Source: Candidatus Bathyarchaeia archaeon (GTDB taxonomy: Archaea; Thermoproteota; Bathyarchaeia; Bathyarchaeales; Bathycorpusculaceae). Taken from it: a DNA stretch of 64,000 bases. Location: the NCBI GenBank assembly GCA_049516875.1, contig JBEKSS010000002.1, forward strand, positions 128,001 through 192,000, in the 5' to 3' direction. The position numbers and the translations under genes are program-made. How positions within the stretch are numbered: position 1 is the stretch's first letter; each line of letters opens with the position of its first letter. The notes under the pieces were generated by a model. That model saw nothing but the letters and a program-made list of their open reading frames with translations, was not told the origin of the DNA and made no database searches. This document shows, one piece after another, positions 1 through 64,000 of the stretch.

Positions 1-248
1 TCACCAATGCACGTTTTATCGAGGGTTTCAGAGAAGAAATAAGCTATTTTTACAGAAGGAGGGGTAGAACGGTGCACAAGGAGGTCATCTTTTTTCTAAT
101 CGAAACCAAAGACAGCAATGTAAAATTGTCCTACGAACACGTGGGGTATGAATGGCTCAACTATGAAAAAGCGATGGCAAAGCTCACCTTCGCGAACGCC
201 AAAAAGGTCCTGGCAAAGGCACACGGCTTCCTAGAAAAACAGGGGTGA
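1..248 (+). CDS. Nudix hydrolase (Ap4A hydrolase-like), 5'-truncated by window edge
   Basis: Frame 3 reads ...FIEGFREEISYFY...HKEVIFFL...VKLSYEHVGYEWL...AKLTFANAK to TGA at 246-248; LSxEH...W motif typical of the Ap4A-hydrolase C-terminus. Confidence 0.7.
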   Translation, partial: TNARFIEGFREEISYFYRRRGRTVHKEVIFFLIETKDSNVKLSYEHVGYEWLNYEKAMAKLTFANAKKVLAKAHGFLEKQG

Positions 249-304
249 CACAAGCAGGCTAATGTGCATCATTCGTGCTTTGGGCTTGAAACTTGTGGTT
301 CTGT

Positions 305-1228
305 TCATGCTGTTTCACTCGTTTTCTTAATCACATCGTTTATTGAGGCTACTGATTTTTCGAATTCTCTCTTCGTCTCGGTGTCGAGTTTGAGCTCCAA
401 AATCCTTTCGACGCCATTCTCTCCAAGAACACATGGCACACCAATTGAAATGTCGGAAAAACCGTATTCACCCTGCAGATAGGTGGAGACGCCCATGACC
501 CTGTTTCTCCCCCTTAAAACAGCATCCGCCATGATGGCGATGACTGCACTTGGAGCATAGGTCGTGGCTCCCTTGAGTTTTATCACGTCTGAACCTGAAC
601 TTCTTGTCAAACTCACTATCTTCTCAATCTGCTGCTTGTCCAGCAATTCTGTTATCGGTATACCTGAAACAGAGGCATACTTCACGAGAGGCACCATGGA
701 ATCTCCGTGCTCCCCGATTACTAGACCGCGAATATCTTCTCTTGAAACCCCAAGCTCCAGCGCGATGTACGACCTGAAACGCAGAGTGTCCAGAATGTTT
801 CCCATCCCGAAAACCCGGTTCCTCTGAAAGCCAGACTCCTTGTAGGCAACGTACGTCATGACGTCAACAGGATTAGACACCATCATTAGTTTGCAGTCTG
901 GACAATACTTCACAACTTCCTTCACCACAGACTTGACAATCTTCGCGTTCTTGCCTGCAAGGTCAAACCGGCTCATTCCAGGCTGTCTCGCCTGGCCAGC
1001 AGTGACGATGACGAGCTCCGAACCTTCCATTTCACTGTAGTCACTCGTCCCCCTAATGTTCCCGTCAAATTCGATAGCGGGCGCGGCCTGCATCATGTCC
1101 AGGGCTTCACCTTGGGCCAGATTCTCGGCAATATCAACTAGAACAACATCGCTAATCCTGAATCCCAGAATGCTGAAGGCTGCAGCACTTCCGACCTTTC
1201 CAGCACCTACAATCGAAATCATGAACAC
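305..1228 (-). CDS. mdh: malate dehydrogenase (LDH-like)
   Basis: GAGKVG Rossmann motif, TAGQARQPGMSRFDL substrate loop, NPVD, LDTLRF, GEHGDS; start may be ATG at 1222. Confidence 0.9.
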   Translation of the reverse strand: MFMISIVGAGKVGSAAAFSILGFRISDVVLVDIAENLAQGEALDMMQAAPAIEFDGNIRGTSDYSEMEGSELVIVTAGQARQPGMSRFDLAGKNAKIVKSVVKEVVKYCPDCKLMMVSNPVDVMTYVAYKESGFQRNRVFGMGNILDTLRFRSYIALELGVSREDIRGLVIGEHGDSMVPLVKYASVSGIPITELLDKQQIEKIVSLTRSSGSDVIKLKGATTYAPSAVIAIMADAVLRGRNRVMGVSTYLQGEYGFSDISIGVPCVLGENGVERILELKLDTETKREFEKSVASINDVIKKTSETA

Positions 1229-1455
1229 CTAGTAAAACTTGGTTTTACATAACTCTTTTTCTTTTCTACAACTCTGTGCACTCTTGCATTTCACAACTTG
1301 CAGCGGCTCGTTCATGACAACGCAGGCCTTGACTTTTGGCTCTGAAGTCAGTTGTTCCGCAAGAGCCTTGTTCACCGGCGCACTGTTCTAGTACGAGTAC
1401 GCGCGCTCAAACACAGTGCAAATTTTATATGTAATGTAGTCTGTTATGTTTTGAC

Positions 1456-3282
1456 GTGGTTTCCGTGGGGAAGGAAAAGAATGTCTTTGATAATCGACCG
1501 GTTGTTCTGCGTTCCAGTCGTGTTTTACTTCTTACTTCGTTATTGATTGTTTCTTTGATCTTGGTTTTCTCATTCAAACCCCACGTTAACGCACAGACTC
1601 CTCAGGAGCTGGCAGTAATGTATTCTCCGGTTCTCTATTTCACAGGGGGCGAAAAGTTCTATCCTACGAGCGTGGACTACATCATTTCAAGGTCGACGCT
1701 AGTCCGGCATTCAGACGTTGCTGTTCTCGTCAACTCGCTTACTCCTGCTATGCTAGGTTTGTACACCTCTTCAGACCTGTTCCTGAACAATACGCTGGGA
1801 ACAGTGGACGCAATAGTTGCGGATTACGCTTTGGAAGCTAAGGCTAATGGATATTATGCCTACGCTCATGTGGTCAACACGGGTTCATCAACAGTAATTC
1901 AGTATTGGCTGTTCTACGCATACAACAACGGTCCTTTGAATGACCATCAGGGTGACATTGAGGTTGTCGAAGTGTTCATAGACCTTTCTGGAACACCACG
2001 GACTCTATTGTGTTCGCAGCATTTTGCCGGAGAAAATGCGGCTTGGGGCGATGTTGAGAAAGAAGGCACGCATCCTGTGGTTTATGTTGCCCAAGGGTCG
2101 CATGCCAACTATTTCCGGTCTTTCCAGGGCAAGATAGGGCTTGAGAATGATAATGTTGGAAGCGACGGCATAACTGTGAGATTTAATCAGTCCAGTCTAG
2201 TCATGCTGGAAAGCCAAGGCTGGCTGAACTTTGCAGGACGATGGGGATATTGGGGAACGGCAGAAGAAGTTGCCGCGGGAATGGCAGGGCCTCTGGGGCC
2301 TGTTTTCAATCAAGATGGCATCCGCTGGGCGCAGCCTGAAAACTATCTTGGCAAAACCTTCTCCGTAGGAGGAAACTACTTCATGCTTGCTTGGTTGCTC
2401 GCCAATTTCCTGTTGTTTTTCATCATTTACGTTGCAGTCAGAGGCGGTTGGAAAATCTATGGCATAGTAAAACTGAGGAAAAAGAGCGGCTTGATGGTGA
2501 AGAAGTTTCTCAGAAGCCGCGGTGGTCCATCTTTAATGCTTGGCATCGCTGCGATCGTGATAACGCTAATAGCGCTTTTCTTACCATGGTACACGATAAG
2601 CGCGTCCTCTGAAGCCGGTCCTCTGGCTAAGCAGGGTGGTGTGACTGTTATGACTATTAATGGAATTAGCGGACTGCAAGTTAACATGTTTCTTGGTGGC
2701 GGCGAATCAACATCTGGCTTCAGAAGTCTGTTCTCGACACAATTTCCGTTTGCTCTGATATTCCTCGCAGGTCTCCTTCTGCTATCGTTAGATGTGATAG
2801 GTGTCAAGAGCGGCAGAAAGCTTGGAAACAAATTCATCTGGGGAGCGATCACATCTCTGTTTCCCTTCATCCTGATACTCGTCTTCATAATGATTTTGCC
2901 AATGTTCCTGCCTTGGGCCTCAGCGATCTTGCCAGGCCAAGAAGTGCCGTCGGAAGTCGGCACCATGGTGCGTACTGTAGCTTCGAACCCGATCTACGGC
3001 ACAAATAGTCAAGTTTTCCCAGTTGTTGGAGTGACAACTGTATCTTGGGGTTTGGGAATTGGGGCCTACCTCTTCCTTGTAGCTGCAATAATTAGGATAC
3101 TGGCAGGCTTTATGATGCGAAAAGCGCCGGAACTTCAGGCAGAGTCTGCGTCACAACCACAACCTGCACAGCCCCAACCTGAACAACCTCAACCTGAGAC
3201 TTCTCCGTCCGCGCGCGTGCTACGATCTGTAACAAAAAGCTTTCAGAATCAGAGAGAGACAGAAGTTCAATGGCAGCAATGA
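1456..3282 (+). CDS. Vps62-like (DUF946-type) domain protein with multi-TM C-terminus
   Basis: Signal/TM segment, then PVLYF..GEKFYP, IQYWLFYAYN, DHQGDIE, HPVVYVAQGSHANY, W..FAGRWG motifs; about 5 TM helices; QP-rich tail. Confidence 0.65.
   Translation: MVSVGKEKNVFDNRPVVLRSSRVLLLTSLLIVSLILVFSFKPHVNAQTPQELAVMYSPVLYFTGGEKFYPTSVDYIISRSTLVRHSDVAVLVNSLTPAMLGLYTSSDLFLNNTLGTVDAIVADYALEAKANGYYAYAHVVNTGSSTVIQYWLFYAYNNGPLNDHQGDIEVVEVFIDLSGTPRTLLCSQHFAGENAAWGDVEKEGTHPVVYVAQGSHANYFRSFQGKIGLENDNVGSDGITVRFNQSSLVMLESQGWLNFAGRWGYWGTAEEVAAGMAGPLGPVFNQDGIRWAQPENYLGKTFSVGGNYFMLAWLLANFLLFFIIYVAVRGGWKIYGIVKLRKKSGLMVKKFLRSRGGPSLMLGIAAIVITLIALFLPWYTISASSEAGPLAKQGGVTVMTINGISGLQVNMFLGGGESTSGFRSLFSTQFPFALIFLAGLLLLSLDVIGVKSGRKLGNKFIWGAITSLFPFILILVFIMILPMFLPWASAILPGQEVPSEVGTMVRTVASNPIYGTNSQVFPVVGVTTVSWGLGIGAYLFLVAAIIRILAGFMMRKAPELQAESASQPQPAQPQPEQPQPETSPSARVLRSVTKSFQNQRETEVQWQQ
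3154..3198 (+). repeat. coding low-complexity CAACC(T/A) repeat encoding QPQPAQPQPEQPQPE
   Basis: Imperfect tandem repeats visible directly. Confidence 0.7.
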
Positions 3283-3753
3283 AGGCTCTAAGGACAGACT
3301 TGTTTTTGTTTTTGACGACCATGTTTTTGTAACAAAGTGTAACCTGAAGCTCCTTATGGCAATGTTGGAAAGTCCATGAAATGTAACAAGTGACTTAGCG
3401 CGCTTTATTTTTTTGGGCATGGTTTTGGTCGAATGTTTGCTCGGGCTTGGAGAAGCTGAGGGGAGAAAGAAGATAATCTAGAGTGACTGCTTCTCTAAAC
3501 CCCTGTTCGAAAAGGGCCTTCCAACCTACCGAGACTGTGTTTGTGCTTTTGGATTTTTGTGGGTGGAGGTCTCCAGCAAGGGGTTTGAATCTTCAGCGCG
3601 CCATCTTGGCAAATAGTGCATGTTCTTGTCTTAGCACGATGTGAAGGGGATTTTACTTGTTGACCATGGCCTTGGGAATCGGGTGGTGAAGAATTCTTCA
3701 TAAGAAAATCTTTAACCGGGAAGGGATGTTGATTTTTATGGAGGTTCGTTAGC

Positions 3754-4674
3754 TTGAGTGACGAGGAGACTTATTCGCTGATTTTCAAGTCTTTGAACCA
3801 TCCTATTCGAAGAAGAATTTTGAGGATGTTGCAGGATAATGAATTGGCCTTCTCTCAGATTCTTGAGACGCTTTCGATGGACAGTGGGCATCTGAGCTAT
3901 CACCTTGAGGGTTTGGGAGACTTGGTCACTCGTTCTCCAGAGGGAAAGTACAGATTGTCCAGCTTTGGTTTGGCTGCTGTTAAACTGATGAGCGGGGTCG
4001 AGGAGCATCATCCGCCAGGAGTCTCCAAGTCCAGAAGCAGAGTTGATGTGGTCTTCAAGATTTTCTCGCTTGTGCTTGCAGTTGCCCTGTTATCAATGAG
4101 CCTTTATGCCGTGAACCTAACGACGCAGACAGATGGTGAACTCGCCTCAGTAAACGCCATTCCAATAGTGCTAGGTGCAAACCAGAACTTCAGTTATCCC
4201 GTAAGTCTGACCTACCAATCCAGCACTACGGAATCGCGTGGGTTTTCCGTCGAGATTCTTCGTCCTCTAGACTCTTTTGCGGCATGGACGGAGTATTTCT
4301 TTCGGTTTGATTTCCATTTCAACACCAGCTATTACATGTTCATCGCCCTCTACGATCCGTCTGGAAAAGTCTTGAGCCACATTGGGCCTTTGGCGGGCTC
4401 TGAAGACCTTGAACCTGGCTACAACTTCGGCACGGGGAGCGTCGCCACATTCACTGCACTTGGCACCTACCGGATTGAAATTCAAAACCAGAAAGCAGAT
4501 TTGCTTTCGGCCAACATGAGCTTACATCTGAAGTATACGTCTTTTCAAAGACCACTTTTCTACCAAGGACTCGCTGCACTCGTTGTGACGATTCTTTATC
4601 CGGTCACAGTGTTTTCCAGTTGGTTCTGGATGAAAAAGCAGAAACGCACCGAGCGATCCGCCAAGAAAGCTTAA
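3754..4674 (+). CDS. membrane-anchored ArsR-type wHTH regulator with extracellular domain
   Basis: N-terminal IFKSLNHPIRRRILRML...SGHLSYHL HTH, TM helix, beta-rich region, second TM. Confidence 0.75.
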   Translation: MSDEETYSLIFKSLNHPIRRRILRMLQDNELAFSQILETLSMDSGHLSYHLEGLGDLVTRSPEGKYRLSSFGLAAVKLMSGVEEHHPPGVSKSRSRVDVVFKIFSLVLAVALLSMSLYAVNLTTQTDGELASVNAIPIVLGANQNFSYPVSLTYQSSTTESRGFSVEILRPLDSFAAWTEYFFRFDFHFNTSYYMFIALYDPSGKVLSHIGPLAGSEDLEPGYNFGTGSVATFTALGTYRIEIQNQKADLLSANMSLHLKYTSFQRPLFYQGLAALVVTILYPVTVFSSWFWMKKQKRTERSAKKA

Positions 4675-4722
4675 TTAATCAAAATTCTTCTTTACTCAGC
4701 ACGGCGCCTAGGCCATTTGACA

Positions 4723-4830
4723 GCCCTGGTAGTATAGTCCGGTCTAGTATATGCGGCTGTCGCCCGCAGGACATCACTGAGAAAAACACTCTGTGACATG
4801 AGCCGGGTCCAAATCCCGGCCAGGGCGCCA
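4723..4830 (+). tRNA. tRNA-Asp(GUC) with 30-nt non-canonical intron (4773-4802, position 48/49), CCA encoded
   Basis: Acceptor GCCCTGG/CCAGGGC, anticodon arm TGCGG-CTGTCGC-CCGCA, T arm CCGGG-TCCAAAT-CCCGG; BHB-like fold around the insertion. Confidence 0.9.
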
Positions 4831-4839
4831 TATCTTTGA

Positions 4840-5133
4840 TTAGGTAGTCTTGTCCTTCTCTTCTTTTTCTTGGACAAGACGTTTCAGTTTTCTTTCCATC
4901 TTTAGTTCATAAACGTGCTCTTTCGCAGGTGGAGGCAACTCTTCTCTCTCAAAAAGCAGATTTGGAGCCACAATGCGTCTTTCTCCCCTTCTAACCTTGA
5001 TTTTCTGACCATCGACAACATCTTCGAAAGCTTCCAAGGCCTCCACAATCCAGTTTCCTCGGCTTTTGGTTTGGACTTTAACCTTGTGCTTCCCCTTGTA
5101 GTATCGGATTTCCCCGCTCAAGATCGATCCCAT
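4840..5133 (-). CDS. small conserved hypothetical protein
   Basis: ORF from ATG 5133 (MGSILSGEIRYYKG...), natural-looking charged composition. Confidence 0.6.
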   Translation of the reverse strand: MGSILSGEIRYYKGKHKVKVQTKSRGNWIVEALEAFEDVVDGQKIKVRRGERRIVAPNLLFEREELPPPAKEHVYELKMERKLKRLVQEKEEKDKTT

Positions 5134-5251
5134 CAATATGTTCGTGTGGCAGTGGATATAAAACACGCGCCAGATAGAACATGGCGATGGCCTCAAACTG
5201 ATTGCAGAAAGCATAAGAATCCCTTTCAATCATCATTCTACAGGATGAAAA

Positions 5252-6592
5252 TTGGCCTCATCCTCGCCCCACCATGCTTACTCGGACACCTGGTTACATG
5301 AAATCCTACGGAATACAGGCGTCAATCTGGATGAGGGCCCAACCGTAACTGCCAGAGCCTCCAAGAGCGGCCTGTGCGTGGTCTGCAAGGGTTCAAGACT
5401 TCTCTGCGGCAAAACCCGTTGCCCAATCATAGTGAAAGTCAACTATTACTTGAAGAGCGTTCCTTTAATGAGCAGCGAAGACGTATCTGGAGCCTCACCT
5501 CCAAGCGTGTTCATTGGCAGAATGGGATACCCGAATGTTTACGCTGGACCGCTTGTTCCTCCTGTGGATGCAGATACGAGCCTTTATGACTTGCCTGAAT
5601 TCTGGTTTGGAAAATCGATAGACGAAATCGTGGCTTTCCGTTTAATGCTCATCCGCGGCAAACGTCGAGTTCACGTGAGAGAATTTGAAGCGGCTGGAAA
5701 AGTAATTGAAAAAACCCGGGAACTGGCCCTAGCTGATAAACCCGTTGACGTCGAGCTTATGCTGACCAAGAAGCCTCACGGTTCCATATTCCTGAGCGAC
5801 GACATCCAGCCGTTCGGGCCGTCTGCGCCAATTCGCGACCTAAGAGTAGGCAACACAAGCTGGGATCATCAGATTGAAAAGGCTTACAGCGACACTGATT
5901 TGAAGGCTGTCCCTGCTGTGCTCGAACTCTACAGCAAAGGCGTGCTTGGAACAAGAATTCAGAAGGCCTTCAGCGTCGGCGCCTTCGGCTTGGAAGAGAA
6001 CCGGCGCTTGGTGCCAACTCGATGGAGCATCACAGCCGTAGACGACATAATCTCCAAAAGCCTCATGGATCAAGTCAGACAGTTCCCAGAAATAAACGAA
6101 TACCGCATCTACGAATCCAAGTACTTGGACAACGTCTTCGAAGTCTTCATGTTGCCGAGGGAGTGGAGCTACGAAGCCATAGAAGCCTGGTACCCTGGAA
6201 CCGTTTGGAACCCAGATGGCAAACAAGTTGTCCTGTTTTCAGACTGGGAAGGTCACGAGAGACGAACGACCTACGCTCAAATCGGTGGATGCTACTACGC
6301 TGCGCGCTTAGCCGTTTGCGAACAACTGGTCAAGGAAAGAAGGCAGGCCACAGTAATCGTTCTGCGCGAGGCTCATCCCGGCTACATCATGCCAGTAGGC
6401 GTCTGGCAAGTAAGAGAGAATGTTAGGAATGCTATGCGGCAAAAACCCCTAATTTACAACACGCTAAGCGAAGCATTGGAAAGAATCGCAAATCAGTTCA
6501 GCATTCCACTTCAGAGCTGGATAAGAGAAAGTCACCTAATACGCAATTCACTGTTTCAGAAAAGAATCACTGATTTCATGCTCATGAAGTGA
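5252..6592 (+). CDS. nreA: Nre family PCNA-interacting DNA repair protein
   Basis: CVVCKGSRLLCGKTRCP zinc motif, SPPSVFIGR.GYP, RRLVPTRWSITAVD, GGCYYAARL, C-terminal PIP box QKRITDF. Confidence 0.9.
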   Translation: MASSSPHHAYSDTWLHEILRNTGVNLDEGPTVTARASKSGLCVVCKGSRLLCGKTRCPIIVKVNYYLKSVPLMSSEDVSGASPPSVFIGRMGYPNVYAGPLVPPVDADTSLYDLPEFWFGKSIDEIVAFRLMLIRGKRRVHVREFEAAGKVIEKTRELALADKPVDVELMLTKKPHGSIFLSDDIQPFGPSAPIRDLRVGNTSWDHQIEKAYSDTDLKAVPAVLELYSKGVLGTRIQKAFSVGAFGLEENRRLVPTRWSITAVDDIISKSLMDQVRQFPEINEYRIYESKYLDNVFEVFMLPREWSYEAIEAWYPGTVWNPDGKQVVLFSDWEGHERRTTYAQIGGCYYAARLAVCEQLVKERRQATVIVLREAHPGYIMPVGVWQVRENVRNAMRQKPLIYNTLSEALERIANQFSIPLQSWIRESHLIRNSLFQKRITDFMLMK

Positions 6593-6819
6593 ACTGACAC
6601 AGAAACTAATCTTTTAGCCTCTTAATGAAGGCATAGAATTGCTCAATGAACCGGTACACGTGTGCTAGAGTCAATGCGAATACAATGGGATTTGGCCATC
6701 AAGGCAGCGGGCTCGCTAGCTTTTCAGGCGTGAAAAGCTGAAAGTCTTAAAAGGAATATCAATGAAGGCCTGCAAAGTGAACTTTTAAAACCGAAAACGC
6801 ATAGCAGGGACCGAAGCGG

Positions 6820-6912
6820 ATGAGTGGAAGAGGCGATATCCTCACTGAGCACTTAGCGGCCAAGCATAAGACCAGGCAGTTACCAGACTACCGATTACCG
6901 TTCAACGTATGA
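6820..6912 (+). CDS. putative 30-aa peptide (MSGRGDILTEHLAAKHKTRQLPDYRLPFNV)
   Basis: ATG 6820 to TGA 6912, overlapping the next ATG (ATGA). Confidence 0.3.
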   Translation: MSGRGDILTEHLAAKHKTRQLPDYRLPFNV

Positions 6913-7160
6913 TGTCCAGAAAGTACCTGAGTTTGTTCTCCCGGAAGACCAAAAGGATTTTGTTGAAATCGTCAAAAGATGTAGCAGGAAGACTTGGTTT
7001 TACGGGCGAAATAGCCGATGTTATGAAGAAGAATATCGTTCGAAGGGAACACCGAAAAGGGGTTGAAAACATAAGAACCTTTCCAACTCCCGTAGCTAGT
7101 TCTCGAAAAAGAGTTGAGGGCAAGAAGTCGAAAGACCAAGTTGAATCCTTTCTGCGGTAG
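6909..7160 (+). CDS. small basic hypothetical protein
   Basis: 83-aa K/R-rich ORF filling the gap before a convergent gene. Confidence 0.45.
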   Translation: MMSRKYLSLFSRKTKRILLKSSKDVAGRLGFTGEIADVMKKNIVRREHRKGVENIRTFPTPVASSRKRVEGKKSKDQVESFLR

Positions 7161-7242
7161 AACTAGGAGAAAAACTCTCCACTTTCTTTTAGACCCACCT
7201 GTCTCTGAATCAACAAACTCTAGAAAACTTTACTAAATTTCC

Positions 7243-7659
7243 CTATTGTGTGCGCCCTGCTCTTCTAAGTAGCCAAGAGGACAATTCTGTTCTAATGGCG
7301 TCCTCATCCACACGTCCGACTTCTTTTGATTCTCTTTCAACCTTGGCTTTCTTTTTGTACTCCTCAACTCGCTTGTTTGTGCCCGTGACAAGCTCTTCAA
7401 GCCAGCCGAGCTTTTCTCCCACTCGGTCTCGAGTGGTTACAAGCCTCAACTCTCTTCCAACGATGACCACTTTCCTATCCCAGAAGTCTAGGCTAGACCA
7501 CAATTCCTGCTCAAACAGCCTGTACCAAATGTAAGAAGGTTCAGAGTCCAAGGGCAAAGCTATAATGTACGCGCTAGGATAGAAGGGATCCTTCTGGATG
7601 CTCATACTGTCAGGATCGATAGGATGTTTAATGCTAACCTTATCAGACGTTTCACCCAT
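7243..7659 (-). CDS. hypothetical protein
   Basis: 138-aa ORF with globular-like composition. Confidence 0.65.
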   Translation of the reverse strand: MGETSDKVSIKHPIDPDSMSIQKDPFYPSAYIIALPLDSEPSYIWYRLFEQELWSSLDFWDRKVVIVGRELRLVTTRDRVGEKLGWLEELVTGTNKRVEEYKKKAKVERESKEVGRVDEDAIRTELSSWLLRRAGRTQ

Positions 7660-7805
7660 TCATTATCCCAGTTTTAGACTAGGCTGCATCATGAATTAAA
7701 GCTTGTGCTCACCCACTGAACGGATTGAAAGAACTGAAAAGTGAGGGTCGATTTTCCCAGAATCAAAACTTCAGTGCAGTTAATGGTCTTAAAGATTGGC
7801 AGTTG

Positions 7806-8357
7806 CTACTTGCAGAGTTTCACCGTTCTTTTGTACGTTTCCATGGTCTGAGTTATGGTTCCTGCTGTCTCTTTGGCGTTTTTCCATTCTTTGAACTTCA
7901 CCCACTTGTGCGGTTCCAACCTTTTGTAGGTCTCGAAAAACTCCTGGATCTCCCTGAGCATGTGTGGATGTACATCGGTGATGTCGTGGTAACCGTCATA
8001 TCTCGCGTCACTCACTGGCACTGAGAGCACTTTGACATCTTCGCCTTTTTCGTCTTCAACCACCAACGCTCCTATCATCCTGACCTTGACTATGCAACCC
8101 ACTTCAAGCGGTTGGTAACTCAGAACCATTAGGTCCAGCGGGTCGTCATCTGCGGCCCATGTTTGCGGGACAAAACCATACTCAACAGGAAAAACAACCG
8201 ATGATGGTATCACACGGTCTAGGACGAACGCTTCCCATTCGGAGCGATATTCGTACTTGTCCCTTGAACCGCTCTTGATTTCAATGACCATGTTTAACAA
8301 CACGGGCGGCTTGTCGCCCACAGGAATATCCTTCCAAAGATTCATGCACATCAACAA
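7806..8357 (-). CDS. ppa: inorganic pyrophosphatase (family I)
   Basis: EI..GSR.KYE, LDRV, YGFVPQT..DDDPLD, DEKGEDVKV, FFETYK.LE. Confidence 0.95.
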   Translation of the reverse strand: MLMCMNLWKDIPVGDKPPVLLNMVIEIKSGSRDKYEYRSEWEAFVLDRVIPSSVVFPVEYGFVPQTWAADDDPLDLMVLSYQPLEVGCIVKVRMIGALVVEDEKGEDVKVLSVPVSDARYDGYHDITDVHPHMLREIQEFFETYKRLEPHKWVKFKEWKNAKETAGTITQTMETYKRTVKLCK

Positions 8358-8480
8358 CCAGAGGCAAAAGCTGAACTGGCTAATTTATATTTCCTCAAGG
8401 CCATGGTTTGTATCTAGTTTTCTTGAAACAGACGATGTCATGGTGTTTCTGACGATCTTTGCGCATAAGCGTCTGTTCTT

Positions 8481-8624
8481 CTACTTGACGAACTTTGCTG
8501 GGTGTCTTTTGAATCTCTTTTTGCAGGCTAAGCTGCAAAAGTGATAGGTTTCTCCATCATGGGTGATCTTGAACTTGGCCGTCTTGTCATCCATAATTGC
8601 GCCGCAAACAGGATCTTTGGGCAT
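8481..8624 (-). CDS. YHS/TRASH domain metal-binding protein (47 aa, absent from the ORF track)
   Basis: MPKDPVCGAIMD...GETYHFCSLACKKRF: DPVCG plus YxFCS..C motif. Confidence 0.85.
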   Translation of the reverse strand: MPKDPVCGAIMDDKTAKFKITHDGETYHFCSLACKKRFKRHPAKFVK

Positions 8625-8732
8625 TTTACTTTTCTTAACCTCAAGTGGGTAGAATGTTTATTCTGCCTATTATGAATAGTGGTAAAAAAAAAGAAGGTTT
8701 TTGAACCTACGTAAAGACGTTAGCTTGTAAGC

Positions 8733-8870
8733 TTAATATCTTCTCGGGGGTCTTCGCTTCGAATAACATTCTCGGCAGTATACTGGCCTGCTTCCGTCGG
8801 GTTTGAAGGGAACTTCGCATTCCTTTCCGCAATCAGCGCAGACTGCCTTGTGCGTCTCTTTCTCATACAT
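8733..8870 (-). CDS. CxxC-x17-CxxC zinc-binding small protein
   Basis: MYEKETHKAVCADCGKECEVPFKPDGSRPVYCRECY. Confidence 0.9.
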   Translation of the reverse strand: MYEKETHKAVCADCGKECEVPFKPDGSRPVYCRECYSKRRPPRRY

Positions 8871-9082
8871 TAACTCTCTCAACTCCTTATATTGGCTGTG
8901 CAGAAAACTGTTTCTTACACGCTGCATCTACCCTTGACGCTCACACTTATAAACAATGTGCTTGAGATCCCGCAAATTCATGCAGAAACCATGATACATC
9001 ACATTCATCACGCTGCGGTCTTTTCGTTACTAAACCCTAGAAATGAAGAAAGAAAAAAGAGGAAATGCGAAAGACTCAGCCA

Positions 9083-9883
9083 CTAGCTTGAGCTCACTTT
9101 AAAATACTCCGCCAATTTTTTGGTTTCCGTTCGGTGAAGTATTTCTGCACATTTTCTGGGGTCCAAGTGTTTGTATTCCAAACCAAGCGTTACTAGCAGT
9201 CTTTGAACTTCTTTTGCAATGTTCGGGGACGCGAGTATACCTCTCACGTCACGATCAGCTTTGCTCTTGATAGCTTCAATATATTTGGCAAGTTGAAGCA
9301 CAGCGTCTTTTCCTGCCGTTTTCCGTTTGATCTCTACGACAACAAGTTTTCCGTCTTTGTCAGTACCATACACGTCAATGAAGCCTGGTTCGACCTTTTT
9401 TTCCCAGCTTATGAGTTTTAGTCCTTCCTCCAAGAGATCAGGTTTAAACAAGATGGCTTTCTGCATATCTTCTTCGCTTGCGTAGAGCGAGAATTCTGCC
9501 TCGTCCTCAAGACTTAGCGCCATGATAAGCTGGATTTTGTCGAAGGAAACTTTGACGGACTCTGACGGTTTTTGCCTTTGGGCACGGATGTCTAATACGT
9601 GTTCTTTGCTTTGAACGTGGAAGATGACGTTGCCTCCAGGCATCCAGTTGACTGGTTCGTAGCCCATTGAACGGTGAACGAGGAAGGAACCATCAGCCTT
9701 CACTAATAGGATGCGTTCGCCAGACTCGAGTTTAGACTTTGCTCTGCCCGCGTAGTCGACGGAGCATTTGCCTATGACAAGCAGTGTTCTGTGATGAGAA
9801 ATGGCCTCTCTTGCTACGTTTTCAGCTTCTGAACTGTTCGGCTCGATCACCACGGTTAGAGGTCTAAGACTCGACAATGCCAT
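9083..9883 (-). CDS. nucS: endonuclease NucS/EndoMS
   Basis: C.VDYAGRA, VKADGSFLVH, PVNW, G.IDVYG, VVVEIKR, AVLQL..Y; start placed at ATG 9883. Confidence 0.92.
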   Translation of the reverse strand: MALSSLRPLTVVIEPNSSEAENVAREAISHHRTLLVIGKCSVDYAGRAKSKLESGERILLVKADGSFLVHRSMGYEPVNWMPGGNVIFHVQSKEHVLDIRAQRQKPSESVKVSFDKIQLIMALSLEDEAEFSLYASEEDMQKAILFKPDLLEEGLKLISWEKKVEPGFIDVYGTDKDGKLVVVEIKRKTAGKDAVLQLAKYIEAIKSKADRDVRGILASPNIAKEVQRLLVTLGLEYKHLDPRKCAEILHRTETKKLAEYFKVSSS

Positions 9884-9937
9884 TTCGCCAATAGTTTTAG
9901 AAGACTTGTCTGTACATAAGATTTCTGAAGGCCTGTA

Positions 9938-10498
9938 ATGAGCGTTTGGGACAAAAAGCGCGATGTAATGCGGCGTTATGACGTAACCGCGCAAATCTAC
10001 GACATGCGATACGCCGAGGAACAAACTGTAAAGATTGAGGCAGCTCTGAAACACGTGAAAGTCAAGGCTTGCATGATCTTGGATGCGGGCTGTGGAACTG
10101 GCATCCTGTTCAACTACGTTGCCGACATGGCACAGATGACACTCGGATTGGATGTTTCCAAGAAAACTCTACTTAAGGCAAAAGAACAGTCGAAGAATCA
10201 TGCAAGTGTGGATTTGGTTTGTGCTGATGTCGACAACATGCCTCTGAAGGACAGGGTTTTCGACAGGGTCTTTGCAATGACTCTCATCCAGAACACCCCC
10301 GTCCCGGCTGAAACGTTGAACGAAATCAGACGTGTAGCGGCGGACAACGCTCTAATCGTTGTCACAGGCTTGAAGAAGATCTTCGCTAGAAGCGTTTTTC
10401 GACAGTTGCTAAAGAATGCGGGCTTAAACAACGTAGCAATGGAGGACGAAGGCCTAAAGTGTTACGTGGCAGTTTGCTCCAAAGCACGGCGTGCTTGA
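9938..10498 (+). CDS. class I SAM-dependent methyltransferase
   Basis: ILDAGCGTG, GLDVS, CADVDNMP..FD. Confidence 0.88.
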   Translation: MSVWDKKRDVMRRYDVTAQIYDMRYAEEQTVKIEAALKHVKVKACMILDAGCGTGILFNYVADMAQMTLGLDVSKKTLLKAKEQSKNHASVDLVCADVDNMPLKDRVFDRVFAMTLIQNTPVPAETLNEIRRVAADNALIVVTGLKKIFARSVFRQLLKNAGLNNVAMEDEGLKCYVAVCSKARRA

Positions 10499-10752
10499 TT
10501 TTCTGACTGTGAGTTTTCATTTCAGTCAAATCTTGGTTTTTTTCCTTTTTTACACGTAGAATTTCATCCGTGGGATTCTGCGACGCGTATGTAAGATCCT
10601 TTGCAAATGGCAAGTAATGTTTATATTAAGAACTCGACCTCACAAGCCTATTCCAGAAGGAAGGATTACTCGTTAATGATGCCCACCGACTCTGGATCTA
10701 TGATATTCCGCAGGATTTCCGTGTTCATGGAGATTGGAGGGCGTGTTGACTG

Positions 10753-11694
10753 ATGCCGTTGCAAACCTTGAAAAAAGACACGGCGCAGGAACTTTCATTG
10801 GAGTGGGTTCTGCATATTAAGAATTATAAGCTTAACCTTGACAAGAATAGGTGCGCGGGTTGCCAAATCTGCAGTCTAGCCTGCCCAAAAGAAGCAATCA
10901 GAATCGAAAAACAATCCAAAGCTCATGGAGAAAAAGCCCAAAAAGCCAAAGTGGATATTGACCTATCAAAGTGCAACTTTTGCGGTATATGTGACATACT
11001 GTGCCCCTACGGGGCGATCAGCGTTACTGTAGACGGGAAACATCTCCTCTCGGTTCTGGACAAGGAAAGCTTCCCTCAAATGGTCCGAGACATCAAAGCT
11101 GCCGCGAGCAAGTTTCCCATGGATCACGACAGGAGCGAAGATGTTTGCCCGATGGAACTGATTAAAGTGCACTTTTCGACAGCCGACGGAAAACCAGTGG
11201 AAGATCCTGGTTCTCTAAACGAGTCTGAACGGCGTGCGCTCAAGGTTGACGTTGAAGTTGACAAAGAGCACTGTCCATGCTGCGGGATATGCGAAGCAAA
11301 GCTTCCACAAGGCGCAATGCACGTGCGAAAGCTGCTTTCAGGAAAGCTTGCCATCAAATCTGAAAAATGTCCACCGGAATGTACAGACTGTCTGGATGTT
11401 TGTCCAATTAATGGCGTGCTCTACCTTTCCGACGATGACAAGAAAGTGCATGCAAACGAAATGTTCTGCGTCTACTGCGGAGCATGCAAGGTCGTTTGTC
11501 CAGTTGATGAAGCCCTTGATTTCAAGCGAACTCGCGTTAACCATACACCTGTCCGTTCAGGAGCGTGGAACAAGGCTCTTGAACGGCTGACCTCGCCAAC
11601 TGACTTGACCAAGGAACTGAAAGCCAAAGGCTCTCTGAAGACAAGAGAATCCGTGAAGAAGAGGATGGGTTTGAAGGGTGAAAAGCATGCCTAG
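10753..11694 (+). CDS. polyferredoxin, FwdF-like
   Basis: Multiple CxxCxxCxxxCP motifs; C-terminal CVYCGACKVVCP...RT. Confidence 0.85.
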   Translation: MPLQTLKKDTAQELSLEWVLHIKNYKLNLDKNRCAGCQICSLACPKEAIRIEKQSKAHGEKAQKAKVDIDLSKCNFCGICDILCPYGAISVTVDGKHLLSVLDKESFPQMVRDIKAAASKFPMDHDRSEDVCPMELIKVHFSTADGKPVEDPGSLNESERRALKVDVEVDKEHCPCCGICEAKLPQGAMHVRKLLSGKLAIKSEKCPPECTDCLDVCPINGVLYLSDDDKKVHANEMFCVYCGACKVVCPVDEALDFKRTRVNHTPVRSGAWNKALERLTSPTDLTKELKAKGSLKTRESVKKRMGLKGEKHA

Positions 11695-13741
11695 AGGAAC
11701 TAGGAAGAACGTTGGTACCCCTCGGAAAGAAAGAAAACCTGGACAGAAGAAAGCTGGACCCAAGGCTGAAGGGCCTAGAATCGGAGTCTTTGTCTGTCAG
11801 TGCGGTTCAAACATAGCTTCGATAGTAGACGTTGATGCTTTAACAAAGTATGCCCAGACTTTGCCCAATGTGGTGTATGCAGAGAACATGAATTATCCTT
11901 GTAGCCGTCAAGGTCAGGACGAGATAATAGTCGCTATAAAGAAAAACAAGCTAGATCGTGTGGTTGTCGCTGGCTGTTCACCGAGGCTTTACGAACCGAC
12001 TTTTCAAAGCTGCGTGTCTAGAGCAGAGCTTAATCCATGGCTTTTTGAGATGGCAAACATCCGAGAATTCGCATCCTACTGCCACCAAACCACGCCGGAA
12101 GAGGCAACCGAAAAAGCAAAAGACACAGTCAGGATGGCTGTTGCCAAAGCAAGGCTTCTCCAAGCACTAAAGCCGATAGAATTGCCTGTGACGAAGAAGG
12201 TTATGGTTATCGGCGGAGGAATCGCGGGAATCAACGCTGCCCTAGACTTGGCTGACATGGGTTTCAAAGTCTACATGGTTGAAAAGACCGAAACAATAGG
12301 CGGCTACATGGCACTGCTGGACAAGACGTTTCCAACGCTTGACTGCAGCATATGCATCGAAGGTCCAAAAATGGTTGACGTAGGCAGGCATCCCAACATT
12401 GAAATAATCTCCTATGCCGATGTTTTGAAGGTCGACGGGTACGTTGGCAACTTCAAGGTGAAAATCCGGAAAAACCCCCGCTACGTCATAGCTGCAAGCT
12501 GCACTGGCTGCGGTGAGTGTAGAGACGCGTGCCCTATAGAATATCCGAACTACGCAGACATGTATCTTGGCGTGAGAAAGGCGATATCGATTCCGTTCGA
12601 TCAGGCTGTTCCGCTCACCCACACGATTAACCGCGACTACTGCATTGAATGCTACAAGTGTGTTGACGCCTGCGGGGCTCGTGAGGCAATAAACTTTGAC
12701 CAGAAGCCTGAAGAGATTGAGGTTAACGTAGGGGCAATAGTCGTCACGATTGGCTACGGCATGTATGATCCTAAGGATTTGGCGTGGACTGGCTACGGCA
12801 GGTTCTCCAATGTTTTCACAGCACTTGAGTTCGAGAGGCTCATACTTGCAGCAGGTCCAACTGGAGGGAAAGTAATTCGGGCTTCAGACGGGCAGAAGCC
12901 TCATTCCGTAGCGTTCATCCAATGCGTAGGCTCCCGTGACATCAACAAGTTCGAGTACTGCTCAAGCTTCTGCTGCATGTACACTCTGAAGCATGCAGTC
13001 ATGCTTAAAGAGAAGTACAGGGAAGCCATCGAGGTTTACGTGTTCTACAACGATATGAGAAGCAACTTCAAGGGCTACGAGGAGTTCTTCAACAGGGCCC
13101 AGAAATCCGGAGTCAAATTCGTCAGAGTCAAGCTTGAAAACCGAAGGATAACTGAGGACCCGCAGACCAAAAATCTCACAGTTTTCGGTGAAAACGAAGA
13201 CGGCAAGCCGGTCTCTGCAGAGGCAGAAATGGTTGTCCTTGCAAATGCAGCCATTCCATCACAGGCAGCTTCTGAACTGGCAAAAATCCTCAACATACCC
13301 TTGGGCAAGGACGGATTCTTCGTTGAATGTCAGCCCAAGATCAGACCAACCGACACTGAAGTACCCGGGATTTTCTTGGCAGGTGCATGTCAAGGCCTGA
13401 AGGACATTCCTTACAGTGTTGCTCAAGGAAGCGCTGCTGCGGCTCAAGCCGCCTGTGTTCTGAGCAAGGACTCGTGGACGGTTGAGCCACTGGTTGCGAA
13501 GGTGAATGAGGAGCTGTGCAGCGGCTGCAGGGTATGTGAATCAGCTTGTGGCTATCACGCGATTAATGTTGAAAAAGTCGGGGACAAGTCCGTAGCCAAA
13601 GTTGTTGAAGGCTTGTGCCGGGGCTGTGGAATCTGCAGTTCTGCTTGTCCAATGGACGCTGTGACGATGCCGAACTATTCGGATATCCAGATTGTGGCCC
13701 AAATTCAGGCTGTCATGGAAAGGAAGTTGAAGAAGACATGA
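11687..13741 (+). CDS. hdrA: heterodisulfide reductase subunit A
   Basis: IGVFVCQCGSNI, VVVAGCSP, ANIRE, GGGIAG, LDKTFPTLDCSIC, QCVGSRD, YCSSFCC, AGACQG, C-terminal ferredoxin. Confidence 0.95.
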   Translation: MPRGTRKNVGTPRKERKPGQKKAGPKAEGPRIGVFVCQCGSNIASIVDVDALTKYAQTLPNVVYAENMNYPCSRQGQDEIIVAIKKNKLDRVVVAGCSPRLYEPTFQSCVSRAELNPWLFEMANIREFASYCHQTTPEEATEKAKDTVRMAVAKARLLQALKPIELPVTKKVMVIGGGIAGINAALDLADMGFKVYMVEKTETIGGYMALLDKTFPTLDCSICIEGPKMVDVGRHPNIEIISYADVLKVDGYVGNFKVKIRKNPRYVIAASCTGCGECRDACPIEYPNYADMYLGVRKAISIPFDQAVPLTHTINRDYCIECYKCVDACGAREAINFDQKPEEIEVNVGAIVVTIGYGMYDPKDLAWTGYGRFSNVFTALEFERLILAAGPTGGKVIRASDGQKPHSVAFIQCVGSRDINKFEYCSSFCCMYTLKHAVMLKEKYREAIEVYVFYNDMRSNFKGYEEFFNRAQKSGVKFVRVKLENRRITEDPQTKNLTVFGENEDGKPVSAEAEMVVLANAAIPSQAASELAKILNIPLGKDGFFVECQPKIRPTDTEVPGIFLAGACQGLKDIPYSVAQGSAAAAQAACVLSKDSWTVEPLVAKVNEELCSGCRVCESACGYHAINVEKVGDKSVAKVVEGLCRGCGICSSACPMDAVTMPNYSDIQIVAQIQAVMERKLKKT

Positions 13742-16242
13742 GTGAGCAGTCTGGTCCAACTCCCCCGGCAAAAGCAGAGGAACCACGCGTAGGCGTCTTC
13801 GTGTGTTACTGTGGTCTCAACATTGCTGGCACCGTGGATGTCGAGGAAGTGGCCGAGTACGCGCGCAAACTGCCAAATGTGGTCTACGTTAAGACAAACC
13901 GTTACACCTGTGCCGATCCAGGTCAGGAAGAAATCAGAAAGGGCATAAGAGATCACAAGCTGAACCGTGTCGTGGTTGCCGCATGCTCACCTAGGATGCA
14001 TGAACCCACCTTCCGCAGGACCGTGTCAGAAGCCGGACTAAACCCTTTCGTCTATGAAATGGCCAACATCCGCGAGTTTTCTTCCTGGTGCCATCAGAGT
14101 ACGCCAAAAGAGGCAACCGAGAAAGCTAAAGAACTCGTGAAGATGGCTGTCGCGAAAGTGAAGCTTCTTGAACCGCTGGACGTCATCGAGGTTCCAGTAA
14201 CCAACAGGGCGCTAGTCGCAGGTGCAGGCGTTGCCGGCGCAAGTGCTGCTCTTGACCTTGCAGAAATGGGTTATCAAGTCTACCTAGTTGACCGAGCTGA
14301 AATAATGGGCGGTCACATGGCTCAGCTCGGCAGGAGCTTTCCAGTCTTCGAATGTTCAAATTGTCCGCAGCAGATTCACTGTCCAAGGTTCTCATGCGTT
14401 GCCACAAGAATTGGGGCCGTAGCTGTTCATCCAAGAATCAAACTGCTTGCGTACACGGATGTGAAACACGTCGAAGGCGTCATAGGAAGCTACAAAGTGA
14501 CGATTGCGAGGAGGCCGCGGTTCGTTGACGAAAACAAGTGCATAAGCTGCGGAAAGTGTTCTGAGGTCTGTCCGGTTGACGCGCTGAACAAGTTTGACGC
14601 CGGAATGAGGAAACGCAAAGCCATCTACTTGCCATTCCCGTATGCTACACCCAACACTTACACGATTGACAAAGACACATGCCTGTACTTTAAGGACGGG
14701 AGCTGCAAGAAATGTCAGGAAATCTGTCCAGTAGAGGCTGTGGATTTTAAGCAAGAACCCTCAGAAGAGAAGCTTGAAGTTGGCTGCATGGTGGTGGCAA
14801 CAGGATATGACATCTATGAGCCATACGATCTGCCAAACTATGCCTTCGGCAAACACAAGGACGTTGTAACAGCCCTGCAGCTTGAAAGAATCATAGACAC
14901 GAACACCCAGATTATTGGAGAGCTTCAGAAACCTTCAGACGGCAGAATGCCTGAGAGCATGACATACATACAATGCGTCGGTTCCAGAGACGTGAACAAG
15001 TTCGAGTATTGCTCAGGCTTCTGTTGCATGCTCACACTTAAAAGCGCCGTCTTCCTCAAAGAAAAATACGGCGACAAACTGAAAATCAACGTGTTATACA
15101 CGGACATGCGTGCCAACAGCAAAGGGTACGAGGAACTGTTCAGGAAAGCTCAGCAGTTAGGCATCAACTTCGTTCGCGTCAAACTGACAAACAGGAATGT
15201 GAGTGAAAATCCAGAAACGAAGAAACTCCTAGTTCATGCTGAACAAGAAGACGGTGCACCCGTCGAAGTCGAAAGCGATATGGTCGTGTTGGCAACAGCC
15301 GCAGTACCAAGTCAAGGCTCGGAAGAAGTTGCAAGAGTCTTCAACATCAGCCGCGGCAGTGACGGGTTCTTCATGGAAAGTCATCCAAAGCTGAAGCCAA
15401 TAGACACACCATCAGACGGTGTCTTCGTCGCAGGAGGATGCCAAGGACCAAAAGATGTTCCTTACAGCGTTTCTCAAGGCATGGGAACAGCCGCAAGAGC
15501 AGCAACAATCCTTTCCAAACCAACTTACAAAATCCAGCCTATCGTCGCATTGGTCGACCCGGCAAAATGCCGCAACACTAAAGTGAAATGCGGCCTCTGC
15601 GCTAAGGCCTGCCCCTACGGCGCTATCAGAGCACCCGAAGGCCAAGTTGCACAGACGATGAGCGCAATGTGTCACGGCTGCGGTACATGCGTCGCCGAAT
15701 GCCCAGCAGACGCAATAACTCAAAAACACTTCACGGACGCACAGATAGTGTCCCAAATAAGAGCCGCACTGGAAACAAACCCAGAGGGCAAGATACTGGC
15801 GTTCCTGTGCAATTGGTGTAGCTACGCTGGCGCGGACCTCGCGGGTACAAGTCGATTTGAATATCCTCCTGTGATAAGGCCTATCAGGGTCATGTGTTCG
15901 GGAAGAGTTGACCGTGACTTCATTCTCGAAGCTTTCAGGCTTGGCGCAGGCATGGTAATGGTCGGTGCCTGCCATCTTCCGTACGACTGCCACTACATCA
16001 GTGGAAACTACAAGATGAAGGCTAGAATGGACGCACTTGCGCCGATGCTGCAGAAACTCGGCATGAGTCCGGAAAGATTGCGTGTGGAATATGTCTCTGC
16101 GGCCGAAGGCATCAAATTCGCAGAAGTTGTAAAGGAAATAACGGCGCAGATGCAAACGCTGGGCAAGGAGAAGATAGAGGCAGAAAACGCCAAGATGCGG
16201 CCATTCTTGGAGAACATGCTGAAAAGGAAGGAACAAAAATAG
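13738..16242 (+). CDS. HdrA-MvhD fusion protein
   Basis: Full HdrA motifs plus C-terminal MvhD (FLCNWCSYAGADLAG, IRVMCSGRVD, GACH..DCHY..GN); start ATG 13738 overlaps the upstream stop. Confidence 0.93.
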   Translation: MSEQSGPTPPAKAEEPRVGVFVCYCGLNIAGTVDVEEVAEYARKLPNVVYVKTNRYTCADPGQEEIRKGIRDHKLNRVVVAACSPRMHEPTFRRTVSEAGLNPFVYEMANIREFSSWCHQSTPKEATEKAKELVKMAVAKVKLLEPLDVIEVPVTNRALVAGAGVAGASAALDLAEMGYQVYLVDRAEIMGGHMAQLGRSFPVFECSNCPQQIHCPRFSCVATRIGAVAVHPRIKLLAYTDVKHVEGVIGSYKVTIARRPRFVDENKCISCGKCSEVCPVDALNKFDAGMRKRKAIYLPFPYATPNTYTIDKDTCLYFKDGSCKKCQEICPVEAVDFKQEPSEEKLEVGCMVVATGYDIYEPYDLPNYAFGKHKDVVTALQLERIIDTNTQIIGELQKPSDGRMPESMTYIQCVGSRDVNKFEYCSGFCCMLTLKSAVFLKEKYGDKLKINVLYTDMRANSKGYEELFRKAQQLGINFVRVKLTNRNVSENPETKKLLVHAEQEDGAPVEVESDMVVLATAAVPSQGSEEVARVFNISRGSDGFFMESHPKLKPIDTPSDGVFVAGGCQGPKDVPYSVSQGMGTAARAATILSKPTYKIQPIVALVDPAKCRNTKVKCGLCAKACPYGAIRAPEGQVAQTMSAMCHGCGTCVAECPADAITQKHFTDAQIVSQIRAALETNPEGKILAFLCNWCSYAGADLAGTSRFEYPPVIRPIRVMCSGRVDRDFILEAFRLGAGMVMVGACHLPYDCHYISGNYKMKARMDALAPMLQKLGMSPERLRVEYVSAAEGIKFAEVVKEITAQMQTLGKEKIEAENAKMRPFLENMLKRKEQK

Positions 16243-16288
16243 TCTCTGGTCACTCTAGGATGCCTGCATCGACTTAGCTCGTTCTTTG

Positions 16289-19183
16289 CTATTCTCTGTC
16301 CTTCCAGAATTCTCTTGTTCGCAGGTACTGGATTTTGGCTTTCAGGAGATCCATGAAAAACTCGTCCTCTTTGGGATGCATTTTTCCAAGAATTCTGGAG
16401 GCTGTTTCCGGGCCTACACCCTTGACTTCCAATGCCATTACTGCTTTTTTCCCGTAGCTTAATGCCAAGTCGGCTGTACGTCTTGCCTGAGCCAGTTCCC
16501 TGAGTTCTTCCTCGGACACTTCTTTGCCTTCGCGTCTTCTCTTCAAGACTTCATACACGTGTTCTGCGTCTTGGTTCGGGTTCAGAAGTGCCAAGAGTTT
16601 TGAACCGCATTTTCGGCACGCGGGTTGGTCTGGCAGGTTTCTTATTCTCTCTTCGTCAGCCCATTGGCCACACGACATGCACAGCAGCGACGCTGTTCTT
16701 GCCTCTATTGCTTTTTTCATTCTGTCTATGTTGTTCAATAACACTTTTTCGGGAGCCATCAGCTCTGACATGTCAGAGAACTTTGCAAGCACGTGATAGG
16801 CTAATGGTGTGGGCTTTTCTTGGCTGAACACTGTGCTGACCTTGATTCTTCCGTTGCTTACGCCGCGCATGATCTCCTTGGCTTTCTTAATGTCCACTTT
16901 TTCAATCATAGCTTCGCGTAATGTCTCATCCAGAATCGGCGTGTTTCCAAACCGTTTGGGCAGCTGACTTAACCGTTCGTAACTCATGGTCTTTCCGCGT
17001 GGCAAGGCTCCAAATCGTTCAGCCACGAACTTCATTTTGTAGGAAAACGGAAACTTCGACTCCAAGTATGCTGCAAAAGCCTGTTCTGTCTCTTGAACTG
17101 TAAGGCTGAACAGACGTGCACACATATTTTCAACTTCCTGTCGCGTCAGCTTCCTAGGCGTCTCAATCAGCATGTGGTAACCGTCGTTCCACCAGCCGAC
17201 GATGACTTCCCTGTCAGACAAGACAGAGTCGAAGATGCAACCCAAGGTACGATTGACCATCTCACCAAAGCATGCGTGGATTATCAGGAACTTGTCAAAA
17301 CCTTCAACGACAATGTGCTTGTCGGTTGGCAACGGTGCTCCTTGTTTCAAGTGCTCTTCAACTTCTTGAACCGTGCTCAACAATGTAGACTTGTCTGTTG
17401 AAAATTCCCCTGCCAGTCTCTCTGCTGCAGTCTCAGCTTTTCCGGTTTCCTTCAGTGTTTTTACGATTCTTCCTCGCAGTTGTCCAGTTTCCTGGGCAAG
17501 CTCGAACGGAACAGGCAGCATCTCGCCGTCCCAGCCTGGAACTGCCGCCAAAGGATCTTCTGAAGGCACGACGTAAACCGTCCCTGTTTCCCCTTCAATC
17601 TGAACAATCCGCCAAACGTGCCCTTTGACGATGAAGTTCAATCCGACGCGGGCTTTCAACGCCATGAACTCGTCGCCCAAGGTGGCGATTTTCCTGTCTG
17701 AAATCACGTTGACTATCGGGTAACGTCTTTCGTCAGGAATCATCGACAGATTTTCGTAGTAGTACTTTCGACTGTTACGGCCTTTTCTCAAACCCTTGCC
17801 TTCTTGGTCAATCCTTATTTCCCCAAGACGTTCTAAAAAGCATACTACGTCCCAAAGAAGCTTTTGTGAAAGCTTCCGATAGGGATAGGCCCGCCGTAGC
17901 AGAGCCAAAAGCCCCTTCAAACTCACCGTCGCTTCGTCCATTACTGTTCCAACAATCTGGTGCGCTAGAACGTCCAAGGCGCTTTCATGGATCAAAACAT
18001 GTTCAAGCCTGCCCGCTTGAGCACTTTTTATCGCTGCAACAGATTCAAGCGTGTCATCTGGAAAGGCCGTGATGATGACGCCTTCGGAGAGCATGTCCAA
18101 ACGATGACCGCTGCGTCCCACTCTCTGGATTAGGCTGCTAACCTGTCTAGGCGAGAGGTACTGAATAACGAGGTCAACCCTGCCGATGTCGATTCCAAGC
18201 TCCAAAGTGCTCGTGCAGACAATCGCCTTCAGGTCGCCTGTTTTGAACTGATCCTCAATCTGTGCGCGTTCCTCTTTCGACAGAGAACCGTGATGCACGG
18301 CAATGTCTCTGCGTCCAAGCTGATTGAATCTGTAGCCCAGCATCTCGGCGACGGTTCTGCTGTTAACAAAAATCAACGTTGACTCGTGGCTGTCGACGAG
18401 CTCTCTCACCCGTCTGATCCTTGCAGCCGCTTCAGGCGACGTGTTGAGCGTTCGAGCCAAATCATAGTCTGCTTCAACAGGGACAGGATTCTCAACGTAG
18501 TAGCGGTAACCCTTGGGCAACACGGCTTCTACGATTCTGATGCTTCTCTCAGTTCCGGCAAGAAGCTGCGCAACTTCATCCGGATTACCTACTGTGGCTG
18601 ACAAGCCGATTCTTTGAAACTCCCTCCCGACAACCTCCCGTAGTCTTTCTAAAGCGACTGCAAGTTGAACCCCACGTTTGCTGGAGGCGAGTTCATGCAC
18701 CTCGTCCACAACAACATACTGGACGCCGCGCAAGTGCTGCTTCATGCGCGAACCCGGAAGAATCGCTTGAAGAGTCTCAGGCGTTGTGACAAGCATGTCA
18801 GGGGGAAAGACTGCTTGTCTTCTTCGAAGCTTCAGATCAGTGTCTCCATGCCTGACCTCGATTGAGACACCGAGTTTGGAAGCCCAGAATGATAGGCGCT
18901 TCAAAAGGTCACGGTTCAAAGCCCTTAAAGGTGTAACATAAAGTACAGCTATTCCCTTTCTTGACACCTGCTGAACCAGTTTGGAGAAAATGGGAAGAAG
19001 AACAGCCTCGGTTTTTCCGCTTCCAGTGGGCGCAAGCAATAGCACGTTATCCCCGGCAAGGATGGGCGAAGCCGCCATCTTCTGCGGCAGAGTTGCTTCT
19101 GAGAAGCCAATCTCGCTTAATGCTGAACGAACAGGTTTTGCGAATAGGCTGAAAACCTCGGAATTCGAGGGTTTTTCACGCAT
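16289..19183 (-). CDS. lhr: Lhr-type SF2 helicase
   Basis: APTGSGKT, TPLRALNRD, DEVH, LSAT, HHGSLS, STLELGIDIG, QRVGRSGH, C-terminal Zn ribbon and HhH. Confidence 0.92.
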   Translation of the reverse strand: MREKPSNSEVFSLFAKPVRSALSEIGFSEATLPQKMAASPILAGDNVLLLAPTGSGKTEAVLLPIFSKLVQQVSRKGIAVLYVTPLRALNRDLLKRLSFWASKLGVSIEVRHGDTDLKLRRRQAVFPPDMLVTTPETLQAILPGSRMKQHLRGVQYVVVDEVHELASSKRGVQLAVALERLREVVGREFQRIGLSATVGNPDEVAQLLAGTERSIRIVEAVLPKGYRYYVENPVPVEADYDLARTLNTSPEAAARIRRVRELVDSHESTLIFVNSRTVAEMLGYRFNQLGRRDIAVHHGSLSKEERAQIEDQFKTGDLKAIVCTSTLELGIDIGRVDLVIQYLSPRQVSSLIQRVGRSGHRLDMLSEGVIITAFPDDTLESVAAIKSAQAGRLEHVLIHESALDVLAHQIVGTVMDEATVSLKGLLALLRRAYPYRKLSQKLLWDVVCFLERLGEIRIDQEGKGLRKGRNSRKYYYENLSMIPDERRYPIVNVISDRKIATLGDEFMALKARVGLNFIVKGHVWRIVQIEGETGTVYVVPSEDPLAAVPGWDGEMLPVPFELAQETGQLRGRIVKTLKETGKAETAAERLAGEFSTDKSTLLSTVQEVEEHLKQGAPLPTDKHIVVEGFDKFLIIHACFGEMVNRTLGCIFDSVLSDREVIVGWWNDGYHMLIETPRKLTRQEVENMCARLFSLTVQETEQAFAAYLESKFPFSYKMKFVAERFGALPRGKTMSYERLSQLPKRFGNTPILDETLREAMIEKVDIKKAKEIMRGVSNGRIKVSTVFSQEKPTPLAYHVLAKFSDMSELMAPEKVLLNNIDRMKKAIEARTASLLCMSCGQWADEERIRNLPDQPACRKCGSKLLALLNPNQDAEHVYEVLKRRREGKEVSEEELRELAQARRTADLALSYGKKAVMALEVKGVGPETASRILGKMHPKEDEFFMDLLKAKIQYLRTREFWKDRE

Positions 19184-19186
19184 TTC

Positions 19187-20008
19187 TTACAAGCCACAAG
19201 ACCTTTTGTTAAACGTCCTTCTTAATCTTGGTGAGAGCGGATACGAAAGTACAAGCCCTGCTTCTTCCCGATATGGGATAGAAACTTTTTCCTTGAACTT
19301 GCCTCTGGAAAGCAGGTTGCCGAGCTCTTCTGCTAAGACCTCTTTTCTGGAACAGAAGATGACCTCGTTCATACCGTTTGTCCACACGGTCAACCCTCTC
19401 GTTTTCCCCTTGTGGAGCAAGTGAAGGAATGAGTCTTCTTCGCCCAGCTGCAGCATGGCTATGGCGCTTGAACCCTGAAGGGCACAGAAGAAGGAGTACA
19501 ATGCTTCCGTCACATCTTCTTTCTCGCTTAGTATCTCTTCGAAAAAGTGGGGGATGACTTCTGAATCGATGAGTTCAAACTTTTCTGATTTAAAAACGTG
19601 CGCGTTGCCCAACGTCTTTCTGATCTCCTTGTAGTTCTCAACCTTGCCGTTGTGGACTGAGACAACGGTTAACTCTGGCTCCCTTTCAACAACGTACGGT
19701 TGTGCTGTCTCTTTGTACTTCGCCGTCTTCATGAATTCTGGGCTGGGCATCCGCACATGGCCAATCAACACAGAAGCCTCGTCAACCTTCACCGTCTCTG
19801 CTAATCTCTTGGCAGGAGAATCCCTGACCTTTCCAACCTTTTCAACCAAAACGTTGCCGTCCTCCAAGAGCAAAGCCACGCCCGCCCCGAAGCCTCCAAC
19901 AGGTCGCGGTTCCTGAGGGTACTGATGAACCTCTAGTTCCTGAAGAACTTTGCAGACCCTGATAATGGGCAAGGGCTTCTTCAGAGCAAATCCGAATATG
20001 CCGCACAT
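19187..20008 (-). CDS. stand-alone class II glutamine amidotransferase-like (Ntn hydrolase) protein
   Basis: N-terminal MCGIFG, IGHVR, VHNGKVENY, DSEVI. Confidence 0.8.
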   Translation of the reverse strand: MCGIFGFALKKPLPIIRVCKVLQELEVHQYPQEPRPVGGFGAGVALLLEDGNVLVEKVGKVRDSPAKRLAETVKVDEASVLIGHVRMPSPEFMKTAKYKETAQPYVVEREPELTVVSVHNGKVENYKEIRKTLGNAHVFKSEKFELIDSEVIPHFFEEILSEKEDVTEALYSFFCALQGSSAIAMLQLGEEDSFLHLLHKGKTRGLTVWTNGMNEVIFCSRKEVLAEELGNLLSRGKFKEKVSIPYREEAGLVLSYPLSPRLRRTFNKRSCGL

Positions 20009-20406
20009 CCTGCAATTCCTCCACCCAATTCTTTGTCTCTCTCAAAGGACTCTTCTCAGTCAGTCAAAACTAAACCTTTCGGTGAACACCTTTCTTCGAT
20101 TTCCAATCGCAGCCCGTGTTGAACACGATTAGCACGCATTTTTCAGCCCGCTTTCAGCCTAAGGCACCCGGCTGAAATCGGAAGAAAGGACCAATCAGAC
20201 CAAAACCTTGAAATCGTCTCGTGAGTAACATTGTTTGGACGATGAGGTCATCGAGGTACGGAGACGCTGTTGGCGAATGATCGCTTTTTCCGCTGCTGAG
20301 TCCAAAAATGGAAGACAATCGTTGTTAGCTTGAAACGCTCTCAAGAGTAGACAGAGTGTCGAGACCTCTGTGTTGTGTAAATAAAGAAAGGGGAGAGAGG
20401 AGGAGG

Positions 20407-20634
20407 TTAACGTTCTGTCGGTCCGGTGATGTAGGCCCAGACGCTTACGAGTGCAACTGTTAGCAAGGCTCCAGCGAATCCCGACAGCAGGTACCTTGAG
20501 CTGATAAACGCTGGCAAGATAGTTGCGAGTGCAGGAATCGCGTATGTCGCGGTCAAATCTGCAATCATTCCGGCAAAGAATCCCAAGATTGCCACAAAGA
20601 CGAAAATTTTTAACCTTTCACCCATTTGATTCAC
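20407..20634 (-). CDS. small two-TM membrane protein divergent from cdv operon
   Basis: Two hydrophobic helices; GGTGA SD-like sequence near start. Confidence 0.7.
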   Translation of the reverse strand: MNQMGERLKIFVFVAILGFFAGMIADLTATYAIPALATILPAFISSRYLLSGFAGALLTVALVSVWAYITGPTER

Positions 20635-20775
20635 CTTTTTGAATAGGAATTAATTCAAGTCTCTTTTTAGTCTAACTTACACTTTTATGTCTATTCTCGG
20701 AAAACCGCGAACATACCCTTTTAGTTGGAAAATTAAAGCCCAAAACTGTTTCCGCCAGGACATATAGCTCCACAT

Positions 20776-20806
20776 ATATACCTGCATGTTTTCACCATGT
20801 TAACAA
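20776..20806 (+). promoter_or_regulatory. candidate regulatory motif ATATACCTGCATGTT / CATGTTAACAA upstream of cdv operon
   Basis: Near-identical sequence occurs upstream of the orphan cdvA-like gene (48100-48119, minus strand). Confidence 0.4.
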
Positions 20807-20853
20807 TGTATAAGATTCTTCCACGCGACCTTTGGTCTCTGGAGGTAATTAAC

Positions 20854-21525
20854 TTGTCAGAAAGGTTTAGCAAAAAATGGGAAACAAGAAGAGAAGAGCA
20901 ACCCTTCACAAACCGTGTAAAAGAGGCAGTTAAGCCACCAGGCCCACTGAAACCACGCTTAGACTTCGCTGTTCGACGCATAGAACTGCAAGTTCAGAAA
21001 CTGGACCAAGCCACAGATAGATTCGGCCAAAGGGACAAGACAATCTTCGCAAGGATAGTAGACGCATACACCAAGCATGACACCTCGCGAGCAAACGTTT
21101 TTGCCAACGAGCTGTCAGAGATACGCAAGATGGAGAAGCTCATCATAAACGCAAGACTTGCACTCGAACAGATAGTGTTAAGATTACGCACCGTATCAGA
21201 ACTTGGAGATGTAGTGTCAACACTAGGCCCAGCAGTCGGCGTCTTGAGATCTGTCAGAGCTGGACTGGTAAGCGTTTTCCCCGAAGCAGAGAGCGAACTC
21301 GGCGAAATCGGCAACATGCTCAGCGGAATAATGATGGAAGCAGGAACAGGCTCAGGAATGACGTTGAACTTTGACAACGTGAACGAAGATGCAACTAAAA
21401 TTCTCACAGAGGCAGCGACAGTCGCAGAACAAAGAGTCAAAGAGAAGTTCCCAGACCTGCCACCAGGAATGCCAGGATTACCAGCAACACCACTAGGCGA
21501 AAAATCCTCGACGGAAACTTCGTAA
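20854..21525 (+). CDS. ESCRT-III/Snf7 family protein (CdvB1/B2-like)
   Basis: Snf7 helical core (ANELSEIRK, LALEQIVLRL.TV.ELGDV), FPDLP tail; TTG start after GGAGGT SD. Confidence 0.9.
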   Translation: MSERFSKKWETRREEQPFTNRVKEAVKPPGPLKPRLDFAVRRIELQVQKLDQATDRFGQRDKTIFARIVDAYTKHDTSRANVFANELSEIRKMEKLIINARLALEQIVLRLRTVSELGDVVSTLGPAVGVLRSVRAGLVSVFPEAESELGEIGNMLSGIMMEAGTGSGMTLNFDNVNEDATKILTEAATVAEQRVKEKFPDLPPGMPGLPATPLGEKSSTETS

Positions 21526-21543
21526 ACATAGGGGACGAAAAAA

Positions 21544-22266
21544 ATGTCACAAAACCCCAACCTTTTTCTTTCCGTAGGAAAAAAAATCAACGACGAGTAC
21601 GGACGTGTGATAGGAAAGATAACCTCTTTTGCTGTGACCCCGAGTGGAAAATTTGACGGCGTCTTCGTTGAACTGGGCGATGGTAGATTTCTAAAGCGAT
21701 GCGTGGATAACCTAAAGTTTGACGGTTCTGAAATAACCCTCATCTCCAACATAAAAGCACAAGCAGGCATACTGAGCGACCAGATCCCCCTGATTTGGCG
21801 CAAAGATCAAGCTCTCAAGGACCTCTCTGAGAAGAAGAAAATATCAAAAGAACTCTACACAGAGCTGCACAACAACTTCGACGGAGTTCTAACTCAGCTG
21901 AAAAGCGAAGCTCAGACTTTGAAAGAGGAAATAGAAGACGAAATCGCAAAATGCAGCGAAGAAATAAAGGCTCTAAACTATGCCTTGGTCAACCTCGAAA
22001 TCGAGCACGAAATAGGAAAAGTCGACAACCAAGGCTATGAAACCGCCTTCTCGATGATTCAAGAAAACATCAAACGAGTACACATGGAGAAAACCGATCT
22101 AGAACTAACGACCAGCAAGCTTTCCAGCATACTGTTAGGTGACGCTTCCAAACCTGCTGAACAGACCAAAGGCAAGGTAACCGAAACGCTGAAAGGGCTT
22201 GCTTCAGGGCTTCCAGAACCGCCTGTATTCGTTTATGTGAAGGAAATCGGAAAAACCGGGATATAG
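21544..22266 (+). CDS. cdvA: cell division protein CdvA
   Basis: N-terminal PRC-like VGKKINDEYGRVIG, coiled coil, LEIEHEIGKVD, C-terminal PEPPVFVYV CdvB-binding peptide. Confidence 0.88.
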   Translation: MSQNPNLFLSVGKKINDEYGRVIGKITSFAVTPSGKFDGVFVELGDGRFLKRCVDNLKFDGSEITLISNIKAQAGILSDQIPLIWRKDQALKDLSEKKKISKELYTELHNNFDGVLTQLKSEAQTLKEEIEDEIAKCSEEIKALNYALVNLEIEHEIGKVDNQGYETAFSMIQENIKRVHMEKTDLELTTSKLSSILLGDASKPAEQTKGKVTETLKGLASGLPEPPVFVYVKEIGKTGI

Positions 22267-22320
22267 ACTGGGAAAAGAGAGTAGCTGGCGGAGGGAAGAA
22301 CCATCAAAGGATTTATCCAT

Positions 22321-23205
22321 TTGAGCCCTCCACCTCTCCGCGAAACAGCCGTCAGGTCAATTCATGTGCTGAGAGTCGAACACAACAAGCTTGAACAGGC
22401 AAGTTACAGGCTTAAAGAGAGAGACAAAATCCTTTTTCAAACGTGCGTCGGAGCTCTCAAAGCGAAGAACAAAGACCGCGCAGCAATCTGCGCCAACGAA
22501 ATTGCAGAAGTCCGGAAGCTCATAAACTTCCTTTTCAATGTAGAACTAGCAATTGAACGGGTAATCCTTAGACTAGAAACTATAAAAGAGCTGAGCGAAA
22601 TAGTCATCGACCTCAAACCCGCGTTGAAGCTTCTTCAAAACGTCTCACAAGAACTGTTCCAATTCTTGCCAGATGTCTCGTCTGAACTAGGCAAAGTCAA
22701 CGACACGATAAGCGAGACGCTCTACTCAACTAAGATAACAGCCGACGAATCGGTGATTCCGGTAAACCGCAAGACGCCTGGAGGCGAAGAAGTACTAAGC
22801 GAAGTCTCAAGCTTTCTTGAACAAAGAATATCCAGAGATCTTCCTGAGCCGCCTGCTGCTCACAAAGTCCCAGATAATGAACGAGCTACGTTGGAAGAGA
22901 TGCTTGCGTTAGCAGCAACCAATTGCTCGGAAACGAAGACTTGCAAAGTCTCTGAAGAGTCTGGAAGAGATTCTTCTCAAACCCTCATTTCTTATAAGAA
23001 ATCCGAGATCAAGGAAATCTCTTTGAAAGTTGAAAATCCTCAGTTGGAGGATGTTCTTCTCGATTACGTAAGAAGGAGCAACGGACAAATCGACCTTGAA
23101 CGTTGCTCGGTTGACTTGGAAACCTCAAACGAGGATATTGAGAAAGCCCTCGAAAGTTTAGGGTCGAAGGGAAAAATAAAAATTGAATTGAAAGCAGGAG
23201 AATGA
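22321..23205 (+). CDS. cdvB: ESCRT-III CdvB with C-terminal winged helix
   Basis: Snf7 core, LPEPP MIM2-like motif, C-terminal LLDYVRRSNGQID wH; start may be in-frame CTG at 22285. Confidence 0.88.
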   Translation: MSPPPLRETAVRSIHVLRVEHNKLEQASYRLKERDKILFQTCVGALKAKNKDRAAICANEIAEVRKLINFLFNVELAIERVILRLETIKELSEIVIDLKPALKLLQNVSQELFQFLPDVSSELGKVNDTISETLYSTKITADESVIPVNRKTPGGEEVLSEVSSFLEQRISRDLPEPPAAHKVPDNERATLEEMLALAATNCSETKTCKVSEESGRDSSQTLISYKKSEIKEISLKVENPQLEDVLLDYVRRSNGQIDLERCSVDLETSNEDIEKALESLGSKGKIKIELKAGE

Positions 23206-24380
23206 AAATTATGAGTGCATCCCAAGAGCTTGAGAAATCTGCAACCAACTTTGCCTTGGAAGCAGTGCGCCTAGATAAGCAAGGAGCAAAGGGCATGGCA
23301 ATAACTACGTATCAAAAGGCCATAGAAAGCCTTTTGCAACTCGTCCAACTCTACCCCGAATACAGCTTGAACAAGGTTTACATACAAAGAGCAATCGCCT
23401 ATCAAGAACGAATCAAAGCAATACAAGGCGCCGTAACATATTCAGAACCGCGGCCCGAAGCCAGATGCAACGGCGTTGAAGGAGAAACCAAGACTGAAGG
23501 CGGAAAATCAAGCTATGAAGAACTTATAGTAACGGAGAAACCAAACGTAAAATGGGAAGGAGTCGTCGGGCTTGATCCCGCTAAGAAGGCTGTAAAAGAA
23601 GCCATAGTCTACCCAGTTCAGCGACCAGACCTGTTCCCGTTAGGTTGGCCAAGAGGTATTTTGTTGTTCGGGCCGCCAGGCTGCGGCAAAACCCTGCTGG
23701 CCGCTGCGGTTGCCACGGAAATTGAGGCAAACTTCGTCTCGATAGATGCGGCCTCAATAATGTCCAAGTGGCTGGGAGAGGCTGAACAGAACGTGGCCAA
23801 ACTTTTCGGTTCGGTCAGGAAATCCGCGTTGGAAGGCAAGGCGGCCATAGTGTTCATCGACGAACTGGACTCTATGATGGGCAAACACTCGAGCGAGGTC
23901 GGTGGCGAAATCAGGGTCAGGAACCAGTTTCTGAAAGAAATGGACGGAATCATGGACAAAGGCAAGAACCTGCACGTTTACGTCATCGGAGCGACTAACA
24001 AGCCGTGGGATTTAGACTGGGCCTTCATCAGAAGGTTCCAGAAAAGGATTCTGGTGCCTCTTCCAGACCACCACACGCGATTAATGATGTTCAAACTCTA
24101 CACGACCAATCTGCAACTGGCACCTGATGTTGACCTACATGAGTTGGCCCGGCTTTCGGAAGGCTTCTCGGGAAGCGACATCAGAGATGTCAACCAATCG
24201 GCACAACTATCACTCATAGGTGAATTCTTCGAGTCTGGAAAAGCGAACGACAAACAGGCCAAACCACGGGCTCTGACGATGGATGACTTCAGACAGACAC
24301 TGGAAGAGAGAAAACCCAGTGTCTCCCTCGACATGCTGGCGCTGTATAACAGATGGTTTGAGGCCTTCAAGGCGCTTTAG
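23202..24380 (+). CDS. cdvC: Vps4-like AAA+ ATPase CdvC
   Basis: N-terminal MIT domain, GPPGCGKT, FIDELD, ATNKPWDLD, RRFQKRI. Confidence 0.95.
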   Translation: MKIMSASQELEKSATNFALEAVRLDKQGAKGMAITTYQKAIESLLQLVQLYPEYSLNKVYIQRAIAYQERIKAIQGAVTYSEPRPEARCNGVEGETKTEGGKSSYEELIVTEKPNVKWEGVVGLDPAKKAVKEAIVYPVQRPDLFPLGWPRGILLFGPPGCGKTLLAAAVATEIEANFVSIDAASIMSKWLGEAEQNVAKLFGSVRKSALEGKAAIVFIDELDSMMGKHSSEVGGEIRVRNQFLKEMDGIMDKGKNLHVYVIGATNKPWDLDWAFIRRFQKRILVPLPDHHTRLMMFKLYTTNLQLAPDVDLHELARLSEGFSGSDIRDVNQSAQLSLIGEFFESGKANDKQAKPRALTMDDFRQTLEERKPSVSLDMLALYNRWFEAFKAL

Positions 24381-24537
24381 CAGGAGATGATGACAGAGTA
24401 CGTAACAGGAGCATGTTGAAACACAGGGTGGAAAGGTTCGGAGAATTACCTTAAGTTTTTGGAGTATCTCCTTTCTCCCATCTCCCCCTCAGATAATATC
24501 TCCAAACCCCACAAACCTAGATGCAACATGACTCGTG

Positions 24538-25065
24538 TTACAACTTTTTTCTAACTGCTTTTTCAACTATATCAGCGATTTCTTTGCCATGCTTGAGTAC
24601 GTCTATGTACGGAATCTTCATGTTCGCTTTTCCAGGTGAGTATGGTCCTGTGAAGGCCAATATTGGCCTGAAGACTTCAACTGCTTCTTCAATGTCTTTC
24701 GCGGATTCTGCAACCACAATCTTGTGTACACTCTTATCTTCTGCCACGAGTTTTTTGAATCCTTCTAGGAAAACTATGTCGCTGCCTTTACATCTCTGCA
24801 AAATCTCTTTCATGGAGAGGTGTGTACGAGTTTTCTCTATAGTAGCGATCTCACCGGCCGATGCTGCAACGACCATCTTGGCCCCTGATTGAGCGTAACG
24901 CCACGTGTCTTTTCCTTCCGTGTCAATCGTGAAATTTGACTCTGAGACGTGTTTAGCTACCGCAATCCTGTAACCTCTCTTGGAAAGCTCTCTTATCAAG
25001 ATCTCTATCGTGGTGGTTTTTCCAGATTTCTTTCCACCTACAACCCCGACAACTGTTGCCCTCAA
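24538..25065 (-). CDS. mobB: molybdopterin-guanine dinucleotide biosynthesis protein MobB
   Basis: VVGGKKSGKTT, AKH, IDTEGKDTWR, EGFK; TTG start at 25065 overlapping the upstream stop. Confidence 0.9.
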   Translation of the reverse strand: MRATVVGVVGGKKSGKTTTIEILIRELSKRGYRIAVAKHVSESNFTIDTEGKDTWRYAQSGAKMVVAASAGEIATIEKTRTHLSMKEILQRCKGSDIVFLEGFKKLVAEDKSVHKIVVAESAKDIEEAVEVFRPILAFTGPYSPGKANMKIPYIDVLKHGKEIADIVEKAVRKKL

Positions 25066-25553
25066 GTGCTGCGCACCTCTGTTTGCCCCATTTCTTCCAT
25101 GAAAACTCTTTTCAGCACGTTCTTGTCTATTTTCAGCTTCTGCGAGAGATCTCTTGACCATCGTAGGTAGGCTCTGAAGAGGCTTTGAAATATCTCCGCC
25201 TTTTCTTTGTCAGACAACTCTTTTTCTTCGGCAAGTAGCAATGCAAACCACTTTCCAGCGCTCGAAAGCTGATAGGCTTTGACCCAAGTAATACGTCCGC
25301 TTCTCTCAGTTTTCTCCATTTTCTCGCTCAATATCCTAAGCTTAGTCAGTGACTTCAGATTTTCGATGACGGTTTTGTTTGAGTAAGTCAGCGTCTTCAC
25401 AAGGTCTCTTTGGTAAATCTTGTTCGAAATGCCCTGTCTGAGTGAGAATTTCAGTATATCAACAGCCGCTTTTGAACCGAAGATGGCGCTCAGAACTTTG
25501 ATCTTGTGTTCGGATGGAAGAAAAACTACATAGGGATGTAAGTTCTCGCTCAA
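25062..25553 (-). CDS. winged-helix-like putative transcriptional regulator
   Basis: IYQRDLVKTLTYSNKTVIENLKSL HTH-like segment followed by beta wing. Confidence 0.65.
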   Translation of the reverse strand: MSENLHPYVVFLPSEHKIKVLSAIFGSKAAVDILKFSLRQGISNKIYQRDLVKTLTYSNKTVIENLKSLTKLRILSEKMEKTERSGRITWVKAYQLSSAGKWFALLLAEEKELSDKEKAEIFQSLFRAYLRWSRDLSQKLKIDKNVLKRVFMEEMGQTEVRST

Positions 25554-25664
25554 TTCTGCTCACATCAGATTGCTGTAGTTTGCTCTTGCTTTAAACGTTA
25601 TTGCCTTGTGCAATAGGTTTTTGTGGCACTCTAGTCTCATCATATCGAGGTGCTCTGAACGAAC

Positions 25665-26684
25665 CTGAAAAGTTGGATTCCCACGGACGGAGATACTTTC
25701 ACAACCAAAGAGGGGTTCATATTCAACGTTTTCGGATATGAACATCCTGCCAACCGGGTTTTCGCATTTCTGAAATACATCCCAGCTGCGATGAAAAATC
25801 TCTTCGACATCGAATACTTGGAGAACACTTGGAACCTTGAAAGGCAAAAACTCTTTCGAGCCGAGAAACTCTACACCGCACAGAACTATCAGACTTTCTT
25901 AGGAACTTTTCGGAAGAGCTTCCCAGACTATGTGTACTATTGTCCCTTCAGAAGAAAAGAGGTCATCAGCGCGCCATTGGACTCCGTCAAAAACATCTTT
26001 GTTCCCAGAGACTGTTTGCATCAGCTGACCCAACTTGAAACCAAAGACGATTTACAAAGGACGACGTTAGGTCTTGTTGATTTGCTGTCAACCGAATCAG
26101 GCATTGGCTTAGAAGATTTTGGAGTCCACGGCTCTGTGGCCTTGAACATGCACACGTCAAAGTCAGACATAGACCTAGTGGTCTATGGAGAGCAGAACTT
26201 TCGTGTGTTAGAAGCAACCATAAACAGACTCGTTGGCGCCGGCAGGTTGAGCTACAAGTTCAGCAACCGCTTGGATGCGGCTCGGCGATACAAAGGAAGA
26301 TACGTGAACAAGATTTTCATGTACAACGCAATTCGCAAACCTGAAGAAAAAAAACAGAAATACGGACAGCTACAGTATACCACCGTAGCCCCTGTCAGCT
26401 TTACGTGCAAGGTTGAAGACGACAGCGAAGCGATGTTTAGGCCAGCTATCTACAAAATCAGGGACTGCGACCCAGGGGACGCACGTTCGGCACTGTGCGA
26501 AAACAAGGTTCCAGAGACTGTTGTTTCAATGATTGGCTGTTACCGCAACGTTGCCAGGCGAGGCGACACTATCAGGGTTTCAGGGATGCTGGAGCGTGCG
26601 GAAAACGTTGAAACAGGGCAAGTCTTCCATCAGGTCGTAGTGGGAACAGGCATCAGCGAGGAAGAGCATGTTTGGCCGCTTTGA
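25665..26684 (+). CDS. COG1665-type nucleotidyltransferase (paralogue 1)
   Basis: Frame extends upstream of 25791 to CTG 25665 (..[32 protein letters not shown]); GVHGS...SDIDLVVYG motif; C-terminal OB-like V.GMLE. Confidence 0.82.
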
Positions 26685-27745
26685 AGCTGAGAGATCGCGA
26701 TGCAATCGTCACTGAGGAAGGCCTAGTTTTTAGGGTGTTCGGCTATTCACACCCGTTCGACGCCTGTTTTTGCGACGCTGAATATGCACCCGCAGTAGTC
26801 TTTAGATCTGGTAATCCTAAGGCGTTCAGAAACCAAGGGCTGAATGTTTTCTACAAGTTTTATGAGGATGAAGGCTGGAAACTTGTTGAAAACAGTTTTC
26901 CGCAGTACATGATTCTGCACGAAATGCTTCAGAAGAAAGTCATCGGCGTCAATCATCGTGCCATCAGCGAAGTTCGAAAGCCTGAAAGAGAGCTTAAGAA
27001 ACTGATTCAAACCGAACCTAGGGATAGTCTTCTTGCAGCGATGCGGAACGTCTTGGACATTGCAGTGAATCAGTGCGGTCTGTCGGTTGAGAACTTTGGC
27101 GTGTTCGGGTCGCTGCTTCATGGTTTCTATCACCCTGAGTTTTCGGACATTGATCTCATCGTATATGGTAAGGGAAACGTTGCGCGGCTGCGCAAAACAC
27201 TGCAGGAATTGTACGAAGCCAAGTCTTCTCTCCTTCGGAACGAGTTTGAAACTGACGAGTCCATAAAGGGTAAGGTGTGGAGATTTCGTAACTTCACTCC
27301 AGAGGAATTCTTGTGGCATCAGCGAAGGAAACTCGTCTATTCGCTGTTCGACAGCAAGGAAAGTGGAAGGACGATAAAAACAGAGTTTGAACCGGTAAAA
27401 GGTTGGAAAGAGATATGCAACGAGTACAGCCCTCAGACTAGGATTTTGCAGCGAAGCTGGGTTAGGATGTTAGCGCGGGTGAGCGATGACAATGACGCAC
27501 CGTTTATTCCGTCGGTTTATCACATCGAACCTTTGAAAATTCTTGAGGGCGGAAGGCAGGCTCAACAGGTCAAGCGAATCATTTCTTACATGGAAGAATT
27601 CCGAATGCAAGCTTTCAGAGACGAGACCATCTACGTCGAAGGAAACCTTGAAGAGGTCATCGGTAACAAGGACGACTTCTTCCAAATAGCGTTGACCTAT
27701 TGCCCAAGATATTATGAGCAGGTTCTCAAAATAGCAGGGATCTGA
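26672..27745 (+). CDS. COG1665-type nucleotidyltransferase (paralogue 2)
   Basis: [41 protein letters not shown]-terminal VEGNLE. Confidence 0.85.
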
Positions 27746-27884
27746 AGCGTTTCTCTATGTGTGTGCTCGGATGCCCTACCCCCGGTCTACTATATGATCC
27801 AAATATGCTTTTGAGAAAGTCAAAGCTATTGTTGAGTCTTCTTTGCAAGCGTGCGCCTCTGAATTACAGTCGAAGAAAGATTCA

Positions 27885-28916
27885 TTACTTCAAAATGAAT
27901 TGGTGCTTCAAGACCATGTAGTCTGAGTGATTTCCTCCGATTAGTAGTCTAAAGTGCTCCTCGTTTTGCCTTCGGTCTGTCACACGTTCGACTTTTCCCC
28001 GTGCCACGACAGTCTCGCCTTTTCTGGCTTGTTCACAGAATCTTCCTCTAAAAGAGGTGATTTCCTCGATGCGTTCAATTCTCAAGCCTTCGTGTGACTT
28101 TGCGTTTTCGATCTTGTAGGTGCATGGGGTAAACGTTGATTCCGAATCGTCGATGACTGTGGCTTCAATTTTCGCGTTGCCGATGTTCTCGTATTGTACA
28201 TCACCGTAATTCTCGTCAATTTCATTCCAGTTTTTCACGAAGCGGACAAAATAATCGGTTCCGATGAATTTGCCTTGCATCACTTTCCTCGATTCAGTTC
28301 GTAGGAAGTCTTCGAAGCCTGCTGCAGTATCCTTCGAACGGAAATCGAACAACACTCTCAGATCCTGCTGTGTGTAAGGCTTGACGGATCCGTGCTTGTT
28401 GTTGAACATGCTTCTCAGCACAGAATAGACTCTCGTGCAGTTTTTCGAACCATAAACTACAGGATCAATATCTGACTCTAGCTTGTGAAGCTCAACCATG
28501 ATGGAGCCCGAAATCCCCAGCGTACTCCAGGGGATGCCCGCAGTTTCCTTCAAGAGCTCCGCAAGCTGCAGCGCCTTACTCTGAAGCGGATCCAAATCGT
28601 TAGAACTGCGCATTTCCTGAAGCTTCTCATCAGGTTTGTAGTGCTTTTTTACCTTATCAACCGGAACTTCGCACAACGTCTCGTCAAAAACAGGGTCATA
28701 AACAAGGTAAGTCGGAAACTTATCTTTCAACAGCGCATATCTTTTTGAAAGAGAATACACCTTGTCAAAAGACTTTCCTTCTCTTGTTCTCATGCCTTTC
28801 TCGTCTGGGAAATAGCGAATAAAAGCCACGACGCGACTGGCAGGGTGAACTAGGCCTTTGACGTCGAAAATCAGGTTCTCATCAGTTTCTATCAGATCGC
28901 CTTCTCGAGCCTTCAT
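27885..28916 (-). CDS. COG1665-type nucleotidyltransferase (paralogue 3)
   Basis: REGDLIET..LIFDVKGLVHP..RVVAFIRY, GISGS...SDIDPVVYG, SFRGRFCEQA, ARGKVE. Confidence 0.85.
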   Translation of the reverse strand: MKAREGDLIETDENLIFDVKGLVHPASRVVAFIRYFPDEKGMRTREGKSFDKVYSLSKRYALLKDKFPTYLVYDPVFDETLCEVPVDKVKKHYKPDEKLQEMRSSNDLDPLQSKALQLAELLKETAGIPWSTLGISGSIMVELHKLESDIDPVVYGSKNCTRVYSVLRSMFNNKHGSVKPYTQQDLRVLFDFRSKDTAAGFEDFLRTESRKVMQGKFIGTDYFVRFVKNWNEIDENYGDVQYENIGNAKIEATVIDDSESTFTPCTYKIENAKSHEGLRIERIEEITSFRGRFCEQARKGETVVARGKVERVTDRRQNEEHFRLLIGGNHSDYMVLKHQFILK

Positions 28917-29181
28917 TCACTTATTCCGCCATAATCCAACAGTGTTATCGACTTCATTATAAACAGAACGCCATTGATGTTTGCAACTTTTACATAGCGC
29001 TATCCATGGTCATCAACTTCAAGATTATTCCTCTCGCGATCTGGCGGCAAGTTTAATTTGTTGGAACGTGTAGCATTAGAATCTCCAATTGAAGGCGTTA
29101 ACCAGTTGCATTGAATAATTAGGATTGACTTTAAAGGAGCTTCCAAGCTTTAGTGTAGAATGGTTAAGCTGTGGTCGAGGG

Positions 29182-29589
29182 ATGGATGTAAGTTCGAAGC
29201 TGAAGGTTACTTTGCTGACGGGGCGAACGATAGAGCAGGGTGTGAGCAAAGAGCGTGGGAAAGCTTCGGAAGATTATTTTGAGAGTGTTGCGGTTTGTTA
29301 TATTGACCCTGAGGATCTGAAGAGACTTGGGATGAGAGAAGGAACCAATGTTCGTGTTTCAACAGATTATGGCTCTGTGATTCTTAAAGCCTTGAAGTCG
29401 CCAAGAGGGCCACATCCAGGCGTCGCTTTCATTCCTTACGGTCTATGGGCAAACGCGGTGGTCAGTCCGGAGACGGACAGCATAGGAATGCCTTCTCTAA
29501 AGGGGATCCCGGCGGAAATCACACCCGCAACTGATAAGGTTGTTCTCAGCTTAAGTGAGCTTCTTAGGGAGCAGTTTGGGAAGGAGTAA
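29182..29589 (+). CDS. fwdD: formylmethanofuran dehydrogenase subunit D
   Basis: LLTGRTIEQG, FIPYGLWAN, T.SIGMPSLKG. Confidence 0.92.
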   Translation: MDVSSKLKVTLLTGRTIEQGVSKERGKASEDYFESVAVCYIDPEDLKRLGMREGTNVRVSTDYGSVILKALKSPRGPHPGVAFIPYGLWANAVVSPETDSIGMPSLKGIPAEITPATDKVVLSLSELLREQFGKE

Positions 29590-29590
29590 C

Positions 29591-31054
29591 ATGCCGATTG
29601 CAAAGGCTGTAACTTGTCCGGTCTGTGGAAGTCTCTGCGACGACATAGAGCTGAGAATCAAGAACAGAAGGATTGTCCAGGTCAAAAACGGCTGTTCAAT
29701 GTGCGAATCGAAATTCTTGGGTTACAGTGGACACAGGCTTTTGAAGCCACTTATCCGAAAGAACGGAATACTCGTTGAAGCGCCTTTCAAGGAAGCCCTT
29801 GCCAATGCCGCTGAAGTTCTCGCTGAAGCAAACTATCCAGTCCTTTACGGTTGGAGTTCCACAAGCTGCGAAGCCACACGCGTGGGTATCGAACTGGCCG
29901 AAGAGGTTGGAGGGGTAATTGACAACACTTCAACCGTGTGCCATGGCCCTTCAGTCTTAGGCATTCAAGACGTTGGCATTTCATCGTGCACGTTGGGGCA
30001 GATAAGGCACAGGGCGGATCTCGTCATCTATTGGGGAAGCAACCCGTGGAGTGCTCATCCACGACACATAGAAAGGTACACAACATTGTCAGAAGGTAAG
30101 TTTGAGAGAAGCGAATGGAAATCTTACGTCACAAAAACCAAGGCCGCGACAGCGAGGAAAAAGGTTGATAGTGCTCTGCGACAAGTGTCGCCAAAGAAGA
30201 AGCCTTACATCCCATTGACCGCCGTTGAACGCGGACCCTGTCCTGCAATTCTGAAAGCTGGCAGAAAACTGATAGTAATAGATGTTAGAAAAACTAGAAC
30301 GGCAGAAATCGCGGACTATTTTATTCAGGTTGAACCCAACAAGGACTATGAACTTCTCCAAGCCTTCAGAGCTCTGGTTCGAGATCAAGAAATAGAAACT
30401 GACAAAGTTGCTGGAGTGCCAGTAGAGTATTTGGAAGATGTCGCTGAGGCGATGATCAACTGCAATTTTGGAGTAATCTTCTTCGGGCTTGGGCTAACAA
30501 TGAGCAAGGGTAAGTCGCGGAATGTCGACGCAGCTCTCTCCTTGACTCGCGACTTGAACGCTCGCACCAAATTCGTCATAATGCCTATGCGGGGCCACTT
30601 CAACGTTTCAGGGGCAGACACGGTTTTCCTGTGGCAGACAGGTTATCCCTACGCCGTCGACTTTTCTTCAGGCTATCCAAGATACAACCCTGGAGAAACC
30701 TCTGTCATCGATGTTCTCCTACGTAAAGAATCAGACGCAGCTCTGGTAATCGCTTCAGACCCAGTTTCGAACTTCCCAAGAAAGGCTGCCGAACATTTAG
30801 TTAACAACCCACTGATAGCCATAGATCCCCACATGAACGCAACAAGCCAGATGGCTGACATCGTTTTTCCCTCGGCCTTCGTGGGAATAGAAGCAAGCGG
30901 AACAGCCTACCGCATGGATCACGTGCCCCTTCCACTCAAAAAAGTCGTTGAACCTCCCAAAAGAGTACTTTCGGACGAAGAAATCCTGAGAAGAATGCTC
31001 CTAGAGGTCAGGAAAGTAAAGAAGAGAAGAAAACTGAACCAAGGTGGAAAGTGA
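29591..31054 (+). CDS. fwdB: formylmethanofuran dehydrogenase subunit B (Cys form)
   Basis: CPVCGSLCDD, VCHGPS, CTLGQIRHRAD, MRGHFNV, TGYPYAVDF, GTAYRMD. Confidence 0.95.
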   Translation: MPIAKAVTCPVCGSLCDDIELRIKNRRIVQVKNGCSMCESKFLGYSGHRLLKPLIRKNGILVEAPFKEALANAAEVLAEANYPVLYGWSSTSCEATRVGIELAEEVGGVIDNTSTVCHGPSVLGIQDVGISSCTLGQIRHRADLVIYWGSNPWSAHPRHIERYTTLSEGKFERSEWKSYVTKTKAATARKKVDSALRQVSPKKKPYIPLTAVERGPCPAILKAGRKLIVIDVRKTRTAEIADYFIQVEPNKDYELLQAFRALVRDQEIETDKVAGVPVEYLEDVAEAMINCNFGVIFFGLGLTMSKGKSRNVDAALSLTRDLNARTKFVIMPMRGHFNVSGADTVFLWQTGYPYAVDFSSGYPRYNPGETSVIDVLLRKESDAALVIASDPVSNFPRKAAEHLVNNPLIAIDPHMNATSQMADIVFPSAFVGIEASGTAYRMDHVPLPLKKVVEPPKRVLSDEEILRRMLLEVRKVKKRRKLNQGGK

Positions 31055-32746
31055 ATGGAGCTTCTGGTGAAAAACGGCTTCGTCTACGACCCTCTTAACG
31101 GTGTTAATGGCGAAAAGATGGACATCGCTGTCAAAGATGGCAGAATCGTTGAGAGCGTCAATGAGCGAAAGGCAAAGAAGATTAATGCTTCTGGAATGAC
31201 TGTGATGCCTGGCGGTGTGGACATCCACACCCACATTGCCGGCTCAGAAGTCAACACTGGGAGGCTTTTGAGGCCTGAAGATCACTTCAAGGATTTTGAA
31301 TGCAAAACATCAGTGACGAGGGCTGGCGTCGGCCGTTCGATTCCTTCGACTTTCACCACCGGCTACCGCTACTCCAGAATGGGGTACACTACGACAATGA
31401 ATCCTTCGATGCCTCCTTTGGAAGCGAAGCACACGCATGAAGAGTTGAACGACACTCCAATGCTTGACAAGGCCTCTTACCCGCTTCTTGGCGACTGGTG
31501 GTTCGTGCTCGAATACCTGGCTCAAGGAAAAATCAAGGAATGCGCAAGACACATCGCATGGATTATGAGTTCAACGAAAGGATACGCCATAAAAATCGTC
31601 AACCCCGGCGGATTGGAAGCTTGGGGCTTCGGCCACAACGTCAAGGGTCTGGACGATCAGGTTCCCTATTTCTGTACGACACCACGAGAAATCATCCGTG
31701 GGCTGTGCAAGGCGAACAAGCTTCTGAACCTGCCTCACACGATTCATGTCCATGCAAACAACCTCGGAAAGCCGGGAAACTACACAACCGCCCTAGAAAC
31801 TTTGAAGTGCGTCGAGAACCTGGCAACTGAAGACAAGCCAGTTATTCACTTAACACACTGCCAATTCAGTGCATTCAAGGGCGACGACTGGAGAACATTG
31901 GAGTCAGGAGCAGAAGAGATTGCAAACTACATGAACGGTCACTCTCACGCGACCATGGACATGGGTCAAGTAATATTCACGGACACGACAACGATGACTG
32001 CTGACGGCCCGTTCCAATACGCGCTGTACGGACTCACGGGGAACAAATGGGTAAACCATGATGTGGAAACCGAGACAAGCGGGGGCATCGTGCCTTTCCG
32101 CTATCATCGCAAGAGCTACGTTCACGCGGTCCAATGGTCCATCGGCCTGGAGCTGGCTTTACTCATCAAAGACCCCTGGAAAATCTTCATGACGACAGAC
32201 CATCCTAACGGGGGGCCTTTCACGGCTTATCCAAAGATTATCGCTTGGCTCATCAGCAAAAAAGCGAGAGAGGCAAGCTTGAAGAGAATCAACGCGCGAG
32301 CGCGCAGCCGAAGCCTTCTACCGTCAATAAATCGTGAGCTGAGCCTCTACGAGATTGCAACGGTGACCAGGGCCGGGCAGGCCAGAGCATTGGGTCTGAA
32401 GAACAAGGGGCACTTGGGCGTCGGAGCGGACGCTGACATAGCGGTTTACAATGTGAACCCTGAAACAACCGATATTTCAAGGAAGTACAGAACCGTCAGA
32501 AAAGCGTTCAGAAGGGCCGCCTACACTGTTAAGGGTGGAGAACTGGTTGTCAAGGACGGCGCGATTCTCAAACATGTTGACGGCGGTACGATGTGGCTTG
32601 ACGTAAGAGTCTCTGAACCGGCAAAAATAACAGGCGACATGAAGAGAAGGTTCAAAGAGTACTGGACAGTTGAGTATGAAAACTATCCCGTAAACGAAGA
32701 TCACCTCAGAGGGTTGGACCCAATAACCGTGAAGGCTCGTGTCTAA
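31055..32746 (+). CDS. fwdA: formylmethanofuran dehydrogenase subunit A
   Basis: GGVDIHTH, KIVNPGG, HVHANNLG, TTDHPNGGPF amidohydrolase motifs. Confidence 0.95.
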   Translation: MELLVKNGFVYDPLNGVNGEKMDIAVKDGRIVESVNERKAKKINASGMTVMPGGVDIHTHIAGSEVNTGRLLRPEDHFKDFECKTSVTRAGVGRSIPSTFTTGYRYSRMGYTTTMNPSMPPLEAKHTHEELNDTPMLDKASYPLLGDWWFVLEYLAQGKIKECARHIAWIMSSTKGYAIKIVNPGGLEAWGFGHNVKGLDDQVPYFCTTPREIIRGLCKANKLLNLPHTIHVHANNLGKPGNYTTALETLKCVENLATEDKPVIHLTHCQFSAFKGDDWRTLESGAEEIANYMNGHSHATMDMGQVIFTDTTTMTADGPFQYALYGLTGNKWVNHDVETETSGGIVPFRYHRKSYVHAVQWSIGLELALLIKDPWKIFMTTDHPNGGPFTAYPKIIAWLISKKAREASLKRINARARSRSLLPSINRELSLYEIATVTRAGQARALGLKNKGHLGVGADADIAVYNVNPETTDISRKYRTVRKAFRRAAYTVKGGELVVKDGAILKHVDGGTMWLDVRVSEPAKITGDMKRRFKEYWTVEYENYPVNEDHLRGLDPITVKARV

Positions 32747-33571
32747 ATGATAAGCCTGCGCCCTCTAAAGGATTTCAGGTTTCCAGTCCTGGCCGGGTGC
32801 ATAAACCCCGATGGTTTTCAAGGAAAGACACTGAATGAAATAGAGACTTTGCAGGTTTGGGAAGGGAACAAACAGAAAAAACTCGGTGAACTCTTTAAGA
32901 TTGACGAAGTCAAAACGGAAAACCAACCTGACAATCCGGCTGTAACGGTCTACGGCGACGTTAGCAAGGTTCGAAGAATCGGGTTAGGAATGAAGGGCGG
33001 AGAGATAACAATCAACGGCGACGCCGGAATGCATTTGGGCGAAGAGATGAAGGGCGGCAACATCACCGTTCACGGAAACACTGCAGGATGGACGGGGTCG
33101 ATGATGAAAGCAGGCACAATAGAGATTTTCGGAAGCGCCGGCGACTACCTAGGCGCTCCGTACCGGGGAAGCACCGAGGGCATGCACGGAGGAAGAATGA
33201 TTGTCCATGGAAATGTTGGAACCGAAGCAGGAGCCAACATGAAGAAGGGCATAATCAAAATCTATGGCAGTGCGGGTCAATTCGTAGGCTTCCGTATGCA
33301 TGACGGGACAATCTACGTTCAAGGAGACTGTGAAGGAAGAGCAGGAGCATGCATGGTAGACGGCAAAATCGTAGTTGGAGGGCACCTGGAATCTGTTCTC
33401 CCCTCATTCACTATAGACGGCATCAGAGCGAAGGTCAAGATTGAAGAAAACGAAGTGGCCGAAGGGCCCTTGTACGTTTTTCTCGGAGACCTTGTGGAAA
33501 ACGGAAACGGCAAACTTTATGTCTCCAAAGAGAAGAATCCACATCTAAACTCTTACGAAAAATTCCTCTGA
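32747..33571 (+). CDS. fwdC: formylmethanofuran dehydrogenase subunit C
   Basis: Repeated GxxMxGGxIxIxG beta-helix. Confidence 0.95.
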   Translation: MISLRPLKDFRFPVLAGCINPDGFQGKTLNEIETLQVWEGNKQKKLGELFKIDEVKTENQPDNPAVTVYGDVSKVRRIGLGMKGGEITINGDAGMHLGEEMKGGNITVHGNTAGWTGSMMKAGTIEIFGSAGDYLGAPYRGSTEGMHGGRMIVHGNVGTEAGANMKKGIIKIYGSAGQFVGFRMHDGTIYVQGDCEGRAGACMVDGKIVVGGHLESVLPSFTIDGIRAKVKIEENEVAEGPLYVFLGDLVENGNGKLYVSKEKNPHLNSYEKFL

Positions 33572-33581
33572 GGAGAAAGCC

Positions 33582-34556
33582 TTGATGAAAAAACCCTTGA
33601 GCGTAAATCGCCTAGCGTGGAAACTGCTGGATGAACTCGTTGAAAACGCAGATCTCTACGGAGTCAAGGTCGAAGAAACGGAATCGGGAACCACCATAAT
33701 CGACGCAGGAGTGAATGCGAGGGGAGGTTTTCAGGCAGGAAAGATTGTCACCGAAATATGCATGGGAGGATGCGGAAAAGCCGAAATAGCCTGCCGAGGG
33801 TATGGAGACCTAGACCTTCCGTCAATACAAATCTACTCAGACCATCCGGTCATCGCAACTTTAGGCTCACAGTATGCTGGGTGGCAAATAAACGAAGAAG
33901 GCTACTTCGCAATAGGCTCAGGGCCGGCAAGAGCATTGGCGCAGAAGCCGAAGGACATCTACGGAGAAATCGGGTACAAGGACGATTTCAACAGAGGAGT
34001 CGTAGTTCTTGAGACTGACAAGTGTCCGCCCGCGAATATCGTGGAGCGCTTTGCAAAAGACTGTAAGATATCACCTCAAAATCTGGCAATAGTGTTGACT
34101 CCGACAGCCAGCCTAACCGGAGCAACGCAAGTGTCAGGCAGAATAGTCGAAACAGGGATCCACAAGCTCAGAAGACTCGGACTAGATGCTAATGTGATCA
34201 TCTACGCTTCTGGATATGCGCCAATTTCCCCTATCCATCCGAAGTTCGCGAGGGCTATGGCAAGGACAAACGACGCCATCCTCTATGGCGGAACTGCCTA
34301 CTATGTCGTTGAGCATGACAATGATGAAAAACTGGAGGAGATGGTGAACAAGGCTCCATCCATGGCGTCCGAGGCCTATGGAAGGCCTTTCATAGAAATC
34401 TTCAAGGAAGCAAAATACGACTTCTACAAGATTGACCCAAACCTCTTTGCACCGGCAGTGCTCATCATAAACAACGCAAAGACTGGAAACACGTTTCGAA
34501 GTGGGAAAATAAACGCTGAAGCCTTGGCGAAATCATTCGATCTGAAGAAAAAATGA
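33582..34556 (+). CDS. mch: methenyltetrahydromethanopterin cyclohydrolase
   Basis: SVNRLA, LGSQYAGW, GSGPARALA, RIVETG.HK, TNDAILYGG, DFYKIDPNLFAPA. Confidence 0.95.
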   Translation: MMKKPLSVNRLAWKLLDELVENADLYGVKVEETESGTTIIDAGVNARGGFQAGKIVTEICMGGCGKAEIACRGYGDLDLPSIQIYSDHPVIATLGSQYAGWQINEEGYFAIGSGPARALAQKPKDIYGEIGYKDDFNRGVVVLETDKCPPANIVERFAKDCKISPQNLAIVLTPTASLTGATQVSGRIVETGIHKLRRLGLDANVIIYASGYAPISPIHPKFARAMARTNDAILYGGTAYYVVEHDNDEKLEEMVNKAPSMASEAYGRPFIEIFKEAKYDFYKIDPNLFAPAVLIINNAKTGNTFRSGKINAEALAKSFDLKKK

Positions 34557-34564
34557 CAAACCGG

Positions 34565-35191
34565 TCAGGGCTGAATTTTACCTGCCGCCCCAGTCGATTT
34601 CTGTGGTTTCTGAACATAAAGAAATCTGTTGACGAATTCTCTGAAACCGGTATTTCCGGCAAGCGCACCCATTAGAACGCTCATCACGATTATCTCTACC
34701 CATGCCTTTGGAATAACGAGGGGAATGAGATATGCCATTCCTTGGCCGTTGACAAAGGTCATGATGTATAGAAAGTATAAGACAGTGTAGATGCATTCCG
34801 GGACATAGGATAGAAGTGTTGCCGGAATGGCGTAGAATGAATGCTGCGAACCGTTTCCTATTTTCAGTTTCTTGTACAGCAGGCCCGCCGTGAACCCGGT
34901 CATTGCCTTTCCTATTGGCACTCCTATGACCGCAAACAATCCTTGGCCAAAAACAAAACCAAAATAGTAGCCGGAATAGAGACCGCCAAAAAGCCCTACA
35001 ATAGCCCCTACAATCGGCCCCCCGAAAATCGCGGCTATGAACGTTGCAATGTGAGAAAGATCTAGTGCGGCTCCTCCTTGCCCCACAGTGCTAAGAATTG
35101 GCGCAATGTTGAGCGAGATTGCTGATAGGACTATGCCCAGAGCACTCAGCATTGCGATGAATGCGGTTCGTTTTGCGTCCATGTTCTCCAT
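34565..35191 (-). CDS. ECF transporter S component
   Basis: Six TM helices, AFIAMLSAL, LDLSH...FGGP..G pattern. Confidence 0.8.
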   Translation of the reverse strand: MENMDAKRTAFIAMLSALGIVLSAISLNIAPILSTVGQGGAALDLSHIATFIAAIFGGPIVGAIVGLFGGLYSGYYFGFVFGQGLFAVIGVPIGKAMTGFTAGLLYKKLKIGNGSQHSFYAIPATLLSYVPECIYTVLYFLYIMTFVNGQGMAYLIPLVIPKAWVEIIVMSVLMGALAGNTGFREFVNRFLYVQKPQKSTGAAGKIQP

Positions 35192-36265
35192 CTCGGGACT
35201 GCGGTGATGATACTTTGAGATAACTACTTAAGAGTAGCTACTCAAAAAGGAGTACAGATGCCGCGAAGGTTCTGTTACCTCCGTGTCGGTTTGATCTTCC
35301 TGTTACTTTTCGTCTGCTGGCTTGGGTTCTGCGTAGTCTTCGTCGGATTTGAGTCCATGTGAAAATTCCACGCATTTTTCTTTTGTGACTTTGGGTTCTG
35401 TTAACTTCTCATGGGATGGGCATTCGTGTTAACTATCGTGGGATATGTTCTGCTAGATTCTGGCATCGATGATGAGACTCGCTTCTGAATTGCTCAGGAA
35501 GTTGCTGAGTCCAAAGTATAAGCATGATTCTAGAAGGTTGTTCGGTCTACAGATAGAAAAAGGATGGGAATCTTAGTGGCCTTGCGTCTTCTGCATGATA
35601 GTGCGATTCATTTCATTTTTTCTCTTTCGTTCTTGCATTTCTTTCTTGTTTTGCTTATATCGCATGTTTTTCACTTCCTAACTGTTTGCCAAAAAGTAAA
35701 AGCGGAGAACCCGAATTTCTCGGTCTTACTGGGCAAAAACTTTTTGCTTCTGGCAGAGTGGGAAGCGGAGTATATTAACATGCTGGATTCAAAGTTTGTA
35801 TTGCCACGAAGTACGAACGTGCCAAAAAGAGCCCATAGGCAATTTTTCTGTTGTGAGCCCATATTGAGTTATCGAAAGCGACCTTCTCCTTAGAAGTGGC
35901 TTGTCGTGAGAAGAAAAGGCAACAGCATTATCCGTGTTGTTGCTGGAGAACGTTTCAGGACAAAGAAGAAGGCTGAGAAAGAAGCTAGAGAATGGAACAA
36001 GGCGTACAAGGGTTCTAATATCAAATTCATGGTGCGTGAGGAAGGCTGGAGAAGAAAACGCTGGCACTCATAGAGCGGAAGACTCTTGCTTCACTCTTCT
36101 ATCGAAAAATCTTATTTTGCGCTTAGTTATCTACCGGAGTCAAAGCTTCTAGGTTGGATATCAAAAAGGACGTTTCTCTTCTGTTTCTTTGGGTCGCAAA
36201 ATCCGTATGGGCTCTTTTTCACCGAAGACTTTTACAGAACCCAAAAGCAAATTTGAAAGATTAAT

Positions 36266-37546
36266 ATGCCCTATGTATATTTTGTAATGGGAAAGTCTTT
36301 GTCTGAAACATTGAAATTCTCTTCAAAGGACATCAAAGGCTGGCTTGAACGTGAAACTGGGTCCGTCTTCGTTCCCGTTCACACGAAAGCTCAAAAGCTA
36401 ATCGATGAAATGCGTCGAACGTTGGACAGTCTCTCCGAGGTTTCTAAGATGCTCATGGATAACAGTGCCAAAGAGATTGAAAAAAGAAACATGAAGATCT
36501 ATCGCAGAGCCAGAGCGCTGAACAGGTTGGCTCGACTGTTTTGCGAACGGATGCGCCAACTCAAGGTTCCGGACAAGGTTTCGTATGACAGTTTCAGCGA
36601 ATTCCTCCAGGAATTACAAAAAGCGTTTACTGTAACCGACGTTGACATTAGGAACTGGTTCCCAAGAATCTCGCCGTTCTTCATTCTTGACAGGCGAAGA
36701 TTTCAAACCATTTTTGAGAAAGCAAAAGAGTCGCTGAAGGACCTTCAGAATTTCCTGGCAAAAGAATACGTTAAAACGAAGACTCTGGAAGAGACATTCC
36801 AGCTCATCGACAAACTGCTTGATCTTGAACAGCAGCTCAAAAATCTTGACGATCGGATGGCAAAGACTGGAAGCGATAAGGCTTCAGTCGAAAAAGAAAT
36901 AGCTGAGGCACAGCAGAAAATGGCTGAATTGAGAAGCCGTGGAGGCATCGGCCAGCTACATCAGACTGGGACAGAGATAGATTCTTTGAGCATGGATGTG
37001 AAGCACAGCTTACAACACCTTCAAAAACCCTTCATAAAGCTTCAATCACTCGCAACGCACGGGGGAGGAAGTGGTTTGACACCGGAAGAACTCGGCAAAC
37101 TCTACCAGTATCTGGAAAATCCGTTCGAGGCCTTTTCCACAGAGGCTCCTGGGCATCCGCTGCTGAGACAGATACTTCTGAAGCTGGATCGTTCCATCTC
37201 TGAGGGGAAACTGAAGCTGAAACCGGAGAAAATACGAAAAGCGGAACAGACCATAGACAGTATCGTCAACAGAAACTCTCTAGCAGATCTCCATCAAAAG
37301 AGCAGGGACGCAATGGCTCGCAAAACTCAGCTTTCAACGTCGGAAGAAGTGACAGTGATGCAGGAGAATCTGTCAAAAATCCAAGCCCACGTCGGGGATC
37401 TGACAAGAAAAAGAGGAGTGGTCGAGACAGAGGAAGCCTCCATCAAAAGAGCACGAGAGGAGACGTCGGAGAAGATCCATAGTCACAAGGCCGAAATAGA
37501 GAAGAACATTTTCAGCTTCTTGAACAAAACCGTCAGAATTGAATAG
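36266..37546 (+). CDS. long coiled-coil hypothetical protein
   Basis: Heptad-rich E/K/L helical sequence, overlaps downstream phosphatase gene. Confidence 0.8.
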   Translation: MPYVYFVMGKSLSETLKFSSKDIKGWLERETGSVFVPVHTKAQKLIDEMRRTLDSLSEVSKMLMDNSAKEIEKRNMKIYRRARALNRLARLFCERMRQLKVPDKVSYDSFSEFLQELQKAFTVTDVDIRNWFPRISPFFILDRRRFQTIFEKAKESLKDLQNFLAKEYVKTKTLEETFQLIDKLLDLEQQLKNLDDRMAKTGSDKASVEKEIAEAQQKMAELRSRGGIGQLHQTGTEIDSLSMDVKHSLQHLQKPFIKLQSLATHGGGSGLTPEELGKLYQYLENPFEAFSTEAPGHPLLRQILLKLDRSISEGKLKLKPEKIRKAEQTIDSIVNRNSLADLHQKSRDAMARKTQLSTSEEVTVMQENLSKIQAHVGDLTRKRGVVETEEASIKRAREETSEKIHSHKAEIEKNIFSFLNKTVRIE

Positions 37547-38489
37547 GCTGAGATTGATTCTGCCGACTGTCCTTTCACGAATCGTCAAAGAATCCCTGGA
37601 AATTCACACCGCAGAATTCGCCAAGACAGTCGAACAAGTTACTGCGCTACTCAAAAAAGAAGACGGAAGAGTCGGGAATCTCCATATCAAAGGTAGACTC
37701 GTAGAGATTGAGCCGGCAGGCGAGGCTTTGGTCGTCGGTGACTTGCACGGAGATCTTGAGAGTCTGATCGAAATCCTGCAGCAGAGCAACATTCTGGATA
37801 GAATGGAGAAGTCTTCCGACTCAATCCTTATCTTTTTAGGAGACTACGGTGACCGTGGAGCATATCCTGCGGAAACCTATTACACGGTTTTACAGTTGAA
37901 GCTGCTCCATCCCGAGCAGGTTGTCCTGATGCGTGGAAACCATGAGGGGCCCGAAGATCTCATGCCGTCCCCGCACGACCTGCCATCGCAGTTTCAGGCA
38001 AGGTTTGGGGAGAAATGGACTGAGGCATACGTTGAGACTCGCGGACTGTTTGAACACCTTTACACTGCGCTGCTCGTTCACAGACGGTACCTAATGGTCC
38101 ATGGAGGACTACCGAAAGAATTGAACACGGTTGAAGACTTGGCTTATGCACACACCTTGCACCCCAAACGTCCCCTGTTAGAGGAGATTCTCTGGAGCGA
38201 CCCGGACGAGGCAGTTGAAGAAGCAAGCGCATCGCCCAGAGGCGCAGGAAATCTATTCGGCAAGAACGTAACGAAAAGGACGCTGGCGAAGTTGAACGTG
38301 AAGATTCTCATAAGAGGACACGAACCGTGCGAGGATGGCTTCAAGATTAGCCACAACGGCAGAGTTTTGACCCTGTTTTCGCGAAAAGGGCCCCCATACT
38401 TCAATGCTTACGGAGCCTACCTGGACGTGAAGCTCGACAAAGAGTTTGAAGACGCTGATGAGCTGCTCCCGTACATTCACAGATTCTAG
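37539..38489 (+). CDS. PPP-family Ser/Thr protein phosphatase
   Basis: GDLHGD, LGDYGDRG, RGNHE, VHGG, LWSDP, SPRG, IRGHE, LTLFS. Confidence 0.92.
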   Translation: MNRLRLILPTVLSRIVKESLEIHTAEFAKTVEQVTALLKKEDGRVGNLHIKGRLVEIEPAGEALVVGDLHGDLESLIEILQQSNILDRMEKSSDSILIFLGDYGDRGAYPAETYYTVLQLKLLHPEQVVLMRGNHEGPEDLMPSPHDLPSQFQARFGEKWTEAYVETRGLFEHLYTALLVHRRYLMVHGGLPKELNTVEDLAYAHTLHPKRPLLEEILWSDPDEAVEEASASPRGAGNLFGKNVTKRTLAKLNVKILIRGHEPCEDGFKISHNGRVLTLFSRKGPPYFNAYGAYLDVKLDKEFEDADELLPYIHRF

Positions 38490-38568
38490 GAGCACACTCG
38501 TTCACGGAAACTTTAAGAAGACAACCAAGTAGCATCTTTCAAAGACGCAGCCTACGGAAGGATCGCTT

Positions 38569-39447
38569 TTGAAAGTTGGAATCGCGACAAGGAACCCAAA
38601 CTCCTACAGCTCTGCCCAACTCCAAGAAGCCCTGGGCAAACGCGTTATTCCATGCGTGTGTTTCAGCTTTCCACAAATCTTGGCTCGCGTTGGGTACAAG
38701 CCCTCCGTGGAAACTGGAAACCTTAAACTCAGCGAGGAGCTGGACTGCTTGATTATCCGTCCGATTGGAAAGGGGTCGCTCGAGGAGTTGGTGTTCCGGA
38801 TGGACGTTCTGTACAGACTTCGACGTTTAGGGTTGTACGTGATAAACCCGCCAGAAGCCATTGAACACTGTGTTGATAAGTACGACATTCTTGCCATTAT
38901 GGAGGAAAAGGGTCTGCCCGTCCCACGGACAGCGGTGACTGAAAACACTGATGAAGCGCTAAAGGCTTTCGATGAGCTCGGCGGGGATGTCGTCGTCAAG
39001 CCCGTATTCGGCTCTAGAGGTGTTGGATCGACTAGAATCAATGATCGTGAAGTCGCTTCGACGGTTTTTAGGGCGATAAGGTTCTCTCACGGGGTGATTT
39101 ATCTCCAGGAATTCGTGCATCATGGCTTTTCCGACATACGAGCCTTCGTCGTCGGCAACCGTGTCGTGGCCGCGATGAGACGTGTTGCACAAGATTGGAA
39201 AACCAACTACAGCCGGGGAGCCCGTCCAGTTGCAATAAGTCTCGACAAAACGCTGGAAGAAATTGCCATCAAGTCGGCTCAACTCGTCGAATGCAAGATA
39301 GCAGGCGTAGACATACTCGAAAGCCCAAAAGGACCAGTCGTTGTTGAAGTGAACAGTCAACCCGGATGGAAGGGTTTGCAATCGGTCACGCATGTCAAGA
39401 TTGCTGACGAGATTCTGGATTTCGTGCTCTCAGAATTGAAGAAGTGA
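38569..39447 (+). CDS. RimK-family ATP-grasp ligase (MptN-like candidate)
   Basis: DKY, PVPRT, KPVFGSRG.G, YLQEF, DIRAFVVG, WKTN, GVD, EVNSQPGW. Confidence 0.88.
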   Translation: MKVGIATRNPNSYSSAQLQEALGKRVIPCVCFSFPQILARVGYKPSVETGNLKLSEELDCLIIRPIGKGSLEELVFRMDVLYRLRRLGLYVINPPEAIEHCVDKYDILAIMEEKGLPVPRTAVTENTDEALKAFDELGGDVVVKPVFGSRGVGSTRINDREVASTVFRAIRFSHGVIYLQEFVHHGFSDIRAFVVGNRVVAAMRRVAQDWKTNYSRGARPVAISLDKTLEEIAIKSAQLVECKIAGVDILESPKGPVVVEVNSQPGWKGLQSVTHVKIADEILDFVLSELKK

Positions 39448-40238
39448 CCACTATGTTGAAGGTTGACATTGTAAAAGTTGATGTTTCAGCTGGAAATGCT
39501 CAGAAGACGACGGACTATGTGGCTGAAGAAAAGCCCCTGCACATATTCCTGAACCGAACTCGGTATGTCACCATTTTCTGCTCACCTTCAAAGCTGAAGG
39601 AACTGGCGGTTGGACACGCTATTTCTGAGGGAATAGTGAAGTCGATAGAGGAGGTAGAAGGAATAGACTTGAAAGAAGAGGAAGGGGTTTGCAGGATCAA
39701 CCTGAAACCTGATGTCAAGCTTGAGAAAAGGCTGAAGCTCTCGAAGCATTTCTCGCGCGTAATCTTCTCAGCTTGTGGCAGCACAACACCGTATCAGCCA
39801 ACCTTGGGACTTGCCAAGATCCAGTCGGACTTGAAGGTCAAAGCTGAAATAATCTTGAACTGTGTCAACCGCCTTAACTTTGTTGCAGAGACTTTTAGAA
39901 AGACGGGCGGTGTGCACGTTGCTGCAATTTATAGCAGCGACGGAACGCTTGTAACGTTCGCTGAGGACGTTGGACGCCACAACGCTGTCGACAAGGTAAT
40001 CGGTTCATGCACCTTGAAGGGAACTGATTTATGCAATTGCTTCCTTGCCCTTAGTGGGCGACTAACCGGCGATATTGCTCTTAAAGCTGCAAGAACGGGT
40101 TTGCCAATAATAGTTTCTTTGGCTGCTGCCATAGACTCTGGTATTACAGTTGCCAAAGACACATGTTTAACATTGGTTGGGTTTGTACGAGGGAAACGTA
40201 TGAACATTTATAATTGTGCCGAACGTGTCTGTCTGTGA
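39444..40238 (+). CDS. fdhD: formate dehydrogenase accessory sulfurtransferase FdhD
   Basis: VAEEKPL, SACG, F.KTGGVHVA, EDVGRHNAVDKVIG, LVGFVRG. Confidence 0.92.
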   Translation: MTTMLKVDIVKVDVSAGNAQKTTDYVAEEKPLHIFLNRTRYVTIFCSPSKLKELAVGHAISEGIVKSIEEVEGIDLKEEEGVCRINLKPDVKLEKRLKLSKHFSRVIFSACGSTTPYQPTLGLAKIQSDLKVKAEIILNCVNRLNFVAETFRKTGGVHVAAIYSSDGTLVTFAEDVGRHNAVDKVIGSCTLKGTDLCNCFLALSGRLTGDIALKAARTGLPIIVSLAAAIDSGITVAKDTCLTLVGFVRGKRMNIYNCAERVCL

Positions 40239-40287
40239 TTCTTTTGTAATGCTTGTTGCTGAAAAAAGAAAGGGAACTGATGAGACT

Positions 40288-40830
40288 CTACATGTAAATG
40301 TAGAGTATGTTTCTTTTGAGCAATGTGAAGATCACGGCTACGCTGATGATGAATTCAGGGACAAGATAGGTTGCATTGTATGCTGCTGAATAGGCAAACA
40401 CGTTCCAGCCTGCCCATGCGTATTGTCCAAAGAAAATGACACCTGACACAAAATGACAGAGGAATCGGCCGAGAACTCCAACTCCTACTCCGAATACGGG
40501 ACGGCTCTGGAATGCTCCGGCAAGACCTAAGGCTCCGAAAGCCAGTGGATAGTCGAGGATTACCTGTGTTGGATAGTATATATCGCCAGAAATAACCATG
40601 TGAACCAGTCCGTAAACCACTCCGGCTTCAACTCCCCATCGAGGCCCTCTTCTCAGTGCAAACCATATGAGCGGAACCATGCTTCCGATAGTTATGCTCC
40701 CGCCTTCAGGCAGGTGAAAGAAGGGAAGATAGAATTTGCTTATGATATAAAGCGCGTTTGCAAGTGCAATGAAGACAATGGCTTCAGCCAGAATTTTGGT
40801 ATCAGCTGTTCTCTTCGCAATTTTTTCCAT
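40288..40830 (-). CDS. thiT: ECF-type thiamine transporter ThiT
   Basis: LPEGGSIT, ALRRG, QVILDYPLAF, HFVSGVIFF, YSAAYN; preceded by TPP riboswitch. Confidence 0.92.
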   Translation of the reverse strand: MEKIAKRTADTKILAEAIVFIALANALYIISKFYLPFFHLPEGGSITIGSMVPLIWFALRRGPRWGVEAGVVYGLVHMVISGDIYYPTQVILDYPLAFGALGLAGAFQSRPVFGVGVGVLGRFLCHFVSGVIFFGQYAWAGWNVFAYSAAYNATYLVPEFIISVAVIFTLLKRNILYIYM

Positions 40831-40833
40831 ATT

Positions 40834-40925
40834 CTTTCCCTCCGCCAGCATTATCTGGGTCAGGTTCTATGGGTCGACGGTGCTCAACCGTCCTCTCAGC
40901 CGGGTCACGTGCCCAGCTCCCCTAA
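40834..40925 (-). ncRNA. TPP riboswitch
   Basis: Minus strand GGGGAGCTGG...CTGAGAGG...GACCC ATAGAACCTGA CCCAG ATAATG CTGG CGGAGGGAAAG matches the THI-box consensus, immediately upstream of thiT. Confidence 0.92.
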
Positions 40926-41009
40926 ACCTAGAGGACAATTGTTATTTATCGGTATATTTAACTTTCCTAGACACAGTCCAGAAGTCACGTTAGGATGTTG
41001 TCATAAAGC

Positions 41010-43469
41010 ATGAAGGAACTCCCCAGAGAATTCGACGCGTTGGCTACAGAGAAGAAGTGGCAAAAGGCTTGGGAAGAGAAGGGAATCTATCACTTTGATT
41101 GGAAAGACAAAAAGAGACCGGTTTTCAGTATTGACACGCCTCCACCCTATCCTTCAGGCGATTTTCACATGGGCAACCTTCTTAACTGGACTTATTTTGA
41201 CATGGTTGCACGGTTCAAGCGAATGAACGGTTTCAACGTTCATTTTCCTCAAGGCTGGGACTGCCACGGGCTGGGCATCGAAGTGCAGGTGGAAAGAGAG
41301 AACAGAATCAGGAAGCGCGAGATGCCGCCTGACAAGTTTCGGAAGCTGTGCGAGAAACTCGTTGAAACATACGTCACGATAATGAAAGAAGGCATTATGA
41401 GGCTCGGATGCAGCAGCGATTGGACAACAGAATATCGCACTATGGACCCTGACTACTGGAGAAGAACTCAGCTAAGCTTCATACTGTTGTACAAGAAGGG
41501 CTTCATGTATCAGGGCACTCACCCGGTGAATTGGTGTCCCCGCTGCGAGACGGCCATCGCTGACGCTGAAGTGAATTATGAGCAACACGACGGCACTTTG
41601 CACTACCTAAGATTCCCTGTTGAGAACAGTAACGAATACGTGCGAATAGCGACAACACGGCCCGAGCTAATACCGGCATGCGTAGCTGTTGCAGTGCATC
41701 CTGGAGACGCGCGTTTCGCCAAATATAAGAATATGAGGTTGAGAGTTCCTGAAACAAGCCGCACTGTACAAGTGATTCTTGACGAAGCGGTTGATCCCTC
41801 TTTTGGCACGGGCGCCGTGATGATATGCACTTATGGCGACAAGGCGGATGTGAAAACTGTCATTCGTCACAAACTTCCAGTCATAATCATTCTGACCGAA
41901 GGTGGCAGGATAAACCAGAATGGCGGAAAATACGCGGGTCTAACATCACTCGAGGCAAGGAAGGCGATAGTTGCAGACTTGACTAGAGAAGGACTGTTAG
42001 AGAAGACTGAGAAGATTACACGGGAGATTGGTTTGTGCGACAGGTGTGACACGCCCGTAGAAATCCTTGAGCTTCGGCAGTGGTTCATGAAAACACGCGA
42101 GTTGGCAGACAAAGTCGAAGAAGCTACGAACCGGGTTTTGTGGTACCCTGACTACATGAAAGTGCGCCTGATTGATTGGGCTCGCTCCTTAGACTGGGAC
42201 TGGGTGATAAGTCGACAGAGAGTCTTCGCTACACCCATACCCGTCTGGTACTGCAAGAAATGCAAAGAAACAATTCTGGCAGAAGAAGACTGGGTTCCGA
42301 TTGATCCTAAGACGGAAAGACCAAGAATCAAACAGTGTCCAAGATGTGGCTCTTCAGAGTTTGTTCCCGAAATGGATGTTTTCGACACGTGGATGGATTC
42401 TTCAATATCCTGTGCGGTTCACGCTGGTTGGCCGGACAGCAAGGACTGGAAAAGGCTTTTTCCAGCAGATGTTCATCCTTCAGGCATTGACATCATAAGG
42501 ACTTGGGCGTACTATTTGATGGTCAGGCACTTGGCACTGTTTGACGAGGCTCCGTACAAGAGCTGTTTGATCAACGGCATGGTGTTGGGTGCTGACGGCA
42601 GGAAAATGAGTAAGTCACTCAAAAACTATGTTGCCACTCCCGAAGTCTTGGACAAGTACGGGGCTGATGCAGCGAGACAGTGGGCTGCTGGCGGAGGCAC
42701 TACGGGTTCGGACATTCCGTTCCGTTGGCCAGACGTTGAATACGGATGGCGCTTCCTGATCAAGCTGTGGAACGCTTCAAGATTCGTAAGCATTTTATTG
42801 AAAGACTATGAACCGAGAAAAGACGCAGAACATGCCCTTCAGCCGTTGGACAAATGGGTGTTGAGCAAATGTGAGAAACTCACACAGAGGGTAACTGAAG
42901 CTTTCGAAAAATGTCAATTCAACATCGCCGTGGAGGAAATCCGCAACTTTACTTGGCGCGTCTTCTGTGACTGTTACTTGGAGGCCGTGAAAGACAGACT
43001 GTACAATCCAGAGGTCTACGGACAAGAAAAAAGAAAGGCGGCCCAGTACACGCTTTACTTGGTTCTGGAAAGAGTCTTGAAACTCCTTGCTCCAATAATG
43101 CCACACGTTACCGAAGAGATATTTCAAACCATGTACGTCGACGAGGTGAGCCCCAAGAGCATACACGTATCGTCTTGGCCGACGGCCGACGAGAAACGTA
43201 TGGATGAAAAGGTTGAGAAGGAGGGAGACTTGGTTATGGCAATCATAACCGAAGTCCGCAGAGAAAAAGCCGAAAAACACTTGCCGCTCAACGCAAAGAT
43301 TGCCAAACTGACGATATACGCCATTGATAAAGCCACTGCAGAGACGATAACAAAGGGCAAAGGGGACATAGCTGGCACATGCAAAGTCGCTGACATCCAA
43401 GCCTCCACGGAGGAAGGCAAGGGGCGGGAAGTCAAACCATACGGCGTCCACTTTATTGCTGAATACTGA
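41010..43469 (+). CDS. valS: valine--tRNA ligase
   Basis: DTPPPYPSG.FHMGN, GWDCHGL, WDWVISRQR, DTWMDSS, KMSKS. Confidence 0.95.
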   Translation: MKELPREFDALATEKKWQKAWEEKGIYHFDWKDKKRPVFSIDTPPPYPSGDFHMGNLLNWTYFDMVARFKRMNGFNVHFPQGWDCHGLGIEVQVERENRIRKREMPPDKFRKLCEKLVETYVTIMKEGIMRLGCSSDWTTEYRTMDPDYWRRTQLSFILLYKKGFMYQGTHPVNWCPRCETAIADAEVNYEQHDGTLHYLRFPVENSNEYVRIATTRPELIPACVAVAVHPGDARFAKYKNMRLRVPETSRTVQVILDEAVDPSFGTGAVMICTYGDKADVKTVIRHKLPVIIILTEGGRINQNGGKYAGLTSLEARKAIVADLTREGLLEKTEKITREIGLCDRCDTPVEILELRQWFMKTRELADKVEEATNRVLWYPDYMKVRLIDWARSLDWDWVISRQRVFATPIPVWYCKKCKETILAEEDWVPIDPKTERPRIKQCPRCGSSEFVPEMDVFDTWMDSSISCAVHAGWPDSKDWKRLFPADVHPSGIDIIRTWAYYLMVRHLALFDEAPYKSCLINGMVLGADGRKMSKSLKNYVATPEVLDKYGADAARQWAAGGGTTGSDIPFRWPDVEYGWRFLIKLWNASRFVSILLKDYEPRKDAEHALQPLDKWVLSKCEKLTQRVTEAFEKCQFNIAVEEIRNFTWRVFCDCYLEAVKDRLYNPEVYGQEKRKAAQYTLYLVLERVLKLLAPIMPHVTEEIFQTMYVDEVSPKSIHVSSWPTADEKRMDEKVEKEGDLVMAIITEVRREKAEKHLPLNAKIAKLTIYAIDKATAETITKGKGDIAGTCKVADIQASTEEGKGREVKPYGVHFIAEY

Positions 43470-43494
43470 CCCAAACTTCTGGAAGCGGTAGAAA

Positions 43495-44235
43495 GTGAAA
43501 AAAGTCGGAATAATAGGCTGCGGTGCAATCGGCTCACTGATTGCTGAGGCGGTTGAAGAACGGATTGTTGAATGTGACGAGTTGATTCTATTCGACTGCA
43601 ACGCAGAGAGGGCAGAACGCCTTCAAGAGTCGTTGCGTACCGCCAGTATAGTTGTCGCGAACGTCGACGAAATGCTGGAACTGCGTCCCGCAGTCATCGT
43701 AGAGGCGGCGTCACAACAAGCTGCTCGCGAATACATCGGCGCAATCGTGGAAAGGAACATCGAAGTAATAGTAATGAGTGTTGGTGCCCTTCTAGGTTCA
43801 AAACTGAAAAGCAGCAAGATTCACACGCCCTCAGGCGCCATCGGGGGCTTAGATGCAATTTCAAGCGCTGCGCTGGCCGGGATTGATGAAGTCGTTTTGA
43901 CTACCAGAAAGAACCCTAAGACTCTGGACCTGGACAATGAACAGGAGAAACTGGTGTACGAGGGAACGGCGTACGAGGCGGTTAGGCGTTTTCCAAGAGA
44001 AATGAACGTTGCTGCCACTCTGGCGCTGACGGTTCAAAGTGAAAAACTGCTGGTCAGAGTCATTTCAGATCCTAAGGCAAGCCGAAACACACACGAGATA
44101 ACGGTTAAATGGAAACACGGCGACATGTTTCTGAGGTTTGAGAACGACCCGCACCCCGAGAATCCCAAGACAAGTGCTATAGCAGCATGGTCTGCAATAA
44201 GGTTGCTGAAAGACATTCTCGAAAGGCACGTCTAG
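43495..44235 (+). CDS. nadX: L-aspartate dehydrogenase
   Basis: IIGCGAIG, VEAAS, MSVGAL, PSGAIGGLD, FP..MNVAATL, P.NPKTS. Confidence 0.88.
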   Translation: MKKVGIIGCGAIGSLIAEAVEERIVECDELILFDCNAERAERLQESLRTASIVVANVDEMLELRPAVIVEAASQQAAREYIGAIVERNIEVIVMSVGALLGSKLKSSKIHTPSGAIGGLDAISSAALAGIDEVVLTTRKNPKTLDLDNEQEKLVYEGTAYEAVRRFPREMNVAATLALTVQSEKLLVRVISDPKASRNTHEITVKWKHGDMFLRFENDPHPENPKTSAIAAWSAIRLLKDILERHV

Positions 44236-45023
44236 GGTTTCAGGCCTGTTCCTACATCGACCCAGACTTTTTCGCCTATTTTCCTGTAGCCGATTTTTTC
44301 ATAAGCTTTTATGGCAGGGTAATTGTCTGATCTTGCGAACAGAGCGGCTGCCTCTGAGGTTTTCAACGCCTCTTCTGTGATGGTCGACGTGGCCAGCGTT
44401 GCATACCCTCTGTTTCTGTGCTCCGGATGGGTGTAGACTCCTCCGATAAGCCATACTTGTGGCAGTTGAATGAATGAGCCCGCGTAAGAAACCAGTTGGC
44501 CATCTCTGAAAACTCCGTAAACGGGCATCTTGCTTATCCAGTCCGCGTACTTCTTTTGCATGTTGGTCGGGCGGTCTTTTCGGCTCAAGAGGAGGTTGGC
44601 GAGTTTCAAAGAGTCTTCATCGGTGTGCAGTCGCCTAACTAGGTCTGACTTGAAAAACCTTGCTGCGTTCTTCTTGACCAGCATCCAGTCTTCACCGTAA
44701 TGCTTTGCGTCTGGAAACCTTTTCTTTAAGGCTGGAAGAAGGTTCGGCGGTGCGTGCGCGATAAAGTTGCTGGTTGGGGCGTGCTCAACTAGCTTTTCAG
44801 CGACGTTGTCTTCGCACTCAAGAACCACGCTTGGAACGTCCGTGGCCGCGTAGATAAGAATGTACCCTTTGAGACTTCCGTTCACGAAAGCTGCGTACGT
44901 TGTTGTGTGTTGTGGGTCGTTTTGGATATCGTAAACGGCGAAGACGTGCCGGGTGATATCGGACCTGAGGGATGCAAGGACCAATGACTTGTTTTTTTCG
45001 TTGATCTCTTCAATATTAACCAT
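44232..45023 (-). CDS. GNAT acetyltransferase (FR47-like C-terminus)
   Basis: GGVYTHPEHRNRGYA, N.PAIKAYEKIGY. Confidence 0.88.
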   Translation of the reverse strand: MVNIEEINEKNKSLVLASLRSDITRHVFAVYDIQNDPQHTTTYAAFVNGSLKGYILIYAATDVPSVVLECEDNVAEKLVEHAPTSNFIAHAPPNLLPALKKRFPDAKHYGEDWMLVKKNAARFFKSDLVRRLHTDEDSLKLANLLLSRKDRPTNMQKKYADWISKMPVYGVFRDGQLVSYAGSFIQLPQVWLIGGVYTHPEHRNRGYATLATSTITEEALKTSEAAALFARSDNYPAIKAYEKIGYRKIGEKVWVDVGTGLKP

Positions 45024-46155
45024 TGGACTTTGACCATCGTCCAGTTTCTTTCATCAGCGTGTCGATTTCTTCTTCAGTGTTGTAAAAGTGCGGTGAGACC
45101 CGTATTCCGTTTGCTCGGGCGGAGACAACTATTTCCTTCTTTTCTAGTTTTTCAACGAACTTTTGGGGTCTGTGTATTTTGAAGTTGACTATTCCTGAGC
45201 GGTACTGCTTTTCTTTCGGTGTCTGAAGTATGAGTCCCAAGTCTTCGACAGCTTCTATCAGATGGTCTGTTAGTTTCGAAATTCTTTTTCGAACGTTTTC
45301 AATTCCGTAGTGGAGCAGCATTTTCATTGCTTCTGCTGCGCCTACGAAGCTTATTGTGCAGGGTGTGCCTACTTCGAAGCGGCTTGCGGTTTTTGAAAGG
45401 TTCAGGTTCCAGATGTCATAGAAGTCTGCGGTGTCGAACGTTTCTTGTTTGACGCTTGCCCAGCCTACGAATGGTGGTTCAAACTTTTCTATGAGCTCGT
45501 CTTTGACGTAGAGATACGCTGCTCCGTGGGGGCTTAGGAGCCACTTGTAGCAGGCGGCCATTAGGAAGTCAACGTCGTCTCGTTTAGCGTCCAGCTGCAT
45601 TGTGCCGACTGATTGTATTGCGTCAACGATTAGGTAGGCTCCGTGTTCATGGACTATTTCGCTTAGGACTCGCAGGTCGTGGCGGAAGCCGTTCACGTAT
45701 TCAACGTGGCTTATCGCGACCGCGACGGTCTTGTCGTCCACGGCCTTCTCCATGTCGTCCAACAGTATTTTTCCGTCAACGTTCTTCACGTATTGGACTC
45801 TGACGCCTAGACTTTTGCGTAGCCAAGGATAGACAACTGAAGGATATTCCAAGTCTGTTGTGACGATTTTTGAGCCTGGCGGGTAATTGAGGACGTTTGC
45901 GGCTATGTTTATTCCCACGGAGGTGTTTTCGACCAGGGCTATTTCGCCGGCTTTTGCGCCGACCAGTTTTGCGAAGTAGGGTTTGCCGCCGTTTTCACAG
46001 TCGATGGAGGTCTTGCCAGAGTTTGAGAATTCGTTCGCGTATTTTTTTACGGCTTCCGCCACGGGCTTCGGAAGCGGAGACTCTGCAGCATGGTTCAGAA
46101 ACACTTTGTTCTTGGTCACGGGAAACTGTTCGCGTATCTTCTCGGCGTCGTCCAT
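45016..46155 (-). CDS. class V PLP-dependent enzyme
   Basis: FLNHAA, EYPS, VDAIQSVG, CYKWLL, RFEVGT, RVSPHFYNT; lacks the SufS/IscS catalytic Cys loop. Confidence 0.88.
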   Translation of the reverse strand: MDDAEKIREQFPVTKNKVFLNHAAESPLPKPVAEAVKKYANEFSNSGKTSIDCENGGKPYFAKLVGAKAGEIALVENTSVGINIAANVLNYPPGSKIVTTDLEYPSVVYPWLRKSLGVRVQYVKNVDGKILLDDMEKAVDDKTVAVAISHVEYVNGFRHDLRVLSEIVHEHGAYLIVDAIQSVGTMQLDAKRDDVDFLMAACYKWLLSPHGAAYLYVKDELIEKFEPPFVGWASVKQETFDTADFYDIWNLNLSKTASRFEVGTPCTISFVGAAEAMKMLLHYGIENVRKRISKLTDHLIEAVEDLGLILQTPKEKQYRSGIVNFKIHRPQKFVEKLEKKEIVVSARANGIRVSPHFYNTEEEIDTLMKETGRWSKSNG

Positions 46156-46268
46156 GTGTTATCTTCTCTCCAGTGTCATGTTATTAATGCTTCACTAATA
46201 GCGATTGCTGTTGAGGCTTGGATTCGGCTCTTAGCAAGTTTGTCTTGGTTGCTTGTGGTTTTGCTGTT

Positions 46269-47366
46269 CTATTGGACGCCGGATATTGTGGAGCCGCCGA
46301 AGCACGTCCAATTTTTCCTCAATAACCTCTTCAATTCGTCAATTGTTTTTTCGACCGTTCTGCGGCAGTGGGAAGGTTCTTCAGGTGGCGGATAGGGTTC
46401 TTTCACGTTTATTTGGGTGAGGCCGGCTGCGCCCGCCACGAGTGCGTACCAGCAGAGGGGCAGGATTTCAGGATTATACCCGCTTCCAGGCATCAGTACG
46501 AGTTTTCCATCGCAGACTCTGTCAGCTGTATCCCTGACAATCTGCGATAGTTCAAAGAAGCCTTTGACCGTTAACGCTAGGTTTCCGAGAGTGTCTGCGA
46601 AGTGTGGGTCGCTTCCGCCGTTCGCGATTATGATCTGAGGCTTGAACTCTTCGGCCAGGGGGACGAAGGTTTCGTTCAAGGCGTAAATGAAGGTGCTGTC
46701 GCTTGTGCCGGGTGGCAGGGGGACGTTGACGTTGTAGCCTTCTCCTTTGTCCTCTCCGATTTGCCACTCAAACCCGGTTCCGGGATAAATCGTATGTGGG
46801 TCTTGGTGCAGAGAGATGTAGAGCACGGTGGGGTCTCGGTAGTAGATATCGCTTGTGCCGTTTCCAAAGTGGACGTCATGGTCCAATATTAGGAAGCGCT
46901 CAACGTCGTGTTTTGCTCTCAGGTACTCGACCAAGACGGCGACGTCGTTGAACAGGCAGAATCCGCCGCCGTAGTTTCTTCCTGCGTGGTGGTGGCCGCC
47001 TCCGAGGGAGACTGCAAGCTTTGCTCTGTTTTCAATGACAGTCTTGCCACATTCGATTGCGCTGCCAGAGATGAGCAATGCTCCTTCAAGAATCTCTGGA
47101 GAAACGGGCGTTTCAATATCGTATGGCATGCCCTTTTTGGCCAAGCTGAAGATTAGGTTAACGTAATCTTCGTCGTGAACCCTCAGCAAGTCTTCTTTCG
47201 CGGCTGGTTCCGGTTGAATGAGAGCAACCTCAGGTGTGCGGAAGAAGCCTTGTTCTTCGAAGAATTTCATGGCGTTCACGAAGCGGTCGCCTCTGAAGGG
47301 ATGGCCTTCGCCTAAATCGTACTGTTTAAACTTTTCGTTGAAACTGATTACTGTCTGCTGAACCAA
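46269..47366 (-). CDS. Zn-dependent deacetylase (HDAC/AcuC family)
   Basis: GGGHHHA, GGFCLFND, DHDVHFGNGT, SLHQ, NVPLP, GSGY. Confidence 0.92.
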   Translation of the reverse strand: MVQQTVISFNEKFKQYDLGEGHPFRGDRFVNAMKFFEEQGFFRTPEVALIQPEPAAKEDLLRVHDEDYVNLIFSLAKKGMPYDIETPVSPEILEGALLISGSAIECGKTVIENRAKLAVSLGGGHHHAGRNYGGGFCLFNDVAVLVEYLRAKHDVERFLILDHDVHFGNGTSDIYYRDPTVLYISLHQDPHTIYPGTGFEWQIGEDKGEGYNVNVPLPPGTSDSTFIYALNETFVPLAEEFKPQIIIANGGSDPHFADTLGNLALTVKGFFELSQIVRDTADRVCDGKLVLMPGSGYNPEILPLCWYALVAGAAGLTQINVKEPYPPPEEPSHCRRTVEKTIDELKRLLRKNWTCFGGSTISGVQ

Positions 47367-47464
47367 TCAAACGCGCTCTCAGAAGCAAGGTGAGTTTGGC
47401 GAAATATAAAATCATGCAAGAGGCTTGAATCTGAAAAAGGGAAAAGGGGGGTGTTGTTAGATTG

Positions 47465-48064
47465 TTATGTTTGCTGTTTTTCTTCGGCTTTGGCCTCTGT
47501 TTCAGAATGTCGCGCTTCTTCGTTGCACTGGATTGTTTCGACCACAGCTTCCTCGGGTCTGGCTTGTTCTTTTTCCCCGGCTTGGGGAGGTTCCTCCGAG
47601 AACTTGACTTCCGGCTCTGGGGTCTGGGTTTGCGGCGGTTCAAATTCTTGTTGTGTCATGATGTCGTCGTTTGAAAGCTGATTCACCGCGTCTTGGACGG
47701 CGTTCAGCTCTTTCTTTGCTGTTTCAAGTCCGGTGTAGAGGAGATCGGTTTCGCGATGATACGTGTCATCGTCCACTTCATCGGTCACGTGTTGAATTTC
47801 AAAATTCGCGAGGAGAATCTCCAACGTCCTAATCTGCTCTTCAAGTTCCATCGCTTTCGAGGCCATTTTTCCTACCAAAGCTTTGCGTTGGCCTTCGATT
47901 TCCGCCACAGCTTCGTTTATCTCTCTGGTGAAAAGGCTGTGCGTTGACTGTGAAATCTTGCCAGTGTCCAGTAAATTGCCCAAAGCTTGCTTCTTTTTCT
48001 TCGCCAACTCATATTCTTCGTTCAATCTGCTAAAGGAATGCTTCCACGATATCAATTTTTGCAC
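47465..48064 (-). CDS. orphan CdvA-like coiled-coil protein
   Basis: KKKQALGNLLDTGKISQSTH and LLANFEIQHVTDEVDDDTY align with the CdvA coiled coil at 21544; no PRC barrel; acidic E/P-rich tail. Confidence 0.78.
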   Translation of the reverse strand: MQKLISWKHSFSRLNEEYELAKKKKQALGNLLDTGKISQSTHSLFTREINEAVAEIEGQRKALVGKMASKAMELEEQIRTLEILLANFEIQHVTDEVDDDTYHRETDLLYTGLETAKKELNAVQDAVNQLSNDDIMTQQEFEPPQTQTPEPEVKFSEEPPQAGEKEQARPEEAVVETIQCNEEARHSETEAKAEEKQQT

Positions 48065-48099
48065 CGTGCAACTGTTTCCATGTTAGAAACAGATAATCT

Positions 48100-48119
48100 T
48101 TGTTAACATGCCGGTATAT
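48100..48119 (-). promoter_or_regulatory. candidate regulatory motif ATATACCGGCATGTTAACAA upstream of cdvA-like gene
   Basis: 14/15 match to 20776-20790 and exact 11-mer match to 20796-20806. Confidence 0.4.
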
Positions 48120-48440
48120 CGCCGACTGTTATATTGGCCAGTTTCTGCCTCTGCTAGGGAAGACTGAGCTTTAAAAATTAGCACACCCAGTTACGTTTCA
48201 ATGCGTTGAAAAGTGCAAAAACTTCAAGCGACAGTTGGAACCTCAAATGGGTTCGCGCGCGGTTGCAAAGGGATCTTCTTGACCTAAGCGCGTGTTTGGC
48301 TTGAAAAATGATGCCCGAAATCTGTTTGTTGGCCCTTTAGGGTTCAATTTTTCCTTTAGGCTAGTCTTGCCGGTCAATCGAATCGAAACACTAAAAAACA
48401 CCTTTTTCTCATCTTTAAAGCCGAAACATAAGGCCCAGAG

Positions 48441-48536
48441 GGGCCCGTAGCTCAGTAAGGACAGAGCACCGGGCTTTTAAGCGAAGAGCTTCGCGTGGAG
48501 ACCCGGGGGTCCCGGGTTCAATTCCCGGCGGGCCCG
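48441..48536 (+). tRNA. tRNA-Lys(UUU) with 21-nt canonical intron (48480-48500, 37/38); CCA not encoded
   Basis: GGGCCCG/CGGGCCC acceptor, CCGGG-CTTTTA[intron]A-CCCGG, CCGGG-TTCAATT-CCCGG; intron hairpin GCGAAG/CTTCGC. Confidence 0.93.
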
Positions 48537-48756
48537 TTTCCACTTTCTTTTGAAAAGAACTTGGGCTAAGAAATTCTGAGCTTGTTTCTGTGTTTTGGGT
48601 TTCTAGGTAGTCCAGAATGCTTGATAAGGCTTGTTCCGTGATTTTCGAGATGTTTAGGCTGTGGTTTCTGGCTTTTTCCAGCAGGTTTTGAGGTAGGGTT
48701 ATGCTTACGGTTTTCTTATAGTGGTCCTTTCGTACACGTGTACTAGCTTGTTTTTT
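48537..48756 (-). pseudogene. start-less CcdA/RHH-like fragment reading into the tRNA 3' end; probable relic of an integrated element
   Basis: KKTVSITLPQNLLEKARNHSLNISKITEQAL continues in frame through the antisense tRNA (GPPGIEPG); no start codon after in-frame TAA. Confidence 0.55.
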
Positions 48757-48921
48757 TTACACGCGCGCTAATTCGCCTTGCACAATGGTCAAGTTTTTAT
48801 CCGTTATGTTGACTTTTGAAGGGTTACGAGCGAACGCGACAACCTCATTTCCTTATGCGAGCGCTTGTTCAACAAGTTGTTTGCCAGTTCCACCTGTAGC
48901 TCCAAAGATCGTGGTTCTCAA
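48757..48921 (-). pseudogene. truncated NAD(P)H-binding (flavin reductase/NmrA-like) pseudogene
   Basis: MRTTIFGATGGTGKQLVEQALA*GNEVVAFARNPSKV...IVQGE with internal TAA (48853-48855), truncated after about 54 codons. Confidence 0.8.
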
Positions 48922-48975
48922 TTAGCCGACATCCCTCGTGTTACCTATACCAACGACTATGGTGATATCTTTTCC

Positions 48976-49548
48976 TTAGTTCTTTTCTGGGTTTTTCTTG
49001 GCTAATTTTTTATTTGTGGTCTGAAGCTCCTTCTGCAACATCCGGATTGTCCTTTTCAGATAGGCGCGTTTTTGTTCCAAGTTTTTTATGCTATCTTGCT
49101 GTTCTTGATTTTTCTCCTTAAGGAAGGGTGAGAAAAGGCTGGGTATAACTGGCAGTGGTAACGTTTTTGTTTCCATGTTCAAAACGTCTTTCGCAAATTC
49201 TTGAAACAGGGCGTTCATGCTGTTAGCGATTTCGCTTTGTTTGACAATTGCGCGTTTGAGAATGATCCTGCCTGTTTCGGTAATCTTATAGACCTTTATT
49301 TTTCGGTTCTTTTGGCTGGACCATTCTCCTTCAATGTATCCTGATTCTTCTAGGTCTCGAAGAATGGGGTAAACACCGCCGGCTGTTGGTTTCCAGAAGC
49401 CTTTGGTTTTGTCTTTGATTTCTTTCATGATTTCGTAGCCGTGAGCCGGCTTCCTGTTGAGGAGAATGAGTACCCCAACACGGATGTAGCCTTTTTGCGC
49501 TTCCTTCAGCCAGTTCGCAGTTGTCTCTTCTTCACATTCTGTGTGCAT
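48976..49548 (-). CDS. PadR family transcriptional regulator
   Basis: HGYEIMK, GGVYPILRDLEESGYI, RKIKVYKITETG. Confidence 0.92.
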   Translation of the reverse strand: MHTECEEETTANWLKEAQKGYIRVGVLILLNRKPAHGYEIMKEIKDKTKGFWKPTAGGVYPILRDLEESGYIEGEWSSQKNRKIKVYKITETGRIILKRAIVKQSEIANSMNALFQEFAKDVLNMETKTLPLPVIPSLFSPFLKEKNQEQQDSIKNLEQKRAYLKRTIRMLQKELQTTNKKLAKKNPEKN

Positions 49549-49641
49549 CTGCGTTTCGAAGTTACTATTGTTTATAGGAATATTTATATTTTACTTAGAT
49601 GTATTGCAACGGATAATATTTCACATGAAGGTGATTTACAG

Positions 49642-50667
49642 TTGGAAACTGAGTCAATAATCGCAGTAAAGAACCTTACCAAAACATTCGGCGATTTCGT
49701 AGCTGTTGACAGCATCTCGTTCGATGTCAAGAAAGGCGAGGTTTTTGGTCTACTCGGTCCCAACGGAGCGGGCAAAAGCACAACCTTGAGAATGCTCTCC
49801 ACGTTAGCCAGGCCAACAAAGGGGACTGCCACGATTGGTGGTTACGACATAGTGAAGAATGGTACTGATGTGCGTAAACTGATAGGCATCGTTTCTGAAA
49901 AGATGATAATGTACAACCGGTTGACGGCCAGGGAGAACCTAATTTTCTTCGGAAATCTCTTCAACATCCCTAAAGACGTCTTAAAGAAGAGAATTGACGA
50001 TCTGCTGGAGCTGGTTCAACTTACCCAATGGAAGAACGCTCAAGTGGGTACATTTTCTAGTGGCATGCGACAGAGGATGAACGTGATACGAGCGCTGCTT
50101 AACATGCCCCAAGTGCTTTTTCTGGATGAGCCAACTCTAGGTTTGGATCCTCAGTCGTCTGTTGAGATCAGGGACTTTATAAAGAAACTCAATAGAGAAA
50201 ATAAGACCACAATTATCATAACGACGCATATGATGGTTGATGCTGATTTGCTATGCGACCGCATAGGCATTATGGACCATGCGAAGATTGTTGCGCTTGA
50301 TACATCAACGAATTTGAAAAAATTGATTTCTGGAGTGAACACAACAATAATGAAACTGGAGATTGGAAATTTATCACCCGATATTATTGAGGCAATCCGG
50401 GCGTGCAAGTGCACGGATGCCGTTTCTCAAGAGAATTCTACCCATTTGAGAATAATCGCCCACGGCGATGAGGCGTTCGACTCAGTAATTGACGCTGTGA
50501 GGGCGAAAGACGGAAAGGTAAATTCTATAGAGAATCTTCAGCCTACGCTTGAGGATGTGTTCTTGCACATCACTGGTCACCAGGTTAGAGATAGTGCAGA
50601 CCAGAAGATACCGATGGCGATGGGTCGTCGACGCTTCGGGGCGCCCCCGCAAGGAAGGGTAAGGTGA
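49642..50667 (+). CDS. ABC exporter ATP-binding subunit (DrrA-like)
   Basis: GPNGAGKST, FSSGMRQR, LDEPT, TTH, PTLEDVF; TTG start after AAGGTGA. Confidence 0.93.
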   Translation: METESIIAVKNLTKTFGDFVAVDSISFDVKKGEVFGLLGPNGAGKSTTLRMLSTLARPTKGTATIGGYDIVKNGTDVRKLIGIVSEKMIMYNRLTARENLIFFGNLFNIPKDVLKKRIDDLLELVQLTQWKNAQVGTFSSGMRQRMNVIRALLNMPQVLFLDEPTLGLDPQSSVEIRDFIKKLNRENKTTIIITTHMMVDADLLCDRIGIMDHAKIVALDTSTNLKKLISGVNTTIMKLEIGNLSPDIIEAIRACKCTDAVSQENSTHLRIIAHGDEAFDSVIDAVRAKDGKVNSIENLQPTLEDVFLHITGHQVRDSADQKIPMAMGRRRFGAPPQGRVR

Positions 50668-50673
50668 GGCAGT

Positions 50674-51852
50674 ATGGGCGCAAAAACTCTGCTTTCACAC
50701 AGTTTTAGGATTGCCTGGAAAGATCTGACAGAACTTTTCAGGAACCGATTAGGGCTTGTCTTACTTATCCTGATGCCACTGTTCATGATGGTCATGGTTG
50801 GCTTCATATACCCCTCTGGCAACAGCTCACCAACCAATCTGCCAGTTGCACTCGTGAACGAAGACACGAGCTATGGCAATTTTTCCACTGGTGCGAGCCA
50901 AAGTTTCATCACTTTTTTGCAGCAGATTAACGGCAATACAAGCATGATGGCTCTCACCAATGCATCAAGTGCTAACGACATCAAAAGCATGGTTCAGAAA
51001 GGCGATATCGAAGGAGGGATAATCATCCCAAGCAATTTCACTCAGAGCATTTCGACAGGCCAACAAGGTACTCTAATCATTATAACCGACCAGTCTAATC
51101 CTCAAGTATCGGCAACCATTCAGGTAGCTTTGTCGGCGGTATTTGATCAGATGGGAACAATGTTAGCTCTTCAGAGGCTAAACGCAAGTTCTCTAGCAAT
51201 CGTGAAGCCTTACAATGTTCAGACAGAAGGAGTTGTGTCCGGAACCCCCAGTTACTTCGACTTCATTGCGCCAGGAATAATGGCTATGACTGTTATGATG
51301 AGCGTCATGACAGGGCTCCCTGTGGCCATATCCCAAGAGAAGGAAATCGGCACTTTGGACGGAATGATGGTTGCACCAATCAACAGGCTGTCCATAATAC
51401 TCGGAAAAACCCTAGGTCAGACTGCAAGAGGCCTGCTGCAAGGAGTCATTATACTAGTGCTGGCTGCGGTTTTGTTCCACGTCGCAATTCAAGGAAGCAT
51501 CTTGCTTGTCTTCGCGCTGCTATTGCTAGGCGTGTTCAGCTTCGTCGGCCTCGGCATCGTAATAACGTCCTTCGCCAAAGACCAAGAGACAGCTCAGATG
51601 ATGATGATGACGCTGATGTTTCCCATGATGTTTCTCAGCGGAGTGTTCTTCCCGATACAGCAAATGCCCTGGTACATGCAGGACGTCTCAAAAGTGCTTC
51701 CCCTTACCTACGCATCGCAAGCCCTCAGGAAAGTCATGGTTCTAGGCGCAGGAATACCGGACATAACCACTGAGCTTACAATAATGATAGTGTTCGGAGT
51801 GATCATGACGGCAATAGCCGTGCCCGTTTTCAGAAGAATGATGACAAGGTAA
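50674..51852 (+). CDS. ABC-2 type permease
   Basis: N-terminal TM, extracellular loop, EKEIGTLD, FLSGVFFP, PLTY. Confidence 0.92.
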   Translation: MGAKTLLSHSFRIAWKDLTELFRNRLGLVLLILMPLFMMVMVGFIYPSGNSSPTNLPVALVNEDTSYGNFSTGASQSFITFLQQINGNTSMMALTNASSANDIKSMVQKGDIEGGIIIPSNFTQSISTGQQGTLIIITDQSNPQVSATIQVALSAVFDQMGTMLALQRLNASSLAIVKPYNVQTEGVVSGTPSYFDFIAPGIMAMTVMMSVMTGLPVAISQEKEIGTLDGMMVAPINRLSIILGKTLGQTARGLLQGVIILVLAAVLFHVAIQGSILLVFALLLLGVFSFVGLGIVITSFAKDQETAQMMMMTLMFPMMFLSGVFFPIQQMPWYMQDVSKVLPLTYASQALRKVMVLGAGIPDITTELTIMIVFGVIMTAIAVPVFRRMMTR

Positions 51853-52084
51853 AAAAGGCGGGGCATCAGTAGCGCGCGCGAGACGCTTTGAGTTCCCTTT
51901 TTTTGGTCCTTCACTGCATTCAAGCAAATTGGGTGTCACCGATTCTAAGAAACTAGATGTGCAATTGTATGATTATGTAACCCAGGCATAGAAGTTAGTT
52001 CCATAAGTATTTATTTAGAAAGAACGTGTAGAGCATGTGACGAGGAGAACAGGAAGTTACCTTAACGTGGAGGAGGTGAGGATA

Positions 52085-52333
52085 TTGGAGATTACAATAA
52101 ACACAAAGCAGGCGATTGCCATCGTATGGACTTTGATTGCCATCGTGGTGTCTCTGATTATTGCACTGGGAATGGGCTTTCCATATTCGACATACTTTGG
52201 GGGTACGTACTATTCCGGTGTGCCGTGGTGGATGATTATAGCGGTATTCTTCGGAGTCTTGCTGGTAATCACTCTTCCGGTTTATCTGCTCATTGCCGTT
52301 TGGAGCATAGCGTCTAGACACGAAAGTGAGTAG
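52085..52333 (+). CDS. small two-TM membrane protein
   Basis: TTG after strong GGAGGTGA SD; two hydrophobic helices. Confidence 0.7.
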   Translation: MEITINTKQAIAIVWTLIAIVVSLIIALGMGFPYSTYFGGTYYSGVPWWMIIAVFFGVLLVITLPVYLLIAVWSIASRHESE

Positions 52334-52605
52334 CCAAACGGGCATGGTCGAGGCATTGGTGATAGATCGACATGCTTAGAGGCTGAGCGGCGAGCAACTG
52401 CGCCGAACGCAATTCCAATGCTCGTTTAAAACGGTCGTTTAACGGTGGCCTCTGTTTTTCATTTTTCGTAGTTTTACAAGCATTGCTTTGCCAGCGAGTT
52501 TCGTTTTCCTCTCATCTTTTACGTGGGATAGAATGAGAAAAGCGCACGCTTAAAAATATCTTGTCACGCCCTATGGTTTCTGCTCTGGATTATGGATATG
52601 CTTTG

Positions 52606-53943
52606 CTAGATGTGGGGGTGCACGATAATGGCATACCGGCGGGGAACTCTCTTTTTTCTGCGTATTGTTAGGAAACCTAGGATCAGAAGCAAGATTGAGC
52701 CTGCTATTATTCCTATTATGAATATGAAGATGAGGAATACTATGTTGAGAAATGGAAATTGCTGCGGCACTGTCTTCAAGATGGTTACTGTTCCATCCAC
52801 AAATATGTTGTTATCCACATTTGTTTCTCCCTTAACTGCGTCAGCTACTGCCTTGATCACGTAACTTCCAAGAGGGACACCTGTTGTATTCCACTCGAGA
52901 AACATTTGTTGTTCTGCTGAAGGGGGAAGTTCTGTAACAAGTTTCTTATCAATCACCGTATCATCGTAATAGAGCGTCACGTTGAACGATTCGGCTTCTT
53001 CACCATTGTTTCTCACCACTACCATGATTTGAACTGTCTCACCGCTTTGCACAACCGTTTTGGAAGATATGACCGCAACTACAGCAACATCTATGGTGAT
53101 AACTCTTTTTTCAACGATTTCGAACGTTGTGGAGATTGCTGGGCTGTATAGGACGCCGCCATTTTCGGGCAACTTGTCGTATATCGCTGCGGTAACATTC
53201 GCGTTTCCAAGTGCTGCTGTATCCGGTATATGTGAAGAAGCATTTACATAGTTCTCACCTGGCTGAAAAGACAGATTCTCCATTTCTATGTGGATTATCG
53301 GGTATCCCGCTGCATCTTTCACGTCGATCGTTATCGCTCCCGTCTTTTCAACCATCGCTATGCTTTCCACGGTTACCGCAAAGTTAACGATATCCTGCCT
53401 GAAGAACGTGTTCTGAGGCACCAGCTCGGAATTCAAAGTTGTTATGTTAGTGATTCTGAGTATCCATCCAACTTGGAAGGTCAGCGTATCCGTAGCCACC
53501 TCTTGTGCAATGTCGACGGTAGCCACTGCAAACCATTCATCGAAGACTATCTCTTCTGCATGTTCACTATACCAAGGCACCCTGAAGGAAAATGTTGCCA
53601 TTCCGCTTTCGTTGCTTGACGATGAGCCTGTAAAAGTTATGTTGCTGAATGCGTTTGCTGGCCCTCTGACCTGAAAGGCCACTAACTTGTTTGCCACGGG
53701 CGCGCCGTTGTAGGTCACATTCCCGTATAGAATGACAAGCTCCTGCGGTTGAAAGGCATCGCTTGGCTGGTTTGGTCCCCTTCCGTCGAATGGCGCTTTT
53801 TGCGTGAACAAATCCAAAACCTTGCCAGACCCCGTGCTCGCAGCAACAGTTCTCGTGCATAAGGTTGTTGAGCTAGCTAAGAAGACCAGAAGCATAAGAA
53901 TTACTAGACATGCTCTTTCTCCTTTCTTGCAGTTTTCCGGCAT
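52606..53943 (-). CDS. secreted membrane-anchored protein with Ig-like and CARDB domains
   Basis: Signal peptide, DVAV...V.N.G...ESFNVTLY...WNT...GETNVDNN CARDB motif, C-terminal TM plus basic tail. Confidence 0.85.
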   Translation of the reverse strand: MPENCKKGERACLVILMLLVFLASSTTLCTRTVAASTGSGKVLDLFTQKAPFDGRGPNQPSDAFQPQELVILYGNVTYNGAPVANKLVAFQVRGPANAFSNITFTGSSSSNESGMATFSFRVPWYSEHAEEIVFDEWFAVATVDIAQEVATDTLTFQVGWILRITNITTLNSELVPQNTFFRQDIVNFAVTVESIAMVEKTGAITIDVKDAAGYPIIHIEMENLSFQPGENYVNASSHIPDTAALGNANVTAAIYDKLPENGGVLYSPAISTTFEIVEKRVITIDVAVVAVISSKTVVQSGETVQIMVVVRNNGEEAESFNVTLYYDDTVIDKKLVTELPPSAEQQMFLEWNTTGVPLGSYVIKAVADAVKGETNVDNNIFVDGTVTILKTVPQQFPFLNIVFLIFIFIIGIIAGSILLLILGFLTIRRKKRVPRRYAIIVHPHI

Positions 53944-54385
53944 GTTTTTTCCTCACGGCAAGACAAGGTTCAACTTTATGCTTTACTCGTTGATGTTTAG
54001 CGGCTTACTATCATTCTTGAATGTAGCCAGCTTTCTCCTTATCCCCTTGAATAAACGACAATTCCGACTATTTAGGCGGTATGGAGGTTTCTTCTATATT
54101 CTTGTTAGCGATATGTTGTACTACAAGAAACACGCTGCTGTCGAAAACGAAGAAACAAATGCTTTAATTAAACAATGTCTTACTAACTGCTTGGTAAGTG
54201 GACACTTCAACCAAGAATCCTTACCTGCCTAACAATGAGGGAAGTAGATATCTTCACATTGAAGCCTTGAAGGCGCAGAAAAACGATTTCCTCCTTTTTT
54301 TGGGGACCTTCTCGAAAAATAGAAGGATATTCCAGAATCCTTAAATTAATCAAAAAACAATAAAACTCTGAAGGGTATCACTTAT

Positions 54386-55393
54386 ATGCGTTTGCCAAAC
54401 CCATTGGTTATTGTTCTCTTTTTAACATCACTATTATCTCTGAGCCTGTCAAGTTGCGTGGCGTTCGCAGCTCCTATCCTGCAAATCAAGATAACCGTGG
54501 GTCGCTCCTCCAGCACTCTTGGCTTCCTCGGGAACCAGGTTTACAGTGTTGGGGAAGGGATAAGTGTTTGTGCAAACATTACGTTGGACGGAAGCTCAGC
54601 GGCCAATCTGGCGGCAATCGAGCTAGATTCTCCCTACGGCAACCCTTACCTCATTAGGACGATCAAGACCGGAAACGTTTCAAGAATGTATTTCCGCGTG
54701 CAATTCGTGGACCTGTATACGTGCGATCAGCTTGGAAATCCCATGACCCTTTTCAACCCTGGCAGCACTGTCTACGTCAACATTACAATAAAAAACATAG
54801 ATGTAGTCCAGCACAACGTAAGAGTTGGGTTGTATGCACAGTGCTCTGATAACACGCCAACGTACGCGTATTACCCCGAAGGATTCACCATAATCCCTGG
54901 AGTACCACAACCATTTCTCGTGCAATTTACATTACCGGGCAATGCTCCATCAGGTCAGGCTATGGTTTTCGCTAGCCTATTCACCGATTATCCCGCGAAC
55001 CTCGGGTACCCGTACTGTCCGGAACAAGCCGCGAACTTTTCAATCCGAGCATCGACACCTGCAATGCCTCAGCAGCCCGACTACAACAACATGACGTTCA
55101 GCCTGCCGAGGAAAAATGTGAAGCTCGGAAACTATACCGTTCACGCGGTCACAAACTTCAACGCGGTCCAAACGGCAACCGACATTAAACAGTTCACGGT
55201 CATATTGCTGGGCGACATCAACAAAGACTACGTCATAAACATGAAAGACATTGCAATGTGCGTCCAGTTCTTCAACACCACGCCAAATTCTCCAAACTGG
55301 AACCCGGACGCAGACGTCAACAAAGACGGTGTCGTCAACATGAAAGACATAGCCTTGCTCGTATCCTTCTTCCAAAACAACGCAATCCCATGA
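54386..55393 (+). CDS. secreted protein with C-terminal dockerin-like domain
   Basis: Signal peptide; duplicated Ca-binding repeats GDINKDYVINMKDI / ADVNKDGVVNMKDI. Confidence 0.88.
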   Translation: MRLPNPLVIVLFLTSLLSLSLSSCVAFAAPILQIKITVGRSSSTLGFLGNQVYSVGEGISVCANITLDGSSAANLAAIELDSPYGNPYLIRTIKTGNVSRMYFRVQFVDLYTCDQLGNPMTLFNPGSTVYVNITIKNIDVVQHNVRVGLYAQCSDNTPTYAYYPEGFTIIPGVPQPFLVQFTLPGNAPSGQAMVFASLFTDYPANLGYPYCPEQAANFSIRASTPAMPQQPDYNNMTFSLPRKNVKLGNYTVHAVTNFNAVQTATDIKQFTVILLGDINKDYVINMKDIAMCVQFFNTTPNSPNWNPDADVNKDGVVNMKDIALLVSFFQNNAIP

Positions 55394-55778
55394 CAGTGCA
55401 CGTTGTTAAACCCAACAGTTCTATTTTCGTGTTAGAACAGTTTCCGTTGACCAGTTTTCGTTTCAACCTTTTGATTCGGATCATGCTTGATTAAACGCAT
55501 TTTGATACCGTAGTGTTGAAAAACCCGAAATTTCTTAAACGTCGGCGCGCGAAGTTTTCGACCTGTTGTATCTTCGAATATTACGGTTCTTTACTGGTGT
55601 TGTGGGAACTGTTTTCATCTTTGGCCTATTTTTCTTCATCCTATCGAAATTTGACTTTTTTGTGTGTTTCGTTTTGGACGACGACGCTACGACTGGAATC
55701 GTTCCAACATACTTGAACTGGAATAGTGCTTCACAACACATAAATGAAACGTTGGAGTTACAGGAGTTGGGATTGAGG

Positions 55779-55988
55779 TTGGACCTAGATGAAATTGAGA
55801 GTTTCCGCAGTTCGTTGAAGAGTTGCCCAGAGTGCAGTTCGACTGAAGGTTTCTGGCTTGTTGCAAAAAGTGATAAAACCTATTTTCAGTGCAAGCATTG
55901 TGCAGCCATTTTGGAAGTCTGTGAGATACTTCAGCACTCGAAGGCTTCCAAGGATTCCAAGAGATTCCTTGGAAAACTGAGGACATAA
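55779..55988 (+). CDS. small zinc-ribbon protein
   Basis: CPEC...CKHC; start uncertain (TTG 55773/55779 versus ORF-track 55566). Confidence 0.6.
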   Translation: MDLDEIESFRSSLKSCPECSSTEGFWLVAKSDKTYFQCKHCAAILEVCEILQHSKASKDSKRFLGKLRT

Positions 55989-56405
55989 CTGCATCGTATG
56001 AGCTAGCCAATCATCACAAAGTATCAGGGAACCCATTACCAATATCTCATTCAGAACTAATGCAAGCGCGCGGGTTCTGATCTTGGGGCTAGTGGGTTAT
56101 CTCGTTCCGAAGGGTATGATGGCTAGGCCAAGGTCTTTCGAAGTCTGTGTGCTTGTTGTGAATCTGAGTAAGACAGATGTCGCTTGGATGGTTATCATAA
56201 ACGATGAAGAAGAATGGGGCGGTTGTAACGGAAGCCTTCTCCTCTTCTCTCGCCTTCGCCAAGACAGTAGTGTACACTAACTTTATAAAACGTTGTTGCC
56301 TTGGTCGGTATATATCGCTTTTCATTGTATACGCCTTTTCAATTCTATTTCAGCTGTTGTAATCATGCTTTTAAGCCTCCGAACGAAAGTCACTAATGAC
56401 CAAAG

Positions 56406-56525
56406 ATGTTTGAGGAAATCTTCTCTGGCGCTGTACGAACGCTTTTGACAATTCTATGGAGTGTACTGGCTTTGGTCGCGGTTAGCGGTGCGATTTGGGC
56501 ACATTACGGCAAGAAGATGAGATGA
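56406..56525 (+). CDS. putative 39-aa single-TM protein
   Basis: MFEEIFSGAVRTLLTILWSVLALVAVSGAIWAHYGKKMR: one TM followed by a basic tail. Confidence 0.4.
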   Translation: MFEEIFSGAVRTLLTILWSVLALVAVSGAIWAHYGKKMR

Positions 56526-56802
56526 CAGCCAGGGCTCAGAAACAATGGGAAAATGACACGAAGCGGCAGAAGCACATCAGAAACGCACATTCGTTTTGGA
56601 TGGAGATTCTTATGCTTTTGCTTCTTTCCTCATTGAGGATTGTTACGTCCTGATGGGTTGGGCAAAAAGTAGCTTGGTCATAGTGAAATGTTGAGAATGC
56701 AACGCCCAAGCTGTATTTCGAATCTTTATTCGGGTATCGCAAGGTTTACTTTTGTTGGGCACCACCGTTTATGCAATCTGCTGGAACATCGTGTGGTAAC
56801 AA

Positions 56803-57183
56803 TTGTCTTTCCAAGAATGGCTTTACCGAAAGGCTGAGCAGAACGCTCACAGCGAAATCCTAGCCTTTTTAATGATGATTCTGGGCATGAATCTTTTAAT
56901 GGGAGGCCTCATCCTGACCGTCATCACAGCTGGCGGGCCAAACCTGCTTTTCTACGTTACACAACAACCCCTAACTCAGTCTGCGGTTCTAGGGCTTGTC
57001 CTGACCATAACGGGCTTCTTGATCCTTTCAGCCAGTTTCGTGCTCGTTGTTCACTATGACAGGCAAAGGTCTTGGCATCTGAAAGAAATAGAAAAATCTA
57101 CTAGGCTCAGAAACAAGAAAGTTACCATCAAGACAGCAGATGAACTCCTTAAGGAATTGGCTGACGAAAACAGAGAGAAATAA
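56803..57183 (+). CDS. two-TM hypothetical membrane protein
   Basis: 126-aa ORF, two TM helices, charged tail. Confidence 0.75.
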   Translation: MSFQEWLYRKAEQNAHSEILAFLMMILGMNLLMGGLILTVITAGGPNLLFYVTQQPLTQSAVLGLVLTITGFLILSASFVLVVHYDRQRSWHLKEIEKSTRLRNKKVTIKTADELLKELADENREK

Positions 57184-57236
57184 CCAACAAGAAAGAGAAA
57201 CACATAAATTCAGTTTTCCCATTCTAAAAACTCGGC

Positions 57237-57450
57237 CGGGCGGTAGCTCAGCTTGGTAGAGCTTCCGAGCCAGCACAAAGTAAGATTGGCTGACGGAGAT
57301 GCTGTAGATGCCTACCCATGGTGGGCATCACCCAGCCTACCAGGCTAACATGCAGAAACCGGAGTGTCGCAGGAGGGTTGGAGTTTGTCCTTCAGCCCGG
57401 CGAATTCAAAATGAAGGTTTCGCTTCATGAAAGTCCTGCCCGCCCGACCA
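57237..57450 (+). tRNA. tRNA-Tyr(GUA) with four introns: 57268-57300 (30/31), 57308-57357 (37/38), 57374-57404 (53/54), 57411-57433 (59/60); CCA encoded
   Basis: Spliced 77 nt: CGGGCGG TA GCTC AGCTTGGTA GAGC T TCCGG CTGTAGA CCGGA GTGTC GCAGG TTCAAAT CCTGC CCGCCCG A CCA; C1-G72 and A73 are archaeal Tyr identity elements. Confidence 0.9.
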
Positions 57451-57521
57451 TCAACTGTAATGCACGCAGAACATGGCAAGCGCGCGGATCAAGTCAGCGC
57501 ATGATTTGCAAGAGAGGCGGT

Positions 57522-58523
57522 TCAGACGTGTCTTGCTTTACGTTTGATTGCTACAAAGGCAAGAATCGCTGTAAGAACTGCCAGGTGGTAAGGTGCTAGC
57601 AGATCTACTTTTGCATTTCCTTTCATTGAGATTGAGAAGCCTCCCACAGGAACAGAGAACGTCACCTGAAAAGTTATAGTGTCCCATGCAGTTACTCCAG
57701 CAATGTCAACAGTCGAAATACCACTCCACGTTCCAACGGTGGCTGCATCGGTGGGTATTATGAAACTTGTCGTCGCCAAGCCATTTTGATTCGTTGTGGT
57801 CGTTCTTACAACGATAATTTCGCCAACTGGGTTTTCAACCTGAAAAGCCACGAGTTTTTTCTGCACTGGATTACCGTTGTATGTCACATTGGAAATCAAG
57901 TCTACTTCTTCTCCAACCGTGAAGCTTCCACCTGGCTGACCTGGGCCTTTTCCACCTCTTTGCGTGTAGACGTCTAATAGTCCCTCTGAAGGAGGGTCAG
58001 GTTCCATCGATTTCCAGAAGTAGACGGCGCCAACACTATCGTGAGCGATAGGAACGAGTCCTGAATCCAAGAGCAACGTCTGCCCAAGTTCTAGGGGACT
58101 ATCCAGACGCGAGCTTGAACCATTTACTACTTCAAAGGTTATTAGTGCCAGCGATCCGTTCCCGCTCACTGGGTTCACTGAGCTAGAAAGTGAACAGTTG
58201 ACTTCGACTAGACCTAGAGATGTGTTGTTGTCAAACTTGAAGCACGACTTCGGTGGGGTTGCAAAGAATGATCCTTGAGAAACTTGGGCAACATTCAGAA
58301 GAGAAGCGTCGTAGGCGACAGTGAACTGATAACTCCGCAAGTTTTCGACGTTGTTCACGTCGATTGCAATATTGAAAAGCTCTCCTTCCTTTTGTGCAAC
58401 GTACATTGATGGAGTTATGAAAAGACATGTTCTGGAGCCTATCGCATTAGACTTAGGGACAATTGCCAGAAATAGCGCACTAGTGCACAAAAGTAACGCA
58501 ACTGAGTTGGAAATAGCCCTCAA
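57522..58523 (-). CDS. cohesin-domain surface protein with C-terminal PVGG motif and TM anchor
   Basis: Signal peptide, F.IAIDV.NV.NL..YQF.V.YD..LL...G.F, GNGSLA.ITF cohesin pattern; PVGG then TM and basic tail. Confidence 0.85.
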   Translation of the reverse strand: MRAISNSVALLLCTSALFLAIVPKSNAIGSRTCLFITPSMYVAQKEGELFNIAIDVNNVENLRSYQFTVAYDASLLNVAQVSQGSFFATPPKSCFKFDNNTSLGLVEVNCSLSSSVNPVSGNGSLALITFEVVNGSSSRLDSPLELGQTLLLDSGLVPIAHDSVGAVYFWKSMEPDPPSEGLLDVYTQRGGKGPGQPGGSFTVGEEVDLISNVTYNGNPVQKKLVAFQVENPVGEIIVVRTTTTNQNGLATTSFIIPTDAATVGTWSGISTVDIAGVTAWDTITFQVTFSVPVGGFSISMKGNAKVDLLAPYHLAVLTAILAFVAIKRKARHV

Positions 58524-59077
58524 GTCTTCTCCCTCGTCTGCATCAATATACTAAGGGGTTTACCCAATAATAATCCTTGTGGAGAAATCTTCCAGAACAT
58601 ACCCGCTGAGCCAGCAGCATGATTGACATCTTTTCTGTCGTTCCTCTGATATCCTTCTGTTTGAACCCAGAGCTTCGTTGACAAGTCTTTGCTACGTTAA
58701 ACATTAATCTCAACCTATCATTTCAATGTCAATAATGTCGTGCCTTGACAAATAATGCTTTATTTCGCCTCAGTAATATGTCCAGGATTGTTCGTCTTGT
58801 CTAATTCGGAAATGAGTCTGGTCGAACAGCACAGTTAACAGGGTATCCCTGTCTCTTTTTGGAGAGGCGGCATGAAGCTTCGGATAAAGGTGATTCGCTC
58901 AATACTGAAGTACTTGATTACTGCCCAAGGCCTCAGCAAGCCTCTTGCCTCTCAGCACGGCCATAACCGTCTTTTATGAGCGCTATTCAATAATTCGGTT
59001 TTTGTTTGGTCAAATTTTATATTAATTCAGTTGCATTAATGCCTTTGAATGTGCGGATCGCAGGGTTGTGGTGGAAA

Positions 59078-60244
59078 ATGCTGTTTCGGTCTTCTGACAG
59101 AGTCGGCTTGATAAGACCTTCGGCGATTAGAAGAATGCTCGAATGTTCGGCTGGAATGGAAAACCTCGTTCACTTGGAGCAGGGAGAGCCGGACTTCGCG
59201 ACGCCGAAACACATTGTTGAGGTGGCCGTCAGGGCTGCCAGAGACGGTTTTACGCATTACACTGAGGTTGACGGCACCTTGGAACTGCGTGAAGCCGTTG
59301 CTGAGAAGCTCAGGAACGAAAACGGTGTTGATGTTGACTCGAAGACGGAAGTGACCATTACTTCCGGCTCTCAGGAAGCTATGCTCATAACTGCCTTGGG
59401 ATTTCTAAACCGGGGCGACGAAGCTCTGATTCTTGACCCGTACTATCCAGCGTATTCTGAAGACACGTTGATAGCTGAAGCGAAGCCTGTAACAGTTCCG
59501 CTCGATCAGGGCAGGAATTATAGTGTACAGATGGAAGCCTTGGAAGAGAGAATAACGGAAAAGACGAAGATGATTTGGATGTGTAACCCGTGTAATCCGA
59601 CCGGTAATGTGTTCTCAAAACAGGATCTAGAAAACATTGCTGAGGTTGCGCAAGAACACGACTTGATTGTTTTTGCGGATGAAATATATGAAAAACTAGT
59701 CTACGACGGTGCCAAACACCTGAGCATTGGTTCTCTGCCCGGCATGGAGGACAGAACAATTACTGTGAACGGTTTCTCAAAAGCGTATGCAATGACCGGG
59801 TGGAGAATTGGTTACGTAGTGGCCGAGAAGAACCTCTCAGCGACCTTGCGCAAACTGCATTACTACGCAGCATTATGTCCAAACGCATTATCCCAGAAGG
59901 CAGCTGTCGCCGCACTGGCAGGGCCGCAAGACTGCGTTCAAGAAATGCTGAGAGAATACAGTAGAAGAAGAAAACTCGTAATCGACGAGCTTAACCTCAT
60001 CAAGTCTTTACGTTACACGGTGCCAAAAGGAGCGTTCTACGTTTTTCCGGACTTCTCCACATTCGAAAAATCGGATGAAGCTCTTGCTCTGCGTCTGCTA
60101 AGGGAAGCTGGAGTTGTTACCGTGCCCGGGTCTGGTTTCGGAACAGCCGGTGAAGGGCACCTGCGAATTTCGTACTCCGTCTCCTACGAACAAGTCAAAG
60201 AAGGCATGGAGCGCATCAGAACCCATCTTGCTCGCAAACCGTAG
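59078..60244 (+). CDS. class I/II PLP aminotransferase (aspartate aminotransferase-like)
   Basis: GEPDF.TP, NPCNPTG, DEIYE, GFSKAYAMTGWRIGY, GAFY, LRISY. Confidence 0.93.
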   Translation: MLFRSSDRVGLIRPSAIRRMLECSAGMENLVHLEQGEPDFATPKHIVEVAVRAARDGFTHYTEVDGTLELREAVAEKLRNENGVDVDSKTEVTITSGSQEAMLITALGFLNRGDEALILDPYYPAYSEDTLIAEAKPVTVPLDQGRNYSVQMEALEERITEKTKMIWMCNPCNPTGNVFSKQDLENIAEVAQEHDLIVFADEIYEKLVYDGAKHLSIGSLPGMEDRTITVNGFSKAYAMTGWRIGYVVAEKNLSATLRKLHYYAALCPNALSQKAAVAALAGPQDCVQEMLREYSRRRKLVIDELNLIKSLRYTVPKGAFYVFPDFSTFEKSDEALALRLLREAGVVTVPGSGFGTAGEGHLRISYSVSYEQVKEGMERIRTHLARKP

Positions 60245-60262
60245 ACTGCCCCATGGCCCGTG

Positions 60263-60688
60263 CTAGGAGACCTCCCTTTTTACTGTGACCGTTCCTTTCT
60301 CTGCGTCCACCTTCACCAAGTCACCTGTGTGAATGGCTTCAAACGGATCCCTTTCCAACCTGTCCACCAGAGGAACCTTTGCCAAGACTGCGCTGACTAT
60401 GAGCACGGTTTCGACGTCTTTGACTATCATCGCTTTGGGAGCCAGATTGTGTGAAGCCAATTTGAAGAGGCCGTCTATCTGCACGACTGAGCTGGCCTTT
60501 CCTGACGGAAACACGAGCACCTTGTTTGCGAGGTTTTTTCCCGCAAGTTCGTGGGTTTTCTCCCTGACTATGCCCGTTTTCGGGTCTGTGAGATAGAAGC
60601 AGATTGGCTCATGAGAGACCAAAGCCTCGCCTTCCCCGTAACCGCCCACGATCTTGTGACATTTCAGTCTGATTTCCTCTCTTTTCAT
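60263..60688 (-). CDS. aconitase X swiveling (small) subunit, DUF126
   Basis: GEGEALVS, DPKTG, KVLVFPSGKASS, TGDLVKVDA..G. Confidence 0.9.
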   Translation of the reverse strand: MKREEIRLKCHKIVGGYGEGEALVSHEPICFYLTDPKTGIVREKTHELAGKNLANKVLVFPSGKASSVVQIDGLFKLASHNLAPKAMIVKDVETVLIVSAVLAKVPLVDRLERDPFEAIHTGDLVKVDAEKGTVTVKREVS

Positions 60689-61890
60689 TCACATTTCCCC
60701 TTAACCGCTGCTTCCACGCAGTCCTTCAGCCCCGCCACAACAACGTCTCTGAACCTCCGGTAGTAAGCGCATTTAGGCGAGTCGGTCATGCCCACCTTGT
60801 CCTTGTACACGGTCCAACATGGTTCGTCAATGCACGTGTCCACCACAACACACCCGCCAGCCTTTTCTATCGTGTCTACGTAGCCCATTCTTCTAGCGAG
60901 CGTTTTGGTCGTGGCCGACGTGCAAATCCAGAACGATACTCCGCCGTGAATTCTCTTTCCTTCTAACAGCTTTGCGGTTTCTGCCACCTGTTTGAGAGTG
61001 TAATGCGGGCATCCGAGCATTACAAAGTCTATTTTCCCACTTGCTGTCTGAAGCTCTTCCCATGTCTGCTTGAGTTCAGCATCAGTCACGTTAATCTTGT
61101 CCTTTGGGATGTCCCCTTGAAAGGCCTCTTCAACAGTCCGGGCTTCCACTGTGAAACCAGGTATATAGAACATCGACACTGCTCCGGAAGTGTTTGACAT
61201 CGCGCAGAAGTTTATGAGTTCTTCCGTGCTGGGACACCTCGTTATGCCAGTGAACACTGGGATTCCGTAACCTATCTGTTTGCCAACGAACTGCCCCAAA
61301 AGGGTGTAGTCAAAGCTGTCCTTCAAGGCCGCTTCAACCTTGATTAGAACTGTGCCTTTTCGGTTTTGCTTTATGTGCAGCCCATACTTGGGAGTTTTGC
61401 CGACAACTCCTGCTGCGAGAGCACTTTGAGCGGCTTCGCGATTTGTTGTGGCGCCAATGACGGAGTTCACGTAGGGCGTGGCGCTTGATTCCGAAAAGGC
61501 CACGGTTTCACCGAACAGTGGAATGTTCTCTGTAAGATATGGTACGCAACTCCAGCTGAGAATGGCGCCCACTGTCTTGTAGGCTTCCATCACTCTTCGA
61601 GCTACTTCAGCCTCATCGCTCGGAACTTCGAACAATCGATGGAAGAACTCGATGTCGTACACGGGATTTGTGCTGGTCGGGACTCTGCACTTGGCTCCTC
61701 CATTTGCCAAGAGTTCGACGAAGTACAGGTCTCCTTCTTGGCCGCTTGAAGCGGCATGCGCACGAGTGATCGGAATCATTTTTTCAGCGTCGTACGCATC
61801 TCCTATAGCGACAAGCAGTTCAATCGCCTTTTGCATTCCTTGCCCGAGTTCGCCACTGAGCATTTTTTCTTCTTCCCTAGTCAAGTTCAT
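60685..61890 (-). CDS. aconitase X catalytic subunit, DUF521
   Basis: LTREEEKMLSGE.G, SCVPY, ESSA..YVNSVIGA.TNRE, GCPH, DTC, TDSPK. Confidence 0.92.
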   Translation of the reverse strand: MNLTREEEKMLSGELGQGMQKAIELLVAIGDAYDAEKMIPITRAHAASSGQEGDLYFVELLANGGAKCRVPTSTNPVYDIEFFHRLFEVPSDEAEVARRVMEAYKTVGAILSWSCVPYLTENIPLFGETVAFSESSATPYVNSVIGATTNREAAQSALAAGVVGKTPKYGLHIKQNRKGTVLIKVEAALKDSFDYTLLGQFVGKQIGYGIPVFTGITRCPSTEELINFCAMSNTSGAVSMFYIPGFTVEARTVEEAFQGDIPKDKINVTDAELKQTWEELQTASGKIDFVMLGCPHYTLKQVAETAKLLEGKRIHGGVSFWICTSATTKTLARRMGYVDTIEKAGGCVVVDTCIDEPCWTVYKDKVGMTDSPKCAYYRRFRDVVVAGLKDCVEAAVKGKCE

Positions 61891-61930
61891 CTAAGCTCAC
61901 CCTTTCGCACAGATACCTGTCCGCAGGCCG

Positions 61931-62869
61931 TTAGCAAAGGTTTTGCGGACTCCCCTCCAGGAACTTAACAACATTATCGATACAGATGTCGCTGCATCTC
62001 TTCACCGCTTCAACAGTGTGGAAACCTACATGAGGCGTGAGTATTGCGTTACTCAATTCGAATAATGGATTGTCTTTGGGAGGAGGCTCATCTTCAAAAA
62101 CATCCAATCCTGCGCAAGAGACTCTGCCCGATTTCAAAGCCTTTATCAAAGCTTCTTCATCAATTACTTTTCCCTGCGATGTGTTGACTATGACGGCACC
62201 GCTTTTCATTATTTCGAATTCTTTTTTTCCGATAAGCCTCTCCGTTTCGGATGTCAAGGCAACATGCAATGAGATGAAGTCACTCTCCTTAAGCAGCGTG
62301 TGGAGGTCCACGTACTTCATTCCGAGCTCTTTGGCTCTCTTCATGTTGGGATACTTGTCATAGCCTAGAATTTGCATCTCAAAAGCTTTGGCTATCTCTG
62401 CAACTCGGCAACCGATTGAGCCTGTGCCGATGACGCCGAGAGTCTTCCCACGTAATTCGATGCCTCCAAAAGGTCTCCAATCGAAACCGCCTTTTCTCAC
62501 GTGTTTGTCGGCTGACAGCAGTCTTCTGGCCGCTGCCAACAGCAAAGCGAAGGCGTGTTCAGCAACGGCTTCCGTGGCATAGCTTGGAACGTGCGTTACC
62601 ACGATTTCTCTCTCTTTAGCCGCCTGAACATCTGCGTAGTGGCAGCTTGTTGCCCATATTGAAATCATTTTAAGCTTCTTAGCAGAGTTGATGACATCTT
62701 TAGTCAATTTGCTCCAGCCAACTATCACGATGTCGGCTGCCTCTATTCTTAGTTTCAAATCATCAGGTGTTTCGGGTGGCTCTTTGAAAATCTTCAGATT
62801 ACCAAGCGATTGCAGTTTTCTGATGTGCTCTTCTTCGAGATAGATGTGGTCCACGACAACGATATTCAT
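61931..62869 (-). CDS. D-2-hydroxyacid dehydrogenase family protein
   Basis: AVAEH, GKTLGVIGTGSIG, SLHV, GLDVFE.EP, TPHVG. Confidence 0.92.
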   Translation of the reverse strand: MNIVVVDHIYLEEEHIRKLQSLGNLKIFKEPPETPDDLKLRIEAADIVIVGWSKLTKDVINSAKKLKMISIWATSCHYADVQAAKEREIVVTHVPSYATEAVAEHAFALLLAAARRLLSADKHVRKGGFDWRPFGGIELRGKTLGVIGTGSIGCRVAEIAKAFEMQILGYDKYPNMKRAKELGMKYVDLHTLLKESDFISLHVALTSETERLIGKKEFEIMKSGAVIVNTSQGKVIDEEALIKALKSGRVSCAGLDVFEDEPPPKDNPLFELSNAILTPHVGFHTVEAVKRCSDICIDNVVKFLEGSPQNLC

Positions 62870-63021
62870 TTTGCATCATTTTCTAGCATGTAGGCGTTTA
62901 CTTAAATTTTATGTTAATGAAGGGACTCCAATTTGTTGAGGGGCTTCACATCTGCATTTTTCGGAATTTCTTCACCGCTTCATCATCTAGCCTTCTGAGG
63001 AAAAACAAGGATGGATGAGTT

Positions 63022-63717
63022 TTAGCGAGCTCTTGACTGCACTCTTGGTTCAATCAGTGTCCAGAGCCAATCGACGAATTCCTTCAGGTTTTTTGTCTGT
63101 ATGTAGATGTCACCTGGTCCCGTGATGTTTGTCACGAGTCCTTCTCCACCTAGCAAGGTTTCTTTCAGTCCGCCGAATTTCGTGACTTTGTAGCTGCAGG
63201 TGCTGCTGAAGGCTACCAAATGGAAGTTGTCAACTATCATTGATTGTCCAGGTCTGAGCGTGTGCTTGTCCACGGCCCCGAAAGTGTTTATGAAGAGGTT
63301 TCCATTGCCTGTTACTCTTATCATGAAGAGACCTTGGCCGAACAGTCCTTTCGTGAAACCTTCCCATTGGGCATCCAAGTCCACGTCTTGCGTTGAGGCT
63401 ACGTAGGCGGCTTTCTGTATTACGTAGCCTTGGTCAGGTCTTATTTCAAGCATTTCAATGTCGCCCACAGGGGCAGAAACGAGTCCTACCTCGCCAGCTC
63501 CCTGCGCCGATGTGTAGTCGTTAACCCAGAAAGACTGTCTTCCGATGATTGCCAGGCCTAAGCTGCCAAGAAGACTCTTCTCTCTCTTGCGCGTGTGCAC
63601 TTCTATGTTTGGATCCATGTAGGTCATCGCTCCGGCCTCGGCTGTTATTGTTTCGCCTTGTTCCAAGTTCACGACAAGCATTGAATAGGACGGCTTGTAC
63701 CTTATGTCACATCTCAA
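63022..63717 (-). CDS. TIGR00266/AIM24 family protein
   Basis: AEAGAM.YM, GEGL/GQGLF repeats, VDNFHLVAF, GPG.IYIQT. Confidence 0.9.
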   Translation of the reverse strand: MRCDIRYKPSYSMLVVNLEQGETITAEAGAMTYMDPNIEVHTRKREKSLLGSLGLAIIGRQSFWVNDYTSAQGAGEVGLVSAPVGDIEMLEIRPDQGYVIQKAAYVASTQDVDLDAQWEGFTKGLFGQGLFMIRVTGNGNLFINTFGAVDKHTLRPGQSMIVDNFHLVAFSSTCSYKVTKFGGLKETLLGGEGLVTNITGPGDIYIQTKNLKEFVDWLWTLIEPRVQSRAR

Positions 63718-64000
63718 CTGAAGCCCTCCACTTTCTACATTGCATTAACTCTGCTTATAACTTGTGCCAGAACTTCGTTCATCCTTTATACAAGTGCTCA
63801 AAGCTGAGGATATTCAGGCCGGATGATGCAGAACAATCTCTCTTTTTTGAGTCTCCAAGAATCTTGTGTTTTTGAAGAAGATGCTTTTGAATTTGAAGAT
63901 TCATTTTCATAAGACTTTTATATGTGTTGACTTGTGGTATTGTGTAATTAAGTTTGGATTAAGGTGCTTTAATGGAGCCTAGCAAGAAGCCGTTGAACGT

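Follow-up and report, generated by a model that had tools for sequence, protein, structure and literature searches.

Archaeal tRNA genes can carry more than one intron, and the paper describing tRNAscan-SE 2.0 gives an upper number of three introns per gene. The multi-intron tRNA genes of the Thermoproteales (Pyrobaculum, Thermofilum, Caldivirga), for which likewise up to three introns are reported, are processed by a two-subunit EndA, and their neighbouring introns must sometimes be removed sequentially. In Asgard archaea, a 2024 paper (PMC11291895) includes a table of 228 introns, and an October 2026 preprint reports a maximum of five intervening sequences within a single tRNA gene; many of these introns are non-canonical, they lie at BHB-compatible sites and are in many cases missed by the standard annotator. 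A tRNA gene of the nucleus of C. merolae holds three introns, placed in the D-arm, at position 37/38 and in the T-loop, and their ordered processing was shown by RT-PCR of intermediates. The intron of eukaryotic tRNA-Tyr, also at 37/38, unusually conserved and required for function, has been tied in two papers to intron-dependent modification, namely Psi35 (PMC2651775) and m1A58 (PMC12168002). The literature searched contained no report of tRNA introns in Bathyarchaeia, nor of four-intron tRNA genes beyond the Asgard preprint.

The locus described here is a tRNA-Tyr(GUA) gene with four introns, carried by a 2.43-Mb, 20-contig MAG (97.5% complete, 5.4% estimated contamination) of a mesophilic, uncultured peat lineage of Bathyarchaeia. 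It lies in a 64-kb stretch of DNA that was analysed as a whole (the window), and coordinates without a prefix refer to that window; the host genome is designated G000 and other genomes, loci and families by similar handles. The gene resembles those of the Thermoproteales in that its genome encodes a two-subunit EndA, and in the likelihood of some sequential removal, but has four introns where up to three are reported there, and belongs to a mesophilic peat lineage. As in Asgard archaea, non-canonical introns at BHB-compatible sites escape common gene finders, but the phylum is a different one, and whereas most Asgard tRNA genes are interrupted, 16 of the 37 resolved tRNA genes are interrupted here and only tRNA-Tyr has more than two introns. 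C. merolae, finally, provides a comparable combination of sites and of ordered processing in a eukaryotic nuclear gene with three introns and with experimental support. Four introns exceed the number in the tRNAscan-SE 2.0 paper, so that the mention, in an earlier note on this DNA, of three introns as the classic extreme agrees with that paper but not with the five intervening sequences of the Asgard preprint, after which more than three introns are no longer unprecedented.

The gene occupies 214 nt of the forward strand (57237-57450), and yields a perfect 77-nt tRNA-Tyr(GUA) once four blocks of 33, 50, 31 and 23 nt, at tRNA positions 30/31, 37/38, 53/54 and 59/60, are removed and the remaining exons of 31, 7, 16, 6 and 17 nt are joined in silico. 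Exon 1 (57237..57267, +) supplies tRNA positions 1-30, that is, the 5' strand of the acceptor stem, the D-arm and the start of the anticodon stem, and is followed by the 33-nt intron 1 (57268..57300, +) at 30/31. The 7-nt exon 2, GCTGTAG (57301..57307, +), covers positions 31-37 with the anticodon GUA and precedes the 50-nt intron 2 (57308..57357, +) at the canonical site 37/38. Exon 3 (57358..57373, +; 16 nt, positions 38-53) is separated by the 31-nt intron 3 (57374..57404, +) from the 6-nt exon 4, TTCAAA (57405..57410, +), which holds T-loop positions 54-59, and the 23-nt intron 4 (57411..57433, +) separates this from the 17-nt exon 5 (57434..57450, +) with positions 60-73 and an encoded CCA. 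The length of exon 4 is exactly that of one 4-nt strand of the central helix of intron 4 together with two of its bulge nucleotides; exons of 6 and 7 nt thus mark, or lie just above, the minimum size able to hold these elements. The layout proposed in the earlier note, with all its coordinates, lengths and insertion points, proved correct on re-reading. ARAGORN calls the spliced 77-mer as tRNA-Tyr(gta), with a perfect cloverleaf in which all four stems are perfect. Archaeal/eukaryal-type tRNA-Tyr is identified by the anticodon GUA, a C1-G72 first pair and the discriminator A73, and the spliced molecule has all three, together with the encoded CCA. About 30 nt 5' of tRNA position 1, a candidate TATA-like box, ATAAATT (57204..57210, +), could be read directly, and a TAT likewise lies some 30 nt upstream of tRNA-Tyr in orthologues; the element is possibly an archaeal promoter. 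The gene is flanked by coding sequences for a dockerin-domain protein (54386-55393, +) and a cohesin-domain protein (57522-58523, -), with Pfam E values of 9e-11 and 1.4e-10, respectively, a cellulosome-like pair in an archaeon.

In the archaeal BHB motif, a 4-bp central helix lies between two 3-nt bulges and cleavage follows the second bulge nucleotide. The four exon bases that precede the last two were compared with intron bases -6 to -3; with the register taken from the mature tRNA, pairing occurs at 15 of the 16 central-helix positions (binomial P 4.2e-6 at p = 0.375). All four pairs form in intron 1 (CTTC/GGAG), intron 2 (CTGT/GCAG) and intron 4 (TTCA/TGAA), and three of four in intron 3 (CGCA/GGCG), where the exception is an A.G mismatch involving A51. 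The inner helices comprise five of six pairs in intron 1, 9 bp in intron 3, which has no outer helix, and 5 bp in intron 4, whose central and inner helices in the primary transcript we take to be the relaxed HBh' form. In intron 2, which is without an inner helix, the anticodon stem serves as outer helix and amounts to 1 bp in the primary transcript and to 6 bp once intron 1 is gone. In the case of intron 4, the outer helix is the T stem, which goes from 0 bp before to 5 bp after the removal of intron 3. Each intron can thus be given a flanking helix, introns 1, 3 and 4 by way of the inner helix and intron 2 by way of the outer helix after the removal of intron 1. The helices named in the earlier note were found as described there, with the qualification that GCCAGC/GCTGAC, the inner helix of intron 1, is present but not fully paired, owing to one C.A mismatch.

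In ViennaRNA predictions, the mean pair probability of the central helices is 0.00-0.05 when all four introns are in place, and it does not exceed 0.5 in any of the 15 combinations of present and absent introns. The segments CCTTCA of intron 3 and TGAAGG of intron 4 are mutually complementary (57389-57395 with 57412-57417), and when the full precursor is folded in silico, the pairing between the two introns competes with the hairpin of intron 4 itself. Self-splicing introns of group I or II were considered for the four blocks and set aside, as the window contains no match to an Rfam intron family and the blocks measure just 23-50 nt.

Orthologous genes were sought in 40 relatives with the locus as BLAST query, and subsequent spliced alignment gave 33 interpretable genes, one from G000 and the others from 31 of the 40 relatives, one of which has two copies. 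The nine remaining relatives are without a usable gene, G002 having only a truncated 5' part. Introns always occupy the same four sites in all 33 genes, but their number ranges from four (four genes) through three (three genes) and two (22 genes) to one (four genes), the two-intron genes carrying introns 1 and 2 and the one-intron genes intron 2 alone. The genes with four introns are those of G000, of G001 in the same genus, and of G034 and G035, which belong to other families. Every orthologue recovered from the order contains intron 2, and nearly all contain intron 1. Across the 32 orthologous genes, 68-77 of the 77-78 exon positions are identical to G000, with ten genes fully identical, and exon 2 (GCTGTAG) is invariant in 33 of 33; the introns are 47-100% identical to those of G000. 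Central helices are nevertheless kept, with four of four pairs in 28/28 genes for intron 1, 33/33 for intron 2 and 7/7 for intron 4, and in intron 3 with three of four pairs in 4/5 genes and all four in the fifth. The inner helices covary, double changes being numerous. Inner pairs of intron 1 covary (G-C/A-T, C-G/T-A and A-T/G-C/T-A), inner pairs 1-9 of intron 3 are paired in all five orthologues with compensatory changes at pairs 2, 4, 5, 7 and 8, and the substitutions in the T stem of L014, L022 and L024 are compensatory. The absence of an inner helix from intron 2 is also general, with 0 bp in 29 of the 33 genes; this intron contains a 9-bp hairpin with a 3-nt loop (hairpin 1, 57308..57328, +, from an RNAalifold consensus), for which 94.9% of cells are paired and two-sided changes occur at six of the nine pairs.

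Two loci among the relatives stand apart from this series. G014 has two two-intron tRNA-Tyr genes, L006 and L021, on different contigs, of which the second is identical to G000 at 68 of 77 exon positions. The locus L027 of the same-genus genome G002 (G002:C1:210775-210868) consists of exon 1, intron 1, exon 2 and the start of intron 2, followed by unrelated sequence, and no match to the missing 3' exon at up to two mismatches was found in this 97%-complete assembly; L027 may represent a truncated gene, a split one or a break in the assembly.

The class as a whole was surveyed in 401 sampled Bathyarchaeia genomes with a search pattern of exact exons that demanded an insert at 53/54 as well as at 59/60, and that matched in 16 genomes. 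Besides G000 itself these are 2 of 103 genomes in its own family f1, 9 of 25 in f11, 2 of 18 in f7, 1 of 1 in f12 and 1 of 2 in f5, and all five families belong to the order of G000. The sampled genomes of other orders gave no pattern match, a result from which exon differences could hide some genes. Ten of the eleven further loci examined have all four introns, so that the four-intron tRNA-Tyr gene occurs in 14 genomes, whereas G003 and G004, of the same genus as G000, are without introns 3 and 4. Although introns 1-3 of the genes in G001, G167, G238, G416, G273 and G403 (families f1, f7 and f11) are 59-90% identical, their 23-nt intron 4 is 96-100% identical. Gains and losses of introns 3 and 4 were judged from this distribution, and the patchiness speaks for repeated loss and/or lateral spread. 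Both the patchy occurrence of introns 3 and 4 across the order and the near-identity of intron 4 in three families are new here. A 21-nt look-alike of intron 4 at G000:C7:166192 forms a hairpin before an ORF, is not part of a tRNA and was taken as a chance resemblance.

ARAGORN finds no gene at the unspliced locus and none in the whole window, and the Rfam tRNA model gives no match at the locus, either at gathering score or at E <= 0.001 genome-wide, in keeping with the expectation that standard annotation would miss this gene, at least as regards these two finders. In intron mode, ARAGORN mis-calls several intron-bearing genes of the genome, and its 40 genome-wide calls include no tRNA-Tyr; neither does any of the 37 Rfam genome hits read as Tyr. 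A BHB-aware finder, with confirmation by ARAGORN, resolved 37 tRNA genes, among them one for Tyr: 21 are without intron, 12 have one, three have two, and tRNA-Tyr has four. This finder covered 1994 of 4613 seeds together with 684 of 863 GC-filtered seeds, and many multi-intron solutions that lacked ARAGORN confirmation were dropped, which makes the census of multi-intron genes a lower bound; about nine Rfam or ARAGORN tRNA hits lie outside the resolved set, and none of them reads as Tyr. The pattern of exon 5, the 3' exon, has a single match in the genome at up to two mismatches. By all four approaches, then, no other tRNA-Tyr gene was found.

Other structured RNAs were seen in passing. Within the window, tRNA-Lys(UUU) (48441-48536, +) has one 21-nt intron and is found by Rfam but missed by ARAGORN without intron mode, while tRNA-Asp(GUC) (4723-4826, +; G000:C2:132723-132826), with a 30-nt non-canonical intron in the variable/T-arm region, is absent from the Rfam gathering-score scan of the window. 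Elsewhere in the genome, tRNA-Trp(CCA) (G000:C12:36091-36263, -) has a 100-nt intron at the canonical site. A TPP riboswitch match of 64 bits lies at 40820-40933 (-) of the window, in this archaeal genome.

The enzymes that such a gene would need are encoded in the host genome. The EndA gene is 78-96% identical to genes in Candidatus Bathyarchaeia / Bathyarchaeota records, and a pair of EndA paralogues, 185 and 183 aa long, each contain PF01974 and PF02778 (N- and C-terminal domains). The 185-aa protein is nearest to crenarchaeal catalytic subunits (2cv8, E 1.3e-42; also 3p1z_B, 3ajv_B and 2zyz_B), aligns end to end with 2cv8 and retains the His-containing motif 'GVEHAPY'. In the 183-aa protein, a Thr is aligned to the catalytic His of domain 2 of 5x89 ('REHSKY' against 'KDTAKY'). 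One subunit with the catalytic residues Tyr, His and Lys and one without the catalytic His would be the composition of the alpha2beta2 two-subunit type, to which the pair can be assigned from these alignments, and which corresponds to the broad-specificity endonuclease that had been postulated for this gene. A review links the two-subunit EndA to non-canonical and multiple introns and to the acceptance of relaxed motifs. The genome also encodes RtcB (PF01139, 598.7 bits).

The anatomy, conservation and covariation of the locus, and the presence of these enzymes, are best read as those of a functional and probably sole tRNA-Tyr(GUA) gene, whose four BHB introns would be spliced by two-subunit EndA and RtcB, a reading to which we assign a probability of about 0.9. 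The same conclusion, of a single functional tRNA-Tyr gene with four BHB-type introns, had been drawn in the earlier note, and is supported by in-silico splicing, motifs and orthologues. Transcription, cleavage and order of splicing are projected here from the sequence, the sequencing runs listed for the locus being of DNA, with no RNA run among them. Transcription would give a precursor no shorter than 214 nt, in which the alpha2beta2-type EndA would recognise the four BHB motifs and cut after the second nucleotide of each 3-nt bulge; the five exons would then be joined by RtcB, the CCA being already encoded.

Some properties of the locus might instead suit a decaying pseudogene or a disused tRNA-like relic. 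Standard finders fail on it, two of its motifs are imperfect (three of four central pairs in intron 3, the C.A mismatch in the inner helix of intron 1), the related locus of G002 is truncated, and a decayed back half of such a gene does exist in G021 as the relic L032 (G021:C1:96713-96776, minus), in which the last part of intron 3 is followed by TTCAAA, by an intron 4 of 22 nt and by a mutated T stem plus acceptor-CCA. The gene in G000, however, is the only tRNA-Tyr found in its genome, and its exons are perfect and near-identical across the order while the introns diverge with compensatory changes. Conserved exons, kept central helices and covarying inner helices together rule out pseudogene or chance, and we regard decay as very improbable. 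An assembly artefact, in which fragments of several strains were joined into a chimera, would find an echo in the sediment run X5, where the locus is spread over many short contigs broken at the conserved exons. Against it, 57100-57600 is covered with 0 differences by single contigs (2.9-4.4 kb) of three DNA runs, from which the MAG itself may have been assembled, so that the locus is contiguous where a mis-assembly had been named as a possible refutation; the same five-exon layout recurs in 13 other genomes, and a fourth, independent run, from sediment, contains a variant that has introns 3 and 4. A chimeric origin is accordingly next to negligible. For the functional four-intron gene, two further matters concern the order in which the introns leave and the source of introns 3 and 4.

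The earlier note held that the order of splicing is obligatory, intron 1 preceding intron 2 and intron 3 preceding intron 4, through competition for nucleotides or missing outer helices. The pairing of intron 2 described above speaks for this, as does its extension to the orthologues, in which the outer helix of intron 2 measures 1-2 bp before and 5-6 bp after the removal of intron 1 in 28/28 genes with intron 1, and 6 bp from the start in 5/5 genes without it; moreover, the 2-bp outer helix of intron 1 (G24-C32, A23-U33) overlaps the central helix of intron 2. The T stem does become the outer helix of intron 4 only upon the loss of intron 3, and close introns may need sequential removal according to the tRNAscan-SE 2.0 paper, ordered processing having been shown for the three-intron tRNA of C. 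merolae. But introns 1, 3 and 4 have central and inner helices already in the primary transcript, relaxed motifs of a kind that, by the review, two-subunit EndA accepts; in particular, the claim that intron 4 requires the prior removal of intron 3 fails, as its full central helix and 5-bp inner helix coexist with intron 3, and the late T stem does not force an order. The ViennaRNA probability of the central helix of intron 3 is 0.50 without intron 4 against 0.03, which, if meaningful, points in the opposite direction. Furthermore, G028 and G033 have intron 4 without intron 3, and G038 has introns 2-4 without intron 1, combinations which indicate that no intron depends on another for its existence. 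A strictly obligatory order is therefore unlikely. Introns 1, 3 and 4 would present the relaxed HBh' motif from the outset, with no order forced for 3 and 4, and since intron 2 has no inner helix and gains its outer helix only after intron 1 has left, intron 1 is likely to be removed preferentially ahead of intron 2, although not obligatorily so. As to origin, introns 3 and 4 may have been acquired laterally, together with a replacement back half of the gene, by way of a homing-endonuclease cassette. Such an event would fit the rarity of the pattern in f1 against its frequency in f11, the absence of both introns from same-genus G003 and G004, and the near-identity of intron 4 over three families compared with introns 1-3; a LAGLIDADG_3 ORF (L129:1558-1977, -; E 2.5e-6) abuts, in antisense, the CCA end of the four-intron gene of G273, and the relic L032, which immediately follows the stop codon of an ORF and lies 37.7 kb downstream from the gene with two introns that works in G021, could be the displaced old back half. 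Yet G000 has no adjacent endonuclease gene, a cohesin-domain gene lying 72 nt downstream, nor is there one beside tRNA-Tyr in G001, G167, G238 and G416; no unusual similarity is seen in intron 3 or in the downstream flank, and the 37.7 kb between gene and relic in G021 consist of ordinary metabolic genes with no integrase. Residence of this relic in an integrated element was rejected, since no PF00589 occurs between G021:C1 96.7 and 134.4 kb, where the ORFs are metabolic and the GC even. We consider lateral acquisition by a cassette possible but somewhat doubtful.

Intron 2 of the four-intron gene, which accounts for the likely preference in splicing order, contains a further conserved element. 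Its core, AGCCTACCAGGC (57334..57345, +), is antisense to the D-arm, pairing at 12 positions with the D-loop and the 3' strand of the D-stem (tRNA positions 15-26, 57251..57263, +, with A23 bulged). Over the 33 genes, 96.9% of 385 cells are paired, and when the partner strand is slid the pairing falls to 10-59%. The D-arm partner has just two variable exon positions, nt 17 and nt 20, and both covary with the core: nt 17 and its partner form U-A in 19 genes, C-G in 10, U-G in 2 and other combinations in 2, and nt 20 and its partner U-A in 18, C-G in 7, U-G in 4 and others in 4. Double-change cells number 17 (10 at nt 17 and 7 at nt 20) against 8.0 +/- 1.9 in shuffles, a count reached in 0/500, although relatedness among the sequences can inflate the significance of these covariation tests. 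Ten further four-intron genes have Watson-Crick pairs at both positions and exhibit all four exon combinations. The predicted duplex energy of -21.0 kcal/mol was reached by 0/200 shuffles, and among the 22 introns of the genome tested for antisense to the D-arm, the 21 others gave nothing comparable. The core/D-arm pairing is thus supported, though not proven, by comparison of sequences, and its covariation is a new detail here; the eukaryotic tRNA-Tyr intron is not known to contain an element antisense to the D-arm. The core sequence recurs in the 5' strand of hairpin 1 (GCCTACC), which makes two alternative pairings possible. In guide-RNA introns of the tRNA-Trp type, an antisense element is flanked by box C (RUGAUGA) and box D (CUGA). 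Intron 2 was considered as a box C/D guide and rejected, as neither box occurs in its 50 nt and no snoRNA family reaches gathering score in the window.

The core/D-arm pairing crosses the BHB pairing of intron 2, from whose central helix the core is separated by a linker of 1-5 nt. Since this linker looks too short to accommodate both structures, the D-arm pairing and the BHB fold are probably exclusive. Intron 2 might accordingly be a conserved cis-acting element through which the precursor switches between a held and a spliceable form, a proposal that we put forward tentatively and think more apt to be wrong than right. Such a switch could set the moment at which intron 2 is taken out, as compared with the excision of the other introns or with a modification of tRNA-Tyr that depends on the intron. 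The covarying pairing of core and D-arm, if real, would offer a testable case in which an archaeal tRNA intron plays a structural part in the precursor that contains it.

The gene is a well-documented new case among the few tRNA genes that carry more than three introns, none of which is reported for Bathyarchaeia in the literature searched. Genomes of this kind are left without a tRNA-Tyr call by ARAGORN and the Rfam tRNA model. The orthologue series, in which the same exons are interrupted by one to four introns at fixed sites, amounts to a natural experiment on the loss, gain and spread of introns.
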